Origin: Candidatus Marinacidobacterium sp.
GTDB lineage: Bacteria > Acidobacteriota > Vicinamibacteria > Marinacidobacterales > Marinacidobacteraceae
NCBI GenBank assembly: GCA_965220965.1
Contig: OZ244852.1
Coordinates: 1,376,001-1,440,000, forward strand
Direction of reading: 5' to 3'
DNA length: 64,000 nucleotides
Part shown: positions 1 through 64,000 of the stretch, one piece after another
How the letters are laid out: the number at the start of each line of letters is the position of its first letter
Position numbering within the stretch: the stretch's first letter is position 1
The notes under the pieces: generated by a model
Database searches by the model: none
What the model saw: only the letters and a program-made list of their open reading frames with translations
What the model was told of the DNA's origin: nothing
Program-made: the position numbers and the translations under genes

Positions 1-316
1 GCGCCGCCGGATCGCGCGCCAGGTCCCGGTGGACGAACTCGGTGAACTGGCGAACCTCCTCCTGCATGCGCTGCATCTTCTCCCGCATCTGGAGAATGAT
101 GTCCACTCCGGCGAGATTCACGCCGAGCTCGCGGAGGTTCAGGATCGTCTGGAGGCGCTGGAGATCGGCGTCGGTGTAGACGCGGGTGTTCCCTTCGGTG
201 CGCGACGGCCGCAGCAGCCCCTCGCGCTCGTAGAGACGCAGGGTCTGCGGATGGATGTCGTAGAGCTCCGCCACCGCGCTGATCATGTAGACGCCCTTGC
301 GGCGCTCGGCGCTCAT
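1..316 (-). CDS. hspR: HspR-like MerR-family heat-shock repressor (3' end truncated by window edge)
   Basis: Not in ORF track. Manual translation gives MSAERRKGVYMISAVAELYDIHPQTLRLYEREGLLRPSRTEGNTRVYTDADLQRL...LGVNLAGV, the HspR signature. ATG overlaps the dnaJ stop (ATGA). Confidence 0.9.
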   Translation of the reverse strand, partial: MSAERRKGVYMISAVAELYDIHPQTLRLYEREGLLRPSRTEGNTRVYTDADLQRLQTILNLRELGVNLAGVDIILQMREKMQRMQEEVRQFTEFVHRDLARDPAA

Positions 317-1458
317 GCCGAGCCCTCCGCCCCGGCGGCGTCCGCGAAGGAAGCGCGCAGGTCGTCGCGCGGCGAGTCGGGATAGCGCTCGGCGAGTTCG
401 CGCAGCAGGTCGCGCGAGCGGTCGTCCCGGATCTCGGGAATCCGCACCTTGACCTCGAGGAAGAGGTCTCCCGGTTCTCCTCCGGGGACCGCCGGAACCC
501 CTCGTCCGGCGAGCCGGATCCGGGCCCCGGGCTGCACCCCCGGCGGAAGGCGCACCGTCACCGGCCCGGTCAGGGTTGGCGCCTCGACCTTGCCGCCGAC
601 GGCGGCCTCCGCCAGCGTGAGCGGCAGCGGGCAGATCACATTGCCGCCCCGGCGCTTCAGGACCGGATGAGGCTCCACCTCGACGTGAAGCCGCAGGTCC
701 CCGTCCGGTTCGCTCCGCACCCCCTGGTGGCCCGCCCGCGCGACGACGATGGTGGCCCCGTCCATCACGCCGGCGGGGACCCGCGCCACGACCCGCCGGG
801 GACGCGCGCGGCGCCCGCGTCCAGCGCACTCGCGGCAGTGGGTGTGGAACAGTTGCCCCCGCCCCTCGCAGTCGCCGCAGGGCCGGACGAAGACCATGTG
901 GCGGAACCGGCGCAGCCGGCGGCCCTCGCCGCGGCAGGCGGTGCACTCCACCCCGGATTCGGCGAGCCCCTCGCGGACCGGCCGCTCACCTTGCCCGCCG
1001 CAGGCGCCGCAGCCCTCCTTCCGGAGGATCCGCAGCCGCACCTGTTTCCCTTCGAGCGACTCCAGAAACGACAGCTTCGCGCGGGCGTGGATGTGGTTCC
1101 CGCCAGCGCTCGCGGACTCGGCCTCCGTCCCGCTCCCGAACAGTTCGTGGAGCGGCCGCTCGTCGGGCGACGGCTCGTGGCCAAAGTCGAAACCGGCGAA
1201 GCCGTAGCGCTTGCGCTTCGGTCGGGGCGGCGGCGGCTCCCGGTCCCCGCGCTCGTCGTATTCGGCGCGCCGATCCGGGTCGGCGAGGACCTCGAAGGCG
1301 TGCTGGACGAGCCGGTACCGCTCCTCGACGACGAGGTCGTTCGGGTTCAGGTCCGGATGGAGCCGGCGCGCGAGCCTCCGGTAGGCGCTGCGGATGCGGG
1401 CGAGGTTCGCGGTGGGCTGGACCCCGAGGACCTGGTAGTAGTCCACCCGCCGGGCCAT
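313..1458 (-). CDS. dnaJ: DnaJ chaperone (J-domain, four CxxCxGxG zinc-finger motifs, C-terminal domain)
   Basis: DYYQVLGV...HPD J-domain; CGACGGQG, CTACRGEG, CGDCEGRG, CRECAGRG; lies between dnaK and hspR. Start placed at MARRVDYY. Confidence 0.88.
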   Translation of the reverse strand: MARRVDYYQVLGVQPTANLARIRSAYRRLARRLHPDLNPNDLVVEERYRLVQHAFEVLADPDRRAEYDERGDREPPPPRPKRKRYGFAGFDFGHEPSPDERPLHELFGSGTEAESASAGGNHIHARAKLSFLESLEGKQVRLRILRKEGCGACGGQGERPVREGLAESGVECTACRGEGRRLRRFRHMVFVRPCGDCEGRGQLFHTHCRECAGRGRRARPRRVVARVPAGVMDGATIVVARAGHQGVRSEPDGDLRLHVEVEPHPVLKRRGGNVICPLPLTLAEAAVGGKVEAPTLTGPVTVRLPPGVQPGARIRLAGRGVPAVPGGEPGDLFLEVKVRIPEIRDDRSRDLLRELAERYPDSPRDDLRASFADAAGAEGSA

Positions 1459-1480
1459 CGCCGTCCGTTCCCGTTCCGCG

Positions 1481-3412
1481 TCAGGAATCCACGATTTCCG
1501 CGTCCACGATGTTGTCGTCGGCGGCGCCGTTGCCCCGGCCGGAACGCTTCGAGCCGCCCGGCGGCGGAGGCGGCGGCGCCTGCCCGTCACCCGCGGCGGC
1601 GTCGCCCTGGGTCTTCTGACGGTACATCAGCTCGGCCAGCCGGTGACTCGCCTTCTCGAGCTCTTCGCGGGCCTTGCGGATCCGGTCCATGTCCTCGTCC
1701 TTGAGGGCGGCCCGCGCCTGGGCGACCGCGGCCTCGACCTCGGCGGTCGCGGAAGCGTCATCGAGATTCGCCCGGTTCTCGTTCAGCATCTTCTCGACCT
1801 GGTGCGCGAGCGAGTCGGTCTCGTTCCGGAACTCGACGTCGGTCCGACGCGCCTTGTCGGCGTCCTCGTTGGCGGTCGCCTCGGACTTCATCCGCTCGAT
1901 CTCGTCCTTGGACAGGCCGCTCGAGGCGGTGATCGTGATCGCCTGCTCCCGCCCGGTGGCCTTGTCCTTCGCCGAGACGTTCACGATGCCGTTCGCGTCG
2001 ATGTCGAAGGTGACCTCGATCTGGGGGATGCCGCGCGGCGCCGGCGGGATGCCGACGAGGCTGAACTTGCCAAGCGTCCGGTTGTCGCTCGCCATGGCGC
2101 GCTCCCCCTGGAGCACGTGGACTTCGACCTGCGGCTGGTTGTCGGCGGCGGTCGAGAAGGTCTCGCTCGCCCGGTGCGGGATCGTGGTGTTGCGCTCCAC
2201 CAGACGGGTGAAGACGCCCCCAAGCGTCTCGATGCCGAGCGACAGCGGAGTGACGTCCAGGAGGAGGATGTCCTTTTTCTCGCCGGAGAGCACGCCCGCC
2301 TGGGTCGCCGCGCCGAGCGCCACGACCTCGTCCGGGTTGACGCCCTGGTGCGGGGCCACCCCGAAGATCTTCCGGGCCATTTCCTGGACCCGCGGGATGC
2401 GGGTCGTGCCGCCGACGAGCACGACTTCGTCCACCGAGGCCGAACCGAGGCCGGCGTCCTCGATCGCCTGCCGGCAGGGCTGCTCGGTGCGGTCGAGCAG
2501 GTCCTCGATCAGGGCCTCGAACCGGGAGCGGGTCAGCGTGAGCTCGAGGTGCTTCGGCCCCTCGGCGTCGGCGGTGATGAACGGAAGGTTGATCTGGGTC
2601 TCGAGGGTGGTGGAGAGCTCGATCTTGGCCTTCTCGGCGGCGTCCTTCAGGCGCTGCACCGCCATCGGGTCCTTCCGCAGGTCGATGCCGTGCGACTTCC
2701 GGAACTCCACGACCATCCAGTCCATCACGACGTTGTCGATGTCATCGCCGCCGAGCGCGGTGTCGCCGTTCGTGGACCGGACCTCGACGACTCCGTCGCC
2801 GACTTCCAGGATCGAGATGTCGAAGGTGCCGCCCCCGAAGTCGTAGACGGCGATCTTCTCGTTGCCCTTCTTCTCGAGCCCGTACGCCAGCGCGGCCGCG
2901 GTGGGCTCGTTCACGATGCGCACGACATCGAGTCCGGCGATCTCTCCGGCGTCCTTGGTCGCCTGCCGCTGCGAGTCGTTGAAATAGGCGGGAACGGTGA
3001 TGACGGCCTTTTCGACCGGCCCCCCGAGGTAGTCCTCGGCCGAAGCCTTCATCTTCTGGAGCACCATCGCCGAGATCTCCGGCGGGGTGTACCCCTTCCC
3101 GGCGAGGCGAACCTCGATCCCGCCGTCGCCCTTCCTCGCGACCTCGTAGGTCGAGGACTCGCGCTCGTCGGCGGCCTCGTCGTAGCGGCGGCCCATGAAC
3201 CGCTTGATGGAGGAAACGGTGTTCCCGGGGTTCGTGATCGCCTGCCGCTTCGCCACCTCGCCCACGAGGCGCTCGTTCGACTTGGAGATCCCCACGACCG
3301 AGGGGGTGGTTCGCCCCCCTTCGGCGTTCGGGATGATCACGGGCTGACCACCCTCCATGACGGCCACGACCGAGTTCGTGGTCCCCAGATCGATGCCGAT
3401 GATCTTGCTCAT
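1481..3412 (-). CDS. dnaK: Chaperone DnaK (Hsp70)
   Basis: [28 protein letters not shown] and DFGGGTFD motifs; 643 aa. Confidence 0.98.
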
Positions 3413-3546
3413 TCGAAATCAGACTCCTGTTCCGGCGAATTCCGGTCTCGGGGTCTGGCGCGGGCTCGTCGCTGCTCCAACGGGAGGTTCAGCAGCCCCG
3501 CCCTCCCCTTTGCGAGGAGAAGTATATACGCAGTTAGTGAAGATGA

Positions 3547-3567
3547 TCTGAGTCAGGAGCTGTCAAG
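3547..3567 (-). promoter_or_regulatory. HAIR-like HspR operator overlapping a TTGACA -35 box upstream of dnaK
   Basis: Minus strand CTTGACA-N7-ACTCAGA versus HAIR consensus CTTGAGT-N7-ACTCAAG; upstream of the operon that encodes HspR. Confidence 0.6.
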
Positions 3568-3617
3568 CCAGGGACCGCAATCAGGTCAGCGCGAGGACGC
3601 GGACCGGGCGGCGCGGT

Positions 3618-4520
3618 CTAGCGGAGGAGTTCGCGGATCGCGGGCTCGAGGACATCCCGCGACTGGAAGTTCACGAAGTGGCGGACGATGAGCCCTTCGC
3701 GGTTCGCGAGGAACAGCGTCGGGAAGATGTTCACGTTCCCCAGCTCGGCGCGATCCTCCTCCGTCAGGTGCAGGTTCTCGAACCCGACGCCGCCCTTCGC
3801 GATGTGGGCCTGGCGATCGGCATCGGTGTAGGGGAGCTTGAGGACGCGGTCGGCGTTCAGCCCGATGATCGTGAGTCCCTCACCCGAGATGTCCTGGTGG
3901 AGCTCCTCGAGCACCGGAGCGATCTGGACGCAGGGAGGGCAGTTCGTGAACCACACGTAGACCAGCGTGGCGTCGTTCATGTGGTCAGCGACCGCGAGGT
4001 CGCCCCCGGCGAAGCGCTCGCCGGAGATCGCGGGGAGGGAGCGCCCCTCCCACCCGGTCAGGCTGCGGCTCACCGCCATGGCGAACCGGTCGTCGGCGCG
4101 CACCATGTCCTGGTTGATCGACACGAGGTTCCCGTCGCCGTCACGCGTCAGGAAACGGGGAACCCGGGGATCCGACTCCATGATCCGGAGCACGACGTCC
4201 ACCGCGGACTCGTCATAGAGCGAGAACTGCCCGGCGATCTCGGTCAGCGTGGGCAGCCGTCCTTCCCTGCCCTCGAACTCGACGATGAACAGCGGAGTGC
4301 GGAAGAAGATGTCGTTCAGCCGGTCGAGCGCGCGCTGTTCCTCCGGCGCCTGGAAGCGCTCCACCAGCGCCGAGAGCAGCAGGCGCTCGCCCGGCTGGAG
4401 GGAGTCGCGGACATGCTCGAGGATGCGTCGTTCGGCGTCAGCCTGCGAGGACTGGGCCGCCGCCGGAACGACTGCGAAGAGCGCGAGGAACGAAGACAGG
4501 ACAAGGGCGAGCAGGGGCAT
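3618..4520 (-). CDS. Secreted TlpA/redoxin-family thiol-disulfide oxidoreductase with N-terminal extension
   Basis: Signal peptide MPLLALVLSSFLALFAVVPAAAQ; WFTNCPPC active site; IFPTLFL cis-Pro loop; TAGAAT 7 nt before the ATG. Confidence 0.8.
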   Translation of the reverse strand: MPLLALVLSSFLALFAVVPAAAQSSQADAERRILEHVRDSLQPGERLLLSALVERFQAPEEQRALDRLNDIFFRTPLFIVEFEGREGRLPTLTEIAGQFSLYDESAVDVVLRIMESDPRVPRFLTRDGDGNLVSINQDMVRADDRFAMAVSRSLTGWEGRSLPAISGERFAGGDLAVADHMNDATLVYVWFTNCPPCVQIAPVLEELHQDISGEGLTIIGLNADRVLKLPYTDADRQAHIAKGGVGFENLHLTEEDRAELGNVNIFPTLFLANREGLIVRHFVNFQSRDVLEPAIRELLR

Positions 4521-4568
4521 GTTCCGGATTCTAAGGAGTTCCCGGCCGCGTTGCCCGGGCGACGCCGC

Positions 4569-6026
4569 ATGGGGGTAGACTCGGAGGGCGTGGAGCGCCT
4601 GCCGGAACCCTTCCGCCGCCACGTCCGGCGTGGTCTCCCGGCGCGCCGTGGAGGCTCCGGCCGCCTCGTCGCCGCCGTTTCGCTCCTCGTCGCCGCCGGA
4701 TGCGCCGAGCGCGTCCTGCCGGAGATACCGGTCGCGCCGGTCACCGGCTGGAACTACGTCGAGAGCCGGCGGCCGGCGGGCGGCGCCGACCTGACCGCGC
4801 CGCAGCAGGAGACACTGGAGACGGGCTGGGCCTGGCTCCTGGCCGCGAACCTGCGGGAGGCCGAGGGCGCGCTTCAGCCGCTGCTCGCCGAAGCTCCGGA
4901 GGATCCCGGGGTCCTCGCGGCCTCCGGTTATCTCGAACTGCGCCGGGGCCGCCCCGAACTCGCGGAGCCGCTCTTCGACGAGGCGCTGGCGCGGGACGCC
5001 GGGAGCGCCCTCGCGGCGCTCGGCGGCGTCCTGACCGCGCTCGGGTCCGAGGACCGCGAGACGCTCTATTCGCGATTGCGGCGGCTCGAAGCGATCGAGC
5101 CCGAGGCGCCCGCGGTCGTGGAGCTTCTTCCCGATGTGGTCCGGGAGGTCGCCGACAGCCGACTCGCCGCCGCCCGGGACGCCGTCCGCGCCGGCGCCGC
5201 CGGGTCGGAGATCGCCGAGGCCTACGCGGCCGCGCTCGAAGCGGTCCCCGATTCGATCGACCTGGTGTTCGAAGCCGCCGAGGCGGCCGCCGCGGCGGGC
5301 GGGGGCGAGCAGGCGAGGCGTTGGTTCGAACAGGTCGCCCGGGACCCCGATGCGGGGGAGCGGGAAGCGCTCACCGCCTCGATCGAGGTCGCCCGGCTGC
5401 TGGCCGAGTCGGGCCGGGTCGCCGAGGGGCTGACGCGGATTGACCGGATCCGGGCCGATGCGCGCCTCGGGCGGCAGCCCGATCTCCGGGAGCGGGCCCG
5501 GGAGCTCGCGGACCGCCTCGCGTACGCCCGGCTCACCGAGCGCTACGACCGGATCCGGGAGACCGAGCGGGGAACCCGGGAACAGCTCGCCGCGGCGCTC
5601 GTGCTGGCGCTCGGCATCCCCGACCCGGACACCGGGGGCGCGAGGGTCGTGATCGCGGTGGACCTCGAGCGAAGCTGGGCGGCGGACCAGATCCTCGCCG
5701 CCGTGGGCGCGGGATATCTGAGGCTCTTCCCGGACAACACCTTCAAGCCGCGCGACTACGTGACGCGGGCGGAACTCGCCGAAGCTCTCGACGCCGCGCT
5801 CGCGGCCCTCGACCGCGCCGCGTGGCGCGACGCCGGCGAGGGCGCATCGGAGCTGGAGTTCAACGACGTGCCCCGCGGCCGGCGGACCAGCGGGGCCATC
5901 GACCGCGCGGTCGGGCTGGGGCTCCTCGCCGCCCCGGGCGGGGCCTTCCGCCCGCTCGACTTCGCCTCCGGCGCGGAGATCGTGCGCGCCGTGGAGGCCC
6001 TGCGCGACCGGCTCGGTCGAAGCTGA
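4569..6026 (+). CDS. Putative lipoprotein with TPR-like helical repeats and C-terminal SLH domains
   Basis: LVAAGC lipobox; Ala/Leu-rich helical repeats; FPDNTFKPRDYVTRAELA and FNDVP SLH-like motifs. Start uncertain. Confidence 0.7.
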   Translation: MGVDSEGVERLPEPFRRHVRRGLPARRGGSGRLVAAVSLLVAAGCAERVLPEIPVAPVTGWNYVESRRPAGGADLTAPQQETLETGWAWLLAANLREAEGALQPLLAEAPEDPGVLAASGYLELRRGRPELAEPLFDEALARDAGSALAALGGVLTALGSEDRETLYSRLRRLEAIEPEAPAVVELLPDVVREVADSRLAAARDAVRAGAAGSEIAEAYAAALEAVPDSIDLVFEAAEAAAAAGGGEQARRWFEQVARDPDAGEREALTASIEVARLLAESGRVAEGLTRIDRIRADARLGRQPDLRERARELADRLAYARLTERYDRIRETERGTREQLAAALVLALGIPDPDTGGARVVIAVDLERSWAADQILAAVGAGYLRLFPDNTFKPRDYVTRAELAEALDAALAALDRAAWRDAGEGASELEFNDVPRGRRTSGAIDRAVGLGLLAAPGGAFRPLDFASGAEIVRAVEALRDRLGRS

Positions 6027-6088
6027 CGCATCCGCGGCCTCGCGGTCCCGTCACGCCGGGCGCCGCCGCTTGTGATGAGATAGGCGGC

Positions 6089-8263
6089 ATGTCCCTCGAC
6101 GCTCGCCCCGGCTCCCTCCTTCCGCGTCTCCGCCCCGTGTGGGGGCTCGTGCTGGCCCTCGCGACGCCATGGGGCGCGGCGGCGCAGGAGCGGACCCTCA
6201 CCGTTTCGCCGCAGTCGCTCGAGCTGCGCGTCGGGCAGACGGCCACGATCACCGCCGACCTCACCGGAGGAGAGGCGGGAACCGGCGCCGGGATCCTCTT
6301 CTTCTCGCTCGACCCGACGGATGTGAGCGTCTCCCACCGGGGCGTGGTGAGCGCCCACCGGGCGGGCGACCACACGCTGGTGGCGCTCGCGCCCGCCGCC
6401 GGGACGACCCCCGGCTTCACCCGCGCGGACGACCCGGGGCTCCGGGTGGAGATTCCGGTGCGCGTCCTGCCGTCCGAGCTCGCGTCGCTTCGCTTCGAAG
6501 GCTTGCCGGCGCAGGTCCTCGTCGGCGCCAGCGTCCCGGTGCGCGTCCTCGCCGAGGACACCGGATCGGAACCGCGGGACGTCCGTCCGGAACTCGCCGC
6601 GTCCCCCGGGACGCTGGCGGTCGCCTCGACCTTCGGTCCGCTGTTCGAGGGGACGTACCACGCCCACCCGTTCTACGACCGCCCGCGACCGCCGACCTAC
6701 CTCGCCGACGCGGCGGGGGTGCTGCGGGCGCTGACGCCGGGAACCGTGACCCTGACCGCCCGGCTCGGCGAGCTCTCCGCCGAGACGGAGATTGAGGTCC
6801 TGCCCAACCCGGCGCGCTCGCTCGCGCTGTCGGCCGTCTTCGCCGGCGAGCCGCTCGACGGCGCGGTGCGCACCGGGGACGTCGTGCGGTTCGAGGCCGA
6901 GGCGCGGGACGGTTCGGGCGAGCCGGTTCCCGAGGCCCCGGTGCGCTACTCCCTCGAATCCCACCCGGACCCCAGCCGCTACGACACCGTGGGGGCCGGC
7001 GCCGCGGCGCAGGTCCTGGCGGACGGCCGGTTCGTCGCCGAGCAGCCCGGGCTCTATCTCGTCGCCGCCTCTTCGGGAGCGGCCCGCGCCGAGCGGGCGG
7101 TCCAGGTCGTCCCGCGGGATGTGGGAATGGCGATCGAATTCGTCGGGCACGCCCCGGTGCGGGACCGGGCGAGCTCCGACCTGTGGATCTGGGAGGGAGT
7201 GGACGGGCGCGACTACGCGGCGCTCGGAACCTGGAACGCCGACGGCCACGCGCTGTTCTTCGATGTGACCGATCCCGCGAACATGCAGCGGATCTCGGAG
7301 ATCCAGGTGGACGCCCGGACGGTGAACGACGTGAAGGTCTCGGCGGACGGAAGGACCGCGGTCATCACCCGCGAAGGCGCCTCGAACCGCCGCAACGGCT
7401 TCGTGATCCTCGATGTCTCGGACCCGAGGAACCCGGAGGTCCTGTCCCGGTTCGACGACGAAATGACCGGCGGAGTCCACAACGTGTTCCTCCACGAGGG
7501 CCACATCTACGCGATCAACAACGGAAGCCGGTGGGACGTGGTGAACGCCGAGGATCCGTCGAACCCGTTCCGGGTCTCGCGGTTCGCCGATCCCCGACCG
7601 GGCCGCAGCGTCCACGATGTCTGGGTCCACGACGGGATCGCGTTCCAGGCCGGAAACACCGACGGCCTCGTCGTCGTCGACGTGGGCGGCGGGGGGATGG
7701 GCGGCTCGCCCCGGAACCCGGTCGAAATGGGTCGCCTCTACCAGTTGACCGGCTGGAACCACGCGGTCTGGCCGTTCCGCAGCCGCTCGGCCGACCGGTT
7801 CTACATCGTGACCGGGGACGAATCCCATCCGGTGAACCCGAGGATCCCCGGGCCCATCATCTCGTGGGAGGAGCGGATGCCCTCCCGCGCGATGGGATTC
7901 ATCCACATCAACGAGTTCGACGACCCCGAGCGTCCGGTGGAGATCGCGCGCTACCGGGTCCCGGAGGCCGGTCCCCACAACCTCTGGATCGATCTCGACG
8001 AGGACCTCATGTACGTGGCGTACTTCAACGGGGGCCTGCGGGTCGTGGATGTCTCCGGGGAGCTCGTCGGGGATCTCTACCGGCAGGGGCGCGAGGTCGC
8101 CAAGTTCTACTCCGATGACCCGCAGGGGTTCATCCCGAACGCCCCATTCGTCTGGGGGCCCCAGCCGCACAAGGGGACGATCTTCTTCTCGGACTTCAAC
8201 AGCGGGCTGTGGGCGGTTCGCCTCGTCCCTTCGGAAGACCGCTCGCCCTCCACCCTCGAATAG
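6089..8263 (+). CDS. Secreted Ig-like domain plus LVIVD-repeat beta-propeller protein
   Basis: Signal peptide; N-terminal Ig-like segments; repeated ILDVSDP/VVVDV, HNVF, HDVWV, HNLW motifs; YFNGGLRVVDVSG. Confidence 0.75.
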   Translation: MSLDARPGSLLPRLRPVWGLVLALATPWGAAAQERTLTVSPQSLELRVGQTATITADLTGGEAGTGAGILFFSLDPTDVSVSHRGVVSAHRAGDHTLVALAPAAGTTPGFTRADDPGLRVEIPVRVLPSELASLRFEGLPAQVLVGASVPVRVLAEDTGSEPRDVRPELAASPGTLAVASTFGPLFEGTYHAHPFYDRPRPPTYLADAAGVLRALTPGTVTLTARLGELSAETEIEVLPNPARSLALSAVFAGEPLDGAVRTGDVVRFEAEARDGSGEPVPEAPVRYSLESHPDPSRYDTVGAGAAAQVLADGRFVAEQPGLYLVAASSGAARAERAVQVVPRDVGMAIEFVGHAPVRDRASSDLWIWEGVDGRDYAALGTWNADGHALFFDVTDPANMQRISEIQVDARTVNDVKVSADGRTAVITREGASNRRNGFVILDVSDPRNPEVLSRFDDEMTGGVHNVFLHEGHIYAINNGSRWDVVNAEDPSNPFRVSRFADPRPGRSVHDVWVHDGIAFQAGNTDGLVVVDVGGGGMGGSPRNPVEMGRLYQLTGWNHAVWPFRSRSADRFYIVTGDESHPVNPRIPGPIISWEERMPSRAMGFIHINEFDDPERPVEIARYRVPEAGPHNLWIDLDEDLMYVAYFNGGLRVVDVSGELVGDLYRQGREVAKFYSDDPQGFIPNAPFVWGPQPHKGTIFFSDFNSGLWAVRLVPSEDRSPSTLE

Positions 8264-8329
8264 GCCCACTCCCACCGTGGATCCGCCGCCAGCCGGACAC
8301 CGGCGGGCGCCCCGACCCGACGCTCTCCC

Positions 8330-9283
8330 GTGACGCGGCTGCTGAACATCGGGACGCTGGCTTTCCCGGTGTGGGTGCTCGCCGCGAGCGGGATCGCACT
8401 CGCGCGGCCCGGCGTCTTCACCTGGTTCAGCGGGCCGCTGATCCCGATCGGGCTCGGGCTCATCATGCTGGCGATGGGCCTCACCCTCGAAGTGGAGGAC
8501 TTCCGCCGGGTCCTGCGACGGCCGGCGCCGATCGGGCTGGGCGCCGCGCTGCAATTCGTGGTCATGCCCACGATGGGGTGGAGCGTGGCGGCGGCGATGG
8601 GGCTCCCCACCGAATTCGCGGTGGGGCTCATCCTGGTTTCCTGCTGCCCCGGCGGGGTCGCCTCGAACGTCATCTCCTACCTGTCGCTCGCCGACGTGCC
8701 GGCGTCCGTCTCGATGACCGCGGTCTCGACCGCCGCCTCGGTGGCGATGACGCCGCTCCTGACCGCGTGGCTCGCCGGCAGCCGGATCGACGTCCCGGCG
8801 GGAGGCCTGCTGCTGAGCACGTTCCAGGTCGTCGTGCTCCCGATCCTCGCCGGGCTCTTCCTGAAGAGCTCCTTCCGGAAGCTCACGAACGCCGTCCTGC
8901 CGTTCGGGCCGTTCGTCTCGGTGATCCTGATCACGCTCATCGTGGCCTCGATCATCGGCGCCAGCCGCGCCGCGATCCTCGAGTCGGGCGCGACCCTGCT
9001 GGTCGCGGTCTTCTGGCTCCACCTCGGCGGGTTCGGTCTCGGCTACGGCCTCACCCGGCTGCTGGGACGCGGCGAACGAATCGCCCGCACCGTCGCGATC
9101 GAGGTCGGGATGCAGAACTCCGGCCTCGGCGTCGTCCTCGCCCGGCAGAACTTCCAGGACCCGCTGGTCGCGGTTCCGAGCGCGATGTCGAGCCTGATGC
9201 ATTCGCTGTTCGGCAGCCTGTTCGCCGGACTCTGCCGGTGGCGAGCGGACCGCAGCGCGCCGGATCCGGGAGAAACGACGTGA
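8330..9283 (+). CDS. Bile acid:sodium symporter (BASS) family transporter
   Basis: MLAMGLTL, CCPGGVASN and IEVGMQNSGL motifs; multiple TM helices. Confidence 0.92.
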   Translation: MTRLLNIGTLAFPVWVLAASGIALARPGVFTWFSGPLIPIGLGLIMLAMGLTLEVEDFRRVLRRPAPIGLGAALQFVVMPTMGWSVAAAMGLPTEFAVGLILVSCCPGGVASNVISYLSLADVPASVSMTAVSTAASVAMTPLLTAWLAGSRIDVPAGGLLLSTFQVVVLPILAGLFLKSSFRKLTNAVLPFGPFVSVILITLIVASIIGASRAAILESGATLLVAVFWLHLGGFGLGYGLTRLLGRGERIARTVAIEVGMQNSGLGVVLARQNFQDPLVAVPSAMSSLMHSLFGSLFAGLCRWRADRSAPDPGETT

Positions 9284-9377
9284 CTCCCGGCCGATCCCCG
9301 GCCCGGTCGCCGAGCGTCCCCGGACGCCGGGCCTCTTCGGCGTCCCGCAATTTCCCGCCCCCACGGAGGTTTCCCGC

Positions 9378-12300
9378 GTGATCTTTCGATCGTTGATGAC
9401 CGGACTGTTGACTGTCGGCTGGGTCGGAACCGGCCTCGCCGCCCCGGCGCAGGATGCCCCGGCGGAGGAGAAGGAAGCGGAGGGACTGCCGCTCGCAGCG
9501 GCGGAGACCCTGTCCTTTACCGTGACCGAGGGCACCTGGATGTCGCTCGACCTGTCGCCGGACGGGCGGACCATCGTCTTCGAGCTGCTGGGAGACCTCT
9601 ACACCCTGCCGGTCGAGGGCGGAACCGCCACCCGGATCATCGGGGAGATGTCCTTCGAGAGCCAGCCGGTGTGGTCGCCCGACGGGACGCAGGTCGCGTT
9701 CGTGAGCGACCGCAGCGGCGTCGAGAACCTCTGGGTTGCGAACGCCGACGGAAGCGAACCGCGCGCGCTCACGAAGGACGGGCCCACCCGGGACCGCCCG
9801 CAGCTCATGGTGTCTCCGAGCTGGACCCCGGACGGCGAATACCTGCTCGTGTCGCGCTCGCGTCCGCCGGACCGGACCGCCGGCGTGTTCCTCGTCCACC
9901 GGGACGGGGGCGCCGGAGTCCGGCTAGGCGAGGCGCCGTCAGAACCCACCCCCGGGGCCGGCGGCCCCCAACCGCCGAACCGCCTCGGCGCGGTCGCTTC
10001 GCCCGATGGCCGCTCGATCTACTTCTCCGAGCGGCGCGGGACCTTCAACTACAACGCGCAGTTCCCGATCTGGCAGGTCGTCCGGTTCGACCGGGTCACC
10101 GGCGAGGAAACCACGATCACCAGCGCCCCCGGCAGCGCGATGCGGCCGCTGCTGAGCCCGGACGGGCGCCACCTGGTCTACGCCACCCGCCATCGGACCG
10201 AGACCGCGCTCCGGGTCCGCGAGCTCGAGACCGGAGAAGAGCGCTGGCTCGTCACCGGCGTGACCCGGGACGACCAGGAATCCCGCGCCAGCCGCGACAC
10301 GATGCCGGGGTACGCGTTCACGCCGGACGGGTCCTCGATCATCGCGACGGTGGACGGCGGGTTCCGCCGGATCGACTTCGAAACCGGGGCGATGACCGAA
10401 ATCCCCTTCACCGCATCCGTCGAGGCCGAGGTCGGCGCCCGGCTCCACTTCCCCCGACGCGTCGACGACGGACCCGACGTAACCGCCCGGATCGTTCGCT
10501 GGCCGCGGATCTCGCCCGACGGGAGCACGCTCGTCTTCTCCGCCTTCAGCCGGCTCTACCGGATGAATCTGCCCGACGGGACCCCGACGCGTCTGACCGA
10601 CTCGACCGAGGACGAGTTCATGCCGGCGTGGTCGCCGGACGGCGGCCGGGTCGCCTACGTGACCTGGTCGAGCGACGGGGGCCACCTGAAGTCGGTGGCC
10701 GCGGCCGGCGGAAGCGGGACAACGCTGACGACGCGCACCGCCTTCTACGCCGAACCCGCCTGGCATCCCGAGGGCGACCGGATCGTCCTGCGGCGGGCCC
10801 CGGTCAAAGAACACCTCTATTCCTTCCTGCGGGAGATGGATGGGGCGTCGGATCTCTACGGACCGGACGCCCCCCGGGGCGGCGAAATCGGCGGCATGCG
10901 CGCCGCCGAGCTGAGCGAGCTGCTGGTGGTTCCCGCTTCCGGCGGAGAGGCGGAAGTCCTCGGGCCATCGGAGAACGGACGCTTTCCGCACTTCACAAAC
11001 GACCCCGACCGGGTCTTCCTGACCGTCGGAAGCGAAGGCCTGGTCTCCTTCCGGCTCGACGGGAGCGACCGGCGCCATCACCTCAAGGTGAGCGGCCGGG
11101 GCGCGGGCCGCAATCCTCCGCCGGCGAGCCAGATCGTGCTCGCTCCCGACGGCCGGAGCGCGCTGTTCGAGCTGCAGAACCGCCACTTCGTGGTCCCCGT
11201 CCCGCAATTCGGGAACCGGACGCTCGAGATCCAGGTGGGGCGCGGAGAAGCCCCGGTTCCGGTTCAGGAGGTCGCGCCCGAAGGGGGCGACAACCTGGGC
11301 TGGTCCCGCGACGGATCGGCGCTCGTCTGGTCGCTGGGCAACCGGGTGTACCGCAAGGACGCCGCCTCGGTCGGCGATGACGACGCCCCGGAGCCCGAAG
11401 TCTTCGACGCGGTCGTCACGGAACCGCGAGCGCGCCCGACCGGGACCCTCCTGCTCCAGAACGCCGCCCAGGTCCTGACCATGAACGGCGAGGAGATCCT
11501 CCGGGGCGCCGACGTGCTCGTCGAAGGCCACCGGATCGCCGCGGTCGGCGCCGGACTCGAGGCGCCGGAGGGCGCGCGGGTCGTGGACGTCTCCGGCAAG
11601 ACCGTGATGCCGGGCTACGTGGACGCCCACGCCCACATGTGGGCGCCGAGGGGAGTCCACCAGCGCCAGGTCTTCCAGCACCTCGCGAATCTCGCCTACG
11701 GGGTCACCACCACCCGGGATCCGCAGACCTCGACGGCGGACGTGTTCGCCTACCGCGACCTCCAGGAGGCCGGCCGGATCCTCGCGCCTCGCATCTACGC
11801 GACCGGGCCGGGCATCTTCTCCCGTTCCGGGGTCTACGACGCCGAGGCGGCGGATCTCTTCCTGAAGCGCTACGGCGCCGACGGCTACGACGCGATCACC
11901 ATCAAGCAGTACATCGCCGGAGACCGGATCGTTCGCCAGTGGGTGGCGATGGCGTCCATGAAGCACGAGCTGACCCCCACGACCGAGGGAGCCCTCGACC
12001 TGAAGCTGAACCTGACCCAGATGATCGACGGCTACTCCGGGCACGAACACAGCCTCCCGATCATCCCGATCTACGACGATGTGGCGCAGTTCGTGGCGCG
12101 CACCCGGACCTACTACACGCCCACGATCCTGGTGGCCTACGGCGGACCCTGGAGCGAGAACTACTACTTCCAGAACACCGATGTGGTCCGCGACGAGAAG
12201 CTGGCCCGGTTCATCCCGGCCGGGATCCTCGACAACATGGTGCGCCGCCGGGGGCAATGGTTCCTGCCCGAGGAGTACGTCCACGAGGGCATCGCCGAGG

Positions 12301-12680
12301 GCTGCACCCGGGTGATCCGCGCCGGAGGCCGCTGCGCCCTCGGCAGCCACGGACAGCTCCAGGGGCTCGGCGCCCACTGGGAGCTGTGGGCGCTCCAGTC
12401 GGGCGGGCTGACCGAGCACGAGGCGCTCATCGCGGCGACCCTCTACGGGGCGGAGGCGATCGGGCTCGAGCAGGACCTGGGAACGCTCGAGGCCGGCAAG
12501 CTGGCGGACATCCAGATCCTCGACGCCGACCCCCTCGAGGACATCCGCAACACGAACTCGGTGCGGTTCGTGATGCTCGGCGGCAACCTCTACGATGCCG
12601 CCGACATGTCCCAGATCTGGCCAGTCGAACGCCCCGCCCCGGAGCGCTTCTGGGCGAACGACAGCCTGCCGGGCCGGTAG
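9378..12680 (+). CDS. Secreted amidohydrolase with N-terminal PD40/TolB-like propellers
   Basis: Repeated SPDG/WSPDG motifs; PGYVDAHAH metal motif; GKLADIQILDADPLEDIRNT C-terminus. Confidence 0.88.
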   Translation: MIFRSLMTGLLTVGWVGTGLAAPAQDAPAEEKEAEGLPLAAAETLSFTVTEGTWMSLDLSPDGRTIVFELLGDLYTLPVEGGTATRIIGEMSFESQPVWSPDGTQVAFVSDRSGVENLWVANADGSEPRALTKDGPTRDRPQLMVSPSWTPDGEYLLVSRSRPPDRTAGVFLVHRDGGAGVRLGEAPSEPTPGAGGPQPPNRLGAVASPDGRSIYFSERRGTFNYNAQFPIWQVVRFDRVTGEETTITSAPGSAMRPLLSPDGRHLVYATRHRTETALRVRELETGEERWLVTGVTRDDQESRASRDTMPGYAFTPDGSSIIATVDGGFRRIDFETGAMTEIPFTASVEAEVGARLHFPRRVDDGPDVTARIVRWPRISPDGSTLVFSAFSRLYRMNLPDGTPTRLTDSTEDEFMPAWSPDGGRVAYVTWSSDGGHLKSVAAAGGSGTTLTTRTAFYAEPAWHPEGDRIVLRRAPVKEHLYSFLREMDGASDLYGPDAPRGGEIGGMRAAELSELLVVPASGGEAEVLGPSENGRFPHFTNDPDRVFLTVGSEGLVSFRLDGSDRRHHLKVSGRGAGRNPPPASQIVLAPDGRSALFELQNRHFVVPVPQFGNRTLEIQVGRGEAPVPVQEVAPEGGDNLGWSRDGSALVWSLGNRVYRKDAASVGDDDAPEPEVFDAVVTEPRARPTGTLLLQNAAQVLTMNGEEILRGADVLVEGHRIAAVGAGLEAPEGARVVDVSGKTVMPGYVDAHAHMWAPRGVHQRQVFQHLANLAYGVTTTRDPQTSTADVFAYRDLQEAGRILAPRIYATGPGIFSRSGVYDAEAADLFLKRYGADGYDAITIKQYIAGDRIVRQWVAMASMKHELTPTTEGALDLKLNLTQMIDGYSGHEHSLPIIPIYDDVAQFVARTRTYYTPTILVAYGGPWSENYYFQNTDVVRDEKLARFIPAGILDNMVRRRGQWFLPEEYVHEGIAEGCTRVIRAGGRCALGSHGQLQGLGAHWELWALQSGGLTEHEALIAATLYGAEAIGLEQDLGTLEAGKLADIQILDADPLEDIRNTNSVRFVMLGGNLYDAADMSQIWPVERPAPERFWANDSLPGR

Positions 12681-12801
12681 CCGCCGGAGAACCTCCGGGG
12701 AGGCCGCCCTGGGGCGCCTCCCCGAGGGCTCGCGCCCCGGAGCGAGCGGCGAGGCGATTCCCGCCGTCGCCAGCGGCGCCGGGTTGGACACAATGCACCG
12801 C

Positions 12802-14970
<2,169 letters not shown>

Positions 14971-15090
14971 GGCGTCGGCCAACCGGGCGGATCCGGTGCG
15001 CCCGGGTCCGTCCGGACGGCCGTTTCGGCGAACAGCGCTACATCGGATAAAGATTCACTCAGATTTATATGGTGCGGATCGGCTAAAAGC

Positions 15091-15119
15091 TTGACAACGG
15101 CCCGCGCCGCGCCTATCTT
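15091..15119 (+). promoter_or_regulatory. Sigma70-type promoter of groESL
   Basis: TTGACA-17 nt-TATCTT, preceded by an AT-rich tract. Confidence 0.75.
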
Positions 15120-15247
15120 TCCCCGCGTCCGAGGTCTGTGCGCTCTCCCGAGCCTCGAGGGCCTCGACCGGCCCGGCCTCCGGGACGTCCATGAACCGCT
15201 GCGCGGCCGGTCTGCGGACGCGCGAACCCCAGAGGAGACAGGTCCTG

Positions 15248-15535
15248 ATGAACATCAAACCCCTGAGGGAGAACGTCGTCCTCCGCCGCCTCGAAGCCGA
15301 GGAGGAGCGGATCGGCTCCATCATCATCCCGGACACCGCCAAGGAGAAACCCATGACGGCGAAGGTCGTGGCGGTGGGCGACGGCAAGGTCCTCAAGGAC
15401 GGCAGCCGGCAGGCCCCCGAGGTCAAGGTCGATGACACCGTCCTGATCGGCAAGTACTCGGGCTCCGAAGTGAAGCTCGACGGCGAGGACTTCCTCATCG
15501 TCCGCGAGGACGAGATCCTGGGCATCGTCGCTTAG
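15248..15535 (+). CDS. groES: Co-chaperonin GroES
   Basis: MNIKPLRENVV...GSIIIPDTAKEKP...GKYSGSEVKL; GGAG RBS upstream. Confidence 0.97.
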   Translation: MNIKPLRENVVLRRLEAEEERIGSIIIPDTAKEKPMTAKVVAVGDGKVLKDGSRQAPEVKVDDTVLIGKYSGSEVKLDGEDFLIVREDEILGIVA

Positions 15536-17206
<1,671 letters not shown>

Positions 17207-17226
17207 TCGAGCCCCCTCCCAACCTG

Positions 17227-17260
17227 GCGCCCGCGCCGCTTCGGCGGTGCGGGCGTCTTC
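17227..17260 (+). terminator. Stem-loop terminator after groEL
   Basis: GCGCCCGCGCCGC-TTCG-GCGGTGCGGGCGT followed by a short CTTC tract. Confidence 0.6.
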
Positions 17261-17355
17261 GCGTACGGAGCGATCCGGGGAGCCCTCGGCCGCGCTCCCG
17301 GAAGCTCGCGGGCGGCCTCCTGCAACCCGTCGCGCAGGTCCATACACTCCGCACC

Positions 17356-18351
17356 ATGGCCCGGGGACGAATCGCTCTGGCGCTCGGCCTGCTTGCGGGG
17401 CCGGGATGCGCCCCGGCGCCGGAGGCGCCCAACTGGCGCGACGAGGCGGCCGGGATCGCGGGAGCGCTCGCCGCGGTTCCGACGACGGACTTCACCGACC
17501 TCGGGGTGAGCGTCTGGATCGGACCCGCTGACCTGAGCCTCACCGGCGGCGCGCCGCTCCACGCCGAGGCCGCCGATGTTCCCCGCCCCGCCGCCAGCTC
17601 GATCAAGACGTCGTACCTCGTCGAACTGTTCGCGGACCGCGAGGGGAACCTCCTCGATCCGCTGCCGGACGCCGCCTCGGTCGTCGGCGACCCGGACCAT
17701 CCCGCCGTTACTCACTTCGACGCGGAAACGCAGGCCGAAATCCGGGAGGCGCTGACCGCGGCGCCCACCGAGACGGTGGGCTTCCACATGATCCGGGGGA
17801 CCGGCGTCTCGAACGCGGTCTACAACGCCGCCGCCAACCTGACGACGGCGTTCCTCGGCGGCCCGGCGGAGCTCACCCGCCGGATCCACGCCCGTCACCC
17901 GGACTTCGCCGGGATCCACTCCCGCCGCTACATGCTGGCCGCGCGCGACGTCACCGGCGACAACACCGCGACCGCCGCCTCGCTGGCGGCGGTTCTCGCC
18001 GGGATCGCCCGCGGGGACACGCCCGGGGTCTCGGCGGGGGTCCACGACGAGATCCGCAAGATCCTCTTTCTCGAGGACACGCCGGACGGTCTCCACTTCT
18101 TCAAGGGAGGCTCGCTGAACTCGGATCCCCTGACCCGGGTGCTCTCCGGGTACTACCAGGAGACCGCCTTCAGCGCGCCCGGCGCCGCGCTGACTTACGT
18201 CTTCATGGTCGAGCTACCCGGTCCCGCGGGCATTGCCCCCGGAACGCTCGACCGCGGTGAAGCCGGCGAGCGGCTCCAGGAGCTCGTCTCCGCGATGCGC
18301 GACGCCGCGCTCCCACCCGCCCGCCGCGCGCTGGCGGCCGCGATCCCATGA
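17356..18351 (+). CDS. Serine hydrolase of beta-lactamase/PBP fold, putative lipoprotein
   Basis: AASSIK (SxxK), FFKGGS (KTG-like), N-terminal Cys lipobox-like segment; TACACT 7 nt before the ATG. Confidence 0.65.
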   Translation: MARGRIALALGLLAGPGCAPAPEAPNWRDEAAGIAGALAAVPTTDFTDLGVSVWIGPADLSLTGGAPLHAEAADVPRPAASSIKTSYLVELFADREGNLLDPLPDAASVVGDPDHPAVTHFDAETQAEIREALTAAPTETVGFHMIRGTGVSNAVYNAAANLTTAFLGGPAELTRRIHARHPDFAGIHSRRYMLAARDVTGDNTATAASLAAVLAGIARGDTPGVSAGVHDEIRKILFLEDTPDGLHFFKGGSLNSDPLTRVLSGYYQETAFSAPGAALTYVFMVELPGPAGIAPGTLDRGEAGERLQELVSAMRDAALPPARRALAAAIP

Positions 18352-19592
18352 CCAGGCCGCTCCTCGTCGCCGCGGCGCTCGCGCTGGCGGCGCCGGTCGT
18401 CGCCGAGGACTGGCCGCAGTGGCGAGGTCCGAACCGGGACGGGATCTCGCTCGAGACCGGCCTCCTCCAGCAGTGGCCCGACGGCGGCCCCGAACTCGCC
18501 TTCCGGGCCGAAGGACTCGGCGCCGGCTACTCCACGATCTCGGTGGCTGACGGGCGCGTCTTCACCCTCGGCATGGTCTCCGGCCGCGAGTGGGTCTTCG
18601 CGCTCGATGCGCGGACCGGCGCCACGCTCTGGTCCACGCCGCACGGCGCCGGTCGCCGCGACGGGCGCGGCGATGGCCCGAGATCGGCGCCGACCGTCGT
18701 GGGGGACCGGGTCTTCGTGCTGGGCGCCCGCGGCCGGCTCTCGGCGCTGGAGGCGGCCAGCGGGCAGACGGTCTGGGGCGTGGACCTGATCGGGGACATC
18801 GGCGGACGGAACATCAGTTGGGGAATCAGCGAGTCGCCCCTCGTCCTCGACGGCCGGGTGCTCGTATCCCCGGGCGGCCGCCGCGCCGGGTTCGCGGCCC
18901 TCGACGCCGAGACCGGGGAGGTGCTCTGGGCCACCGGCGGCGACGAGGCGGGCTACGCCTCGCCGATCCCGGTTCCCCTCGCGGGCGCGCCCCATGTCGT
19001 GTTCTTCAGCGGCGACCGGGCCGCCGGGGTCCGCGCCAGGGACGGCGAGGTGCTGTGGAGCTTCGAGGGGGCCTCGAACCGCACCGCGAACATCGCCACG
19101 CCGGTGCTCGCGCCGGCGCCTCCCGGCGCCGCCCGCGTCTTTCTGAGCTCCGACTACGGAACCGGCGGCGCGCTCGTCGAGCTCCGCGCCGGAGACGACG
19201 GGACCGTCTCCGCCACCGAGCTCTGGTTCACCCGGAACCTCCGCGCCCATCACGCCACCCCGATCCTCCACGACGGCGTGCTCTACGGGTTCTCCGGCTC
19301 GATCTTCAGCGCCCTCGACATCGAGACCGGCGGCCTGTTCTGGCGGGACCGGAGCGTCCGCAAGGGCTCGCTCACGTTCGCCGACGGCCGGATCTACGTG
19401 TTCACCGAACGCGGGGACGCGGTGCTGCTCGCCCCGTCGCGGGAGGGATATGACGAGCGCGGCCGCTTCGCCCTTCCCTCGGAGGATCGCTCCCGCCGGG
19501 ACACGTGGTCCCATCCGGTGGTGGCGAACGGGCTCCTCTACCTGCGCGACCAGGAACTCCTGCTTGCGTATGACGTAGCGCAGACGCCGTGA
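18348..19592 (+). CDS. PQQ-like beta-propeller repeat protein (BamB-like)
   Basis: Signal peptide, then EDWPQWRGPNRDG; repeated ALDAxTGxxLW; WSHPVVANGLLYLRD. Confidence 0.88.
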   Translation: MTRPLLVAAALALAAPVVAEDWPQWRGPNRDGISLETGLLQQWPDGGPELAFRAEGLGAGYSTISVADGRVFTLGMVSGREWVFALDARTGATLWSTPHGAGRRDGRGDGPRSAPTVVGDRVFVLGARGRLSALEAASGQTVWGVDLIGDIGGRNISWGISESPLVLDGRVLVSPGGRRAGFAALDAETGEVLWATGGDEAGYASPIPVPLAGAPHVVFFSGDRAAGVRARDGEVLWSFEGASNRTANIATPVLAPAPPGAARVFLSSDYGTGGALVELRAGDDGTVSATELWFTRNLRAHHATPILHDGVLYGFSGSIFSALDIETGGLFWRDRSVRKGSLTFADGRIYVFTERGDAVLLAPSREGYDERGRFALPSEDRSRRDTWSHPVVANGLLYLRDQELLLAYDVAQTP

Positions 19593-19966
19593 AGTCTCCG
19601 CTCCGCTTCGCGACCGCCCTCTTTGTCGTCGCGGCGTTCTTCGCCGCCCAGGGCTTCGCCACCCCCCACATGCTGGGGATGGACTGCGATGCGGATTGCC
19701 CGGACTGCGCCGTCGAATGCATCGGCTGCCAGGTCGCCTCCGCGGAGCCTCCGCAGCCGCTCGATACCGCCGGGGATCAGACCGGACCAAAAGAGGTCGC
19801 CCAGGTCGGCGCGGCATTCACCGCGTCCGCCCCACGGCGCCCGGGCGCCCCACCCCGCGGCCACCCGCCTGAGAAGGACATCCCCGGACAAGAGCCGCGA
19901 CCCGCGGTCCGTATCCGGGGCTCATCCGCCAGGGCCGACCGGCGCTCCCGAACGCTGTACTCCTGA
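19589..19966 (+). CDS. Cys-rich secreted leader peptide, copy 1 (frameshifted at the RGPP motif)
   Basis: Signal peptide and HMLGMDCDADCPDCAVECIGC identical to copy 2. One C is missing at ~19861, which changes RGPPA* to RGHPPEKD... with read-through into the UTR. Confidence 0.7.
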   Translation: MKSPLRFATALFVVAAFFAAQGFATPHMLGMDCDADCPDCAVECIGCQVASAEPPQPLDTAGDQTGPKEVAQVGAAFTASAPRRPGAPPRGHPPEKDIPGQEPRPAVRIRGSSARADRRSRTLYS

Positions 19967-20031
19967 ACGAGGCGCGGGAGTCCGTGTGGCCCGTTCCGCC
20001 GCGCGAAGCGCGGCTACGGAGTTCCTTCCCG
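19870..20031 (+). promoter_or_regulatory. Structured 5' leader RNA of outer-membrane protein, copy 1
   Basis: Three stems conserved with copy 2; the last stem (TCCG CCGCGC GAA GCGCGG CTA CGGA) covers the GGAG RBS. Confidence 0.6.
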
Positions 20032-21381
20032 ATGGCCACCAACCTCTTCCTCCCCGGGCGCAGGACCCGCTCTCTCGTTCCAGGAGCGACCTCCGCTCTC
20101 CTGCTCTGTCTCGGCGCCCCGGTCTTCGCCGGCCCCGGCGCTTCACACCCGGACGAAGTTCCCCCCGGGTGTTCCCTGCTGGACCCCCGTCAGGCCCGGG
20201 CGGTCCCCCTCGCCGACTGCGGACAGGGATCCCTCCCCTCCCCGGCCCAGGCGGTGGCGCATGCGCAGGCGGACCGCGATCCCGACATCGGCGACGTCAC
20301 CGAGGCGCTTCGGGGCGGCGGAGCCCAGCACGCTCAACACTCTCAGCACGGGCCCGACGCCCACCAGCCGATGGCCTTCACCGCCGACGGGCATGCCCCG
20401 ATCGGCGTGATGGGGGTTATGGGCGCCCACGTGCACGGCGCGGGTGAACTCATGCTCTCGTACCGGTTTCAGCCGATGGCGATGAGCGGTCTGCGGGACG
20501 GCTCGGCCGACCTCGCCGACGCCGAAGCGCTCGCGGTGGACAACCCCTTCTTCGGCAACCCCGGCCAGCCCCCCAAGATGCGCATCCTTCCGCGCGAGAT
20601 GCCGATGAACATGCACATGGTCGGCGCGATGCTCGGGGTCCACGAACGGGTCACCCTGATGGGCATGGGCATGTACATGTCCCGCGACATGACGCTCGAG
20701 ACCCACAACATGATGGGCGCCCCGATCGGGACCTTCGAGCCGGGAAGCTCCGGCCTGGGGGACAGCAGCCTCGGCGCGTTGATCAGCCTGGCGCAGGGCG
20801 CCGTCAACGTCCAGATGATGGCCGGCGTCGGGATCCCCACCGGGTCGCTCGATACCAGCGGCGAGGTGCTGCTCCCGACCGGGATGCAGCGCGAACTCCG
20901 GCTGCCCTACGCGATGCAGCTCGGATCCGGCACGTTCGACGCGCAGCCCGGCATCGTCGTCCAGACGAAGCGGGGCAACGTCAGCGTGGGAGGGCAGCTC
21001 CGGGGCAGGATTCGTTTCGGCGAGAACTCCGATGGCTACCGCCTCGGAAACGAGGTCCTGGCCACCGCCTGGGCGATGGTCCAGCCGGTCCCGGCCGCCG
21101 CGCTCACCGCGCGCGTCCAGTTCGACCAGATGGGCGCCATCGAGGGTCAGGACGGGATGATCGCCGGTCCGGTCCCGACGGCCGACCCGTCGAACTACGG
21201 CGGAACCCGGGTCACCGGTCTCATCGGCCTGAACCTCGCCGGCCAGAGCGGCGCGATCCGGGAGCACCGGCTGGCGTTCGAGCTCGGCATCCCGCTGTAT
21301 CAGGACCTGAACGGCCCGCAGATGCCGCGAAGCTGGGAGTTCATGGTGGGCTGGCAGCGCGGCTGGTCGCTGACCAACTGA
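20032..21381 (+). CDS. His/Met-rich outer-membrane beta-barrel transporter, copy 1 (putative metal/Cu uptake)
   Basis: Signal peptide; HAQHSQH region; DGHAPIGVMG..HVH; MLSYRFQPMAM; MPMNMHM; YAMQLGSGTFD; LYQDLNGPQM; aromatic terminal beta-strand. Confidence 0.75.
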   Translation: MATNLFLPGRRTRSLVPGATSALLLCLGAPVFAGPGASHPDEVPPGCSLLDPRQARAVPLADCGQGSLPSPAQAVAHAQADRDPDIGDVTEALRGGGAQHAQHSQHGPDAHQPMAFTADGHAPIGVMGVMGAHVHGAGELMLSYRFQPMAMSGLRDGSADLADAEALAVDNPFFGNPGQPPKMRILPREMPMNMHMVGAMLGVHERVTLMGMGMYMSRDMTLETHNMMGAPIGTFEPGSSGLGDSSLGALISLAQGAVNVQMMAGVGIPTGSLDTSGEVLLPTGMQRELRLPYAMQLGSGTFDAQPGIVVQTKRGNVSVGGQLRGRIRFGENSDGYRLGNEVLATAWAMVQPVPAAALTARVQFDQMGAIEGQDGMIAGPVPTADPSNYGGTRVTGLIGLNLAGQSGAIREHRLAFELGIPLYQDLNGPQMPRSWEFMVGWQRGWSLTN

Positions 21382-21416
21382 CGCTCCTCCCCAGAGGAAC
21401 GCCGACCGGTTTGGCC

Positions 21417-21458
21417 GGGCCGTCTGATCCCACCCGGTGGGGGCGGACGGTCTCCTCC
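21417..21458 (+). terminator. Hairpin after transporter copy 1
   Basis: GGCCGTCTGATCCCAC-CCG-GTGGGGGCGGACGGTC imperfect stem. Confidence 0.4.
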
Positions 21459-21508
21459 GCCCCCGCAACCCGGCGCTCGCGAATCGCGTAGGATGTAGCG
21501 CAGCCTCC

Positions 21509-21793
21509 GTGAAGTCCCCGCTCCGCCTAGCGACCGCTCTCCTGGTCGTCGCGGCGTTCTTCGCCGTCCAGGGCTTCGCCACCCCCCACATGCTGGGGAT
21601 GGACTGCGATGCGGATTGCCCCGACTGCGCCGTCGAGTGCATCGGATGCCAGGTCGCCTCCGCGGAGCCTCCGCAGTCGCCCGAGGCGTCCCGGGTAACG
21701 GGAGTCAGGCATCGGGCGCCGAAGATCGTCACGGTCGTCGCTGCGCCGGCGCCGCGCGATCCGGGCGCCCCGCCTCGCGGCCCACCCGCCTGA
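21509..21793 (+). CDS. Cys-rich secreted leader peptide, copy 2, with C-terminal RGPP arrest-like motif (DUF2946/CutF/CruR-like architecture)
   Basis: GTG start homologous to 19589; signal peptide; C-x3-C-x2-C-x3-C-x2-C; Pro-rich linker ending APPRGPPA*. Confidence 0.8.
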   Translation: MKSPLRLATALLVVAAFFAVQGFATPHMLGMDCDADCPDCAVECIGCQVASAEPPQSPEASRVTGVRHRAPKIVTVVAAPAPRDPGAPPRGPPA

Positions 21794-21954
21794 GAAGGAC
21801 ATCCCCGGACAGGAGCCGCGACCCGCGGTCCCTATCCGGGGCTCATCCGCCAGGGCCGACCGGCACTTCCCGAACGCTGTACTCCTGAACGAGGCGCGGG
21901 AAGTTCCTGTGGCCCGTTCCGCCGCGCGATGCGCGGCTACGGAGTTCCTTCCCG
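21794..21954 (+). promoter_or_regulatory. Structured 5' leader RNA of outer-membrane protein, copy 2
   Basis: Stems CCCCGGA/TCCGGGG, ACTTCCCG/CGGGAAGT and CCGCGC/GCGCGG; the RBS lies in the last stem. Confidence 0.65.
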
Positions 21955-23127
21955 ATGGCTTTCCATCTCCTTTCCCGGCGACGCGGGACCCGCGTCGTCC
22001 TTCCCGGAGCGGCCTCCGCTCTCCTCCTCGCCCTCGGCGTCCCGGCCTTCGCCGACCCGGACGCGCCCTCTCCCGACGAGGCCGAAGTCTCGTCGACCAC
22101 CGGCGCCGACGACGCCGATCAGCTCGCTCCCTACAACGCCGACGGCCACGCCCCGATCGGCGTCATGGCCGAGCACATGCACAACGCCGGCGAGTTCATG
22201 CTCTCGTACCGCTTCCAGCCGATGGCGATGAGCGGTCTGCAGGACGGCTCGGCCGAGCTCGCCGACGCCGAAGCGCTCGCAGTGGACAACCCCTTCTTCG
22301 GCAACCCCGGCCAGCCCCCCAAGATGCGCATCCTCCCGCGCGAGATGCCGATGAACATGCACATGTTCGGCGCGATGCTCGGGATCCACGACCGGGTCAC
22401 GCTCATGGGCATGGGCATGTTCATGTCCCGCGACATGACGCTCGAGACCCACAACATGATGGGCGCCCCGATCGGGACGTTCGAGCCCGGAAGCTCCGGG
22501 ATCGGGGACAGCAGCCTCAGCGCGATGATCGGCCTCTCCTCCGGCGAAGTCCGCGCCCACCTGATCGCGGGCGTCGGGATCCCCACCGGGTCGCTCGACA
22601 CGACCGGCGAGGTGCTGCTGCCGACCGGCATGCAGCGCGAACTCCGGCTGCCCTACGCGATGCAGCTCGGATCCGGCACGTTCGACGCCCAGCCCGGCAT
22701 CGTCGTCCAGACGAAGCGGGGCAACGTCAGCGTGGGAGGGCAGCTCCGGGGCAAGATCCGCTTCGGCGAGAACTCGGAGGGCTACCGCCTCGGCAACGAG
22801 GTCCTCGCCACCGCCTGGGCGATGGTCCAGCCGGTCCCGGCCGCAGCGCTCACCGCGCGTGTCCAGTTCGACCAGATGGGCGCCATCGAGGGACAGGACG
22901 GGATGATCGCCGGTCCGGTCCCCACCGCCGACCCGTCGAACTACGGCGGGACGCGGGTCACCGGGCTCATCGGCCTGAACCTCGCCGGCCAGAGCGGCGC
23001 GATCCGCGAGCACCGGCTGGCGTTCGAGCTCGGCATCCCGCTCTACCAGGACCTGAACGGCCCGCAGATGCCGCGAAGCTGGCAGTTCATCGCCGGCTGG
23101 CAGCGCGCCTGGTCGTTCGCCAACTGA
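21955..23127 (+). CDS. His/Met-rich outer-membrane beta-barrel transporter, copy 2
   Basis: Paralog of 20032-21381 with a shorter N-terminus; DGHAPIGVMAEHMH. Confidence 0.78.
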   Translation: MAFHLLSRRRGTRVVLPGAASALLLALGVPAFADPDAPSPDEAEVSSTTGADDADQLAPYNADGHAPIGVMAEHMHNAGEFMLSYRFQPMAMSGLQDGSAELADAEALAVDNPFFGNPGQPPKMRILPREMPMNMHMFGAMLGIHDRVTLMGMGMFMSRDMTLETHNMMGAPIGTFEPGSSGIGDSSLSAMIGLSSGEVRAHLIAGVGIPTGSLDTTGEVLLPTGMQRELRLPYAMQLGSGTFDAQPGIVVQTKRGNVSVGGQLRGKIRFGENSEGYRLGNEVLATAWAMVQPVPAAALTARVQFDQMGAIEGQDGMIAGPVPTADPSNYGGTRVTGLIGLNLAGQSGAIREHRLAFELGIPLYQDLNGPQMPRSWQFIAGWQRAWSFAN

Positions 23128-23166
23128 CGCTCCCGCGGAGGGCGCGCCGGCTCGACCGGCGCGCCC

Positions 23167-23937
23167 TCACGGCGCCTGGGAAGAAAGGCGCTCGGGGGAT
23201 TCCCTGCGGGCGTCCAGTTCCCGCTCGAGCGCCCGGGACGCGGTGCGTCCCACCCACCGGACCAGGAAGAACATCGCGACGGCGCTGACCAGCGTCAGGA
23301 CCGCGGCCATCGAGGCCTGGCCGGTGACCAGCGACGCGCTGGCGGAGCCGGCGGCGCCGACCTGGGCGAAGAACGACGCGCCGAGCGGGATCGCGAAGAG
23401 CGACCCGACGGCGTAGGTGCGGAAGCTCACCGGCGTGACCGCCCAGCCGTAGTTCTGGGCGGCGAACGGGATCAGCGGCGGCAGTCGGGTCAGGAGGACG
23501 ACGCGGACTCCGCCGGCGCCCAGCACCCGGAACACCGCCGCGGCCACCGGGAAGCGGGCGAGGACCCGCTCGACGAACCGCCGGAGGACGAGGCGCGCCA
23601 GCCAGAAGGCGGTCAGCGACCCCAGCCAGGTCCCGATCGAGGCGATCACGCTGCCCCAGACCGGCCCGAACAGCAGGCCGGCGGCGACGCAGAAGACCGT
23701 GTTCGGGACCGCGACGCCCACGAGGAGCGCGTGGACGACGATGAGCGGCGCCGGCGTCGTCGGGATCCACGCGGGGAGCTCGACCGGTTCGCCGACGCTG
23801 AGCCAGGCGATCAGCCCGGCGGTGCTCACGAGGAACAGGCCCCACAGCAGCGGCTGCCAGCCCCGGCGGAGGAGCTTCTTCCACCAGGGCCCGCCGCCCG
23901 CGGCGCGCGCCGGGCCGGCCGGGGGTCGGGTCGCCAA
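23167..23937 (-). CDS. TVP38/TMEM64 (VTT/DedA superfamily) membrane protein
   Basis: AGLLFGPVWG; LLTRLPPLIPFAAQNYGW motif. TTG start just after the mmsA stop is inferred. Confidence 0.8.
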   Translation of the reverse strand: MATRPPAGPARAAGGGPWWKKLLRRGWQPLLWGLFLVSTAGLIAWLSVGEPVELPAWIPTTPAPLIVVHALLVGVAVPNTVFCVAAGLLFGPVWGSVIASIGTWLGSLTAFWLARLVLRRFVERVLARFPVAAAVFRVLGAGGVRVVLLTRLPPLIPFAAQNYGWAVTPVSFRTYAVGSLFAIPLGASFFAQVGAAGSASASLVTGQASMAAVLTLVSAVAMFFLVRWVGRTASRALERELDARRESPERLSSQAP

Positions 23938-23945
23938 CCCCGGAC

Positions 23946-25427
23946 TCAGAACCGCCGCGAGGCGTCGCGGGGCCAGCGCTCCACGACGACCTTCGTCTGC
24001 GTGTAGAACTCGACGGCGTGCGGCCCCTGGGCGTGGAGGTCGCCGAAGAAGCTCCCCCGCCAGCCGCTGAACGGGAAGAACGCCATCGGCGCCGCGACGC
24101 CGACGTTGATCCCGATGTTCCCGGTGAGGGCGTCCCGGCGGAAGCGGCGCGCGGTCGGGCCGTCGTTCGTGAAGACGCACGCCATGTTGCCGTAGTCGCC
24201 GCCGTTCACGAAGCGCAGCGCATCGTCCACGCTCTCCACCCGGATCAGCCCGAGCACCGGCCCGAAGATCTCGGTGCGGGCGATCTCGCCGGCGGCGGGC
24301 AACCGGTCCAGAACGGTGGGACCGACGAAGAACCCGTCCTCGCGCCCCTCGACCGACAGACCGCGCCCGTCGGTGACGGCGCGCGCCTCTTCCTGCTCGA
24401 TCGCCTGGGTGATCAGCCCCTCGATGCGCTGTCGGCTCTCGTCGCGGATCACCGGCCCCATATCGACACCGTCGTCGAGCCCCGAGCCGACCACCCGGCT
24501 CTCCGCCTGCGCCGCCATCGCGTCGGCGAACGCATCCCCCGCGCTCCCCACGGTGACCGCCAGCGAAGCCGCGAGACACCGCTGCCCGGCGCACCCGAAG
24601 GCACTCTCGGCCACGTTGCTCGCCGCCGCCTCCATGTCGGCGTCCGGGAGGACCACGACCGGGTTCTTCGCGCCGCCCTGGCACTGGACGCGCTTGCCGC
24701 TCGCAGCCGCCCGGGCGTAGACCGCGCGCGCGACCGGCGAGGATCCCACGAAGCTCACCGCGGCCACATCCGGGTGGTCCAGCAGCGATTCGACGGCCTC
24801 CTGTCCCCCGTGGACCACCTGGACGACTCCCTCGGGAAACCCGGCCTCCTCGAGCAGGGCGATCACCCGGTGAACGGTGATCGGGGTCTTGTCGGACGGC
24901 TTGATGACGACCGCGTTCCCGCAGGCGAGCGCATAGGGCAGGAACCAGAACGGGATCATCGCGGGGAAGTTGAACGGCGCGATGATCGCCACGACGCCCA
25001 CCGGCTGGCGGATCATGAACTCGTCGATGCCCCGGGCGATGTCCTCGAGCACGCGTCCCTGCATCAGCGAGGGGATCCCGCAGGCGACTTCCACGTTCTC
25101 GATGGCGCGCCGCACCTCGCCCCGCGCCTCGGCGAGCGTCTTCCCCGCCTCGAGGGTCACGTTGCGCGAGATCTCCTCGAAGTCCCGCTCCATCAGGGCC
25201 TTGAGGCGGAAGAGCGGCTGGATCCGGTCGGTTGGCGGGACCTCGCGCCACTCCCGGAGGGCCGTCGAGGCGCTGGCGACCGCCCGACCCACCTCTTCCG
25301 CGCCCGAGAGCGGGATCCGGGAGAGCGCGCTCCCGGTGGCGGGGTCGAAGATCGTCGCGGTGGCGGCGGTGGGAGCGGGGACGAACCGGCCGCCGATGTA
25401 GTTGGGGAGCGTCGATGGAAGGCTCAT
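23946..25427 (-). CDS. mmsA: CoA-acylating methylmalonate-semialdehyde dehydrogenase
   Basis: [40 protein letters not shown] and FFGDLHAQG motifs. Confidence 0.9.
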
Positions 25428-25454
25428 GAGGCGGGCCGTAGGATACGCGGCGCG

Positions 25455-27773
25455 ATGCCCTGTCACGGCCCGAACCGCTCCGCCGCCGCTACGGCGCTTC
25501 TTCTGTTCTCCCTGCTGCCGGGAGTCGGCTTCGCCGCCGCCCGCGAGGGCGCGGTCCAGACGCTGGCCGGCGACGAGGGGCCGGTGGTGGACGGCCTCGT
25601 CACCGATGAGCAGTGGTCCCGGGTCGAACCCTTCACCGGGTTCATCCAGCAGGAGCCCGACAACGGCCAGCCCGCCTCCGAGCGGACCGAAGTTCGGCTG
25701 CTGCTCTCCAGCACCACGCTCTACGTCGGGGTCATCGCCTTCGACAGCGACCCGTCGCAGGTCCTCGTCTCGGAGAGCCGCCGCGACGGCGACCTGAACG
25801 AGTCTGACTCGGTCCAGCTCGTCTTCGACACCTTCAACGACTCGCAGAACGCCTTCCTCTTCGGGACGAACCCGGAGGGGATCGAGTACGACGGGCAGGT
25901 GGCCGGCGAGGGGGCGACCGGCGGTTACAACCCCCGTCCCGGATCGCGGGGCTCGCAGCGCGGCGGGGTCACCGGCTTCAACGCGAACTGGGACGGCGAC
26001 TGGACGGTCCGGTCGGCGCGGACCGACCGGGGCTGGGAGACCGAGTTCGCGATTCCGCTCCGCACGCTGCGCTACGCGCCGGGCGAGAACCGCACCTGGG
26101 GCCTCAACGTGATGCGGAACATCCGCCGCAAGAACGAGCAGTCCTTCCTCGCCCCGATCCCGCGCGGCTACAACATCTACCGGGTCTCGCTGGCCCGCAA
26201 GATCTCCGGGCTGAACCTGCCCGGCCGGCGCGACGTGAAGGTCACGCCCTTCGCGCTCGGCGACGTGAGCCGCAACCCGCTGGCGGTGGCGGAGGCTTCC
26301 CGCTCCACCCAGGGGCTCGACGGCGGCCTCGACGTGAAGTGGGGCGTGACCCCGAACCTGACAGTGGACTTCACGGCGAACACCGACTTCGCCCAGGTGG
26401 AGGCGGACGACCAGCAGATCAACCTGACCCGGTTCCCGCTGTTCTTCCCGGAGAAGCGGCCCTTCTTCCTCGAAAACGCCGCCACCTTCCAGTTCGGGGC
26501 CCCCCAGGAGGTGGACCTCTTCTTCAGTCGCCGGATCGGCCTCCACGCCGGACGCCCGGTCGGCATCCTGGGCGGCGCCCGGCTCTCGGGCAAGGTGAAC
26601 GCCTTCAACATCGGCGTCATGAACATGCAGACCGAGGCGGCCTTCGATCCCGCCACCGGGGCGCTCTCGCTGGCGGCGAACAACTACACGGTGGCCCGGG
26701 TCCAGCGGGAGGTGGGCCGGTCCAACTTCGGCGGCATGTTCGTGAACCGGCAAGGGACCGGCGAGTGGGCGGTCGAGGGCGATCACAACCGCTCTTTCGG
26801 CGCCGACACCGCGATCCAGTTGAACGACAACGCGCGCTTCTTCGCGTTCCTGGCGCGAACGCAGACCGGCGGCGTCGAAGCCGACGGCGCGGGCGGCGCC
26901 ACCGCCGGCCGGGCCTTCCTGAACTACGCCGATCAGCTCCACCAGGGGCACATCGGGTTCACCCAGGTCGGAGAGGACTTCAACCCCGAGGTCGGGTTCG
27001 CCCCGCGAGTGGGCTACCGGAAGTACCAGTGGCGCTACTACCTCGACTGGCAGCCGACCCAGGTTCCCTGGATGGCGGGATGGGTCCGCCGCTTCTCGCC
27101 CCACATCACCTGGAACCGCTACTACGGTTTCGACGGCGAGGTCCAGTCGGGCCGGGCGCACATCCACCCCATCGAGTTCCAGCCGAACTCGGGCGGCCGC
27201 TTCGGCCTCTTCGTCGATGTCGAGACCGACGCCCCGCTCGCCGACTTCACGGTGTTCTCCGGCGCCGACGGCGAGACGGTGGTCATCCCGCCGGGAACCT
27301 ACGACTGGACGCTGGTGTCGGTGAACTACCTCGGGAACGCCAGCGCCCGCCTCTTCCCCACCTTCTACTGCCGCGCCGGCGGCTTCTACAACGGAACCCG
27401 CCGCGGCTGCGACTTCAGCCTGAACGGCCGGGTCGGCGCCCGCTTCCAGGCCAGCGTGGGGTTCAACCGCAACAGCGTGGAACTCCCCGGCGGCGACTTC
27501 GTGACCGACCTGGTTCCGATCCGGGTGAACTACTCGTTCACGCCGCTCCGCCGGCTGGAAGCGCTCATCCAGTACAACTCGCAGACTTCCTCGATCTCGT
27601 CGAATGTCCGTCTCGTGCTGCTCGACCGCAGCGGGACCGGGCTGTTCCTGGTCTACAACGACCTGCGGAACACGGCGAACTTCGACCGCTTCGACCAGGC
27701 CACCGGGATGCTCACGCCCACGGTGATGGGCCGCTCGTTCATCGTCAAGTACACCCGCCTCTTCGACTTCTGA
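25455..27773 (+). CDS. Secreted CBM9-like / DUF5916 domain outer-membrane protein
   Basis: Signal peptide; [15 protein letters not shown]; [10 protein letters not shown]; [14 protein letters not shown]; FFSRRIG; C-terminal Phe. Confidence 0.8.
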
Positions 27774-27829
27774 GCCGAAGCGGGATCAGGCGGCCGACGG
27801 GGGAGAGCCCCGCCGCCGGCCAGGCGGGC

Positions 27830-28060
27830 TTACGCGGTCGCGGCGACCGGGAGGCGCTCGAGGATTTCCTGGATCTCGGGGAAGCGACCGGTCTCGTGCT
27901 TGGACCAGATCAGCTCGCCGTCCACCCGGACGTCGAAGACGCCCTTGTCACCCTCGATCAGCTCGGCTTCCACGCCGCGATCCTCACGAATGGCGGCCGC
28001 CAGACCGGCGGCCTTCGGGAGGTAGTTTCAAACCACGCAGTAGTTGATCGTGATGTGCAT
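27830..28060 (-). CDS. SelW/Rdx-family selenoprotein (CxxU), missed by ORF track
   Basis: MHITINYCVV-UGA(28028-28030)-NYLPKAAGLAAAIREDRGVEAELIEGDKGVFDVRVDGELIWSKHETGRFPE...; the Rdx family pattern continues past the UGA; SECIS hairpin downstream. Confidence 0.9.
27995..28013 (-). promoter_or_regulatory. Bacterial SECIS-like hairpin
   Basis: GGCCGCC-GGTCT-GGCGGCC starting 14 nt after the in-frame UGA. Confidence 0.75.
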
Positions 28061-28123
28061 CGCGTCCCTCGAGTGTCACGGGGCCCCGCGCCACCGGGCG
28101 CGGAACCGGAAACACTGCGGAGC

Positions 28124-28201
28124 TGGCGGGGCCGACGGGACTCGAACCCGCGACCTCCGGCGTGACAGGCCGGCGTTCTGGACCAACTGAACTACGACCC
28201 C
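28124..28201 (-). tRNA. tRNA-Asp (GTC)
   Basis: GGGGTCGTAGTTCAGTTGGTCCAGAACGCCGGCCTGTCACGCCGGAGGTCGCGGGTTCGAGTCCCGTCGGCCCCGCCA; cloverleaf, GTC anticodon, encoded CCA. Confidence 0.96.
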
Positions 28202-28374
28202 AGAGTGTCCGCAGTTGATCGAATTCTAGCAGTGTGGGGAGCGCCGGATACAGGCGCCACCGCGCGCTGGCGGGACTTCACGCGAGCTTCCTGCCGCCCC
28301 GAGGACCCCTGCCCGACCGGACATCGCGTTCGCGCGGCGCCCTCGATTCCTGATACGATTACGGGTCGCGCGCC

Positions 28375-28653
28375 ATGCGTCTGACGAAGAGCCAGATCCA
28401 GTTTCTGGGGTACCGGATCACCGACGATCTTCACGTCTCCGGCCTCATCGACCCGGAGGATCCGAACGATCTGATGGACCGGATCGTCGAGCTCATCACC
28501 GAGGAACTCCGCAAGGAGGACGAGCTGAACGAGGAGGTGCGCAAGCTCCTCGACGGCTACAGCGAGCAGATCCGCCAAGGCGGCATCGAGTACCGCGAGA
28601 TGTTCAAGCTCGTCAAGAAGAAGATCGCGCGGGAGCGCAACCTCGTCCTTTAG
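28375..28653 (+). CDS. DUF507 family protein
   Basis: MRL start; EDELNEEVRKLL...IEYREMFKLVKKKIARERNLVL pattern. Confidence 0.8.
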   Translation: MRLTKSQIQFLGYRITDDLHVSGLIDPEDPNDLMDRIVELITEELRKEDELNEEVRKLLDGYSEQIRQGGIEYREMFKLVKKKIARERNLVL

Positions 28654-28665
28654 GGATCGGGCCCC

Positions 28666-28968
28666 ATGCGACTCACGAACGCCAAGATCAACGACCTCGC
28701 GACGCGCGTCCTGAAGATGCTCCAGGTGGACGACAGCGTCGAGTTCTTCGCCGAGGATGTGGACATCCGGCGCAAGATCGTCCGGATCATCCACTCCGAA
28801 CTCGAGGACGACGAGCGGATCGACCAGGTGGTGCGCCGCAAGATCGACTCCCAGAGCCGGACCGTCCAGCAGGGCACCGAGGCCTGGGATCTGCTCTACC
28901 GCCGCTACTACGACGAGGAGATGCTGAAGCACCGCCGGGCGGTCCCCGGCCAGGAGCGGCAGGACTAA
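28666..28968 (+). CDS. DUF507 family protein (second type)
   Basis: IDQVVRRKIDSQSRTVQQGTEAWDLLYRRYYDEEM pattern; paired with the previous gene. Confidence 0.8.
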   Translation: MRLTNAKINDLATRVLKMLQVDDSVEFFAEDVDIRRKIVRIIHSELEDDERIDQVVRRKIDSQSRTVQQGTEAWDLLYRRYYDEEMLKHRRAVPGQERQD

Positions 28969-29148
28969 CAGCCCGTTGACAAAGTCCCGCGGCGTTCGAG
29001 CGGCGATGCATCCCGCCCGAATCACGCCCCTTCGGGGCGCTCATCGTTGCGTTTCGCTCGCAATATTCCCGATATTCCTTGCTCACGCGCCTTGTCGGCC
29101 GGGCGCCTCACCGCTCTCGGCGCTGCACGCGACTTTATCAACGGACTG
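28969..29148. mobile_element. 180-bp MITE-like element with 18-bp imperfect TIRs and CTAA target-site duplication
   Basis: Left CAGCCCGTTGACAAAGTC and right GACTTTATCAACGGACTG (16/18 complementary); CTAA at 28965-28968 and 29149-29152; no transposase. Confidence 0.75.
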
Positions 29149-29227
29149 CTAACGCACAGCGGGGCCCCACGGTCCCGGTTGCTGACTCCCGGGGTGCACC
29201 GCCCCGCTTCGGCGGGTGGGCCGGGCG

Positions 29228-30484
29228 TCAGGTCACCTCGGCGCGCCGGGCGCGCCGCGCCTCCTTGTGCTCGCCGCTGCGCAGCACCCCGGCGAGCGCT
29301 TCCACCGCGGTCTCCAGATCCACGAAGCGCACGTACATCGGCGCGAACCCGAAGCGCAGCAGGTCGGGCTCGCGGAAGTCCCCGACCACCCCCCGGGCGA
29401 TGAGCGCCTGCATGACGGCGTAGGCGTCGGGACACCGCAGCGAGACCTGGTTGCCCCGGTCCGCCGCCTCCCGGGGGCTCACCACCTCGACGCCGAAGTC
29501 CCCGAGCCGCTCCTCCACGAGCTGCGCGAAGCGGTCGCCGAGCGCCGCCCCCTTCCGGCCGAGCGCGGCGAGGTCCACCCCCTCGAACGCCCGGAGCGCC
29601 TCCTCGAGCGCCAGCATCGAGAGAACCGGCGGCGTCCCGGTCACGAACCGGCGCATCCCGGCGGCGGGCTGATACCCGGTCTCGAACCGGAACGGCGCCG
29701 CGTGCCCCATCCACCCGGCGAGCGCCGGGACCAGATCCTCCTGCCGCTCCCGGGCGACATAGAGGAAAGCCGGGGCCCCCGGCCCGCCGTTCAGGTACTT
29801 GTAGCCGCACCCGACCGCGAACTCGACGCCGTCGTCGTGGAGCCGAAGCCCGAACGCTCCGGCGCTGTGGCTCAGGTCCCACACGACCGGAACGCCGGCG
29901 CCGGTGGCGGCGCGGGTCACGGCTCGCATGTCCCGCTTCCGTCCGGTCCGGAAGTCCACCTGGGTCAGGGTGGCGACCGCGACCTCCGGCCCGAGCGCCG
30001 CAACGAACTCGTCCGCCTCCACCAGCCGCAACTCCGGCCCGCCGGCGGGCGCGAAGTCCCGGAGCAGGTCCACGAGCCCCTCGGCCATGTAGAGATCCGT
30101 CGGGAAGTTGGAGCGTTCGGCGAGGACGACGCGTCTCCCGTCGCCCCGCCGGAGCAGCGCCGCCAGCAGCTTGAACAGGTTGAGCGACACCGAGTCCGCC
30201 GCCACGACTTCGTCGGCCTCGACCCCCAGAAGCGGCGCGATCCGCGCCCCGACGCGCTCGGGGAGCCGGAACCACCCGTGCCGGTTCCACGACCCGATGA
30301 GGTCGGTCCCCCACTCGGTCCGCACCGCCCGCCCGATCCGATCCGCCATCGAAGCCGAAACCGCCCCCAGCGAGTTGCCGTCGAGGTAGGTGATCCCCTC
30401 CGGCAGCGCGAACCGCTCCCGCATCGACGCCAGCGGATCCACCCGGTCGAGTTCCGCCAACGCTTCCCGGGTCAGCGCGCCCAC
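29228..30484 (-). CDS. kynU: Kynureninase
   Basis: YLDGNSLG, FPTDLY, WDLSHSAGA, GCGYKYLNGGPGAP and GDFREPD motifs; TATAAT 7 nt before the GTG. Confidence 0.93.
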   Translation of the reverse strand: MGALTREALAELDRVDPLASMRERFALPEGITYLDGNSLGAVSASMADRIGRAVRTEWGTDLIGSWNRHGWFRLPERVGARIAPLLGVEADEVVAADSVSLNLFKLLAALLRRGDGRRVVLAERSNFPTDLYMAEGLVDLLRDFAPAGGPELRLVEADEFVAALGPEVAVATLTQVDFRTGRKRDMRAVTRAATGAGVPVVWDLSHSAGAFGLRLHDDGVEFAVGCGYKYLNGGPGAPAFLYVARERQEDLVPALAGWMGHAAPFRFETGYQPAAGMRRFVTGTPPVLSMLALEEALRAFEGVDLAALGRKGAALGDRFAQLVEERLGDFGVEVVSPREAADRGNQVSLRCPDAYAVMQALIARGVVGDFREPDLLRFGFAPMYVRFVDLETAVEALAGVLRSGEHKEARRARRAEVT

Positions 30485-30539
30485 GCCGCCGATTATAGGA
30501 AGCCGCCCGCCCGGCGCCGACATACGCTCTTCGCCCCGC

Positions 30540-33500
30540 GTGCACCCCGCCCTCGCCCCCTTCGACCCCGCCACCGCCGCCTGGTTCACCGAACGTTTCC
30601 GGACGCCCACCAAGCCCCAGGTCCGGGCCTGGCCCGCCATTGCGAGCGGCGCCCATCTCCTGCTCACCGCCCCGACCGGCTCCGGCAAGACGCTCGCGGC
30701 CTTCCTGTTCGCCCTCGACCGTCTCCTGGCCGAGGCGCGCGCCGGAGACCTCGATGACCGCACCCGGGTGGTCTACGTCTCGCCCCTCAAGGCGCTCTCG
30801 GCGGACATCCACCGGAACCTCGACATCCCGCTCCAGGGGATCCTCGCCGAGGCCCGGAAGCGCGATCCCGACCTTCCGGAGATCCGGGCCGAGCTCCGCA
30901 CCGGCGACACCCCGCCGGCGGTCCGCGCCCGGACGCTCCGCCGGCCGCCCCACATCCTGGTCACGACCCCCGAGTCGCTCTACCTGCTCCTGACCGCGCA
31001 GCGCGGCCGGGCGCTCGCCGCGACCGCCAGCTCGGTCATCGTGGACGAGGTCCACGCCCTCGCCCGCGACAAGCGCGGCAGCCACCTCGCGCTCACCCTG
31101 GAGCGCCTCGACGAGGCCGCCGGCCGCCGTCTGCAGCGGATCGGCCTCTCCGCCACCGCCCGGCCTCCGGAGCGCCTCGCCCGGTTCCTCGCGAACGACG
31201 AGTCGGCCAGGCCGCAGGTCATCGAGGTGGGACGCCGCCGGGCGCTGGACCTCGGCGTCGAGACTCCCGGTGCGGAACTCGGCGCGGTCGCCACCCACGA
31301 GGTCATGGAGGACATCCACGACCGGATGGCCGAGCTCATCCGCGAGCACCAGACGACCCTCGTCTTCGTGAACACCCGGCGCATGGCGGAGCGCCTGACC
31401 CACGCCCTCGGGGAACGCCTCCCCGCCGACTGGCTCGCCACCCACCACGGGAGCATCGCCCGGGAGACCCGCCTCGAGGCCGAGCGGCGACTGGCCGCCG
31501 GCGAGCTGCGCGCGGTGGTCGCCACCGCGTCGCTGGAGCTGGGCCTCGACATCGGCTCGGTGGACCTCGTCTGCCAGCTCTCCACCCCCCGCTCGATCGC
31601 CGTCCTCCTCCAGCGGGTCGGCCGATCGGGCCACTGGCGGGGCGCCACCCCGAAGGGCCGGCTCTTTCCCACGACCCGCGACGATCTCGTCGAGTGCGCC
31701 GCGCTCGCGCAGGCGATCGAAGCGGGAGACCTCGACGAAGTCCGCATCCCGGAAGGCCCGCTCGACATCCTCGCCCAGCAGCTCGTCGCCGAGGCGGCGT
31801 CCAGCGAGCGGGATCGCCTCTCGCTGGATGAGCTCTACGCCCTCGCCCGCCGCGCCTACCCCTACCGCCATCTCCCCCGATCCGGCTTCGACGAAGTCGT
31901 CGCGATGCTGTCGGAGGGCCTGGCGACATCCCGCGGCCGGCGCGGCGCGCTCCTCCACCTCGACACGGTCTCGGGCTCCGTCCGGCCCCGCCGGAGCGCC
32001 CGGCTGGTGGCGATCCAGAACGGCGGCGCGATCCCGGAGACCGCCCAGTACCAGGTGGTCGCGGAACCCGACGACCGCGTCGTGGGCCAGCTCGACGAGG
32101 ACTTCGCCATCGAGAGCCGCCGGGGCGACGTCTTCCTGCTCGGCACGACCTCCTGGCGGATCCGCCGGGTCGCCCAGGGTCAGGTGCGGGTCGAGGACGC
32201 CGGAGGGGCCGCCCCGACGATCCCGTTCTGGCGCGGCGAGGCGCCGGGGCGCACTCCCGAGCTCAGCGCCCGGGTGGACGAGCTCCGGCGGTCGGTGGAC
32301 GAGGCCCCGGCGGCGGAGGCGGCCGAAACCCTGAAGCGCTCGGGGCTCGACCCGCCGGGCGCCGATCAGATCGTCCGCTACCTCGCCGCCGGACGCGCCG
32401 CGCTCGGCGCCATGCCGTCAGCGTCGACGGTCGTCGCCGAGCGCTTCTTCGACGAGTCGGGCGGCCAGCAGCTCGTCCTGCACGCCCCCTTCGGCAGCCG
32501 CATCAACCGCGCCTGGGGCCTCGCGCTCCGCAAGCGCTTCTGCCGCTCGTTCAACGTCGAGCTCCAGGCGGCCGCGACGGACGACGGGATCGTGATCTCG
32601 CTGACCGATCTCCACTCCTTCCCGCTCGAGTCGGTCTTCCGCTTCCTGAAGCCGCAGACGGTCGAATCGGTCCTTCGCCAGGCGGTCCTCGGGGTCCCGC
32701 TGTTCGAGGTGCGCTGGCGCTGGACGGCGTCGCGCGCGCTCGCCGTCCCCCGCCGCCGCAGCGGCGAGAAAGTCCCCCCGCAGATCCAGCGGATGCTCGC
32801 CGACGACCTGCTGGCCGCCGTCTTCCCGGACCAGGCGGCGTGCGCCGAGAACCTCGCCGGCGAGGTCCGCGTCCCGGACCACCCGCTGGTGAACGAGTCG
32901 CTGCGCGACGCGCTGGACGACGCCCTCGATATCGCCGGCCTGAAGCGCGTTCTGGAGGGCATCGGAAGCGGGGCGATCCGCACGGTGGCGCGCGACACCC
33001 CCGAGCCGTCCCCGTTCGCCGCCGAGATCCTGAACTCCAATCCCTTCGCGTTCCTCGACCCGGCGCCGCTCGAGGAGCGCCGGTCGCGGGCGGTGCGCAT
33101 GCGGAGCGCGCTGCCGCCGTCGCTCGACGCCGAGGCGGTCCTCGATCCTGACGCCATCGCCCGCGCCAGCGAAGAGGCCGCGCCGCTGGTGCGCGACCCG
33201 GACGAACTGCACGACGCGCTCCTGTCGCTCGGCGCCGCGCCAGCGCGGCCCGGGTGGGAGGAGTGGTTCGCCGAACTCGAGGGCGCCGGGCGGGCGGCCC
33301 GCGGGGAGATCGGCGGGACCCGCCTGTGGGCCGCGGTGGAGCGCCTTCCCCTCGCCCGCCGGGTGTGGCCGGACGCCGGCTGGCCGGACGTTGCTTCCCC
33401 GGCGCCGGCGAAGCCGCTTCCCGAAGAGGACGCGTCCGCTGTCGCCGAAGTCGTCCGCGGCCTCCTCGACAGCTCCGGGCCGTGGACCGTCCCCGCCCTC

Positions 33501-34718
33501 GCCGGGCGGCTTCTCCTGCCCGAGGCCGACCTGGCGTCCGCGCTCGCCGCGCTGGAGGCGGAAGGGACGGTGGTCCAGGGGCGCTTCCGGGCCGGCGCGG
33601 AGACGCCCGAGTGGTGCCATCGCCGCGTCCTTGCCCGGATACACCGGCTGACGCTCGCCGGCCTGCGCCGCCAGTCGGCCCCGGTGAGCGTCGCGCGCTT
33701 CCTCGATTTCCTCGCCGGGTGGCAGCACGCCGCGCCGGGCGCCGCGCTCCACGGGCCGCGCGGGGTCCGCCAGGTCATCGCCCAGCTCCAGGGCATCGAG
33801 GCGCCGGCCGCCGCCTGGGAGGCGCGGATCCTCCCCCTGCGGGTCCGGGGTTACCGGCGGGACTGGCTGGACCAGAACTGTCTCGCCGGGGAGGTCGTCT
33901 GGGCCCGGGTCTCGACGCCGGCGCCCTCGGAGTCTCCCGGCGCGGCGCGGCTCACCCGGGGCGCCCCGATGAGCCTGCTGCTGCGGAGCGATCTGGATCT
34001 CTGGCTGACGCTTCGGCCCGCCGGCGACGCCAACCTGTCGGCGGCCGCCCGCACCGTCCTCGACCAGCTCGAAGCGCGTGGGGCGCAGTTCTTCGCCGAG
34101 CTCCAGCGGGCCTCCGGCCTGCTGCCTTCCGCGCTCGAGGACGCGCTGTGGGAACTCGCCGCGGCGGGCCAGGTGACGAGCGACGGTTTCGACAACCTGC
34201 GCGCGCTGATGGATCCGCGCCGCCGCTCGGCCGTCGGGCGCCACCGCCGCGCCCGGGCGCGCTACGGCGCGGGGCGCTGGGTGCGGCTGACCGCGCCGGA
34301 CCCTCCCGAACCGGAGGCGGCGGACGAGGCCCTCGCCCGGCAGCTCCTCGAGCGCTGGGGCGTGGTCTTCCGCGATCTCCTGAAGCGGGAGCGGCTGGAG
34401 CGCCGCTGGCGCCGCCTGCAGCTCGTCCTCCGCCGGCTGGAGATGCGGGGCGAAGTCCTCGGCGGACGGTTCGTCTCCGCCTTCGCCGGGGAGCAGTTCG
34501 CGCTGGCCGGGGCGATCGAGGCGCTCCGCCGGACGCGCCGCGCGGGCGAAGACAACGGCGCGGCGTCCGATCTGATCCTTGGTCCCGGGGACCCGCTGAA
34601 CCTCTCGGGGATCCTGACGCCCGGCCCGCGCACCCCGGTGACCGCGAGCGGCGGGCTGCGCCTCCACGCCGGCGTGTTCACCGCAACCGATTCCCGCGCC
34701 CCCGCCCGTGCCCGCTGA
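30540..34718 (+). CDS. lhr: Lhr-family SF2 helicase, long form with C-terminal winged-helix region
   Basis: APTGSGKT, YVSPLKAL, TTPESL, DEVH, IGLSAT, HHGS, LELGLDIG and QRVGRSGH motifs; GRFVSAFAGEQFA in the C-terminal region. Confidence 0.92.
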   Translation: MHPALAPFDPATAAWFTERFRTPTKPQVRAWPAIASGAHLLLTAPTGSGKTLAAFLFALDRLLAEARAGDLDDRTRVVYVSPLKALSADIHRNLDIPLQGILAEARKRDPDLPEIRAELRTGDTPPAVRARTLRRPPHILVTTPESLYLLLTAQRGRALAATASSVIVDEVHALARDKRGSHLALTLERLDEAAGRRLQRIGLSATARPPERLARFLANDESARPQVIEVGRRRALDLGVETPGAELGAVATHEVMEDIHDRMAELIREHQTTLVFVNTRRMAERLTHALGERLPADWLATHHGSIARETRLEAERRLAAGELRAVVATASLELGLDIGSVDLVCQLSTPRSIAVLLQRVGRSGHWRGATPKGRLFPTTRDDLVECAALAQAIEAGDLDEVRIPEGPLDILAQQLVAEAASSERDRLSLDELYALARRAYPYRHLPRSGFDEVVAMLSEGLATSRGRRGALLHLDTVSGSVRPRRSARLVAIQNGGAIPETAQYQVVAEPDDRVVGQLDEDFAIESRRGDVFLLGTTSWRIRRVAQGQVRVEDAGGAAPTIPFWRGEAPGRTPELSARVDELRRSVDEAPAAEAAETLKRSGLDPPGADQIVRYLAAGRAALGAMPSASTVVAERFFDESGGQQLVLHAPFGSRINRAWGLALRKRFCRSFNVELQAAATDDGIVISLTDLHSFPLESVFRFLKPQTVESVLRQAVLGVPLFEVRWRWTASRALAVPRRRSGEKVPPQIQRMLADDLLAAVFPDQAACAENLAGEVRVPDHPLVNESLRDALDDALDIAGLKRVLEGIGSGAIRTVARDTPEPSPFAAEILNSNPFAFLDPAPLEERRSRAVRMRSALPPSLDAEAVLDPDAIARASEEAAPLVRDPDELHDALLSLGAAPARPGWEEWFAELEGAGRAARGEIGGTRLWAAVERLPLARRVWPDAGWPDVASPAPAKPLPEEDASAVAEVVRGLLDSSGPWTVPALAGRLLLPEADLASALAALEAEGTVVQGRFRAGAETPEWCHRRVLARIHRLTLAGLRRQSAPVSVARFLDFLAGWQHAAPGAALHGPRGVRQVIAQLQGIEAPAAAWEARILPLRVRGYRRDWLDQNCLAGEVVWARVSTPAPSESPGAARLTRGAPMSLLLRSDLDLWLTLRPAGDANLSAAARTVLDQLEARGAQFFAELQRASGLLPSALEDALWELAAAGQVTSDGFDNLRALMDPRRRSAVGRHRRARARYGAGRWVRLTAPDPPEPEAADEALARQLLERWGVVFRDLLKRERLERRWRRLQLVLRRLEMRGEVLGGRFVSAFAGEQFALAGAIEALRRTRRAGEDNGAASDLILGPGDPLNLSGILTPGPRTPVTASGGLRLHAGVFTATDSRAPARAR

Positions 34719-35898
34719 GGCGCTCGCCGCCGCGGCCGGCGACGGCTTCCGCGCGCGGTTCGGGGAGGACCCGGCGGGCGTCGCCTTCGCGCCCGGGCGG
34801 GTGAACCTCATCGGGGAGCATGTGGACTACTGCGGGCTCCCGGTCCTGCCGGCGGCGCTGCCCCAGGGCCTCGCGCTCGCGTTCCGGCCAAGGACCGACG
34901 ACCGGGTGGTCTGCTGGTCCGACCTGGACCCCGCGGCGAGCGCCGACTTCCGCTTCGGCGAGGGCCGACCGGACGGATTCGGGCGCTATCTCTACGCCGC
35001 CGGCGCCGCCGTCCGGGAACTCGGCTCCGTCGCCGGCCCGGCGGGCTTCGACGGCCACCTCGCCTCCGATCTGCCCGCGGCCGCCGGGCTCTCCTCCTCT
35101 TCGGCGCTGGTGGTGGCGGCGGCCCTCGCGATCCTCGACGCGAACGATGCTCCCCGACCCGACCGGCGCCGGCTCGCCCTCGAGCTCGCGCGCGCCGAGC
35201 GGTCGGTCGCGATCCAGGGCGGCGCGATGGACCAGTCGGTGATCCTCGGCGCCGTCCCCGGCCACGCGCTCCACATCGCGTTCGAACCCTCGCGCTGGAG
35301 TCCGGTTCCGGTCGACGCCGAGCGGTTCGCCTTCCTCGCGGTCTTCACCGGGCGGCGCGCCGAAAAGGGCGGCGCCGCCGGTGAGGTCTTCGACGGGAGG
35401 GTCCGCGAAGCGAACGCCGCGCTCGCCGGCCTCCAGGAGCTCCTCTCCGACCCCGCCCCCTGGAGCGTTCTGCTGGCCAGACGCCGGTTCGCCGACCTGC
35501 TCGCCGCCGCCGGCGATCTCCCCTCCCCCCTCGACCGCCGCGCCCGCCACATCCTCACCGAGGCGCGGCGCACGAGCGAAGCGGTCGAGGCGCTCGGCGG
35601 CGGAGACGCCGGGCGTCTCGGCGCGCTGCTGGACGCCTCCCACGAGTCGCTCCGCCGCGACTACCAGGTGAGCGCGCCCGAGCTCGACGGTCTGGTCGCG
35701 GCGGCGCGCGAACACGGCGCGCTCGGCGCGCGGCTCACCGGGGCCGGGCTCGGCGGCTCGGCGGTCGTCCTGACGACGCCTGCGCAGGCCCCCGCCGTCG
35801 CCGGGGCGCTCCGCGAGCGCTACCCGGCGGTTCTGAAGGCGACGCCGTCAGCCCCCGCGCGGCTCATCGGATCGCCCTCGTCCCGTCCCGGCGCCTGA
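34708..35898 (+). CDS. galK: Galactokinase (GHMP kinase)
   Basis: APGRVNLIGEHVDY, GLSSSSA, GAMDQ, SHESLRRDY and GARLTGAGLGG motifs. Confidence 0.88.
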   Translation: MPAEALAAAAGDGFRARFGEDPAGVAFAPGRVNLIGEHVDYCGLPVLPAALPQGLALAFRPRTDDRVVCWSDLDPAASADFRFGEGRPDGFGRYLYAAGAAVRELGSVAGPAGFDGHLASDLPAAAGLSSSSALVVAAALAILDANDAPRPDRRRLALELARAERSVAIQGGAMDQSVILGAVPGHALHIAFEPSRWSPVPVDAERFAFLAVFTGRRAEKGGAAGEVFDGRVREANAALAGLQELLSDPAPWSVLLARRRFADLLAAAGDLPSPLDRRARHILTEARRTSEAVEALGGGDAGRLGALLDASHESLRRDYQVSAPELDGLVAAAREHGALGARLTGAGLGGSAVVLTTPAQAPAVAGALRERYPAVLKATPSAPARLIGSPSSRPGA

Positions 35899-35925
35899 GG
35901 GCCGGGACGGGAGAATCGGCGACCG

Positions 35926-37959
35926 CTACTGCTGCGGAAGCGCGAGCGCGGTGTAGGACTCGGGGAACTGGCCGCGGCGGCCGGTCTGGATCACGATGAA
36001 CTGCCGCCCGTCGTGGCGGTAGGTCATCATGCCGTACATCCCGATCGCCGGAAGGTCGATGCTTCCGACCTTCTCGCCGGTGCGCTTGTCGTGCGCGTTC
36101 AGGACGGCCGGCCCGCCCATGCCCTCGGTGGTGAGCAGGAGATCGCCGCTGACCATCAGGATGGCGCGGCCCTGCCCGCCGGTCATGGACAGATCCACTC
36201 CCTCGAGCGCCGGGTGGTTCTTGATCCGGTCGTTGGCCTCGCCGACCGGGACCCACCAGAGGTGCTCGCCGGTGTTCATGTCGATCGCGGTCACCCGGCT
36301 CCACGGCGGCCGGTAGATCGGCAGCCCGTCGGGACCGGGAACGCCCACGGTGCGGTAGTTCACCCAGTCGGCCACCGTCTCGCCGATCGTGGTGCACTTG
36401 CCGGTGGGCGAGGTGCAGTCGTGGACCGGCTGGTCGGCGTCGACGCCCGGCTGGACGATCCGGCCCGAGCAGTTCGGTCCGGAGGACTGGTAGAGGATCC
36501 CGCTCTCCGGGTCCATCGCCGCCGGATGGGTGATGTTCACCCCGGAGGTGCTGCCGCAGGCGATCCAGCCCTTGTCTTCGTCATGGCCCTTGGGGACCGG
36601 CGGCATGTAGGGGCCGCCGACGCGGTACTCGCTCACGATGGCCTTGGCCTTCTCGTGGATTTCCGGGGTCAGGTTGTTCAGGTGTTCGTCGCTCAGGTCG
36701 AGCGGCTCGGTCGGCAGCGGAACCGTCGGGAACGGCTGGGTCGGCGACAGCTTCTCGCCCGGGACGGTGGACTGCGGCACCGGCCGCTCCTCGATCGGCC
36801 AGACCGGCTCGCCGGTCTCGCGGTTGAACGCGAAGGTGAGGCCCTGCTTCGTCGTCTGGATGGCCATCGGCACCTGCTCGCCGTTCACCGTGACATCGGC
36901 GAGGATCGGGATGTTCGGCAGGTCGTAGTTCCAGATCGGGTGGTGGGTCGTCTGGAAGTGCCACACCCGCTCCCCGGTGTCGGCGTTCAGCGCGATGACG
37001 CTGGTCCCGAAGAGGTTGTCGCCGGGCCGGAATCCGCCGTAGAAGTCGATCGTCGGCGCGTTCGTCGGGATGTAGACGATCCCCCGGTCGAGGTCCGCGG
37101 AGAGCGGCGCCCACGAGGACACGTCGCCGGTCCACCGCCAGGCGTCGTTCTCCCAGGTGTCCATGCCGAACTCGTCTTCCGACTGCGGGATCACGTGGAA
37201 CTTCCACTTGTGCTCGCCGGTGCGGGCGTCATACGCGAGGATGTCGCCGGGGACGTTCTCGATCCGCGTCTGGTGGTAGCCCTGCGCGTGGGAGTTCCCC
37301 ACGACCACCGTCCCGTTCACCACGATCGGGGGTGAGGAGCTCGTGATGTAGCCGACCGTCGGAGGGAGGCCCTCGTAGGGGTCGTAGTTATGCCCCATGT
37401 CCGCCAGCAGGTCCACGACGCCGGTGTCCGGGAACCCGGGGATGTCCACCTTCTTGCCGAAGCCTTCGAGGTGGCGGCCGGTCTCGCCGTCGAGCGCGTG
37501 CAGGAAGAACCCCGGGCTGATGACGTAGATCACGAGCCGCCCGTCCACGTGCGCGTAGCCGACGCCCTTGCCGTAGCTCGACCGCATCGACTCCTCGAAC
37601 CGCCGGGTGTGCGGTTCGGCGTAGGTCCACAGCGTCTCCCCGGTCTTGGGGTCGATCGCGACGACCGTCCGGCGGTACCCCACGACGGTGAACAGCTTCC
37701 CGTCGATGTAGCTCGGAGTCGACTTCGACAGGTAGCTGGGCTTGGGGCCGTAGTTGTCGCCCCGCCAGATCCACGCGACCTCGAGGTCGTTGAAGTTCTC
37801 CGCGTTCACCTGGTCGAGCGGCGAGTAGCGGGTGCCCCAGGCGTCCCCGCTCTGGTAGCGCCATTCACCTTCGGGCTGGTCCCGGTTCTGGGCCAGCGCA
37901 CTGCCCGCGACCAGCATCGCGAGGATCAGGACAGCGTGTTTGCGGAACTTCATCTGCAT
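35926..37959 (-). CDS. PQQ-dependent dehydrogenase (glucose/quinate dehydrogenase-like), secreted
   Basis: Signal peptide; TRYSPLDQVN; WHFQTTHHPIWNYD; PVWPIEERPVPQS; MTYRHDGRQFIV. Confidence 0.85.
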   Translation of the reverse strand: MQMKFRKHAVLILAMLVAGSALAQNRDQPEGEWRYQSGDAWGTRYSPLDQVNAENFNDLEVAWIWRGDNYGPKPSYLSKSTPSYIDGKLFTVVGYRRTVVAIDPKTGETLWTYAEPHTRRFEESMRSSYGKGVGYAHVDGRLVIYVISPGFFLHALDGETGRHLEGFGKKVDIPGFPDTGVVDLLADMGHNYDPYEGLPPTVGYITSSSPPIVVNGTVVVGNSHAQGYHQTRIENVPGDILAYDARTGEHKWKFHVIPQSEDEFGMDTWENDAWRWTGDVSSWAPLSADLDRGIVYIPTNAPTIDFYGGFRPGDNLFGTSVIALNADTGERVWHFQTTHHPIWNYDLPNIPILADVTVNGEQVPMAIQTTKQGLTFAFNRETGEPVWPIEERPVPQSTVPGEKLSPTQPFPTVPLPTEPLDLSDEHLNNLTPEIHEKAKAIVSEYRVGGPYMPPVPKGHDEDKGWIACGSTSGVNITHPAAMDPESGILYQSSGPNCSGRIVQPGVDADQPVHDCTSPTGKCTTIGETVADWVNYRTVGVPGPDGLPIYRPPWSRVTAIDMNTGEHLWWVPVGEANDRIKNHPALEGVDLSMTGGQGRAILMVSGDLLLTTEGMGGPAVLNAHDKRTGEKVGSIDLPAIGMYGMMTYRHDGRQFIVIQTGRRGQFPESYTALALPQQ

Positions 37960-38037
37960 CCCTCCCGGGGTTGAACGTGCAACCCGTGGATTTTACGGCG
38001 TCCGGCCACGGCCTCGTCCGCCCCCCGCCGGTTCCGC

Positions 38038-40113
38038 TCAGCGCAGGACCCGGAGCAGGTTCGAGTAGTCGTCGGTCCAGCGGTGGCCCGGCCCCGGTTC
38101 GACCGCGTCCCCCGACCACGGCTCGGCCCTCCCCAGCACCGCCGGATCGGTGATGAAGTCGCCGTTCCGGGTGAGCAGCACCCACGTCGCGGTGTACCGC
38201 AGGGCCTCGAGATCCGGCTCGCTCACGGTGAGCAGCGAGAGCAGGTCCAGCCGGAGCGCGTGCGCCCGCACCACCGGCGCGAGGTCCACGTGCCGGTTCG
38301 AGATGTGGACCGCCAGGACGCCGCCCGGCGCGAGGCGCTCCACGTAGAGGTCGAACGCCTCCGCGGTCAGGAGGTGCACCGGGATCGCGTCCCCGGAGAA
38401 GGCGTCCAGCACGAGCAGGTCCCAGCCCGGCTCGCCGCGCTCCGCCTCGCGGGCGAGGCTCAGGCGGCCGTCGCCGTGGACGACGTCCACCTCGGCCGGC
38501 GTGTCCTCGAGGTAGGTGAAGTAGTCGCGGGCGAACCCGGTCACCTGCGGGTCGATCTCGTAGAATCGGAAGTGGTCGCCGCGCTCGCCGTGCACCGCGA
38601 GCGACCCGGCGCCGAGCCCCACGACCCCGACGCGCAGCGGCAGACCGCCGACCCGGTTGGGATGGCGCGTCACCGCGGCGGCGATGCCGGTCCCGTCGTA
38701 GTAGTAGAGAGTGGGCTCCCGCCGCCGGTGGGGGGCGAGGTACTGCGAGCCGTGGCCGATGCCGCCGTGCCAGATGTCGCGGCGCCAGTCCGGCGTTCCC
38801 GGATACGCCTCCATGACCCGCACGACGCCGAAGAAGTTCCGCCCGGAGGCGAGCGGGCGGCGGTGCTCGAGCGCGGTCACCGCCAGCGCGAAGCCGAGCG
38901 TCCCGGCGAGCGCCGCCTTCATGACGTAGCCCGGCCGCCCCCGGGCGAAGAGCGCCGCCGCGGGCGCGAGGAACAGCGCCAGCGGGTACTCCCAGACGTT
39001 CGGGAACGCGAGCGGGCTCAGGAGCGAAGCCGTCAGGCCTCCCACCGCGCCGCCGGCGGTCACCGAGAGGTAGAAGCCGGTGAGGCGCGACGGATCCGGC
39101 TTCCTGGCGGCCACCTCGCCGTGAAGCGCCCAGCAGGCGGTGAACAGGAACGCGGTAGCCACCAGCGCGTGGGCCACCGGCGCGCGCTCCAGCCCGTAGG
39201 TGATGTCCTGGAACCAGACGCCCAGGCAGGCGAGCGCCGAGAGCACGGCGAGCGCGGGGACGACGCGCTGCGGATAGGGCGACCCGCCCCGGAAGGCGAG
39301 GATGAACGTGAGCAGGTAGACGGCGAGGGGAGCGGTCCACAGGAAGGGCGCGGCGGCCACGTCGCGGGTCAGGTGGGTCGTGACCGCAACCAGAACGAGC
39401 GACCCGACCGCGGCCAGCCCGGCGGGAACCGGGTGGAACCCGCCCGCCGCGCGGAGCGCGGGCTGGTCTCCCGCGGCCCTCCGCAGCGTGAGCGCCCCGG
39501 CGAAGACCGAGACCAGCGCGTACGCGAGGAAGGCGCCCCCCCACCAGCGGCCCTGCTGCGCCAGCCCGGTGAACGGCTCGAGCACCAGCGGGTAGAGCCC
39601 GAGGCCGAGCAGCGAGCCGGCGTTCGAGAGCGCGTAGAGCCGGTAGACGCCGGGGTCCGACCCGGCGGCCCCGGCGGCCCTCCCGCGGGCCGCGGCGACC
39701 CAGGCGGAGAGCAGCGGCGTGGTCGCGGCGACGACCACCACCGGGACGCCGCAGGAGACGAGCAGCGTCAGCAGGATCCGCCCGGCGGGGACTTCGCTTC
39801 CGGTCGGAGTCCACGCCGCTCCGGCGAGCGGCGGAAGCGATACGAGCGCCGCCACCAGGAACGCGGCGTGGACGAACCGCTGGCGCCGCGGTCGGAGGCG
39901 CGTCACCAGCAGGTGCGCCCCCAGGTAGCCGAGGAGGAGCGCGCTCTGGAAGAAGAACAGCGCCACCGCCCAGACCATCGGGGCGCCCCCGTACCAGGCG
40001 AGAAGCGGCTTCGCCGCCATCGGCTGCACCACGAACAGCAGCGCCGCCCCCAGGAACACCCCCGCGCCGGCGAGCGCCACTCCGGCGGAGGGCGACGCGG
40101 CGCTTCGGTCCAT
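38038..40113 (-). CDS. Fused membrane domain / spermidine synthase-like SAM-binding protein
   Basis: LYALSNAGSLLGL; VVGLGAGS; FYEIDP; GDGRLSL; LDAFSGDAIPVHLLT; WTDDYSNL. Confidence 0.88.
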   Translation of the reverse strand: MDRSAASPSAGVALAGAGVFLGAALLFVVQPMAAKPLLAWYGGAPMVWAVALFFFQSALLLGYLGAHLLVTRLRPRRQRFVHAAFLVAALVSLPPLAGAAWTPTGSEVPAGRILLTLLVSCGVPVVVVAATTPLLSAWVAAARGRAAGAAGSDPGVYRLYALSNAGSLLGLGLYPLVLEPFTGLAQQGRWWGGAFLAYALVSVFAGALTLRRAAGDQPALRAAGGFHPVPAGLAAVGSLVLVAVTTHLTRDVAAAPFLWTAPLAVYLLTFILAFRGGSPYPQRVVPALAVLSALACLGVWFQDITYGLERAPVAHALVATAFLFTACWALHGEVAARKPDPSRLTGFYLSVTAGGAVGGLTASLLSPLAFPNVWEYPLALFLAPAAALFARGRPGYVMKAALAGTLGFALAVTALEHRRPLASGRNFFGVVRVMEAYPGTPDWRRDIWHGGIGHGSQYLAPHRRREPTLYYYDGTGIAAAVTRHPNRVGGLPLRVGVVGLGAGSLAVHGERGDHFRFYEIDPQVTGFARDYFTYLEDTPAEVDVVHGDGRLSLAREAERGEPGWDLLVLDAFSGDAIPVHLLTAEAFDLYVERLAPGGVLAVHISNRHVDLAPVVRAHALRLDLLSLLTVSEPDLEALRYTATWVLLTRNGDFITDPAVLGRAEPWSGDAVEPGPGHRWTDDYSNLLRVLR

Positions 40114-40144
40114 GAGTGGGGACGGCTAGGATACGGAATTCGTC

Positions 40145-40729
40145 ATGTCGAAACGCCGTCCCTCCGTCTCTTCGAACAAGACCCGCCGGGCCGATCCCGC
40201 GACCCGGACCGACGCTGCGCCCGAGCCGACGCCGGATCGGGGCGGGCGCTCCGGCTGGCTGCCCTACCTCGCGGTGGGGGTGCTGGTGATCGGCGCGGTC
40301 GTGTTCCTCTTCGCGGTTCTCGAGGACACCACGGTCGAGAGTTCCGCTTCCGCCGCGGTCGCCGCCGCGCAGACGCAGCCGGCGTCGGCGAAGCCGTTCC
40401 CGTACTACGACACGGTCGAGGAGGCGCGCCCGTTCCCGGTGACTCTCCCGGCGAGCACCTACCAGAACGAGACGCTCCAGAAGGCGTATCAGATCGCGAA
40501 GGACATTCCGGAGATCCTCGTCCAGGTGCCCTGTCTCTGCGGCTGCCACGGGGTCCAGACGGACCACGGCAGCCTGCTCGACTGCTACGTGGACGACCAC
40601 GCCGCCACTTGAGCCACCTGCCTCCAGGAAGTCTTCCTGGCCCAGCAGATGACCGATGAAGGCGCAACCCCGGCCGAAATCCGCGAGGCCGTAGCGAACC
40701 ACGAGTTCGTCGATATCGAGCTCCGGTAA
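40145..40729 (+). CDS. PCYCGC-like membrane-anchored selenoprotein (UxxC); ORF track truncates it at the UGA
   Basis: VPCLCGC...HGSLLDCY..DDHAAT-UGA(40610-40612)-ATCLQEVFLAQQMTDEGATPAEIREAV...TAA. The UGA sits at the first Cys position of the family CxxC; SECIS hairpin downstream. Confidence 0.85.
40624..40640 (+). promoter_or_regulatory. Bacterial SECIS-like hairpin
   Basis: CCAGGAA-GTC-TTCCTGG starting 11 nt after the UGA. Confidence 0.75.
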
Positions 40730-40958
40730 CCGGCCCCGCCCGGCCGGTTCGACCTTGCGGTGAGCCGCGGGGGGAGCAGCCTCCTCGGTTGCGGCTGCTT
40801 TGTCCTGCTGTGTCTGCTCGTCGGATCCTGCGTGTTCCTGAGTTGCTGATCGCGGGAACCCGCCGGCCGCCAAGGCAACGCGGATCCCGAATCTCCTACA
40901 ATTCCGGGCCCACTCCCGGGCCCGTCAGGGCCCCACCCCGCCCGCAGGAGGACCCGCC

Positions 40959-41456
40959 ATGCGCCGGACCGTTTTCGCGACCCTCGCCCTTCTCGCCATC
41001 GCGGCGCTCGCCGCCGGCCACCCGCACTTCAACAAGACCGTCTCGACGACCGTCGGCGAGGTCGAAGTGTCGATCAGCTACAACTCGACCGACGCCAACA
41101 TGGAGCGCGTCGCCGCCGTCGAGGCGGGCGCCTTCGTGAGCCCGCGCGGACCCCGCCTGAACCTCTCCGGCGACATGATGGCCGGGGACATGTCGATCGC
41201 CGCCGGCGAATACGTCATCGGCGTGATCCGGGGCGACGACGGGATGTGGACCATGGCCCTCCACGAGGGCGCCATCCCGCGCGGCGAGGCGCCTGACATG
41301 AGCAAGGTCATGAAGCTGGACTCCCGCTACTCCGAGGACATGGGGACCGCCGACCACATGCTGATCGACATCACCGCGGGCTCCGGCGACTTCGCCGGCC
41401 GGCCGGTGCTGACGATCCACTTCGGCGGGATGCACCTGCAGGCCGCCATCGGCTAG
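40959..41456 (+). CDS. Small secreted protein, possibly DUF2911-like
   Basis: GGAGG RBS; signal peptide followed by HPH; EVSISY...IAAGEYVI pattern. Confidence 0.6.
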   Translation: MRRTVFATLALLAIAALAAGHPHFNKTVSTTVGEVEVSISYNSTDANMERVAAVEAGAFVSPRGPRLNLSGDMMAGDMSIAAGEYVIGVIRGDDGMWTMALHEGAIPRGEAPDMSKVMKLDSRYSEDMGTADHMLIDITAGSGDFAGRPVLTIHFGGMHLQAAIG

Positions 41457-41472
41457 CCCGGAAGCGAACGCC

Positions 41473-41494
41473 CCCGGCTTCCGCGGAAGCCGGG
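41473..41494. terminator. Hairpin between convergent genes
   Basis: CCCGGCTTCC-GC-GGAAGCCGGG perfect inverted repeat. Confidence 0.55.
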
Positions 41495-41500
41495 AAGCGC

Positions 41501-42742
41501 CTACGCGGCGGCGAGCGGTGATCGCCGCGCCCACTCGCGCGCGGCTTCCAGCACCCGGTCCACGTCGGACCCGTCGTTGAAGAGGTGAAAGGAGAAGCGC
41601 AGGACTCCGCGGCGAACCGAGTGCGCGACCCCGTGGCGCCCGAGGTGTTCGTTCAGCGAGGCCATCGCCGGGTCGTCCACCGAGTCGTGGCCGCCGGCGC
41701 CGGCGGTTCCCACCGAGACGAGATGCGCCAGATGAGGCCCCGGCTCGCCCCCGACGACCGGTAGCCCGAGCTCGAGCAGTCCCTCGACGAGCCGCGCCGC
41801 GAGCGCGCGGTTGTGGCGGTCCAGCGCGGCCGCCCCGAATCGTCCGATCACCTCGAGCCCGGCCTCCGCCGCCGTCGCGCCCAGGTAGTTGTAGTTCCCC
41901 AGCTCGAACCGCCGGGCCCCCGACGCGTAGGCGAGCCCTCCGTCCGGCATGTCGGTCACCGGGATGTTGTCCTCGCCTCCCAGACCGCTGACTCCGAAGC
42001 GCCCGAGCGCGGCTGGTGTCAGCGACTCGGCGAGCTCCCGGCGCACGAAGAGGAAGCCGGTCCCGTAGGAGGCCAGCAGCCCCTTCTGCGTCCCCACCGA
42101 GAGCACGTCGCAGCCGATGGCGCGCACGTCGGTGACGAGCGTTCCGGCCATCTGGGCCGCGTCCACCACGAACAGCGCGTCGGACCTTCGGCAGGCCTCG
42201 CGCAGCGGCGCCAGATCCGCCTCGAATCCCGGCGAGAACGAGATCGTCGCCGCGGTGACGATCCGGGTGCGGGGCCCGACCGCTTCCGCCATCCGCCCGG
42301 TGGGCAGCCGCCCGTCGGTGGCCGGGACTTCCACGAGCCGCACTCCCTCGCGCGCGGCGAGGTTCCGCCACGGGAGCACGTTCGCCGGGTGCTCGAGGTC
42401 CGGGCAGAGGACGACCTCGTCCCCTTCCCTCCAGTCCAGCGAGGTGAGGAACAGGGTGAACCCCTCGGTCACGTTCTTGACCCAGGCGATCTCGTCGGGC
42501 TCGGCCCCGACGAGCCGGGCGAACCGCCGACGGCCCCTCTCCAGCGTGTCGAACAGCGCCTCCTTGTCGGGATGGCCCTGCTCCCAGCGCCCGAAAAAGC
42601 TCTCCATCGCCTCGCGGACCGGGGTTCCGAGGAGGCTCCGCACCGCGACGTTCAGATAGGGCCGGACGGCGGCGCCGGGGAACAGGTCGCGCGCGCGCCC
42701 GACCGGGGCCGCCGAAGCCGAAGCCACCGCCGTTTCAGGCAT
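41501..42742 (-). CDS. Class V aminotransferase-fold PLP enzyme
   Basis: EHPANVLPW, VDAAQMAG, GTQKGLL (PLP Lys), RFELGN and LRFSFHLFN motifs. Confidence 0.88.
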   Translation of the reverse strand: MPETAVASASAAPVGRARDLFPGAAVRPYLNVAVRSLLGTPVREAMESFFGRWEQGHPDKEALFDTLERGRRRFARLVGAEPDEIAWVKNVTEGFTLFLTSLDWREGDEVVLCPDLEHPANVLPWRNLAAREGVRLVEVPATDGRLPTGRMAEAVGPRTRIVTAATISFSPGFEADLAPLREACRRSDALFVVDAAQMAGTLVTDVRAIGCDVLSVGTQKGLLASYGTGFLFVRRELAESLTPAALGRFGVSGLGGEDNIPVTDMPDGGLAYASGARRFELGNYNYLGATAAEAGLEVIGRFGAAALDRHNRALAARLVEGLLELGLPVVGGEPGPHLAHLVSVGTAGAGGHDSVDDPAMASLNEHLGRHGVAHSVRRGVLRFSFHLFNDGSDVDRVLEAAREWARRSPLAAA

Positions 42743-43964
42743 CGGTCGCCTCCGGCGTACGGCTTTCCCGCTTGCGGCGGGAAACGACGAGGGTTCCCAC
42801 CAGGTCCCCCAGGATGTTCAGGGTTGTCGTCGGCATGTCCACCAACCGATAGACACCGGCCACCAGCACCGCGAGTTCGAGCGGGAGGCCGAAGACAGTA
42901 AGGAGCAGCAACTGGTTCACCACGCCGCCGTTCGGAACCCCCGGCGCGGCCGCCGAGAGGAGGGCCCCGAACGCGACGACGGCGACCAGATCGGCGAATC
43001 CTAAGGGAGTTCCGGCCGCCTGCGCCGTGAAAATCACGACCCCGGCGAGGAGCACCGCGCTGCCGTCCTTGTGGAGCTGCGCGCCGAGCGGCAGCGTGAG
43101 CGCATAGACCGGCCGGGGGATCCCCATCCGCTCGGCGGTGTTCAGCGAGGCGCTCAGGCTGGCGAGGCTGCTGCAGGTCGAGATCGTGGTGGTCCACACC
43201 GTGGCGGTCTCCCGGACGAAGCGGACCGGAGGGGTGGACGAGAGGAACTTCAGGACGACGAGGTAGAGCCCGACGATCCCGATATCGGTCACCCAGACGC
43301 TGGCGATGTAGAGCCCGAGCGGACCGAAGACCGCCTGCCCGTGCTCCCCGACCGCGGCCGCCGCCAGCGCGGCGACCCCGATCGGCCCGAACCAGAGCAC
43401 GCCGCGCACGAGCTGGCGCAGCCACGCCGTCGCGGTGCGGAACGCCCGGACGACCGCCTCGCGGTCCCCGGACTCGAGCCGCCTCGCCGCAAACCCCAGC
43501 ATGATCCCGAGGATCACGATCCCGGTGACCCGGCCGTCCACGAAGACGCCGAACACGCTGTCCGGGATGAGGGCGTTCAGGAACTCCGCCCCCGAGGGCA
43601 GCGCGGCCGGCTCGCCTCCGGCGGCCTCGAGAGCCCCCGCCATGCCGTCGCCGGGCCGGAAGACCGCCAGCGCGAGGATCGCGAGCACCTGCGCCGCCAC
43701 CGCGGTGAGCGCGAAGAACACCGAGATCCTGATCAGCAGCCTGCCGGTTCCCCCCGCCGGGGAGGACCCGGCGAGCGCCACCACCAGGTTCGTGAACATG
43801 AGCGGCACGGCGGCCAGCACGAGGAGCCGGATGAACACGTCGCCGAGGAACGCCCCCGCGGTCGCCCGCTCTCCGATCAGTCCCCCGACGACCGCCCCCG
43901 CGGCCATCCCGAGGAGCATGAGCGTTCCGAGCGACGGGAGTCTCCCCCGGAGCCCGGACGCCAT
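42735..43964 (-). CDS. Dicarboxylate/amino acid:cation symporter (DAACS)
   Basis: STCSSLASL, LPLGAQLHKDG, GVPNGG and DMPTTTLNILGD motifs. Confidence 0.9.
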   Translation of the reverse strand: MASGLRGRLPSLGTLMLLGMAAGAVVGGLIGERATAGAFLGDVFIRLLVLAAVPLMFTNLVVALAGSSPAGGTGRLLIRISVFFALTAVAAQVLAILALAVFRPGDGMAGALEAAGGEPAALPSGAEFLNALIPDSVFGVFVDGRVTGIVILGIMLGFAARRLESGDREAVVRAFRTATAWLRQLVRGVLWFGPIGVAALAAAAVGEHGQAVFGPLGLYIASVWVTDIGIVGLYLVVLKFLSSTPPVRFVRETATVWTTTISTCSSLASLSASLNTAERMGIPRPVYALTLPLGAQLHKDGSAVLLAGVVIFTAQAAGTPLGFADLVAVVAFGALLSAAAPGVPNGGVVNQLLLLTVFGLPLELAVLVAGVYRLVDMPTTTLNILGDLVGTLVVSRRKRESRTPEATDA

Positions 43965-44051
43965 CCCGCGAAGGTATCAGCGATGCCGGACGGCGCGCCG
44001 CCCCCGGTATCATCGGAAAACCGCCGCACATCGGCGCCCGAGGAGGTCCGC

Positions 44052-46469
44052 ATGCGCACCTGGCGCGCTCTCCGCTTTGTTCTCCCCGCCGTTCTGGCGG
44101 CCCCGCTCGCTGCGGCGCAGGACGAGACGCGCAGCGTCTCCGGCCTCAGCGGCCCGGTCGAGGTCCTCCAGGACCGCTGGGGCGTGGACCACATCTACGC
44201 CGACTCGGAGGAGGATCTCTTCTTCGCGCAGGGCTACCGGGCGGCGGAGAACCGGCTCTTCCAGTTCGAGATGTGGCGCCGCCAGGCGACCGGGACGGTC
44301 GCCGAGATCCTGGGGCCGGAAGAGCTCGATCGCGACATCGGAACCCGCCTCCACATGTTCCGCAAGGACATGGGCGAGGAGATGCGCCACTACCACCCCC
44401 GGGGCGACTCGATCATCCCGGCCTTCGTGCGCGGGATCAACGCCCGGATCGCCGAGGCCCGGATGGATCCGGACTCCCTGCCGCTCGAGTTCCGCCTCCT
44501 CGGCATCCTCCCCGAGCCCTGGACCGAGGAGGTCGTGATCTCACGCCACCAGGGCCTGCTCTCGAACGTCAACCAGGAGCTGAACCTCGGGATGGCGGTC
44601 GCCGCGGTCGGCGCCGACGTCCTCCGCGACACCGACTGGTACCGCCCCGGGGTCCCGACGCTCGACCTCGACCCGGCGATCGACGGCTCGCTGCTGAAGC
44701 CGGAGATCCTCGACATCTACCGCGCCTTCCGGGGCCCGGTCATCTTCCGGCCCGACAACATCGTCGCCGAACACCGGAACCGGGACGCCGAGCGGCTGGC
44801 GCTGCTCGAGGAGTTCCCGTCCGAGCTGCGGCTGGTGGACCAGGGCGAGCACATCGGCTCGAACAACTGGGTCATCGGCGGGGAGCGGACCTGGACCGGT
44901 CTCCCGCTCATCGTGAACGACCCGCACCGGACGATCGTCGCGCCCTCGCTGCGCTACTTCGCGCACCTCGAGGGCCCGGGCTGGACGGTGATCGGCGGAG
45001 GCGAGCCGGTGCTGCCCGGGATCTCGATCGGGCACAACGGCAGGGGCGGCTGGGGCCTCACCGTGTTCGGGCAGGACAACGAGGACCTCATGGTCTACGA
45101 CACGAACCCCGAAGACACCGACCAGTACCGCTATCTCGGCGGCTGGGAGTCGATGACCGTCCGCACCGAGACGATCGCCGTCAAGGGCCAGCCCGACCAC
45201 ACCGCCACCCTCAAGTACACCCGCCACGGCCCGGTGGTCTACGAGGACACGGCGAACCACAAGGCCTACGCGCTCCGCGCCGCCTGGCTCGAGATCGGCA
45301 ACTCGCCCTATCTCGCCAGCCTGCGGATGAACCAGGCGCAGACCTGGGAGGAGTTCGTGGAGGCCTGCAACTACAGCGGCATCCCCGCCGAGAACATGAT
45401 CTGGGGGGATGTGGACGGGAACATCGGCTACCAGGCGGTCGGCGTCTCCCCGATCCGGAACGCCAACTGGAGCGGGCTCGTCCCGGTCCCCGGCGACGGC
45501 CGCTACGAGTGGAGCGGCTACCTCCCGATCAAGGCGCTCCCCTCGGTCAAGAACCCCGAGAAGGGCTTCTGGGGCACCGCAAACAACCTGATGGCCCCGG
45601 CGGTCGCGTCCGACTACCCGCACCCCGAGGCGCTCCACTTCACCTGGGGCGACGAGATGCGGGGCCTGCGGGTGGACGAGATGATGCGGACCGGCGCCCG
45701 CTTCACCGTGCAGGACATGATGGCGCAGCAGCACGACGAGCTGAGCGTCGTCGCCCGGAACCTCGTGCCGATGCTGCTGCTGGCCGAGCCGCCGGACAGC
45801 GCCGCCCTCGCGCTCCTCGAGGACTGGGACTTCGTGATGGACCGCGAGTCCACCGCGGCCTCCGTCTACTGGCACTTCGAGCGCCGGGTCTCCGCCGCGA
45901 TGCGCGAGCTCCTGATCCCGGAGGCCGCCCGCGGGCTGATCCGGGGGGTCAACAAGAAGCGGATGTTCGACCACCTGCTCGCTCCCGACGGCCGCTTCGG
46001 CGAGGACCCGATCGCCGGCCGCGACGAGCTGCTGCTCGCCGCGTTCGAGGGGGGCGTCGCCGACCTGACCGAGCGCCTGGGCGCCGACCCGGCGAACTGG
46101 CGCTACGGCCAGGAGGCCATGAAGCACGTCCACATCACCCACACGATGGCGCAGGCGGTGGATGACGAGACCCGCGCCCTGCTCGAGGTGGGCCCCTGGC
46201 CGAGGGGCGGCTACGAGTCCACGGTGAACAACACCGGCGGCGGCCTGAACCAGACCTCGGGCGGGAGTTTCCGGGTGATCCTCGACCCCTCGAACTGGGA
46301 CAACTCTGTGGCGACCAGCGCCCCCGGCCAGTCCGGGGACCCGATGAACCCGCACTACCGGGACCTCTTCGAGCTCTGGGTCCGCCACCAGTACTTCCCG
46401 CTGGCCTACACCCGCCCGCGGGTCGAGTCGGTCACCGAACACCACCTGCTGCTCGAACCCGCGTCCTGA
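44052..46469 (+). CDS. Penicillin acylase family Ntn-hydrolase, secreted
   Basis: DRWGVDHIYA, DLFFAQGY, GSNNW (Ntn Ser), NDPH and PGQSGDP motifs. Confidence 0.92.
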   Translation: MRTWRALRFVLPAVLAAPLAAAQDETRSVSGLSGPVEVLQDRWGVDHIYADSEEDLFFAQGYRAAENRLFQFEMWRRQATGTVAEILGPEELDRDIGTRLHMFRKDMGEEMRHYHPRGDSIIPAFVRGINARIAEARMDPDSLPLEFRLLGILPEPWTEEVVISRHQGLLSNVNQELNLGMAVAAVGADVLRDTDWYRPGVPTLDLDPAIDGSLLKPEILDIYRAFRGPVIFRPDNIVAEHRNRDAERLALLEEFPSELRLVDQGEHIGSNNWVIGGERTWTGLPLIVNDPHRTIVAPSLRYFAHLEGPGWTVIGGGEPVLPGISIGHNGRGGWGLTVFGQDNEDLMVYDTNPEDTDQYRYLGGWESMTVRTETIAVKGQPDHTATLKYTRHGPVVYEDTANHKAYALRAAWLEIGNSPYLASLRMNQAQTWEEFVEACNYSGIPAENMIWGDVDGNIGYQAVGVSPIRNANWSGLVPVPGDGRYEWSGYLPIKALPSVKNPEKGFWGTANNLMAPAVASDYPHPEALHFTWGDEMRGLRVDEMMRTGARFTVQDMMAQQHDELSVVARNLVPMLLLAEPPDSAALALLEDWDFVMDRESTAASVYWHFERRVSAAMRELLIPEAARGLIRGVNKKRMFDHLLAPDGRFGEDPIAGRDELLLAAFEGGVADLTERLGADPANWRYGQEAMKHVHITHTMAQAVDDETRALLEVGPWPRGGYESTVNNTGGGLNQTSGGSFRVILDPSNWDNSVATSAPGQSGDPMNPHYRDLFELWVRHQYFPLAYTRPRVESVTEHHLLLEPAS

Positions 46470-46488
46470 GGTCCGCCTCCGGAGCGCG

Positions 46489-47448
46489 ATGAGCCCTCCC
46501 GCACGGACCCGGCTGCGCTCGGTCGCGCGCTGGGTCCCGCCGGCGTTCCTGCTCGTCACCCTGCCGGCGGCGTGGATCCTGCATCTCTCCGGCGGCATGG
46601 GGGCGGTCATCGGCTGGGTCGCGCTCATCGGGATCGGCCAGCTTCTGGCTCCCCTGACGCTGCTCGTCCTCCTGATCCACCTGATCCGGAAACGACGCTT
46701 CAGCGCCCCGATGCTGCTCACCGCCGCGCTCACCGTCGTCGCGTTCTTCCCGGCGCTGTGGGGCTTCGGGCTGCTGGCGCGGCCGTTCCCCTACGACCTC
46801 GAGACCCAGCGTCCCGCCGCCACCGTGCGCCTGCCTTCGGATGAACGGCTGCGGGTGGCGTGGGGCGGGGACAGCCTGGAGACGAACTACCACGCCTTCA
46901 CCCCGGACCAGCGCTGGGCCTACGACCTGCTCGTCGAGCCGGCGGCCCACGGCTCGACCCGTCTCGAGGACTACGGCTGCTACGGAACGCCGGTGGTCGC
47001 GCCGGTCAGCGCGCGGGTCCACCACGCGACCGACGGGGCGCCCGACGAGGTCCCGGGCGTTCCTTCGGCCAATGTCGCAAACGCCACCGGCAACTCGGTC
47101 GTCCTCGAGCTCGACGCCGGGACCTACCTGGTGATCGCCCACCTGAAGCCCGGCAGCGTCCTGGTGGCGCCCGGCGACGAGGTGCGCGAGGGCCAGCCGA
47201 TCGGCGCCTGCGGCAACTCCGGGAACACCAGCGAACCGCACATCCACATCCACCACCAGCGGCAGGATCCCCTGGTCTTCCTGCTGAACTTCGCGGAGGG
47301 GCTGCCGCTCTTCTTCCGGGACCACGACGGCGCCCCGATGCCCACCGGCGGCATCGAGGTCTCGGGCGAGGAGATCACGCTCGTCGGCGATATCGTGGAG
47401 CACACCGGGTCCGGCCCAGAGCCGCCCGCGAAACGGAGTCCCTCATGA
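46489..47448 (+). CDS. M23 family metallopeptidase with N-terminal TM helices
   Basis: NYH...YAYD-like WAYD; GNSVVL; IAHLKPGS; CGNSGNTSEPHIH. Confidence 0.85.
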   Translation: MSPPARTRLRSVARWVPPAFLLVTLPAAWILHLSGGMGAVIGWVALIGIGQLLAPLTLLVLLIHLIRKRRFSAPMLLTAALTVVAFFPALWGFGLLARPFPYDLETQRPAATVRLPSDERLRVAWGGDSLETNYHAFTPDQRWAYDLLVEPAAHGSTRLEDYGCYGTPVVAPVSARVHHATDGAPDEVPGVPSANVANATGNSVVLELDAGTYLVIAHLKPGSVLVAPGDEVREGQPIGACGNSGNTSEPHIHIHHQRQDPLVFLLNFAEGLPLFFRDHDGAPMPTGGIEVSGEEITLVGDIVEHTGSGPEPPAKRSPS

Positions 47449-48353
47449 AGCACCAGCCCAGAGCCCGACGCCTGCCGCTCCTGCTTGTCCTGACCGCGGT
47501 CGTCGGCGCGCCGACGGTCGCGTGGCCGCAGGAGGTCCGGCTCGCCTGGAAGTACGAGCCCGGAACCGACCTGACCTACCGCATGGTCGTGGAGACCGAG
47601 ACCGAGCTGGGGCCCCCCATGCCCTCGATCACGATGACCATGGACATCCTCATGGGCCTGCTCGTCGAGGACGTCACCGAGGAGGGCCATACGACGATCC
47701 GCCTGACCACCGAGCGCGTTCGGGCCGTGGTGGATGGGCCGATGGGGACGATGAGCGTCGACTCCGAGGACGAGGCGTCCACCGGCGGCCCTCTCGACTC
47801 CTTCGTGGCGATGGCCGGCCTCGGGTACACCGTCGTCACCGACGCGCAGGGCGACCTGATCGAGATCTCGGGCCTCGAGGAGATGCAGGAGGCGTTGCGC
47901 GCCCAGTCGACGGGAGCGCCGGGAATGATGGGTCCCGATCAGATCCTCGACGAAGCGGCGCTCCGCGGCCAATGGGAGCAGGGGTTCGGGAAGCTGCCGG
48001 AGGAGGCCGTCGGCGTGGGGTCCACCTGGGAGAGCAGTTTCAGTTTGCCCCTGCCCGGAGGCGACCCGGTCACGATCGGGACCACCCACGAAGTGGTCTC
48101 TGTCGAGGGAGGCATCGTCGAGTTCACCGAGTCGGGCGGCATGGCCGCATCCGAAGGACCCGCGGCGCCCGCCTCCCTTCCGGTGAGGATCGAGACGCTG
48201 GAGAGCACCGGCTCCACCCGCTTCGACGCGAGCCGGGGACTACTGCTCGGGACCGAGGGGACCGTGACCGTTGCGATGGTGGGCGAGATGGCGGGGCGCG
48301 AGACCAACATGGGGATGGTGATGCGCACGACGCTCGAGCTCATCGAGGAGTAG
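47445..48353 (+). CDS. Secreted hypothetical protein (DUF6263-like)
   Basis: Signal peptide; LAWKYEPG; LPEEAVGVGSTW; translationally coupled to the M23 gene. Confidence 0.6.
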   Translation: MKHQPRARRLPLLLVLTAVVGAPTVAWPQEVRLAWKYEPGTDLTYRMVVETETELGPPMPSITMTMDILMGLLVEDVTEEGHTTIRLTTERVRAVVDGPMGTMSVDSEDEASTGGPLDSFVAMAGLGYTVVTDAQGDLIEISGLEEMQEALRAQSTGAPGMMGPDQILDEAALRGQWEQGFGKLPEEAVGVGSTWESSFSLPLPGGDPVTIGTTHEVVSVEGGIVEFTESGGMAASEGPAAPASLPVRIETLESTGSTRFDASRGLLLGTEGTVTVAMVGEMAGRETNMGMVMRTTLELIEE

Positions 48354-48415
48354 CCGGCGCGGCCGGGATGACTTGCTCGCGGCCGGGCGCGACTCTGGTG
48401 GAATACTCCGCCCGG

Positions 48416-49543
48416 ATGAGCACTCCCCGAACCCTCCCCGCTGTCTTCGCGGCGGCGATCCTGTTCCAGGCGGGCGCCGCCGCCGCGCAGCCCTTCCGGC
48501 TGGGCTCGTTCGAACACCGGGGCGAGGCCTTCCTCGGCATCGTCCTGCGGGACGCCTGGGCCATCGAGCTGGAACGCGCGAACGCCGCGCTCGAACGCCG
48601 GAACCGGCTCTGGGTGACGCTTCCCATGCCGGCGGACATGAACGAGCTCGCCGGCCGCTGGTCGCTCGGGATGCGCGACCGCGTCCACGGGATCGCGGAG
48701 CAGGCGGCGCCCCTCCTCGACCTCCCGGAGGCCGAGCGCCCGGTGTGGATCCACCCCCTCGAAGGGCTCAAGGTCTTCCCCCCGGTCCGCCCCGGCAAGA
48801 TCCTGGCGGCCGCGCTGAACTACCCGGCTCACGGCGTCGAGATGACGACCGGCGCTCCCGCCGCGATGTCGGACGCCTCGGCGCTCGACGACGAGCAGGT
48901 CTCGATGGATCACTTCTGGGAGCGGGACCCGGAGGACCCACGGCAGAACCCCTACCTGTTCATGAAGCCGGGGAGCATCGCCATCGGGCACGGCGACCCG
49001 ATCCTCATCAAGCCGGACCGCGAGATGGTGGACTGGGAGTGCGAGCTCGCGGTCGTGATCGGGACGCCGGCGAGCGACGCCTCCGGCGAGCACGCCGGCG
49101 CCCACATCTTCGGCTTCACGATGATGAACGACGTGGGCGACCGCGAGGGGCGAGGCGACGACCGCTACGGCTCCGACTGGCTCGTCTGGAAGAGCACCGA
49201 GACCTTCGCCCCGCTCGGCCCCTTCATCACGCCCGCCGAGTTCATCGCGGACCCCCATGACCTCGACATCCGCTTCACGCTCTCCGGCGAGATCATGCAG
49301 GACGCGAACACCAGCCTCATGGAGCACACGGTGTACGAGCTCATCCAGTTCGCCTCGCACAACCTCATCCTCGAGCCCGGCGACGTAATCGCCACCGGCA
49401 CCCCGGACGGGGTCGGCTACGCCCGCACCCCGCCGATCTTCATGCGGCCCGGCGACACCGCCGCCTGCTGGGCCGAGGGGGTCGGGATGCTCGAGAACCC
49501 GGTCCGCAACTGGTCCGACGAAACGACGCTGAGCCGCCCGTGA
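48416..49543 (+). CDS. Fumarylacetoacetate hydrolase family protein with signal peptide
   Basis: AALNY, PYLFMK, DWECEL, NDVGDR, PLGPFI and PGDVIATGTP motifs. Confidence 0.88.
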   Translation: MSTPRTLPAVFAAAILFQAGAAAAQPFRLGSFEHRGEAFLGIVLRDAWAIELERANAALERRNRLWVTLPMPADMNELAGRWSLGMRDRVHGIAEQAAPLLDLPEAERPVWIHPLEGLKVFPPVRPGKILAAALNYPAHGVEMTTGAPAAMSDASALDDEQVSMDHFWERDPEDPRQNPYLFMKPGSIAIGHGDPILIKPDREMVDWECELAVVIGTPASDASGEHAGAHIFGFTMMNDVGDREGRGDDRYGSDWLVWKSTETFAPLGPFITPAEFIADPHDLDIRFTLSGEIMQDANTSLMEHTVYELIQFASHNLILEPGDVIATGTPDGVGYARTPPIFMRPGDTAACWAEGVGMLENPVRNWSDETTLSRP

Positions 49544-50682
49544 TCACCGACCCTTTCGCCGTATTCCTGACCCTCGCCGCGGTCGTTTTCACCGCCGTCT
49601 GGCTGGAGTCGCGCTACCGATTCTTCCGGACCGCGAGCGCCGGGCTGATGTGCCTCACGTTCGGGATGCTGCTGTCGAACTCGGGCATCCTGCCGGGCGA
49701 CGCCGAGGCCTACAGCCAGCTCGGCACGATCTGGGTGAACGCCGCGATCGTGCTGATCCTGCTCGCGGTGGACCTCAAGACAATCCGCCAGGCGGGGACG
49801 AAGATGCTGGGCGCCTTCGGGGTCGGGGCGATCGGCACGATGACCGGGGTGGCGACGGCGACGCTCCTGTGGTCGGGCGCGGTGGGGCCCGAGAGCTGGA
49901 AGCTCTCCGGGCAGTTCACCGGCACCTACATCGGCGGCGGCGCGAACTTCTACGCGCTCGGCAACGCGTTCTCGACCGACCCCTCGGTCATGTCCGGCGC
50001 GGTCGCCGCCGACGTGATCGTGACCGTCGCCTGGCTCGCCGCCTGCCTGACGCTCCCGGCGATCCTCTCCCGCAAGGCGAACCAGGCGCTCGAGACCGCC
50101 CCGGTCTCCCCCGACCAGCCGATGACGCTCGAGCAGCGGCTCAAGGAGAGCGGCGAGAGCCTGCGGGTGATCGACTTCTTCGGCCTCGCCGCGATCACTC
50201 TCGGGGTCATGGTGGTGGCGCAGACGCTGGGCGCGGCGATCCCCGCGGTCCCCGCCGTCCTCTGGCTGACCACGATCGCGCTGATCCTCGGCCACACCCC
50301 CTGGGTCCGCCGCCTGCGCGGCGCCCCGGTGCTCGGGAACGCGCTCATCATGCTGTTCCTCGCCGGGAACGGCGCCCAGTCGCTCGTCTCCGAGATGCTC
50401 GCCGCCGGCCCGGCGCTCTTCCTGTTCGCGCTCACGACGGTCGGGATCCACGGCCTCGTCATCTTTGGCGTCGGCCGGCTGCTGCGCTTCGACTTCGGGA
50501 CGCTCGCGGTGGCCTCGCAGGCGAACATCGGCGGCGCCGCCTCGGCGGTGGCGATCGCCTCGGCGCGCGGCTACGGGGACAAGCTCCTCCCCGGCATCGC
50601 GGTGGCGCTCGCCGGCTACGCCGTCGGGAACTACCTCGGGTTCGGGGTCGGCACGCTCGCCCGCGCGCTCCTCGGCGGCTGA
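49540..50682 (+). CDS. DUF819 family membrane protein
   Basis: GTYIGGGANF, ASQANIGG and GYAVGNYLG motifs; multiple TM helices. Confidence 0.85.
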   Translation: MITDPFAVFLTLAAVVFTAVWLESRYRFFRTASAGLMCLTFGMLLSNSGILPGDAEAYSQLGTIWVNAAIVLILLAVDLKTIRQAGTKMLGAFGVGAIGTMTGVATATLLWSGAVGPESWKLSGQFTGTYIGGGANFYALGNAFSTDPSVMSGAVAADVIVTVAWLAACLTLPAILSRKANQALETAPVSPDQPMTLEQRLKESGESLRVIDFFGLAAITLGVMVVAQTLGAAIPAVPAVLWLTTIALILGHTPWVRRLRGAPVLGNALIMLFLAGNGAQSLVSEMLAAGPALFLFALTTVGIHGLVIFGVGRLLRFDFGTLAVASQANIGGAASAVAIASARGYGDKLLPGIAVALAGYAVGNYLGFGVGTLARALLGG

Positions 50683-50715
50683 CGGGCGACGGACCGGGGC
50701 CGGCCCCGGACTCCG

Positions 50716-54537
<3,822 letters not shown>

Positions 54538-54624
54538 TCACCCGGACCGGCCTGCTCCCTGGCTGATAGGGTCGCCCGCGGAACGGGAGTCCTGCCTGGG
54601 ACCGCCCGATAGACGCGTTCCACG

Positions 54625-56415
54625 ATGCGCCGGCCCGGCTCGTACTGCCCTCTCCCGCAGATCGGATCGTCCGGGATCCTGATCGCCGCAGCGGCGCTTT
54701 CCCTGTCTTGTGGAGAAGGGGGTTCTCCCACTGCTACGCCCACGTCGCCCGCCGCGCCGGCGACCCCGCCGGTCCTGACGCTCGAGATCCCGCCTCTCGA
54801 GCGGACGGAGTACCTCGTCGGCATGGTGGACCGGTTGCCGGACGCGGGAGCCGTGACCTGGACCTCCTCGAACGCGGATGTGCTCGAAGTTCTGCCAAAC
54901 GGCCGCTTCCTGGCGCGGGGCCCGGGCGAGGCGGAGCTGATCGCCTCCCGGGAGGGGCAGGAGGCGCGCGTCACGCTCTCCGTCACGTCGCCCTACGAGC
55001 GGACCGGAGCACCACGGTTGACCGGCCTGGACATCCTTGGCATTCCCTTCGTCCACGACGGGATCGACACCTTCGAGGGCGTCCTGATCCCCTACGGGAT
55101 GTACGACTACGAGTCCTTCCGGGAGGTTCCTGCTTCCCTGTCATCTGCCGATCCCGACGTCCTGACGGTGGATGACGACGGCGTGATTCGCGTGACCGGC
55201 GTCGGAGAGACCACGATCACAGCGACTTACCAGGGGCACTCGGCGACAACGCCGGTAGCGGTATTGCCGTGGGACGTCATCCGGGATGCGATCAGTCCCG
55301 GGCCAGGGCAGGACGGGTGCGACACGATTTGGGTCACGCCGGGAGTCGCCTTCCCTCCATATCTGGTGGAAGGCACGACGGTCCCCGCGCCGACGTTTGA
55401 GACGTGTTCGGACGGCGCGATCCGAAGAGTTCACGGCGTCCAGCTCGCCTCGTCGGATCCGGCCGTCATCCAGGTCGAACCTGACGGCTTCCTGACGGCA
55501 AGGAGTCCTGGCCGCGCCCGCATCCTCATGTCTTCGGAGCAGGGCCAGGAACAGGGGGGAGAGGCCGAGACGCCACCGATCACCGTTCTTCCCGCCTACG
55601 ACATCACAACACAGGCGCTGACCGAGCGGGCGCACCAGGATCGGCCGGACGACTTCGAGGGGCCCCAGATCCACGTTGTCTACGCGGTCCCCGAAGATGC
55701 GCCGGACCGGGGGCTCGACCTCTCGGGCGCGCTCGAGGAGTCGGTCGCGGCGATCCAGGACTGGATCCGTCAGGACATCGGTTACGAGCTGAACCTGGAC
55801 ACCCACGGCGGACGGCCGGACGTCACGTTCGTGCGACTTCTGACGCCCTACAGCGATTCCTTCTTCGACATCGCTGAAGGCCTGGATCTCGCTCTGGACC
55901 TCCAGCCAGACAAGAAGTACCTCGTGTTTGTCGCCGCGTGGGGAGCTGCGGGCATAGCGGACGACTCGGTCGCCGCCGTTTACCTGGACCGGTACAGCGG
56001 CCTAGGCCTTGTGGAGACCTTTCCGATCGAGTCGGTGTTCAGGATCACGCACCGGGAAACTGTGGCGCTCCATGAAATCCTGCACACCTTCGGAGCGGTG
56101 GCGGAGTGCGCGCCCCACGCGGACGCCAGCTTCCACGTGAACGACACGCCGGCTGACCTCATGTGGCCTTACCTCTCCGAGGATGGGTTTCGTATCGATG
56201 TTGGCCGGGACGACTACTTCGACCACCACGGGGACGACTGCCTCGACACGGCCGACAGCCCCTACTGGCGTCAGGTCACCACCGTGACAACGGACAGTTC
56301 GGCCACCCCCCGCTCTGAAGGGCCTCCAACCCGGACGGCCGCGGTCACGATGGAGGAGCGGATCCGCTCCGTGCTTCACCCCGACCCCACTTTGCGCTGC
56401 GGCCTCCCCCACTGA
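54625..56415 (+). CDS. Ig-like repeat + zincin metallopeptidase lipoprotein, paralog 1
   Basis: LSLSC lipobox; three SS(N/D)P..V Big_2-like repeats; HEILHTFGA..C....FHV..DLM; ends RCGLPH. Confidence 0.8.
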   Translation: MRRPGSYCPLPQIGSSGILIAAAALSLSCGEGGSPTATPTSPAAPATPPVLTLEIPPLERTEYLVGMVDRLPDAGAVTWTSSNADVLEVLPNGRFLARGPGEAELIASREGQEARVTLSVTSPYERTGAPRLTGLDILGIPFVHDGIDTFEGVLIPYGMYDYESFREVPASLSSADPDVLTVDDDGVIRVTGVGETTITATYQGHSATTPVAVLPWDVIRDAISPGPGQDGCDTIWVTPGVAFPPYLVEGTTVPAPTFETCSDGAIRRVHGVQLASSDPAVIQVEPDGFLTARSPGRARILMSSEQGQEQGGEAETPPITVLPAYDITTQALTERAHQDRPDDFEGPQIHVVYAVPEDAPDRGLDLSGALEESVAAIQDWIRQDIGYELNLDTHGGRPDVTFVRLLTPYSDSFFDIAEGLDLALDLQPDKKYLVFVAAWGAAGIADDSVAAVYLDRYSGLGLVETFPIESVFRITHRETVALHEILHTFGAVAECAPHADASFHVNDTPADLMWPYLSEDGFRIDVGRDDYFDHHGDDCLDTADSPYWRQVTTVTTDSSATPRSEGPPTRTAAVTMEERIRSVLHPDPTLRCGLPH

Positions 56416-56475
56416 GACCGGCGGACGAACGCAAGGCAACAGGGCCAGACCCCGCCGCCAACTCGCCGAGGCGGG

Positions 56476-56640
56476 TGCGGCGGCTCACGGTTTGCTTGCA
56501 CCGAGGCGCGGTCTCGAGAGTGGACGGCGCGCTCCGCGCGCGCTTCGAAGGAGCTCACCGGATGTCCCAACCAGGCTCTCCCAGTCCCCTCGCTCGACGC
56601 GCTTCCCGGCTCGGGGCGCTGGCCGTCACGGCGATCCTCT
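56476..56640 (+). repeat. ~165-bp direct repeat (upstream region plus signal-peptide coding), second copy at ~58485-58650
   Basis: GCGGCGGCTCACGGTTTGCTTGCACCGAGGCGCGGTCTCGAGAG...GAAGGAGCTCACCGGATGTCCCAACCAGGCTCTCCC is nearly identical before paralogs 2 and 3. Confidence 0.9.
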
Positions 56641-58421
56641 CCCTGTCCTGCGGGGATGGCGGCGGTCCGGCGCCGACCCCCGCCGCGCCGGCGACCCCGC
56701 CGGTCCTGGGCCTCGAAATCCCGCGTCCCGAGCGCACCGGGTATGTGGTCGGCATGGTGGACCGGTTGCCGGACGCGCTGGCTCGTTCGGGTGAATCGCT
56801 CCTCGGAACTCCCGGGAATGTGACCTGGACCTCCTCGAACCCGGACATCCTGGAGGTCCTGCCGAACGGCCGCTTCCTCGCGAGAGGCGCAGGCGAAGCG
56901 GAGCTGATCGCCTCCCGGGAAGGGCAGGAGGCGCGCGTCACGCTCTCCGTCACGTCGCCCTACGAGCGGACCGGGGAACCGAAGCTGAACGGCCTGGAGG
57001 TCGCGGGGTACTTCGCGCTGCATGAAGGGATCGGCGTCGTCGAGGAGGCGATCGTCGCCTACGGCGTCTACGACCATGACGTCTTTCGCGAGGTGGCGGC
57101 TTCCTTCTCCTCCCAGGATCCCGACATCGTGACCGTGGACGACAACGGCTCGATCCGCGTCAACGGCCCGGGACGGACCACCCTGACCGCGTCGTACGAG
57201 GGGTTTTCTGCGACAACTCCGGTCCGCGTTCTGACGCGGGAGGAGTTCAGGGACGGCTTTCGTTTCCCGCCCGGGGAGGAAACCCTCTGCGGCCTGTATC
57301 GGACCACTCCGACGGCCTACTTCACGACCTTCCTGGTCGAGGGCATGTCCACGCCGCTGCTCACGTACGAGCTGTGCTCGGACGGCGGCATCCGGAGGGT
57401 CCACGATGTCCGCTGGGACTCGACGGATCGGGAGGTCATCAGGGCGGAGCCCAACGGGTTCCTCACCGGCGTGAGCGCCGGCGAGGCCCACATCGCGCCG
57501 AGGCCGGCCACCTCGCCACCGCCGACTTCCGCCCCGGTCGCGGATGACACCGGCCGTCCACCGATGAGGGTCTATCCCGCCCCCGAACTCACGCCGCAGG
57601 CGCTGACCCGCCGGTCCTACCAGGATCGTCCCGACGACCTCGAGGGGCCTCAGATCCATGTGGTCTACGCCGTCCCGGAAGACGCGCCCGACCGGGCGCT
57701 CGATCTGTCGGGCGCGCTCGAAGACTCGGTCGCCGCCATTCAGGACTGGATCCGGCAGGCCATCGGCTACGAGCTGAACCTGGACACTCACGGCGGACGC
57801 CTCGATGTCACATTCGTGCGCCTGCTCACGGGATACGGCGGGGCCGACGCCTCGTGGCCCGATCTGCTCGACGGGCTGGAGCGGGCGCTTGAACTCCAGG
57901 ACGACAAGACCTACCTGGTGTTCGCGCCCGCTGGCAATGACCTCGCCGGCAAGGCGCAGGGTCCAGTGGGCGCGGTCTTTCTGGAGAGGTACTCCAGCCA
58001 GGGCTGGGGAGCCTTTCTGGACGAACTCCTCCCGCTCGAGACGCCCTTCGGGCTCGCGCGCACCGAGATCACCACCCTCCATGAAATCCTCCACACGTTC
58101 GGGGCCGTTCCGGACTGCGGTGCGAACTGGATGGACGGCAACCACGTAAGCGACTCCTCGACCGACGTGATGTGGGCCGCCGGAACGAGGGCGGGCCGCG
58201 TCCACATCGATGTCGACCGGGACGACTACTTCGGCCACGGCCGGGACGACTGCCTCGACACGGCGGACAGCCCCTACTGGCGTCAGGTCGCCACCGTGAC
58301 GACCGACGCAACGAACGTCTCCCGCACACAGGGTCCGAAACCACCCCCGGTCACGATGGAGGAGCGGATCCGGTCCCTGCTGCACCCCGACCCCACCCTC
58401 CGCTGCGGCCTCCCCCACTGA
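56562..58421 (+). CDS. Ig-like repeat + zincin lipoprotein, paralog 2
   Basis: AAGGAG RBS; LSLSC; HEILHTFGA; NHV; DVM; ends RCGLPH. Confidence 0.82.
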   Translation: MSQPGSPSPLARRASRLGALAVTAILSLSCGDGGGPAPTPAAPATPPVLGLEIPRPERTGYVVGMVDRLPDALARSGESLLGTPGNVTWTSSNPDILEVLPNGRFLARGAGEAELIASREGQEARVTLSVTSPYERTGEPKLNGLEVAGYFALHEGIGVVEEAIVAYGVYDHDVFREVAASFSSQDPDIVTVDDNGSIRVNGPGRTTLTASYEGFSATTPVRVLTREEFRDGFRFPPGEETLCGLYRTTPTAYFTTFLVEGMSTPLLTYELCSDGGIRRVHDVRWDSTDREVIRAEPNGFLTGVSAGEAHIAPRPATSPPPTSAPVADDTGRPPMRVYPAPELTPQALTRRSYQDRPDDLEGPQIHVVYAVPEDAPDRALDLSGALEDSVAAIQDWIRQAIGYELNLDTHGGRLDVTFVRLLTGYGGADASWPDLLDGLERALELQDDKTYLVFAPAGNDLAGKAQGPVGAVFLERYSSQGWGAFLDELLPLETPFGLARTEITTLHEILHTFGAVPDCGANWMDGNHVSDSSTDVMWAAGTRAGRVHIDVDRDDYFGHGRDDCLDTADSPYWRQVATVTTDATNVSRTQGPKPPPVTMEERIRSLLHPDPTLRCGLPH

Positions 58422-58571
58422 AGCCGGCGCGCGATTTGGCCGTTCCGGAGCCAGGACCCCCGCCAGGGGCGCGCCCGCCAGCGCCGCGGCGGCTCACGGT
58501 TTGCTTGCACCGAGGCGCGGTCTCGAGAGCGGACGGCGCGCTCCGCGCGCGCTGTCGAAGGAGCTCACCGG

Positions 58572-60377
58572 ATGTCCCAACCAGGCTCTCCCAGTCCCCT
58601 CGCTCGACGCGCTTCCTGGCTCGGAGCGCTGGCCGTCACCGCGATCCTCACCCTTGCGTGCGAGGACTCGGCGGGACCGCTGCCGACCCCCGCTGCGCCG
58701 ACGTCCCCACCGGCCTCCAGCTTCTACAACCCGCGCCCCGAACGAACCGACTACGTGGTCGGCATGGTCGACCGCCTGCCTGACGCCGGAGGCGTGACAT
58801 GGACCTCTTCCAACCCGGATGTCCTGGCGGTCCTGCCGGGCGGCCGCTTTCTCGCGAGAGGCGCCGGCCAGGCGGATCTGATCGGTTCCGGGGCGAGTCA
58901 GGAGACGCGCGTCACTCTGAGCGTCACCTCACCCTACGACCGGACCGGCGAGCCCCGGCTGACCGGCCTGGAGATCGCGGGCCTTGTCGACTTCCTCCTC
59001 CTGCACGAGCGAGTCGGCGTCGTCGAGGGAGCGGTGGTCGCCTACGGCGTTTACGACCAGGAGGTCTTCCGGGAAGTCGCCGCCACCCTCGAGTCACTGG
59101 ATCCGGATGTCCTGACGGTCGAAAAGGACGGAACGATCCGCGTCAATGCCGCCGGGGAGGTGACGATCACCGCGTCCTTCGGGGAGCTCCTGGTGGCCCA
59201 ACAGATCCGCGTGCAGACCTGGGAAGAGTTAAGCGCGAGCTTCTCGGGAGGCGGGGATGAAGTGGGCGCTCCCGAATGCGGCCTCCTCGCGTTCACTCCG
59301 CTGGGGTCCTCTCCAGCTCTGCTGGTCGAGGGCATGACCGCTCCGCTGCTCGCGTACGAGCTGTGTCGGACGAACGGGGCGATGCGACGGGTCCACCACT
59401 CCGACTTCGTCTCCAGCGATCCCGAGGTCGTCAGGTTCGAACCCGAGGGCCTCGTAGTCGCCGGGCGCCCCGGCGTCGCCTCCTACAGGTCCCATACCTG
59501 GGGCCCGGACGGTCCGGGATTCCCCCTCAAGGTTCTCCCCGCTTTCGAATTCACGGCGGAAGCGCTGAGCCTCCGGTCCTACCAGGACCGTCCGGACGAT
59601 TACGAAGGTCCCCAGATCCATGTCGTCTACGCCGTCCCGGAGAATGTGGCGGACCGGGGGCTGGACCTGTCCGGCAAGCTCGAAAACTCGGTCGCCGCGC
59701 TCCAGGACTGGATCCGGCAAGCCATCGGTTACGAGCTGAACCTGGACACCCACGGCGGACGCCTCGACATCACGTTCGTGCGCCTGCTGACCCCCCTGGG
59801 CGGAGAGGCGACCACCGTGTCCGGCCTGCGCGACGGGCTCGAACGGGCCCTGGGAATCCAGGAAGACAAGAAATACCTGGTGTTCGCGCCAACGCGCCTG
59901 GGCTGGCCCGGCGCGGCGCGGGACCCGATGGGCGCGGTCTTTCTCGACCCGTACCTCGGCGCTTCCCGTGGAGAGATCTTCGATCAGTTCGCTCCGCTCG
60001 AGTCGGAGTTCGGGATCACCCGAACCGAAACATCAGCGCTCCGCCAACTCCTCCACACCTTCGGGGCCGTCCCGGAATGCGCTCCGAACCGGGGGAGAGG
60101 CAACTCTGTGAACGACTCGGCCGACGATCTGATGGCGTCAGGCTCCGGGTCTCGCATCGATGTCGGCCGGGACGACTACTTCGGCCACGGCCGGGAGGAC
60201 TGCCTCGACACCGCGAACAGCCCCTACTGGCGCCAGGTCGCCAACGTCACGACGGACAGCTCGGCCGCTTCACGCGCTGAAGAAGGCCACGGCGGGACGG
60301 TCCCGATCACGTTGGAGCAGCAGATCCGCTCCCTGATGGCCAGTGACCGTTACCTACGCCACGCCCTCACTCGCTGA
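58572..60377 (+). CDS. Ig-like repeat + zincin-fold lipoprotein, paralog 3 (catalytically dead)
   Basis: LTLAC lipobox; HExxH replaced by RQLLH; third His replaced by Ser (NSVND); tail RHALTR. Confidence 0.8.
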   Translation: MSQPGSPSPLARRASWLGALAVTAILTLACEDSAGPLPTPAAPTSPPASSFYNPRPERTDYVVGMVDRLPDAGGVTWTSSNPDVLAVLPGGRFLARGAGQADLIGSGASQETRVTLSVTSPYDRTGEPRLTGLEIAGLVDFLLLHERVGVVEGAVVAYGVYDQEVFREVAATLESLDPDVLTVEKDGTIRVNAAGEVTITASFGELLVAQQIRVQTWEELSASFSGGGDEVGAPECGLLAFTPLGSSPALLVEGMTAPLLAYELCRTNGAMRRVHHSDFVSSDPEVVRFEPEGLVVAGRPGVASYRSHTWGPDGPGFPLKVLPAFEFTAEALSLRSYQDRPDDYEGPQIHVVYAVPENVADRGLDLSGKLENSVAALQDWIRQAIGYELNLDTHGGRLDITFVRLLTPLGGEATTVSGLRDGLERALGIQEDKKYLVFAPTRLGWPGAARDPMGAVFLDPYLGASRGEIFDQFAPLESEFGITRTETSALRQLLHTFGAVPECAPNRGRGNSVNDSADDLMASGSGSRIDVGRDDYFGHGREDCLDTANSPYWRQVANVTTDSSAASRAEEGHGGTVPITLEQQIRSLMASDRYLRHALTR

Positions 60378-60383
60378 GCCGCC

Positions 60384-62204
60384 GTGAACCTCCACAGCAC
60401 AGGATCCGCGACGCTCTGCCGGATCCGGCTCGCCTCCTCATTCGGCGTCCTGATGGCGGCCGCCCTCTCCCTCTCCTGCGAAGGCTCGGGGGGGACGGGC
60501 CAGCTCGTCGCCACGCCGACCTCTCCGGCGCCATCCACCCTCGAGATCGTGGCCGAGCGCACGGAGTACCTCGTCGGGATGGTGGACCGGCTGCCCGACG
60601 CGGAAGGCGCTACATGGACCTCTTCGAACCCGGACATCGTGGAAGTCCTGCCGGGCGAGCGCTTCCTCGCGAGAGGCGCGGGCGCGGCGGATCTGATCGC
60701 CTCCCGGGAAGGTCAGGAAGCGCGCGTCACGCTCTCGGTCACGTCGCCCTATGACCGAACCGGCGAACCGAGGTTGACCGGCCTGGAAGTCCTGGGCCTG
60801 CCCGTCCTCCACGACGAAATCGTCGCCTTGGAGGACGCCGTGAAGGTCTACGGCATCTACAACCATCAGACCCTTCAGGAGGTCCCCGCCGCACTGTCGT
60901 CCGCGGATCCGGATGTCCTGACGGTGGACGACGATGGAACGATCCACGTCATGGGGGTTGGCGCAACCACGGTCACGGCGTCGTACGAAGGACACGCGAC
61001 CTCAAGACGGTTCGGCGTCACAACCCGGGAGAAGTCGCGGGCGGCGCTTGTCGACAATCTCGGGGAGGGCTTCGACTGCGGCTTGGTTGCACACTTGGCT
61101 CCGTCATGGGCGGCTCGCCACATGATGCAGGGAATGACCGTGCCCTTTGTCCTTACGGAAATGTGCGTGGACGGGACGATCCGGAGGACTCGCGACGTCC
61201 GCCTTGCGTCCACGAATCCCGAGGTCATCGAAGTCGGTCCGGGCGGCTTCCTCACCGCCAAACACCCCGGCCAGGCCACCGTTGAACCACTCCAGGCGGG
61301 CATCGGGATCCTCGACCAACCGACCGGCCAGTCCGGCTTCGGAGTCTTCACGGTCCTCCCCGAGTTCGAGTTCACGCCCGAGGCGCTCAGCCAGCGGTCC
61401 TACCAGGACCGCCCCGACGACTACGAGGGTCCGCAGATCCATGTCGTCTATGCCGTGCCCGAAGACGTGGCGGACCGCGGGCTGGATCTCTCCGGCCAAC
61501 TCGAGGCCTCGTTCGCGTCGGTCCAGAACTGGATCTGGCAGGCGATCGGCTACCAGCTCAACCTGGACACCTACGGCGGGCGGCCGGACATCACCTTCGT
61601 CCGCATGCTGACTCCCCATGGAAGTGTTGAGGATTCCTTCCAGGACCTGCTCGACGGGCTGGACCGGGCGATGGGGCTCCAGAGGGACAAGAAGTACCTC
61701 GTCTTTGCTCCCGTGTGGTCCTATCTTCTCGGCAAGGCGAGCGTGCAGGAAGGCGTGGGCGCGGTCTATCTGGACAGACACATGAGTATGGCCTGGGGCG
61801 CCCACCTGGACAATTTCTTCCCAGTCGAATCGGAGTTCGACATCACTGGCGGTGAAAGGACGGCGCTCCACGAACTCCTCCACACGTTCGGCGCCGTCGC
61901 CGGGTGCGCACCCAACTTCGACGGCTCCTCCCACGTAGACGACGCGCCGGACGACGTGATGTGGGCAGGTTCGGGTTTCCGCATCGACGTCGGTCGGGAT
62001 GACTACTTCGGCCATGGGCGGGACGACTGCCTCGACACCGCCGACAGCCCTTTCTGGCGTCAGGTCGCCACCCTCACGACCCACGCCTCGGCCACACGTC
62101 GCATCAACAGCCCGGAAGACAAAAGGGCCATAGCCAATATGGAGGCGCAAATCCTCTCCCTGTTCGGGCCCGACCCTTATCTGCGCTGCGCTCTCCCCCA
62201 CTGA
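60384..62204 (+). CDS. Ig-like repeat + zincin lipoprotein, paralog 4
   Basis: LSLSC; HELLHTFGA; SHV; DVM; ends RCALPH. Confidence 0.82.
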   Translation: MNLHSTGSATLCRIRLASSFGVLMAAALSLSCEGSGGTGQLVATPTSPAPSTLEIVAERTEYLVGMVDRLPDAEGATWTSSNPDIVEVLPGERFLARGAGAADLIASREGQEARVTLSVTSPYDRTGEPRLTGLEVLGLPVLHDEIVALEDAVKVYGIYNHQTLQEVPAALSSADPDVLTVDDDGTIHVMGVGATTVTASYEGHATSRRFGVTTREKSRAALVDNLGEGFDCGLVAHLAPSWAARHMMQGMTVPFVLTEMCVDGTIRRTRDVRLASTNPEVIEVGPGGFLTAKHPGQATVEPLQAGIGILDQPTGQSGFGVFTVLPEFEFTPEALSQRSYQDRPDDYEGPQIHVVYAVPEDVADRGLDLSGQLEASFASVQNWIWQAIGYQLNLDTYGGRPDITFVRMLTPHGSVEDSFQDLLDGLDRAMGLQRDKKYLVFAPVWSYLLGKASVQEGVGAVYLDRHMSMAWGAHLDNFFPVESEFDITGGERTALHELLHTFGAVAGCAPNFDGSSHVDDAPDDVMWAGSGFRIDVGRDDYFGHGRDDCLDTADSPFWRQVATLTTHASATRRINSPEDKRAIANMEAQILSLFGPDPYLRCALPH

Positions 62205-62210
62205 GCCGCC

Positions 62211-64000
62211 GTGAACCCCCAGAGCTCAGGGTCTGTGATGCTCCGCCGGACCCGGCTGGCCTCCTCACTCGGCGTCCTGATGGCGGCCGCCCTCTCCCTC
62301 TCCTGCGAAGGCTCGGGGGGAACGGGCCAGCTCGTCGCCACCCCGACATCTCCGGCGCCATCCACCCTCGAGATCGTGGCCGAGCGCACGGAGTACCTCG
62401 TCGGGATGGTCGACCGCCTGCCCCAGGTCATCGACCGATCCTCGGAGTACCCGACCAATACGTGGCCGGAGTGGGGATCGATGAACCCCGACATCGTGGA
62501 GATCCTGCCGAACGGCCGGTTCCTGGCGAGGGGTCCCGGCTCGGTGGACTTGATCGCCACCTCCCCTTACCCAGACCAGCAGGCCCGCATCACGCTGGAG
62601 GTCACGTCACCCTACGAACGAACCGGGGAACCAAGGCTGACCGCCGTGGAAATCCTGGGCCCACCCGTCATTCACGACAGGCTCGGCGCCTTCGAGGACG
62701 CCGTGGTCGCCTACGGCATTCGCCACGATCAGACGCTCCGGGAGGTCGCCGCCACGCTCTCGTCGGCGGATCCCGACATCCTGACGGTGGACAACGATGG
62801 AACGATCCACGTCACCGGCGCCGGCGAGACCACTATCAGCGCGTCCTACGAAGGCCACTCGATGACAACGCCGATCGTGGTGTTGACCTGGGAGCAATTC
62901 AACGAACCCTTCCCGCGCATCTACGGGGAACGACAGGACATCGCCTGCAGCCCGGTCCTCTGGACGCCGAATGGATCGACTCCAACTCTTCTGCTCGAAG
63001 GCGTGACCGTCCCGTTGCTCGTGTTCGAGGTATGCCCGGACGGCGCGATGCGCCGGATCCACGATGCCCGTCTCGTCTCCTCGGACCCGGAGATCGTCGA
63101 GGTCGGGCCGGGCGGACTCGTCACCGCCAGGAGGTCAGGACGCGCCGCGCTCAGATACGAGCCGCCCGCGGCGTCGGCCCCGGGCGGCGCCGCAGCGATC
63201 ACGGTCCTTCCCGCGTTCAACGTGACGGCCGAGACGCTCGGTCGCCGGTCGTACCAGGATCGTCCCGACGACTACGAGGGACCCCAGATTCATCTGGTCT
63301 ACGCGGTCCCCGAGGACGTACCGGACCGGGGCCTGGATCTTTCCGGAGAGATCGAGGACTCGGTCGCGGTCGTGCAGCACTGGATCCGGCAGGCCATCGG
63401 CTACCAGCTCAACCTGGACACCTACGGCGGACGGCCGGATGTCAGCTTCGTCCGCCTTCTGACTCCCCTCTCCGGAACTCAGGATTCGTTTGCCGACCTG
63501 CTGGATGGGCTGGACCTGGCTCTGGACCTCCAGCAGAACAAGAAATACCTCGTGTTCACACCGGGGCTGAACTACGCCGGCCGGGCCTCGCGGCTGGTGA
63601 GCGCGGTTTTCCTCGACCGGTACGTGGGCGCCACCTGGGGGGACTTCGTGGACCATCGCCTCCCACGCGACCTGAAGTTCGGCGTCACCAGCACCGAGAT
63701 CGTGGCGCTCCATGAGCTTTTTCACACGTTCGGCGCCGCCGCCGAGTGCGCCCCCAACTTCGAGGCCTATCACGTCAACGACACCCTCGACGATGTGATG
63801 ACGCGGGGACAACAGATCGATTTTGGGAGGGACGACTACTTCGGCCACGGGCGAGCTGACTGCACGGACACCGCGAACAGCCCCTACTGGCGGCGCGTCA
63901 CCAGCGTCGCGACAGACGCCGCGGCAACCCCCCGCTCCGAACGCCCCGACCAGACGGCCCCGGTCACGATGGAGGAGCAGCTCCGCTCCCTGTTTGTCCC
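62211..64000 (+). CDS. Ig-like repeat + zincin lipoprotein, paralog 5 (runs off window end; absent from ORF track)
   Basis: GTG start homologous to 60384; LSLSC; in-frame HELFHTFGA at 63711; YHVND; ends ...PVTMEEQLRSLFV at the edge. Confidence 0.8.
   Translation, partial: MNPQSSGSVMLRRTRLASSLGVLMAAALSLSCEGSGGTGQLVATPTSPAPSTLEIVAERTEYLVGMVDRLPQVIDRSSEYPTNTWPEWGSMNPDIVEILPNGRFLARGPGSVDLIATSPYPDQQARITLEVTSPYERTGEPRLTAVEILGPPVIHDRLGAFEDAVVAYGIRHDQTLREVAATLSSADPDILTVDNDGTIHVTGAGETTISASYEGHSMTTPIVVLTWEQFNEPFPRIYGERQDIACSPVLWTPNGSTPTLLLEGVTVPLLVFEVCPDGAMRRIHDARLVSSDPEIVEVGPGGLVTARRSGRAALRYEPPAASAPGGAAAITVLPAFNVTAETLGRRSYQDRPDDYEGPQIHLVYAVPEDVPDRGLDLSGEIEDSVAVVQHWIRQAIGYQLNLDTYGGRPDVSFVRLLTPLSGTQDSFADLLDGLDLALDLQQNKKYLVFTPGLNYAGRASRLVSAVFLDRYVGATWGDFVDHRLPRDLKFGVTSTEIVALHELFHTFGAAAECAPNFEAYHVNDTLDDVMTRGQQIDFGRDDYFGHGRADCTDTANSPYWRRVTSVATDAAATPRSERPDQTAPVTMEEQLRSLFV

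Follow-up and report, generated by a model that had tools for sequence, protein, structure and literature searches.

A candidate metal-sensing arrest leader ahead of a putative TonB-independent copper channel in Acidobacteriota

This locus raises the question of what a small cysteine-rich protein ending in RGPPA does ahead of a gene for a His/Met-rich barrel, an arrangement found twice in tandem within the 64,000 nucleotides of DNA analyzed here (the window). An earlier note on this DNA had described tandem units with an HMxxM motif, a Cys motif, a Pro-rich linker, an RGPPA end in copy 2, a spacer and a His/Met-rich barrel, all of which are present. Its proposal of an arrest leader serving as a soft-metal sensor is, judged from sequence, the best explanation, in view of a spacing as in CruR and CutF, enrichment of R[AG]PP ends and copper genes among the neighbors. 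We put the probability at roughly 70% that a CruR/CutF-like metal-sensing arrest leader controls a putative TonB-independent copper channel.

Layout of the locus and reality of the duplication

Both units comprise a 94-aa leader, a spacer of ~160 nt and a 12-stranded barrel, and each would form a two-gene regulatory cassette.

18348..19592, + strand: PQQ/BamB-like beta-propeller gene (PF13360, E 3.5e-31)
19589..19872, + strand: leader 1, a 94-aa Cys-rich RGPP leader (after one base is restored)
19873..20031, + strand: spacer 1, near-identical to spacer 2
20032..21381, + strand: barrel 1, 449 aa, ATG start, weak PF13557 match (E 0.023)
21382..21508, + strand: inter-unit segment, its 3' end repeating the final ~25 nt of the propeller gene
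21509..21793, + strand: leader 2, 94 aa, with R90-G91-P92-P93 at codons 21776-21787, then A94 and stop
21794..21954, + strand: spacer 2, 161 nt, three hairpins predicted
21955..23127, + strand: barrel 2, 390 aa, with 26 Met, 9 His and 0 Cys

The propeller stop codon overlaps the start of leader 1 (GTGA). A propeller gene lies 5' of the leader in all six genomes that carry it, overlapping in three and overlapping or abutting (at most 28 nt apart) in five; it is probably a conserved upstream neighbor and not a functional part of the cassette. Neither sigma-70 promoters nor intrinsic terminators were found at the locus, and the leader may have an internal promoter. Names on close homologs place the uncultured host in the Acidobacteriota, confirming the suspicion of a non-proteobacterial host.

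As the window stands, copy 1 has RGHP in place of RGPP and continues as a 125-aa ORF to 19966; the earlier note gave the RGPPA end for copy 2. An extra C behind 19860 is present in contigs from two runs, X1 (depth 5) and X2 (depth 93.6), which belong to two studies, and a 94-aa protein with an RGPPA end is on record from another contig (P0121). Both leaders are therefore intact, the window harboring a homopolymer assembly error, and the RGPPA end holds for copy 1 as well. A degenerate copy 1 that had lost RGPP is ruled out, since the two runs restore the motif.

The duplication itself is real, as contigs of both runs cross the unique junction 21307-21597 and both differing linkers, and the parts common to both copies stand at about double depth. 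The ~25-nt propeller-gene copy in the inter-unit segment marks its left edge. Between copies, the Cys core is 100% identical, the 26-codon linker retains equal length at 12% amino acid identity, and the barrels are 90% identical over a 330-codon core with 33 of 178 fourfold sites changed, barrel 1 having a longer, His-containing N-terminal extension. The spacers are ~96% identical, which may reflect constraint or gene conversion. The tandem pair would be a lineage-specific duplication that doubles dosage, or one that allows two barrels with different N-termini to diverge under the same sensor.

The leader and its published counterparts

Leader 2 starts with a basic N-terminus followed by a hydrophobic helix at residues 3-23 in the structure model, a putative signal peptide. 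H27, M28 and M31 (HMLGM) precede the motif C33-x3-C37-x2-C40-x3-C44-x2-C47, a Pro/Ala-rich linker and the terminal RGPPA. This low-confidence model is mostly disordered (pLDDT 59), including the linker. Among 22 distinct homologous leader cores, C33, C37, C40, C44 and RGPP are invariant, with RGPP standing one residue before the stop in 21 of them. Cys-to-Arg distances are exactly 57, 53, 50 and 46 residues in all 22 cores, at a median linker identity of only ~19%; 45 residues thus invariably intervene between C44 and Arg, or 49 if counted from the CxxC (C37-x2-C40). With its free sequence and fixed length, this leader subfamily provides a clean test case, set up by nature, for the molecular-ruler model. 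Five Cys, as stressed in the earlier note, are a peculiarity of this genome; four of them never vary, and a CCC end brings the number to six in 20/22 cores.

The leader is conserved in five other genomes and 19 protein clusters, and its profile matches 6 of 55 genomes from the order, precisely those with a close barrel. Within the genome, 54 of 30,574 stop-to-stop frames (50 aa or longer) end in R[AG]PP and seven have Cx3Cx2Cx3C; a single frame, leader 2, combines both features. A profile search of 1.84 billion representatives returned four clusters of the own family and one N-terminal-only match. An Fe-S protein was considered and rejected, the sole match being a weak one of 20 residues to HydD (12 bits against a cut-off of 500).

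The earlier note had proposed a search against DUF2946, the domain of CruR-type leaders. The DUF2946 HMM (PF11162) matched neither leader at E<=1 and none of the 22 homologous leaders; its sole match in the genome was another leader, below the cut-off, and profile comparison with one DUF2946-positive leader gave no match (probability 0.2). The traits themselves are present, namely the CxxC, found in 22/22 cores, and a RAPP-like C-terminus.

The following comparisons refer to the covered parts of the cited publications. CruR (Bp2923, DUF2946/PF11162; cruR-bfrG(crtA)-bp2921; PMC9426467, PMC12914433) shares with the leader small size, export, Cys residues and a terminal RxPP, as well as 45 residues from the last motif Cys to Arg, a spacer of ~160 nt (162 bp between cruR and bfrG), a downstream outer-membrane transporter and a host genome encoding Rho. 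Lengthening the 45 intervening residues of CruR by five impairs regulation (PMC9426467). Apart from the absent HMM match, the two differ in length (145 versus 94 aa) and end (RAPP versus RGPP); CruR has one CxxC, whereas Cx3Cx2Cx3C(CC) and HMxxM stand here directly behind the putative signal. The CruR target is a TonB-dependent transporter, here a 12-stranded plugged barrel, and CruR heads its operon, whereas leader 1 appears coupled to the upstream gene.

CutF of Rhodobacter capsulatus likewise has 45 intervening residues, and CutF-like proteins number 5,334 (PMC9973294; bioRxiv 10.1101/2025.02.05.636593). By the CutF-like rules (Ozturk 2023), the leader is shorter than 150 aa (94), carries PP within its last 15 residues (92-93) and has a same-strand neighbor within 1000 nt (161). 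Shared with CutF are a CxxxC 45 residues before the Pro-rich motif and predicted structure over the downstream start; the CutF target is a multicopper oxidase as opposed to a barrel, the spacer here is longer, and the likeness is one of features. The barrel class of this locus is not named in the covered text of the CutF-like survey (PMC9973294).

ApdA, ApdP and the Streptomyces SLIV leaders (PMC12992588) are also encoded by small secretory uORFs with a C-terminal RGPP, ahead of a metal-related gene, and RGPP gives the most robust arrest (PMC12992588). In the source data of that study, RAPP leaders precede ‘transporter’ genes 153 times against 79 for AAPP (7.6-fold), and ‘alpha-amylase’ genes also occur; where covered, those targets are not identified as the barrel family. 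One of the leaders listed there matches the leader at locus L062, and similar leader/gene pairs sit unrecognized in the covered source data, although the present subfamily is not among the rows covered. We regard the proposed switch as a new subfamily within a published leader class, and the regulatory principle itself is published. The differences from known examples claimed at the outset are less new than presented, non-TonB targets and non-proteobacterial hosts being already published for CutF-like and RAPP/RGPP leaders in the literature covered.

The barrel family and its neighborhoods

The barrel model (pLDDT 89.9) has 12 strands and an N-terminal plug, which at 390 aa rules out a TonB-dependent transporter (22 strands plus plug domain). 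Its fold matches those of FapF (Z 24.4) and Pput2725 (Z 24.2), at an rmsd of 2.5-2.6 over ~250 residues, with model residue 68 aligned to residue 2 of 4rl8. PF13557 matches barrel 1 at 15.2 bits (cut-off 22) and barrel 2 not at all; 82 of 120 barrel homologs match it at E<=0.1 (best 8e-12), and none of the 120 matches the PcoB/CopB family in Pfam. Sequence searches found no solved relatives. In the barrel 2 model, the invariant Met82, 90, 92, 131, 135, 137, 141 and 153 lie on inward faces of strands 1-3, at the non-lipid parity, and the invariant H65, H74 and H76 lie in the plug region. Identity to the COG4313/PF13557 channels (Pput2725, 4rl8; SphA; TcpY; PMC4493636) and FapF is 11-12%, and what sets the barrel apart from these is the conserved Met-lined wall, the His plug and the metal-type leader.

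Known COG4313/FapF members are linked to hydrophobic solutes or amyloid export, and the tie of characterized COG4313 channels to hydrophobic substrates, in the part of the account covered, is a counterpoint of its own (PMC4493636). PcoB/CopB (7pge; PMC9210255), a small TonB-independent barrel passing Cu, would be a functional analog, at a much weaker fold match (Z 12.2).

The barrel family is widespread but uncharacterized: of 8,000 candidates scored, at least 1,723 are homologs. No title or abstract opening covered (subscription papers lay outside coverage) presents it as a copper channel, and neither PF13557, Phenol_MetA nor Acidobacter occurs in the parts of the published supplements searched. 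With a CruR/CutF-type leader ahead of it, this family becomes open to testing as a small copper channel that needs no energy input, and the barrel is a probable TonB-independent copper channel; the family now carries the NCBI labels ‘transporter’ or ‘alpha-amylase’.

The suggested neighborhood survey for upstream RxPP frames shows R[AG]PP leaders to be strongly enriched before this barrel family. An upstream same-strand R[AG]PP ORF is present at 34 of 68 distant barrel loci (15 of 83 were dropped for having <450 nt of upstream sequence), the other half having no strict leader. Controls yielded 0/68 for A[AG]PP, 4/646 on the opposite strand and 1/221 downstream windows. By eye, no R[AG]PP leader was seen at four more distant barrels of the order or at seven of the phylum. 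A Cys stands 45-50 residues before Arg in 39 of 41 R[AGS]PP leaders of distant barrels, and 20 of the 50 distant leaders scanned (out of 51) match DUF2946 at E<0.05, four of them above the cut-off.

Copper genes recur next to these barrels. Directly 3', PCuAC occurs at four loci and CusF-SCO at one (61 of 70 downstream ORFs scanned); 5', PCuAC occurs at one locus and a multicopper oxidase at two (22 of 122 upstream ORFs scanned). An efflux OEP directly follows the barrel at one locus. At the locus studied here, no copper gene was found among the neighbors scanned, and PCuAC was not found in any of the 28 family genomes; nitrous-oxide reductase gave 0/28, but its control gave no signal either.

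Spacer, proposed mechanism and alternatives

The conserved ~160-nt UTR described previously is conserved between the duplicates only, not across genera: the spacer aligns with none of the four relatives tested, local scores lying within the shuffle range. A riboswitch or other known RNA was discarded, Rfam giving just a chance snoRNA match, upstream. Spacer 2 folds with a z of -3.5 (against 200 shuffles), and GAAGGA (21794-21799) is predicted to pair with TCCTTC (21946-21951), located between an SD-like GGAG (21941-21944) and the barrel 2 ATG. For spacer 1, 39 of 56 folding windows show the stop-proximal segment paired with the start region. In this genome the start-region helix depends on the folding window (42/56 windows; 0.9 nt in that of the 46-locus comparison given next), and its opening is predicted to gain 1.5 and 0.3 kcal/mol. 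Three relatives gain 3.4-4.3 kcal/mol and two show no gain; the helix is strongest in the relative in L005. Over 46 loci (spacer length excluded 4 of 50), mean footprint-to-start pairing is 7.0 nt versus 2.9 nt in shuffles, and over 43 loci cognate duplexes average -13.4 versus -9.7 kcal/mol for non-cognate ones; GC content, Pro codons and kinship confound both controls. L009 was excluded from the folding-window and duplex comparisons, and barrel starts at distant loci were picked mechanically. This genome's helix does not stand out from non-cognate pairs, and its position is at the margin of the ribosome footprint. Stretches with C>G that might serve as a Rho site flank the leader stop and barrel start.

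In the mechanism we propose, the leader would be exported co-translationally and, by analogy to tested RAPP/RGPP peptides, its ribosome would arrest at RGPP when Pro92 occupies the P site and Pro93 the A site. The fixed linker, which is observed, would then place Cys44 ~48 residues from the peptidyl-transferase center, close to where SecY opens into the periplasm; the remaining Cys, His27 and Met28/Met31 would lie farther out. Binding of a metal, most likely Cu(I), would alter stall duration. Stalling would turn on the barrel, in line with the two systems tested, possibly by keeping the stop-proximal/start-region helix open (predicted, and modest here), by blocking Rho, or both. The barrel would act as a 12-stranded, plugged channel that works without TonB and passes the soft metal by way of its Met-lined wall and His plug. 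As to direction, the likeliest course, at somewhat better than even odds and by analogy to CruR, is that copper relieves the stall and shuts off an uptake channel.

A more far-reaching reading joins three parts and is tentative, at slightly under even odds for the three together. The barrel would be the prototype of a widespread, undescribed family of TonB-independent Cu(I) channels with the COG4313 fold, a Met-lined wall and a His plug; several phyla would place before it unrelated arrest leaders sharing just a Cys ~46 residues before RxPP; and the acidobacterial leader would be a cooperative multi-metal Cu-thiolate sensor (HMxxM plus four to six Cys), in which a stop-to-start helix of varying sequence between relatives couples the stall to translation over a long spacer.

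Copper might instead prolong the stall and induce the barrel for copper defense, in the way discussed for PcoB (periplasmic efflux or buffering). This CutF-like logic, a sub-case of the best explanation that differs in direction only, is unlikely, yet has specific points in its favor: the CxxxC at the ruler position (C40-C44) is of CutF type, 5 of 7 family loci are predicted to form a helix that occludes the start, and a multicopper oxidase or efflux OEP adjoins the barrel at the loci mentioned above. The commonest copper neighbors are however the delivery chaperones PCuAC/SCO (six loci), the 161-nt spacer resembles that of cruR-bfrG, and the three further leaders of this type encoded in the genome lie ahead of TonB-receptor-like importers.

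That the leader senses a different input is less probable still. Four to six clustered Cys fit Zn, Cd, Hg or disulfides, and the input could be another thiophilic metal (Zn, Hg, Ag, Cd), the periplasmic thiol-disulfide state or secretion stress, the barrel carrying that metal or an organic solute. RAPP/RGPP uORFs are, in the published material covered, enriched also before DsbA/thioredoxin and sec genes, which speaks for this reading. Met-rich sites favor Cu(I)/Ag(I), however, and such sites occur in both leader and barrel, and the metal-related neighbors recovered are copper genes.

It is quite improbable that the small protein is mainly a metallothionein-like secreted copper buffer or chaperone for the barrel, with RGPP incidental. 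A stretch of 21 residues with one His, two Met and five or six Cys might hold several Cu(I), and the gene, close behind the propeller gene in five of six genomes, may not be an operon head; a soluble chaperone, however, needs neither a sequence-free linker of exact length nor an invariant terminal RGPP, the leader model is mostly disordered, and RGPP is avoided in proteomes as far as the source covered goes.

A spurious ORF or an assembly duplication is a negligible prospect: the genome has a GC content of 71%, plentiful long shadow ORFs and the one assembly error in the window, but the leader recurs in other genomes and protein clusters, and two runs support both copies and their junction.

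Tandem leader-barrel units and their duplication

The window harbors two tandem units, both on the + strand, each comprising a short leader ORF, a spacer (leader stop to barrel ATG) and a barrel gene (residue numbers follow copy 2):

19589 onward, +, leader 1, laid out as in unit 2
20032-21381, +, barrel 1, laid out as in unit 2
21509-21793, +, leader 2, 94-aa ORF, basic-hydrophobic N-terminus followed by HMLGM
21955-23127, +, barrel 2, 390-aa ORF with 26 Met and 9 His

Leader 2 displays the pattern C33-x3-C37-x2-C40-x3-C44-x2-C47, a Pro/Ala-rich linker and then RGPPA*; 161 nt separate it from barrel 2. Cys pattern and terminal R[AG]PP coincide in a single one of 30,574 frames of the genome. 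As read in the window, leader 1 carries RGHP in place of RGPP, extending the ORF to 125 aa. Contigs from two runs of two studies contain an extra C behind 19860 (one of the runs may be the window's source), and a 94-aa version ending in RGPPA is recorded from another contig. The frame change is therefore attributed to an error in the assembly, with neither leader truncated or degenerate. The duplicated leader/barrel cassette claimed by the earlier note is likewise real, since contigs of the same two runs span the unit 1/unit 2 junction and both differing linkers.

Divergence between the copies is uneven: leader linkers (19757-19834 vs 21677-21754) differ at 51% of bases, against 18.5% of fourfold sites in the barrels, and identity in the flanking segments is 90-97%. 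This pattern points to gene conversion in patches or to a duplication of greater age. Barrel 1 contains an N-terminal insertion of ~56 residues (20130-20400) that includes a His/Gln-rich stretch as well as two Cys, and its GVM triplet ahead of the conserved HxH is duplicated; both features are missing from barrel 2. The beta-propeller gene 5' of leader 1 has its end duplicated at 21486-21508, reading TAGGAT before leader 2 and TATGAC in copy 1; TAGGAT could serve copy 2 as the -10 element of a separate short-leader promoter. A consensus scan yielded no promoter. A GC-rich hairpin without U tail (23135-23170) lies between barrel 2 and a convergent membrane-protein gene.

Leader geometry and pairing with the barrel family

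The leader class is already published, with the copper leaders CruR and CutF, CutF-like proteins (5,334 in several phyla with diverse targets, according to the parts covered of PMC9973294 and bioRxiv 10.1101/2025.02.05.636593) and RAPP/RGPP uORFs before metal genes (PMC12992588, in part). Our leader behaves like a ruler, of fixed length and variable linker sequence. Four invariant Cys are located 57, 53, 50, and 46 residues N-terminal to the RGPP Arg in 22/22 distinct cores, a count that overstates independence because these homologs are kin and were collected by profile; median pairwise linker identity is 19%. Linkers of copies 1 and 2 share 12% aa identity at equal length, with Cys cores 100% identical. 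Spacers differ in length, five loci having 134-185 nt and a sixth about 500, and barrel lengths also vary (357-449 aa). In leader 2, 45 residues lie between C44 and R90, a gap shared with CruR (C93 to R139), where five more impair regulation (PMC9426467, in part), and with CutF, where it is argued to put the motif in the SecY periplasmic vestibule (PMC9973294). In several contexts RGPP is the motif that supports arrest most robustly, its two Pro codons occupying the P and A sites (PMC12992588). The leader is modeled as one helix plus disorder. It matched no Pfam family; the subfamily falls outside the DUF2946 profile and has a His/Met/poly-Cys site.

We surveyed 83 barrel loci, of which 68 offered 450 nt or more of upstream sequence. 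In 34/68 (38/68 counting RSPP) the barrel is directly preceded by an ORF on its own strand that terminates in R[AG]PP, compared with A[AG]PP in 0/68, 4/646 opposite-strand windows and 1/221 downstream. DUF2946 matched 20 of 50 candidate leaders at E<0.05, with four exceeding the cut-off, and a Cys lies 45-50 residues before the Arg in 39 of 41 R[AGS]PP leaders. Collectively, pairing, profile matches and Cys spacing argue that DUF2946-type leaders often precede this barrel family, the acidobacterial leader taking the same slot with a different, putative metal site. The pairing is not universal: among more distant barrels, no such leader was seen by eye in four loci of the order and seven of the phylum. 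In L101 and L102 (same phylum), the barrel ORF itself has a Cys/Met/His-rich N-terminal segment and a separate leader is missing. A separate subgroup from order and phylum (L010-L012, L014, L103-L105) has no upstream leader and an acidic/Leu N-terminal segment that resembles the N-termini of some TonB receptors.

Close leader and barrel homologs bear Acidobacteriota names and consecutive accession numbers, in line with the non-proteobacterial host considered probable earlier. A close barrel is present in the window genome and in 5/26 other family genomes searched (single copy in those five), and the leader profile matches exactly the same six among 55 genomes of the order. Against 1.84 billion representatives, this profile retrieved only four clusters of the leader's own family; the leader subfamily is therefore narrow. 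The barrel family is wide, at least 1,723 of 8,000 scored candidates matching it; those with names are mostly from Alphaproteobacteria and labeled 'transporter' or 'alpha-amylase'. In the covered source data of PMC12992588, genes of the barrel's size labeled 'transporter' or 'alpha-amylase' are already listed behind RAPP leaders, one of which matches the leader of barrel locus L062; the covered parts of that paper do not name the barrel family beside them. In our literature search, no paper assigned a copper-channel role to the barrel. Specific here are the exact ruler, the coupling of leader to upstream gene and the recent duplication; beyond these, it is mainly the barrel, as yet uncharacterised, that makes the locus worth attention.

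Barrel fold and copper context

The barrel model (pLDDT 89.9, 120 sequences) has 12 main strands and matches FapF best (Z 24.4, rmsd 2.5, 250 aligned), followed by the COG4313 channel Pput2725 (Z 24.2, rmsd 2.6, 252 aligned), both at 11-12% identity; PcoB scores Z 12.2. Pput2725 is described as a 12-stranded barrel whose lumen is filled by its own N-terminus (PMC4493636, in part). Residue 68 aligns to Pput2725 residue 2, so two invariant His of the model, H74 and H76, would lie within this plug, as H65 probably does too. M82, M90, M92, M131, M135, M137, M141, and M153 are conserved in 120/120 sequences; conserved Met alternate with lipid-type residues in strands 1-3 and are predicted to face the lumen.

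Met/His sites favor Cu(I), and the barrel neighbors agree with this reading. PCuAC lies directly 3' of the barrel in four loci and CusF-SCO in one (61/70 ORFs scanned), and PCuAC lies 5' in one locus and a multicopper oxidase in two (22/122 ORFs scanned); most neighbors are unrelated or without annotation. PCuAC was not found among 28 family genomes searched. The window genome encodes a COX1-family oxidase subunit, a copper P1B ATPase, three multicopper oxidases and Rho. Two Rho-like genes were located in this genome (G000:C1:341928-343160 and 60526-61635), of which one exceeds the family cut-off and the other falls short of it.

Possible action of the stall

The spacer folds better than 200/200 shuffles (z -3.5), with predicted hairpins setting GAAGGA, just after the leader stop, beside TCCTTC, just before the barrel ATG. 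A helix between stall footprint and start region, of differing sequence, is predicted in 5/7 family loci, stable in 35-56 of 56 folding windows for those five and in 0/56 for L007. Footprint-start pairing over 46 loci averages 7.0 nt vs 2.9 nt in shuffles, and cognate duplexes are stronger than non-cognate ones in 36/43, GC matching and kinship remaining as possible contributors to both. In the window genome, the helix sits at the edge of the footprint and is lost in one window, and the predicted gains in start accessibility are small (1.5 and 0.3 kcal/mol). A stall could hold the footprint strand away from the start region and so alter start accessibility; Rho-dependent control, by analogy with CruR (162-bp spacer), would be an equally open route.

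Stalling switches the downstream gene on in both tested systems, and the effect of copper on the stall differs. We favor copper release of the stall together with an uptake role of the barrel channel, at a probability of roughly 60%, given that, among copper neighbors, delivery chaperones occur most often and that the genome's three other leaders of this type precede TonB-receptor-like genes (assigned by eye). These small exported leaders lie outside the window (G000:C1, +, stops near 116826, 444770, and 2304911) and carry His/CxxCH or CxxC sites, each ending in RAPP/RGPP. The leader near 116826 scores 18.3 bits against DUF2946, and arrest codons of that near 2304911 pair strongly with the receptor SD region (14.8 nt vs 1.4 in shuffles).

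Follow-up and report, generated by a model that had tools for sequence, protein, structure and literature searches.

The duplicated leader and channel genes

In the window, i.e., the whole stretch of 64,000 nucleotides that was analysed, a unit of two genes is tandemly duplicated. Each copy consists of a leader uORF and a channel gene, separated by a spacer of 165 nt in copy 1 (19870-20034) and 167 nt in copy 2 (21791-21957), counted from the stop codon of the uORF through the start codon of the channel gene (Table 1). An earlier, sequence-only reading had noticed the two similar stretches and described them correctly, apart from a second start (21794) that was placed 3 nt late. In 18300-23600, no sigma-70 promoter and no intrinsic terminator was found (1.3 terminators expected). 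The region between channel gene 1 and uORF 2 (21379-21512) folds no better than its shuffles (z -0.66), and therefore no terminator is claimed there.

Table 1 Features of the duplicated unit, numbered by position in the window
Feature	Position	Strand	Remarks
Leader uORF, copy 1	19589..19872	+	Cys cluster MDCDADCPDCAVECIGC; 3' end from read-derived contigs
P0 5' strand, copy 1	19870..19883	+	UGAGAAGGA 19870-19878, UCC 19881-19883; helix list of the fold
Stem 1, copy 1	19884..19918	+	CCGGA/UCCGG around a CCGCG-ACC-CGCGG hairpin; predicted fold
Stem 2, copy 1	19932..19992	+	Imperfect long hairpin, 17 + 3 + 3 bp; predicted fold
Stem 3, copy 1	19998..20014	+	GCCGCGC-GAA-GCGCGGC; predicted fold
RBS and P0 3' strand, copy 1	20018..20034	+	SD GGAG 20018-20021, spacer UUCCUUCCCG, ATG 20032-20034
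Downstream gene, copy 1	20032..21381	+	449 aa, predicted Met/His-rich outer-membrane beta-barrel channel
Leader uORF, copy 2	21509..21793	+	94 aa, putative export signal, Cys cluster as in copy 1, RGPPA-TGA
P0 5' strand, copy 2	21791..21804	+	UGAGAAGGA 21791-21799, UCC 21802-21804
Stem 1, copy 2	21805..21839	+	14 bp; G-C pair 21812/21832 in place of the A.G of copy 1
Stem 2, copy 2	21853..21915	+	Includes the extra U-A pair
Stem 3, copy 2	21921..21937	+	GCCGCGC-GAU-GCGCGGC
RBS and P0 3' strand, copy 2	21941..21957	+	SD GGAG 21941-21944, spacer, ATG 21955-21957
Downstream gene, copy 2	21955..23127	+	390 aa, predicted Met/His-rich outer-membrane beta-barrel channel

Both uORF copies start with a basic and then hydrophobic stretch which, judged by eye, ends in ...AQGFA. 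A signal-like N-terminus and a Cys cluster of the MDCxxxCPxC... type are common to both copies and all five orthologues in related genomes. CPDC and CIGC are present in both copies and CPxC or CGEC in 5/5 orthologues; the cluster holds five Cys in the copies and six in the orthologues. RGPP stands one residue before the stop codon, as RGPPA in both copies and as RGPP[A/S]-stop in four orthologues, and six residues before it in the orthologue of G015 (RGPPHPKESR-stop). In copy 2, the RGPP codons occupy 21776-21787 and 49 residues lead from CPDC to RGPP. Indeed, the spacing from CPxC to R is exactly 49 in all six readable Vicinamibacteria uORFs. Proteobacterial uORFs of the same operon type have a spacing of 44-46 (20 loci) or 40 (7 loci).

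The GTG start of uORF copy 1 overlaps the stop of an upstream PQQ-propeller gene. In the assembly, this copy lacks one base after 19860, and its frame continues as RGHPPEKD... up to 19966. Copy-1-specific read-derived contigs carry an extra C behind 19860 (depth 93.6/93.6 in run X1, 5/5 in run X2), with which the uORF ends in ...GAPPRGPPA-TGA, the stop codon being at 19870-19872. A decayed leader was considered for the copy-1 frameshift and rejected, as the missing C is present in these contigs.

Neither uORF copy matched a Pfam family at E <= 0.01, DUF2946 (PF11162) included, or any NCBIfam family, and four Vicinamibacteria orthologues matched no Pfam family at E <= 1. DUF2946 was matched below threshold by 4/8 proteobacterial uORFs of the same operon type (E 3e-4 to 5e-3, 18-22 bits, cut-off 23.7). 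In the available text of PMC12992588, RGPP is described as the strongest of the RAPP-like arrest motifs, and CruR arrests with one of its two Pro codons in the P site and the other in the A site. The leader is a putative arrest-peptide uORF of the CruR/CutF kind and probably a copper sensor; we infer all four of arrest, metal, sign of the response and effect on expression.

Over residues 51-390, the two copies of the channel protein are 88% identical. No Pfam or NCBIfam match was found for either protein at E <= 0.01, PF13557 included, and a channel profile matched none of the PDB sequences. The AlphaFold model of the channel (mean pLDDT 67.5, 7-row alignment) matches FapF (5o67_C, E 2.9e-8) and a COG4313 channel (4rl8_C, E 4.4e-8, TM 0.70 on target). 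The nearest Atlas clusters are named 'transporter family', with PF13557 on 26-83% of their members. The downstream gene is predicted to encode a Met/His-rich outer-membrane channel of the 12-strand type. The family is uncharacterised and common in marine Alphaproteobacteria.

Predicted fold of the spacer and its closing helix

The three stems quoted in the sequence-only reading are all found in the MFE folds, and the folds are better than those of shuffles. On the + strand, the z-score is -2.41 for copy 1 (3/200 shuffles as stable) and -4.13 for copy 2 (0/200); it is -1.65 on the - strand (11/200 shuffles). In the MFE of both copies, the three stems are nested inside a closing helix, P0, which encloses the whole spacer. 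In copy 1, 19870-19878 and 19881-19883 pair with 20018-20020 and 20023-20031, i.e., one strand consists of the stop codon and the bases behind it (UGAGAAGGA..UCC), and the other of the SD and the sequence between SD and AUG (GGA..UCCUUCCCG). Stem 1 grows to CCCCGGA/UCCGGGG (19882-19920) once P0 is open, and stem 2 of copy 1 bears one side each of an indel pair (+U/+A). Stem 3 can be extended by UCCG/CGGA (19995-19998 with 20017-20020). The pairing of stem 3 with the SD, as first read from the sequence, survives as this optional alternative; in the MFE, the SD GGA pairs in P0. The predicted relay between stall and RBS is the long-range helix P0, which was absent from that reading.

Stall footprint and RBS share 11 and 12 pairs in the MFE of the two locus copies, and masking the first 14 nt of the spacer costs 10.1 kcal/mol. 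The P0 duplex taken alone is marginal against shuffles (48 and 50 of 1000). The geometry of the stall, with a Pro codon in both the P site and the A site, was taken from the accessible part of PMC12992588. The P0 5' strand begins with the stop codon, 10 nt past the first base of the Pro codon in the P site, and is located at or just past the front of a ribosome that has stalled on RGPP. So modelled, the strand lies within reach of such a ribosome, and the predicted fold brings the RBS beside the stall site.

In the free state, the unpaired probability of the SD GGA and of UCCUUC is 0.0-0.1 in both copies, i.e., the downstream SD is predicted to be paired within the intergenic structure in both. 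UUCCUUC rises from about 0.1 to 0.5-1.0 when the stall footprint is removed (UUCC 0.9-1.0). The same removal lowers the opening energy of the RBS by just 0.7-0.9 kcal/mol in both locus copies; the family-wide median change is 5.1 kcal/mol. Unmasking in silico is not significant for the two locus copies, with 4/20 and 9/20 shuffled 5' segments as strong, and the RBS is still partly paired in the modelled stalled state. The energy model gives no clean unmasking because the SD GG re-pairs with other UCCG words, including the stem-3 extension, and because the AUG of copy 2 pairs with a downstream CCAUC. Across the loci, the cognate stall-site segment closes the RBS more strongly than at least 19/20 shuffles in 39/59 cases (Wilcoxon p = 2e-10).

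On balance, we lean towards an arrest-peptide switch of the SecM/CutF/CruR kind whose RNA half, the spacer, hides the channel RBS until a ribosome stalls on the leader. With no ribosome at the leader end, the spacer would fold into its multi-branch structure and P0 would close. The stop codon, with ~12 nt behind it, would then pair with the SD GGA and UUCCUUCCCG, and the channel RBS would be shut. A ribosome arrested with one Pro codon in the P site and the other in the A site would extend to roughly six bases beyond the stop codon; hence it would occupy or unwind the P0 5' strand and free the RBS spacer. The freed RBS would allow a new ribosome to start on the outer-membrane channel gene. Stems 1-3 would bridge the 160 nt between the two P0 strands and keep these together; stabilisation of the mRNA or pausing of RNA polymerase may be further roles. 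The observed part of this explanation comprises the sequences, the predicted folds, the constraint, the covariation in P0 and the recurrence of the architecture.

Recurrence, constraint and competing explanations

The channel gene occurs in 6/28 genomes of the family and in 9/55 of the order (Vicinamibacterales homologue search). Seven spacers were available for comparison, which is too few for R-scape-type statistics. A DNA search of 61 genomes with the 201-nt spacer gave just matches of 20-41 nt outside its own genome (E 7.6e-6 or weaker), and the best of them covers the conserved uORF end in the sister species G001, not the stems. In G001, GAGAAGAGACCU directly after the stop pairs with AGGAUCUCUUCUC directly before the AUG; this duplex (-17.4 kcal/mol) is as strong in 0/1000 shuffles and is the best RBS partner in the entire spacer, which is otherwise unalignable with the two locus copies. 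In a three-row alignment with G001, 5/9 P0 pairs are invariant, 2/9 are compensatory (G-C to A-U, A-U to G-C) and 2/9 form in G001 only. In the given register 85% is paired, and at most 70% in slid registers. The covariation covers two lineages, and 44/500 column shuffles do equally well.

G001 has two inner hairpins, different from those of the locus copies, and other genera fold otherwise. The inner three stems are not conserved beyond this genome, and the conserved three-stem RNA proposed in the sequence-only reading is a shape of these two copies only. Its idea of a selected cis-regulatory structure linking the stall to the RBS holds, by computation, as to constraint, + strand and linkage, and falls as to a relay through the three stems.

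The predictions for other Vicinamibacteria genera gave no clear helix from stop to RBS. Footprint and RBS share 0 pairs in G007, whose GAAGGAACC box pairs ~55 nt downstream instead; G004 has four footprint-RBS pairs, and the spacer of G010 is 507 nt long. Among 58 distinct homologous operons with an R[AG]PP uORF (start codons assigned by rule), 42 have at least four footprint-RBS pairs in the MFE, and the mean is 7.2 vs 3.6 with a shuffled footprint. At least four pairs are also found in 10/17 spacers longer than 100 nt. Moreover, this genome holds four further CxxC...R[AG]PP uORFs, three before TonB-dependent receptors and one before an ABC ATPase, with a CxxC-R[AG]PP spacing of 42-44 residues. 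Two have a closing helix between uORF end and RBS (spacers of 158 and 137 nt, 14 and 6 pairs, 0/50 shuffles each). In a third, a 13-bp helix between the RAPPA codons and the SD (9 pairs counted) is not significant (12/50 shuffles), and the fourth of these unrelated uORF operons has no uORF-end/RBS helix. The closing-helix architecture thus recurs in non-homologous spacers.

Attenuation of the CruR type would assign another role to the spacer, namely the pause/stop region of a Rho-dependent terminator. Rho would load at the C-rich 3' part of the leader, a stalled ribosome would block it, and the stems would serve RNA-polymerase pausing and not RBS masking. The closest experimentally studied relative, CruR, is described as working in this way with a G+C-rich spacer of 162 nt (PMC9426467); here, 159 and 161 nt are found. 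At 19780-19920 and 21740-21880, i.e., at the uORF 3' end and spacer start, C exceeds G (C 0.46-0.50, G 0.29-0.32), as Rho loading would suggest; C exceeds G likewise over the neighbouring coding sequence, however. The absence of intrinsic terminators in 18300-23600 and the RBS that stays partly paired in the modelled stalled state are also in line with Rho. Yet attenuation leaves the uORF-end/RBS complementarity in 42/58 operons and the P0 covariation unexplained, and we consider it rather unlikely. Rho attenuation and RBS masking can coexist.

The comparison of the two spacers, i.e., of two paralogous copies in one genome, bears on whether they have a function of their own. They differ at eight sites, none of which breaks a predicted helix. 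A/G at 19891 faces G/C at 19911 in stem 1 (A.G in copy 1, G-C in copy 2). At column 75 (G/A), G.U becomes A-U, and at column 115 (C/U), C-G becomes U.G. In stem 2, +U (column 77) faces +A (column 111) and adds a U-A pair, which bears out the compensatory indel of the sequence-only reading. The remaining two differences fall in an internal loop (G/C, column 117) and the stem-3 loop (A/U, column 140). The G.U pairs at columns 75/114 and 73/115 are workable on + strand RNA only. Only one read-derived contig covers 19891 and 19911; it shows the letters of copy 2, and variants are lost from contigs of this sort, so the copy-1 letters there are unsupported by public contigs.

Synonymous divergence of the downstream genes, where 47/327 identical-residue codons differ, would lead to ~23.7 differences in 165 nt instead of eight (Poisson P = 1.8e-4). 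The spacer has thus diverged three times less than synonymous sites. In a mutation simulation (6 substitutions and 2 indels), the stability of the other copy was reached in 10/1000 runs from copy 1 and in 118/1000 from copy 2. The spacer is real and selected, and computation supports that it is under constraint and an RNA-level feature of the + strand. A spacer without function of its own, its likeness left by a recent tandem duplication or gene conversion and its folds those of any sequence of 70% G+C, might be suspected from the modest z-score of copy 1, from inner stems not conserved in the sister species and from the small sample. In addition, where the flanking genes are conserved, their DNA is about as similar as that of the spacer (identity 0.95-1.0 at first and second positions), so a conversion tract is conceivable. 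Nevertheless, the low divergence, the eight of eight differences that are structure-neutral or compensating and the closing helices in non-homologous spacers all speak against it, as do the adjoining leader linker and channel N-terminus, which are ~45-65% identical, with indels. Lack of function therefore seems improbable.

Finally, a ligand-binding RNA (metal riboswitch), a small RNA or a protein-coding element might be expected from a multi-branch, well-folded, conserved, 5' UTR-like spacer before a putative metal-related channel gene, but this is most improbable: cmscan against Rfam over 17000-25000 at E <= 10 gave no match in either spacer and only two chance matches outside them, conservation of the sequence ends with this genome, any reading frame would be broken by the two single-base indels, which lie 34 nt from each other, and copper had no effect on the CruR RNA alone in vitro according to the available text (PMC9426467). 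The RNA half of an arrest-peptide switch is the explanation of the spacer that we prefer.

Known arrest-peptide switches and meaning of the locus

Arrest-peptide leaders ending in RAPP or RGPP are very widespread. To our knowledge, the conversion of a stall into expression has been worked out for two metal-linked leaders only: CutF, which opens a short stem-loop, and CruR, which blocks Rho. In SecM, the stalled ribosome reportedly disrupts a helix hiding the downstream SD, as is predicted for this locus. SecM-secA of Escherichia coli, ApdA and ApdP have, as is likewise predicted here, an arrest of the R-A/G-P-P type that ends an exported leader, according to the accessible texts (PMC7897499, PMC10951233, PMC12992588). 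These leaders are said there to monitor the secretion machinery and to precede sec or yidC genes (PMC7897499, PMC10951233), whereas the leader studied here bears a Cys cluster of the metal type and is followed by the gene of a Met/His-rich channel.

In CutF-cutO of Rhodobacter capsulatus, the leader is small and, as is supposed here, exported (by Sec); it carries a Cys motif for copper binding and ends in a Pro-rich stalling sequence (PMC9973294, 10.1101/2025.02.05.636593, as far as available). As is predicted here, the mRNA between the two genes folds such that the SD of the second is hidden, and a stalled ribosome opens this fold; action in cis only was counted as shared too (PMC9973294). 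CutF differs in its PPP-type motif (RGPP here), in its target, a multicopper oxidase (an outer-membrane channel here), and in its host, which is an acidobacterium here. Furthermore, it has one short stem-loop, whereas the 160-nt spacer has three to four inner hairpins and a long-range closing helix. In the part of the paper available, the CutF authors expected stall-driven unfolding for short spacers only (PMC9973294).

CruR (Bp2923, DUF2946), upstream of bfrG in Bordetella pertussis, is laid out as CXXC, 45 residues, RAPP, 3 residues, stop and the 162-nt spacer (PMC9426467, accessible text). The export signal (putative here), the CxxC, the fixed-length spacer, the R-A/G-P-P near the stop and the long G+C-rich intergenic region are common to both systems, as is an outer-membrane protein gene downstream; the three uORFs before TonB-dependent receptors in this genome are of such a kind. 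In contrast, the residue spacing is 45, kept to within 1-2 residues, in CruR-type uORFs and 49 here, CruR is a DUF2946 member, and the Cys cluster here is larger. CruR acts by Rho-dependent termination and has no described RBS-masking helix, the available text of PMC9426467 using neither Shine-Dalgarno nor RBS.

The mechanism class is already published (SecM, CutF, CruR), and we regard the spacer as a good, newly found instance of an established type of metal-sensing switch rather than as a novel type of RNA. What the sequence-only reading took for a possibly undescribed RNA motif is most likely the intergenic part of such a switch, as far as the sources describe it (PMC9426467, PMC9973294).

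The locus provides a natural paralogue pair with homologous and non-homologous counterparts for comparison. It suggests that a 160-nt multi-hairpin spacer can still set the RBS against the stall site, via a predicted long-range helix. GAAGGA/UCCUUC is a concrete mutable target for tests of translational unmasking in long-spacer systems. Moreover, an uncharacterised family of Met/His-rich outer-membrane channels is linked to putative arrest-peptide control of the metal type. More tentatively, and with some doubt, closing helices and a cassette of inner hairpins might be a general means of translation gating by RAPP/RGPP leaders with long spacers (100-190 nt, perhaps including the 162 nt of CruR). 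One stalled ribosome would open the RBS and, via newly loaded ribosomes, shield the transcript from Rho. If true, this would unite the translational model of CutF with the Rho model of CruR, and Met/His-rich outer-membrane channels of the COG4313 type would be a new class of copper-regulated genes.

Layout of the duplicated unit and its two proteins

A two-gene unit lies in tandem duplicate at 19589-23127 on the + strand. In each copy, a small leader ORF (uORF) is followed by a spacer and a large ORF. The genome holds exactly two copies of the spacer, both of them those of the window. A PQQ-like beta-propeller gene (PF13360, 18348-19592) is found directly 5' of the leader, likewise in five related genomes (the window and loci L027-L031), and in copy 1 its stop overlaps the leader GTG (GTGA). 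Because the duplicated unit begins only about 25 nt before that stop, copy 2 has no propeller gene upstream.

Features of the duplicated unit (window positions) and of the four other CxxC uORFs of the same genome (G000, positions on C1)
Feature	Position	Strand	Remark
Leader uORF, copy 1	start GTG 19589	+	
Leader uORF, copy 2	21509-21793	+	
Spacers, stop to start codon		+	159 or 161 nt
Large ORF, copy 1	20032-21381	+	449 aa
Large ORF, copy 2	21955-23127	+	390 aa
P0 5' strand, copy 1	19870-19878 and 19881-19883	+	UGAGAAGGA (stop codon and six bases) and UCC; MFE fold
P0 3' strand, copy 1	20018-20020 and 20023-20031	+	SD GGA and UCCUUCCCG (between SD and AUG); MFE fold
P0, copy 2	21791-21804 with 21941-21954	+	MFE fold
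uORF L212	stop 116826		
uORF L214	stop 444770		
uORF L215	stop 2304911		
uORF L213	stop 2758779		

The large protein had no match in Pfam, NCBIfam or PDB sequence searches. Its structure model is a beta-barrel of moderate confidence (mean pLDDT 67.5), with matches to two outer-membrane channels, FapF and 4RL8 of COG4313, at E about 3-4e-8. In the ESM Atlas, the closest clusters consist of 'transporter family' proteins, part of them with PF13557. The large protein itself is rich in Met and His motifs. From this evidence, the name 'transporter' given to the downstream gene in the sequence-only reading is reasonable. The barrels of the two copies are 88% identical. Copy 1 has about 60 extra residues, His/Gln-rich stretches included, separating its signal peptide from the conserved DGHAPIGVM barrel start (20032-20400 against 21955-22150).

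Both small ORFs have a basic, then hydrophobic N-terminus; the Cys cluster is MDCDADCPDCAVECIGC and the ending GAPPRGPPA-stop. The linker from the Cys cluster to RGPP (19757-19845 and 21677-21765) cannot be aligned between the copies (about 45% identity) and is identical in length, 42 residues after the last Cys. Judged from these sequences, it behaves like a ruler, the length of which would matter and the sequence of which would not. As assembled, copy 1 is one C short after 19860, which turns RGPPA-stop into RGHPPEKD... (19856-19872) with read-through to 19966. The missing C is present in a copy-1-specific contig of two public runs (depth 93.6/93.6 and 5/5), which has 0 other letters besides the extra C over 19672-19884. 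Most likely, the copy 1 leader also ends in RGPPA-stop; the shifted frame probably stems from a homopolymer miscounted in the assembly or from a difference between strains.

Orthologous gene pairs occur in five related genomes (the sister species G001, and G004, G007, G010 and G015). All five small ORFs carry MDC/MECxxxCPxC (CGEC in G007) and RGPP near the end, and the spacing from CPxC to the Arg is exactly 49 residues in 6/6 readable leaders. In G015 (L029/L044), RGPPHPKESR-stop takes the place of RGPPA-stop in the leader, and the end of the channel protein is read in another frame (…TVGCVPGRS), which suggests indel errors of the assembly or real decay.

The spacer RNA and its predicted closing helix

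The three stems proposed in the sequence-only reading are all present in the MFE folds of both copies. In both, they are enclosed by a long-range closing helix, P0, which that reading had not included and in which the uORF stop region pairs with the SD and the SD-AUG spacer of the channel gene. The copies differ at eight sites from TGA to ATG, and none of these differences disrupts a predicted pair. In stem 1, two facing differences give A.G in copy 1 and G-C in copy 2. The compensatory indel described earlier in stem 2 is borne out, since +U and +A stand opposite each other and form an extra U-A pair. Two further differences leave pairs that tolerate wobble (G.U becomes A-U, C-G becomes U.G), and the remaining ones lie in the stem-3 loop and in an internal loop. 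G.U pairs are sensible for the + strand RNA only; fold z-scores were -2.41 and -4.13 for the + strand of the two copies and -1.65 for the - strand.

Random change sets of the same number and type as the real differences, introduced into either copy, mostly cost about 8-12 kcal/mol of fold stability. The stability of the real other copy was reached in 10/1000 trials from copy 1 and 118/1000 from copy 2. Moreover, eight differences in 165 nt were observed against about 24 expected from the synonymous divergence of the downstream genes (47/327 identical-residue codons differ; P = 1.8e-4). The flanks directly beside the spacer, the leader linker and the large-protein N-terminus, show about 45-65% identity with indels. 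The constraint is not coding, since no reading frame would survive the two indels. The claim of a conserved structured RNA in the two copies was thus confirmed, with structure-neutral differences and a divergence below the synonymous expectation. At 19891 and 19911, read-derived contigs do not confirm the copy-1 letters: the single contig at these sites carries those of copy 2, probably because only one side of a variant bubble survives in such contigs.

The fold lost 10.1 kcal/mol when the first 14 nt of the spacer were masked. With the P and A sites occupied by the Pro codons, 10-12 nt separate the first P-site base from the stop codon, and a stalled ribosome would therefore occupy or unwind most of the P0 5' strand. 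In silico, removal of the stall footprint raised the unpaired probability of UUCCUUC from about 0.1 to 0.5-1.0 (0.9-1.0 for UUCC). The window RBS did not open cleanly in the energy model: footprint removal lowered its opening energy by only 0.7-0.9 kcal/mol, and in the RBS-shutting test the cognate 5' segment was equalled by 4/20 and 9/20 shuffles. The SD GG can re-pair with other UCCG words, among them the stem-3 extension of the sequence-only reading, and the copy 2 AUG pairs with a downstream CCAUC in the model. The P0 duplex alone is marginal, about 50/1000 shuffles being as strong.

The spacer of the sister species G001 is unalignable to that of the window except at its ends, where GAGAAGAGACCU directly 3' of the stop pairs with AGGAUCUCUUCUC directly 5' of the AUG. 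This duplex (-17.4 kcal/mol; 0/1000 shuffles as strong) is the best RBS partner within the whole spacer. Five of the nine P0 pairs are invariant on the alignment of the three spacers, two are compensatory and two are paired in G001 only. The chosen register has 85% paired cells against at most 70% in slid registers; with three rows only, 44/500 column shuffles do equally well. G001 has two inner hairpins and not three or four, so that the inner stems do not amount to a conserved motif: the three-stem shape holds in both window copies and fails beyond them. Conservation concerns the closing helix and the general plan. This plan is less clear in the genera beyond the sister species. In G007 and G015, the pairing partner of a box behind the stop, GAAGGAA(C/U)C, lies about 55 nt downstream and is not the annotated RBS; one change in this pairing is compensatory (C-G to U-A). 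The G004 fold has 4 footprint-RBS pairs, and the G010 spacer measures 507 nt.

The same plan in other operons

Members of the channel family are frequent in marine Alphaproteobacteria and further groups. A total of 160 loci were kept. In 67/160, an upstream ORF of at least 50 aa ends in R[AG]PP plus 1-4 residues, with 44-46 or 40 residues from CxxC to R. For the fold tests, start codons were set by rule, window-external loci with spacers outside 25-400 nt were dropped and identical sequences were counted once. The stall footprint was taken as nt 10-30, counted from the Arg codon, and the RBS as -20 to +3. At least four MFE pairs joined the two in 42/58 loci, and in 10/17 with spacers above 100 nt. 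On average, 7.2 pairs were present (11 and 12 in the window copies), and 3.6 when the footprint was shuffled. Once the footprint was removed, the energy needed to open the RBS fell by a median of 5.1 kcal/mol (63 loci), with a fall above 2 in 49 of the 63 and a rise above 2 in none. The cognate segment beat at least 19/20 shuffles in 39/59 loci (Wilcoxon p = 2e-10). Typically, the last codons and the stop are paired with the SD around one GC-rich hairpin. In locus L055, for instance, ACAUCCUGA pairs with UCAGGAUGA, and in L079 a 179-nt spacer is enclosed by the uORF-end/SD pairing. Erythrobacter-type leaders (L077, L082, L094, L100, L104, L107, L115), a subgroup of those in Proteobacteria, show a His-rich region, CCSAC, the 40-residue spacing and a conserved ...RPPFPAY[ED]ARGPP ending; by sequence, they form a putative separate branch among the leaders that precede this channel gene.

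An independent test of the plan comes from the window's own genome, where 30 small ORFs end in R[AG]PP, five of them with CxxC, window copy 2 included. The four others have a signal-like N-terminus, CxxC, 42-44 residues and RAPP/RGPP 1-3 residues before the stop, and none had a Pfam match. Three precede TonB-dependent receptor genes (Plug, barrel and CarboxypepD_reg) at distances of 66-158 nt, and one precedes an ABC ATPase gene at 137 nt. Two spacers, of 158 and 137 nt, are closed by a uORF-end/RBS helix of 14 and 6 pairs, respectively (0/50 shuffles each). In a third operon, the RAPPA codons are paired with the SD over 13 bp (9 pairs inside the counted window; 12/50 shuffles). No such helix was found in the fourth in the same fold test.

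A candidate arrest-peptide switch

The principle of the arrest-peptide switch is already published (SecM, CutF, CruR). CruR of Bordetella pertussis is described as a DUF2946 uORF in which an export signal is followed by CXXC, then by 45 residues and by RAPP, with three more residues up to the stop; a G+C-rich spacer of 162 nt lies behind it. The stall prevents Rho termination ahead of the gene for a TonB-dependent receptor and is relieved by copper (PMC9426467). The text of that paper never mentions a Shine-Dalgarno or RBS. CutF of Rhodobacter capsulatus is reported as a leader that is exported by Sec, contains CxxxC and is Pro-rich at its end; its stall melts a stem-loop shielding the cutO SD, a mechanism that the authors expected only for short spacers (PMC9973294; 10.1101/2025.02.05.636593). 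A further study reports that the two Pro codons of CruR occupy the P and A sites at arrest, that no RAPP-like arrest motif is stronger than RGPP, and that in many phyla small secreted proteins ending in RAPP/RGPP are encoded ahead of genes related to copper and TonB (PMC12992588). Judged by its features, the window leader is a putative CruR/CutF-like arrest peptide. In contrast to CruR, its spacing is 49 and not 45, and it has no match to Pfam DUF2946.

On balance, we lean towards the spacer being the RNA half of such a switch. P0 would close the RBS of the channel gene, a ribosome arrested on RGPP would keep P0 open and allow translation of the channel gene, and the inner stems would hold the two P0 strands together across 160 nt. 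A CruR-type Rho attenuation is a less probable explanation. It fits the 160-nt length of the spacer and the stretch of C>G where the uORF ends, but leaves the complementarity between uORF end and RBS unexplained; it can coexist with the switch. That the resemblance of the copies is a neutral leftover or the product of gene conversion is improbable, given that the differences are structure-neutral and the plan recurs in unrelated spacers. A riboswitch or small RNA is very unlikely, as the Rfam search gave no match and conservation ends at the own genome.

Several features are particular to this case. The spacer is long, contains several hairpins and is spanned by a long-range helix; the two units are natural paralogues with a compensatory indel between them; and the leader keeps a strict ruler of 49 residues in front of a target family of Met/His-rich COG4313-type channels. 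In a CruR-like switch, metal would release the stall and shut the gene, which would suit an uptake channel; in a CutF-like one, metal would prolong the stall and turn the gene on.

Follow-up and report, generated by a model that had tools for sequence, protein, structure and literature searches.

A tandem array of lipoprotein-like genes

The window, which is the whole stretch of 64,000 nucleotides that was analysed, carries five adjacent genes on the forward strand (P1 to P5) whose translations each read as a zinc protease-like protein of one family, and a sixth paralog lies in the same genome at a distance from the array. From its translation, a Big_2 match, an AlphaFold2 model and a fold search, P1 (54625..56415, 596 aa) is ordered as a lipoprotein signal ending at the lipobox Cys29 (54709-54711), a Big_2/Ig-like region, a catalytic domain of metzincin fold (about 55618-56277) and a tail (56278..56412). 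The zinc site (56071..56136) begins with HEILH (56071-56085), continues through a Gly and an invariant Cys and finishes in HVND, the His of which (His504, 56134-56136) is the putative third ligand. The tail runs from a T/S/P-rich linker through a MEERIRSVL helix to PDPTLRCGLPH, the tail cysteine being Cys592 (56398-56400).

The ORF of P2 (56475..58421) opens with a GTG at 56475, and translation is likely to begin at the ATG at 56562 rather than there, this start matching the N-terminus of P3 in the alignment. P2 has HEILH at 58080-58094, His557 at 58143-58145 and the tail Cys644 at 58404-58406, and ends ...DPTLRCGLPH. P3 (58572..60377) has kept its ORF intact but is degenerate as a copy: RQLLH (60042-60056) occupies the place of the zinc motif, Ser512 (60105-60107) replaces the third His and His597 (60360-60362) replaces the tail Cys within the terminus ...SDRYLRHALTR. 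P4 (60384..62204) starts 6 nt past the P3 stop and carries HELLH at 61869-61883, His517 at 61932-61934 and Cys602 at 62187-62189 in the terminus ...DPYLRCALPH. P5 again begins 6 nt after the stop of its neighbour and occupies 62211..64000 of the window, with HELFH at 63711-63725 and His521 at 63771-63773; its final 31 nt lie outside the window, on to 64031, and the genome sequence there gives the terminus ...DPTLRCGVPH.

Bacterial lipoproteins are recognised by a signal peptide that closes in a lipobox, the Cys of which is invariant. All five paralogs have such a pattern, a hydrophobic stretch and then L-(S/T)-L-(S/A)-C, and the orthologs have (L/A)-(A/S)-(S/A)-C-G-G-G. The best explanation of these sequence patterns is that the array proteins and the distant sixth paralog are N-terminally lipid-anchored surface proteins, probably with Ig-like (Big_2) domains placed before the catalytic domain.

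The catalytic domain

None of the five proteins matches a Pfam peptidase family at E<=1, Peptidase_M10 included, or an NCBIfam peptidase model at the same threshold, and no PDB chain gives a significant sequence match. The family has 1429 clusters at 50% identity, counted at E<=1e-3. P1, P2, P4 and P5 share HE(I/L)(L/F)HTFG, which is the HExxHxxG motif of metzincins, and among 293 non-redundant family members the first His is kept in 290, the Glu in 266 (Asp in a further 20), the second His in 292 and the Gly in 289. The canonical third ligand, a His or Asp three residues past the Gly (HExxHxxGxxH/D), is absent, with Ala or Val at that position (HTFGAVA...). A His within HVxD, about 17 residues past the second His, is conserved in 289 of the 293 members and is a putative zinc ligand, the one observation speaking for this being its loss together with the first His in P3. 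The late position of this His suggests an insertion of about 13 residues carrying the invariant Cys; an insertion of comparable kind is known for leishmanolysin. Nine residues past the HVxD His stands a Met in 279 members and a Leu in 14, a candidate Met-turn by its position in the sequence. In order, the family site is thus made up of HExxHxxG, the invariant Cys, the third His (about 17 residues beyond the second) and the Met 9 further on.

Two AlphaFold2 models, of P1 and of a short-tail ortholog, were compared with 48,161 chains by VIA-align, which for either model returned 24 chains at Z>=8 (best Z 12.9 and 12.8). The recognisable chains among these are metzincins; another, 6o38, bears only the title of a chaperone-substrate complex. 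Foldseek gives a probability of 1.00 to archaemetzincin and ADAMTS4, and in the ESM Atlas the nearest clusters that bear a Pfam family are Reprolysin-like (0.90-0.91). A metzincin catalytic domain consists of a sheet of five strands, the helix of the active site and a lower subdomain of irregular structure. On these models, a zinc peptidase family of metzincin fold, unnamed and not represented in Pfam, is the best explanation of the domain. Membership of the matrixins (MEROPS M10A, Pfam Peptidase_M10) was considered and rejected, there being no Peptidase_M10 match, an MMP fold similarity of only Z 5-6 and no N-terminal PRCGxPD prodomain.

The C-terminal tail

A sequence-only reading of the locus had noted that P1, P2 and P4 end in RC(G/A)LPH after a low-complexity linker and that the Cys is gone from P3. 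The translations bear this out and extend it to P5, so that all four paralogs with an intact site terminate in LRC(G/A)(L/V)PH; the linker is rich in Thr, Ser, Pro and Ala. The amphipathic MEERIRS helix of the same reading is indeed predicted by AlphaFold2 (residues 256-264 of a 276-aa construct), but with a pLDDT of about 55 only.

The ending is not peculiar to the array. Across the clade the motif is (E/R)VR(I/L)PxGDWP(L/I/V/F)RC(G/E/A)(L/V)(E)H, found 18-40 residues after the catalytic domain, and 154 of 177 non-redundant members have it complete with the Cys. Numbered from the Cys, 67 non-redundant tails have Asp at -5 in 58, Trp at -4 in 49, Pro at -3 in 61, a hydrophobic residue at -2 in all 67 and Arg at -1 in 63, and 47 end in His. 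The residue that follows the Cys is Gly in 30, Glu in 20 and Ala in 12, so RCG is not a strict motif. Only 3-4 residues lie beyond the Cys in 50 of the 67 tails, and where the extension is longer it is Pro/Glu-rich and not hydrophobic. The gene is present in all 27 other genomes of the taxonomic family of the source and in none of 27 genomes from the remaining two families of the order, and the complete orthologs from those family loci all have the Cys tail, except for one that is cut by a TAG stop before the motif.

The number of Cys in the catalytic domain is even (2, 4 or 6) in 83 of 84 clade members, whereas each of the 67 tails has exactly one. With the lipobox Cys expected to be acylated and the Ig-like N-terminal region of P1 having a Cys pair of its own, the tail thiol is left as the only one without a possible intramolecular partner. 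A structural disulfide elsewhere, which had been named beforehand as one outcome that would undo the idea of a switch, is therefore argued against by this parity.

In the AlphaFold2 model of P1 the tail has a pLDDT of 45-60. The model of the short-tail ortholog (L008:1314-2096) has a mean pLDDT of 93.9, with 91, 82 and 80 for the blocks of its tail, and Cys258-Gly-Val is assigned to a beta strand or bridge; the tail is thus predicted to pack on the domain.

Retention and loss of the cysteine and the zinc site

With RQLLH for HExxH and SVND for HVxD, P3 has lost two zinc His and the catalytic Glu, and its tail reads LRHALTR. Within its final 11 residues, 5 of the 8 positions that are invariant in the other four paralogs are changed, against 29 of 219 in the rest of the protein (one-sided Fisher test, p=0.0023), and the same test on each of the other four gives 0/8, 0/8, 2/10 and 1/9. 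Over its whole length P3 has changed at the same rate as its siblings (15% against 13-17%). Given this clustering, and that the Cys motif recurs in homologs just 35-45% identical to the array genes, the tail pattern exceeds what chance would give. The co-loss of Cys and zinc site that had been proposed is therefore seen in P3, with decay focused on the tail, but P3 is the only lineage of the clade in which zinc ligands are lost.

The state of the catalytic Glu gives a different pattern. Of the 177 clade members, 162 have it intact, and the 13 in which it has become Q, G, A or V all keep the three His and the tail Cys; Fitch parsimony requires about 10 changes of site state in the clade, P3 included. 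The members without Glu cluster in a subclade in which HVxD has Thr in place of its Asp and the Cys is followed by a Pro/Glu-rich extension. As these keep the Cys and P3 loses Cys and ligands together, the fate of the Cys goes with the zinc ligands and not with catalysis. Conversely, in three members (P0013, P0301 and P0095) the tail Cys is replaced by S, S and N despite an intact HExxH...H. Together with the truncated ortholog, these three suggest that in some lineages the tail can be dispensed with.

A possible cysteine-switch-like cap

It is plausible that the tail is a C-terminal cap resembling a cysteine switch, analogous but not homologous to that of the MMPs. We infer from the above that it docks in the active-site cleft, that its Cys contacts the zinc and that latency results. 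In this mechanism the last 15-45 residues would form an intramolecular cap, with the segment ...(I/L)PxGDWP(L/I/V/F)RC(G/E/A)(L/V)(E)H-COOH folding back onto the catalytic domain, and the single unpaired Cys would bind the catalytic zinc as fourth ligand and displace the catalytic water. Cutting off the tail would then give activity, as would oxidising or displacing the thiol. That these are surface lipoproteins whose metzincin domain is held latent by such a tail, capping the cleft and supplying the fourth ligand, is a reading to which we give an even chance.

The same unpaired thiol could however serve a purpose away from the catalytic zinc, if the tail packs elsewhere on the domain. It might form an intermolecular disulfide with a partner or a second copy, build a second metal site with the C-terminal His (C-x2-3-H-COOH) or act as a redox sensor. 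The frequency of that His would suit such a role, as would the retention of Cys whatever the state of the Glu, which is expected if the tail is independent of catalysis, and two other His that are invariant in the domain (H23 and H218 of alignment A4) could contribute to another metal site. These two are equally invariant in relatives that have no tail and so are not specific to it, and many Cys-retaining members either lack the terminal His or have it buried beneath an extension. The motif has also decayed specifically in P3, which alone has lost zinc ligands, and free, exposed thiols are uncommon on exported proteins if no metal binds them. We regard packing away from the zinc as possible, though clearly less probable than the cap.

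If latency were the only role of a cap, its Cys would not be expected to persist in 13 members that lack the Glu and are presumably inactive. One possible answer, which we hold more tentatively still, is that this is a C-terminal switch in an undescribed metzincin family in which the closed Zn(His)3-Cys state serves some purpose in itself, since it is preserved in lineages without the catalytic Glu. The tail of the surface lipoprotein would then act as a latch responsive to thiol, redox or metal, part of a module that captures or cleaves rather than a simple zymogen, and its release would unmask a protease or, in members without the Glu, a substrate-binding cleft.

The tail Cys may instead be a permanent fourth ligand of a structural Zn(His)3Cys site in proteins that are not switched on, with at least part of the clade being non-catalytic modules for binding or as scaffolds. 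In keeping with this, the Glu has been replaced in several lineages that retain the three His and the Cys, and these cases cluster in the subclade with Thr in HVxD and the Pro/Glu-rich extension. We think it unlikely, as the intact Glu in most of the clade and in 266 of 293 members of the family indicates catalysis as the norm, and the same site is kept in relatives that have no tail.

A Cys-bearing motif at the end of an exported protease also recalls C-terminal sorting or processing signals of the MYXO-CTERM or JDVT-CTERM kind, which consist of a signature motif, then a transmembrane helix and last a cluster of basic residues, and would be cut by a dedicated membrane protease. Most tails continue for only 3-4 residues past the Cys, a hydrophobic helix and a basic cluster are both missing, the tail regions of the five proteins have no NCBIfam match at E<=1, an N-terminal lipoprotein anchor is already there, and no CPBP-type gene occurs among the neighbours scanned, so this reading is disfavoured as highly improbable. 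It is just as hard to credit that the likeness to the MMP motif is functionally meaningless, the tail being conserved for folding alone and the change in P3 coincidental, for although a single lineage has lost the zinc ligands and phylogenetic structure inflates apparent conservation, the motif survives at 35-45% identity, single-Cys parity is clade-wide and the substitutions of P3 are concentrated in the tail.

If the proposed cap is real, it would provide a name and a testable model of regulation for a protein that is universal in the genomes of one acidobacterial family. A panel of natural variants already exists, in the form of four intact copies, P3 without zinc ligands or Cys, members that keep the Cys without the Glu, Cys-to-Ser variants and the truncated ortholog.

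Comparison with known systems

The closest solved folds align over 155-187 residues each at 12-18% sequence identity. At the top are the O-glycopeptidases OgpA and Amuc_1438 (8df2 and 6z2o, Z 12.9 and 12.4), followed by ADAM17 (TACE) and adamalysin II (1dth) at Z 11.1-11.6 and archaemetzincin (2x7m) at Z 10.6-11.5. Outside this group, mirolysin and ulilysin score Z 8.6-9.4. In contrast to the closest folds, the third His of the family described here is displaced by the insertion of about 13 residues with its invariant Cys. Inhibition of a peptidase by its own C-terminal segment lying in the active-site cleft has a precedent in the minigluzincins proabylysin and projannalysin, but these belong to the gluzincin fold class and their ligand is a carboxylate rather than a cysteine.

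The cysteine switch of MMPs and ADAMs is the motif PRCGxPD in the N-terminal prodomain (for the MMP motif, see section 3.4 of PMC6949598). The tail has in common with it an unpaired Cys within a short, conserved motif that lies outside the mature metzincin-fold domain, an R-C-(G) core and, by analogy, the proposed role of holding the enzyme closed as a fourth ligand of the zinc. It differs in lying at the extreme C-terminus and not in an N-terminal prodomain of 70-90 residues, in having Pro at -3 where PRCGxPD has it at -2, and in admitting G, E or A after the Cys. The N-terminal side of the catalytic domain here consists of the lipoprotein signal and Ig-like domains, and the only Cys motif (P-Phi-R-C) is C-terminal. 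The suggestion that the MMP switch had been relocated in these proteins was accordingly abandoned, as the domain is no matrixin and the register of the motif is different; the resemblance to PRCGxPD is one of analogy or convergence, not homology.

A nearer precedent, from the same fold class, is promirolysin, in which Arg21 is described as occupying the S1' pocket while the zinc is bound by Cys23, part of a conserved Cys-Gly motif (PMC6949598). As far as that description goes, promirolysin and the unicellular pappalysins are likewise bacterial metzincins plugged by a short segment instead of a folded prodomain, with an Arg near the Cys; here the Arg directly precedes the Cys, with Gly after it in 30 of the 67 tails. 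The promirolysin segment is N-terminal with R-x-C-G spacing, whereas here it is C-terminal with R-C, and there is no sequence homology between the two.

Occlusion from the C-terminal side is described for CLCA1, which has a metzincin-type domain without a prodomain (bioRxiv 10.1101/2025.10.18.683246), although this protein is eukaryotic and the segment is a substrate-like autocleavage loop within a larger domain, for which the portion of the report cited describes no Cys ligand. In CapP, a CBASS-associated bacterial zinc peptidase, a conserved Cys that is not part of a prodomain is described as completing the zinc coordination and turning the enzyme off (PMC13228613). Its 'cysteine switch loop' is, as described there, not found in all homologs, which parallels the restriction of the tail to one clade, but CapP is a cytoplasmic protein of IrrE-type fold that carries its Cys in an internal loop and responds to single-stranded DNA. 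In the papers cited here, the textbook latency of cysteine switches comes from N-terminal pro-segments in MMPs, ADAMs and pappalysins and from an internal loop in CapP, and a C-terminal switch on a metzincin family that Pfam does not contain would, if true, mean that the mechanism has evolved anew, this time at the opposite end of the chain.

Zinc site and tail of the tandem paralogs

The five tandem paralogs P1 to P5, encoding putative zinc proteases, are all carried on the forward strand. Translation places P1 at 54625-56415, P2 at 56475-58421 (its likely true start being the ATG at 56562, judged by alignment with P3), P3 at 58572-60377 and P4 at 60384-62204. P5 occupies 62211-64031, with the end, 31 nt past that of the window, read from the genome sequence. 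P1, P2, P4 and P5 have HE(I/L)(L/F)H and the C-terminal end LRC(G/A)(L/V)PH. The degenerate copy P3 has RQLLH, a Ser at the HVxD His position that is kept in all other copies and the end LRHALTR, so that two of three presumed zinc ligands are lost together with the catalytic Glu. The sequence-only reading had described the zinc sites and tails of the first four copies correctly, with translations giving Cys tails in P1, P2 and P4 and LRHALTR in P3. P5 is a fourth intact copy with a Cys tail, beyond the three it described.

Overall P3 is no more altered than its siblings, being changed at 34 of the 227 positions that are invariant in the other four (15%), with each sibling giving 13-17% when tested likewise. 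Its last 11 residues have 5 of 8 sibling-invariant positions changed (Fisher one-sided p=0.0023), the same test giving 0/8, 0/8, 2/10 and 1/9 for the siblings. From its sequence P3 looks like a maintained protein that lost zinc site and tail motif together. The suggestion that tail Cys and zinc site were lost jointly is strengthened for P3 by the clustering of changes in its tail, and still concerns a single lineage.

The array and its neighbourhood

The other array proteins are 54-62% identical to P1. Gaps of ~146-150 nt precede P2 and P3 (56415-56562 and 58421-58572), and only 6 nt separate P3 from P4 and P4 from P5 (60377-60384 and 62204-62211). P2 and P3 have similar upstream sequences and near-identical signal peptides (MSQPGSPSPLARRAS...), and over the ~55 residues that precede the first Ig-like domain, signal peptide and mature N-terminus together, P4 and P5 differ at only one position. 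This spacing, with the near-identical N-termini, points to recent duplication or gene conversion among the array genes. Local duplication of the gene is recurrent, with a tandem pair of short-tail copies inside 4 kb in each of at least three further genomes of this taxonomic family (loci L021, L028 and L054). An array of five genes with the long N-terminal region was seen in no other genome. A sixth paralog (locus L007, G000:C1 about 802930-804090) lies outside the window on the same contig, ~630 kb upstream; it is 38-42% identical in the catalytic domain, with a single Ig-like domain and a short tail that ends ...PPADRPFLCDAH. As it is closer than the array to the single-copy orthologs of related genomes, it probably represents the ancestral copy.

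All five proteins have an N-terminal hydrophobic signal that closes with L-(S/T)-L-(S/A)-C, which we take to be a lipoprotein lipobox. The signal is followed by a ~300-residue region with Big_2/Ig-like matches, a ~220-residue domain and a tail of 43-45 residues. Pfam PF26918 is precomputed on the homologous proteins P0001 and P0007 and on five others among the matches listed. Of the three carriers first listed, two are paralogs from the window and have the long N-terminal region, and four further carriers are only 393-399 aa.

Upstream and divergent from the array, at 50716-54471 on the reverse strand, is a gene for a GH2 beta-galactosidase of 1251 aa with a C-terminal F5/8 type C (discoidin) domain. 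As the nearest solved folds to the protease domain are the mucin-type O-glycopeptidases OgpA and Amuc_1438, glycoprotein degradation is a possible shared theme, although this is speculative. Downstream are DUF885, amidohydrolase, multicopper oxidase with CopB and Cas genes; at 8-12 kb past the window end (locus L115, G000:C1:1440001-1452000) a Cas_GSU0053 gene comes after a multicopper oxidase and CopB-like gene. The neighbours scanned for a conserved operon partner were the GH2 beta-galactosidase, DUF819, FAA hydrolase, penicillin amidase, DUF885, amidohydrolase, multicopper oxidase with CopB and Cas genes, none of which suggests an activator or inhibitor.

The catalytic domain

The catalytic domain is matched by no Pfam-A or NCBIfam peptidase model at E<=1 and, with P1 as query, by no PDB chain by sequence. 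A profile searched against PDB chains found ADAM17 as its sole catalytic-domain matches (E about 0.1), the significant matches being to Ig-like (Big_2) domains and arising from full-length rows. By structure search the domain has a metzincin fold. An AlphaFold2 model of the 276-aa construct of P1 domain and tail is confident over the domain (mean pLDDT 83.5, 174 residues >=90), and Foldseek matched it to archaemetzincin, ADAMTS4 and a snake-venom metalloproteinase with probability 1.00. VIA-align against 48,161 chains gave Z of 12.9 and 12.4 for the glycopeptidases Amuc_1438 and OgpA, 11.5 for archaemetzincin and 11.3 for TACE, with MMPs at only Z 5-6. For each model 24 chains reached Z>=8, those that we recognise being metzincins. 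Nearby clusters in the ESM Atlas are all unnamed, the closest named ones being Reprolysin-like at 0.90-0.91.

The family is large, with 1429 representatives at 50% identity having E<=1e-3, of which 150 were listed, and 747 having E<=1e-10. Named carriers are metagenome-assembled genomes of Acidobacteriota (Vicinamibacteria, 'Ca. Marinacidobacterium'), Actinomycetota (Gaiellaceae, Thermoleophilia), Chloroflexota, Gemmatimonadota and others; no paper on 'Marinacidobacterium' was found in the literature searched, which left out most subscription journals. Among 293 non-redundant members the first His of HExxH is kept in 290, the second in 292 and the following Gly in 289, with the Glu present in 266 and replaced by Asp in 20. 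These HDxxH proteins, unusual among zinc peptidases, mostly have the catalytic domain at the N-terminus and InlB B-repeat-type domains at the C-terminus. A Cys five residues past the Gly is found in 262/293, a His ~17 residues past the second His in 289/293, and nine residues past this distal His a Met in 279/293 or a Leu in 14/293. As the canonical third-ligand position (G-x-x-H/D) is Ala or Val in the family, we infer that the distal His is the third ligand, displaced by an insertion; the support found for its being a ligand is its joint loss with the first His in P3.

The tail as a character of one clade

A FastTree tree of the 293 domains contains an 85-leaf clade (support 0.81) that holds the window paralogs and nearly all short-Cys-tail proteins, and a profile search adding 101 proteins enlarged this to 177 non-redundant members. 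The consensus of 67 tails is (E/R)-V-R-(I/L)-P-x-G-D-W-P-(L/I/V/F)-R-C-(G/E/A)-(L/V)-(E)-H-COOH, with Asp at -5 from the Cys in 58, Trp at -4 in 49, Pro at -3 in 61, a hydrophobic residue at -2 in all 67 and Arg at -1 in 63. From domain end to Cys there are 18-27 residues in 63 tails; in the window paralogs, with their extra helix, the distance is 38-40. In 50 of the 67 the Cys has only 3-4 residues after it, and the final residue is His in 47. The gene is present in all 27 other genomes of its own taxonomic family (1-4 copies each), in 0/27 genomes of the two other families of the same order, and in 2 of 401 genomes in a phylum-wide sample, the present genome being one of the two.

Relatives outside the clade end directly after the domain, run into other domains or have a different short motif, ...DPLP...PPGW. 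This last is a conserved, Cys-free tail, ...(L/M)DPLP...(A/V)xPPGW(P), which recurs directly behind the catalytic domain among relatives in other phyla (for example P0134, P0139, P0174, P0182, P0190 and P0223, and loci L099 and L103).

Covariation of the tail cysteine with the zinc site

The 177 clade members were grouped by the state of zinc site and tail. With three His and Glu intact, the motif with its Cys is found in 141 members, and the Cys is replaced in three (Ser in P0013 and P0301, Asn within a degenerate motif in P0095). A further 14 have tails of <=15 residues without the motif, and four have other long C-termini. One member with three His and Asp for Glu has no tail. In 13 of the 177 all three His are present and Q, G, A or V stands in the place of Glu (P0096, P0014, P0288, P0292, P0298, P0300, P0303, P0308, P0310 and P0319, and loci L031, L047 and L076), all 13 of which keep the Cys. 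The one member that has lost zinc ligands is P3, with His for Cys. By Fitch parsimony the Glu state changed 10 times on the clade tree, P3 counted.

The Cys follows the zinc ligands rather than catalytic competence, since all 13 members with three His and no Glu retain it and P3 has lost both Cys and ligands. Such tracking is what direct zinc ligation would predict. Latency of an active protease therefore cannot be the only role of the tail, as the Cys is kept in Glu-less members.

Among the 14 members without the motif is the ortholog at L017 (G430:C2; also P0322), a natural tail-less variant with intact HELFH and a TAG stop 14 residues past the domain, beyond which no tail motif is readable. 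Eight of the 13 Glu-less members fall in one subclade, which may be a pseudo-enzyme lineage; there HVxD has Thr in place of its Asp, and the Cys is followed by a Pro/Glu-rich extension. When tail columns were compared with domain columns by APC-corrected mutual information (154 sequences, effective number 46), the highest-ranking pairs mainly separated window paralogs from the rest; this was judged phylogenetic signal and set aside.

Pairing of the cysteine and order of the tail

A structural disulfide for the tail Cys, one of the outcomes that would have counted against the sequence-only reading, is rejected on cysteine parity. The number of Cys in the catalytic domain is even in 83 of 84 clade members (P0005 being left out as the window end truncates it). 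The pair C175/C219 (construct numbering) is invariant in alignment A2, and a second pair is present or absent jointly. Tails of <=60 residues have exactly one Cys in 67 members and none in 13, with long C-terminal regions in the other four. With an even number in the domain and a single Cys in the tail, the latter has no intramolecular partner.

The P1 tail has pLDDT of 45-60 in the AlphaFold2 model of the construct. For a consensus-like ortholog (L008:1314-2096, 261 aa, 76-row alignment) the mean pLDDT is 93.9 and that of the tail blocks 91, 82 and 80, with Cys258-Gly-Val assigned as beta and a short turn at Glu-Gly-Asp, and the prediction for this ortholog is a tail that lies ordered against the domain. 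A complex prediction of P1 domain (10-232), tail (233-276) and Zn scored 0.05 and 0.02, below the mark of 0.32, and speaks neither for nor against binding.

The proposal of an autoinhibitory zinc-binding tail is partly supported, the comparative evidence being good for a cap in which an unpaired Cys is linked to the zinc. A switchable zinc cap has about an even chance of being right. An ordered tail in which the thiol has another role is less likely, and a Cys that is a permanent zinc ligand is less likely again. Since a switchable cap and a permanent ligand both place the Cys on the metal, it probably touches the catalytic zinc in one way or the other. A sorting signal, rejected as no hydrophobic segment follows the Cys and no NCBIfam model matches, and a tail without function share the little that remains.

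Comparison with known systems

As a switchable zinc cap the tail would work by the mechanism of the cysteine switch. In the MMPs the Cys of PRCGxPD in an N-terminal prodomain of 70-90 residues binds the zinc (PMC6949598). Promirolysin has an N-terminal segment of 34 residues that puts Arg21 into the S1' pocket and sets Cys23, part of a conserved Cys-Gly motif, on the zinc (PMC6949598). The zinc-site Cys of CapP is in an internal loop (PMC13228613). In CLCA1 a C-terminal inhibitory loop blocks a metzincin-type domain that has no prodomain (bioRxiv 10.1101/2025.10.18.683246).

The phrase 'C-terminal cysteine switch' was not found in the literature searched, a weak negative as most subscription journals lay outside the search. 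Unlike the MMP cysteine switch, the tail described here has its Pro in a different register from PRCGxPD and the domain is no matrixin, and the resemblance of the tail to PRCGxPD is an analogy. The novelty lies in the combination of features, with a lipoprotein from a metzincin family without a name in any domain library carrying a Cys motif at its extreme C-terminus.
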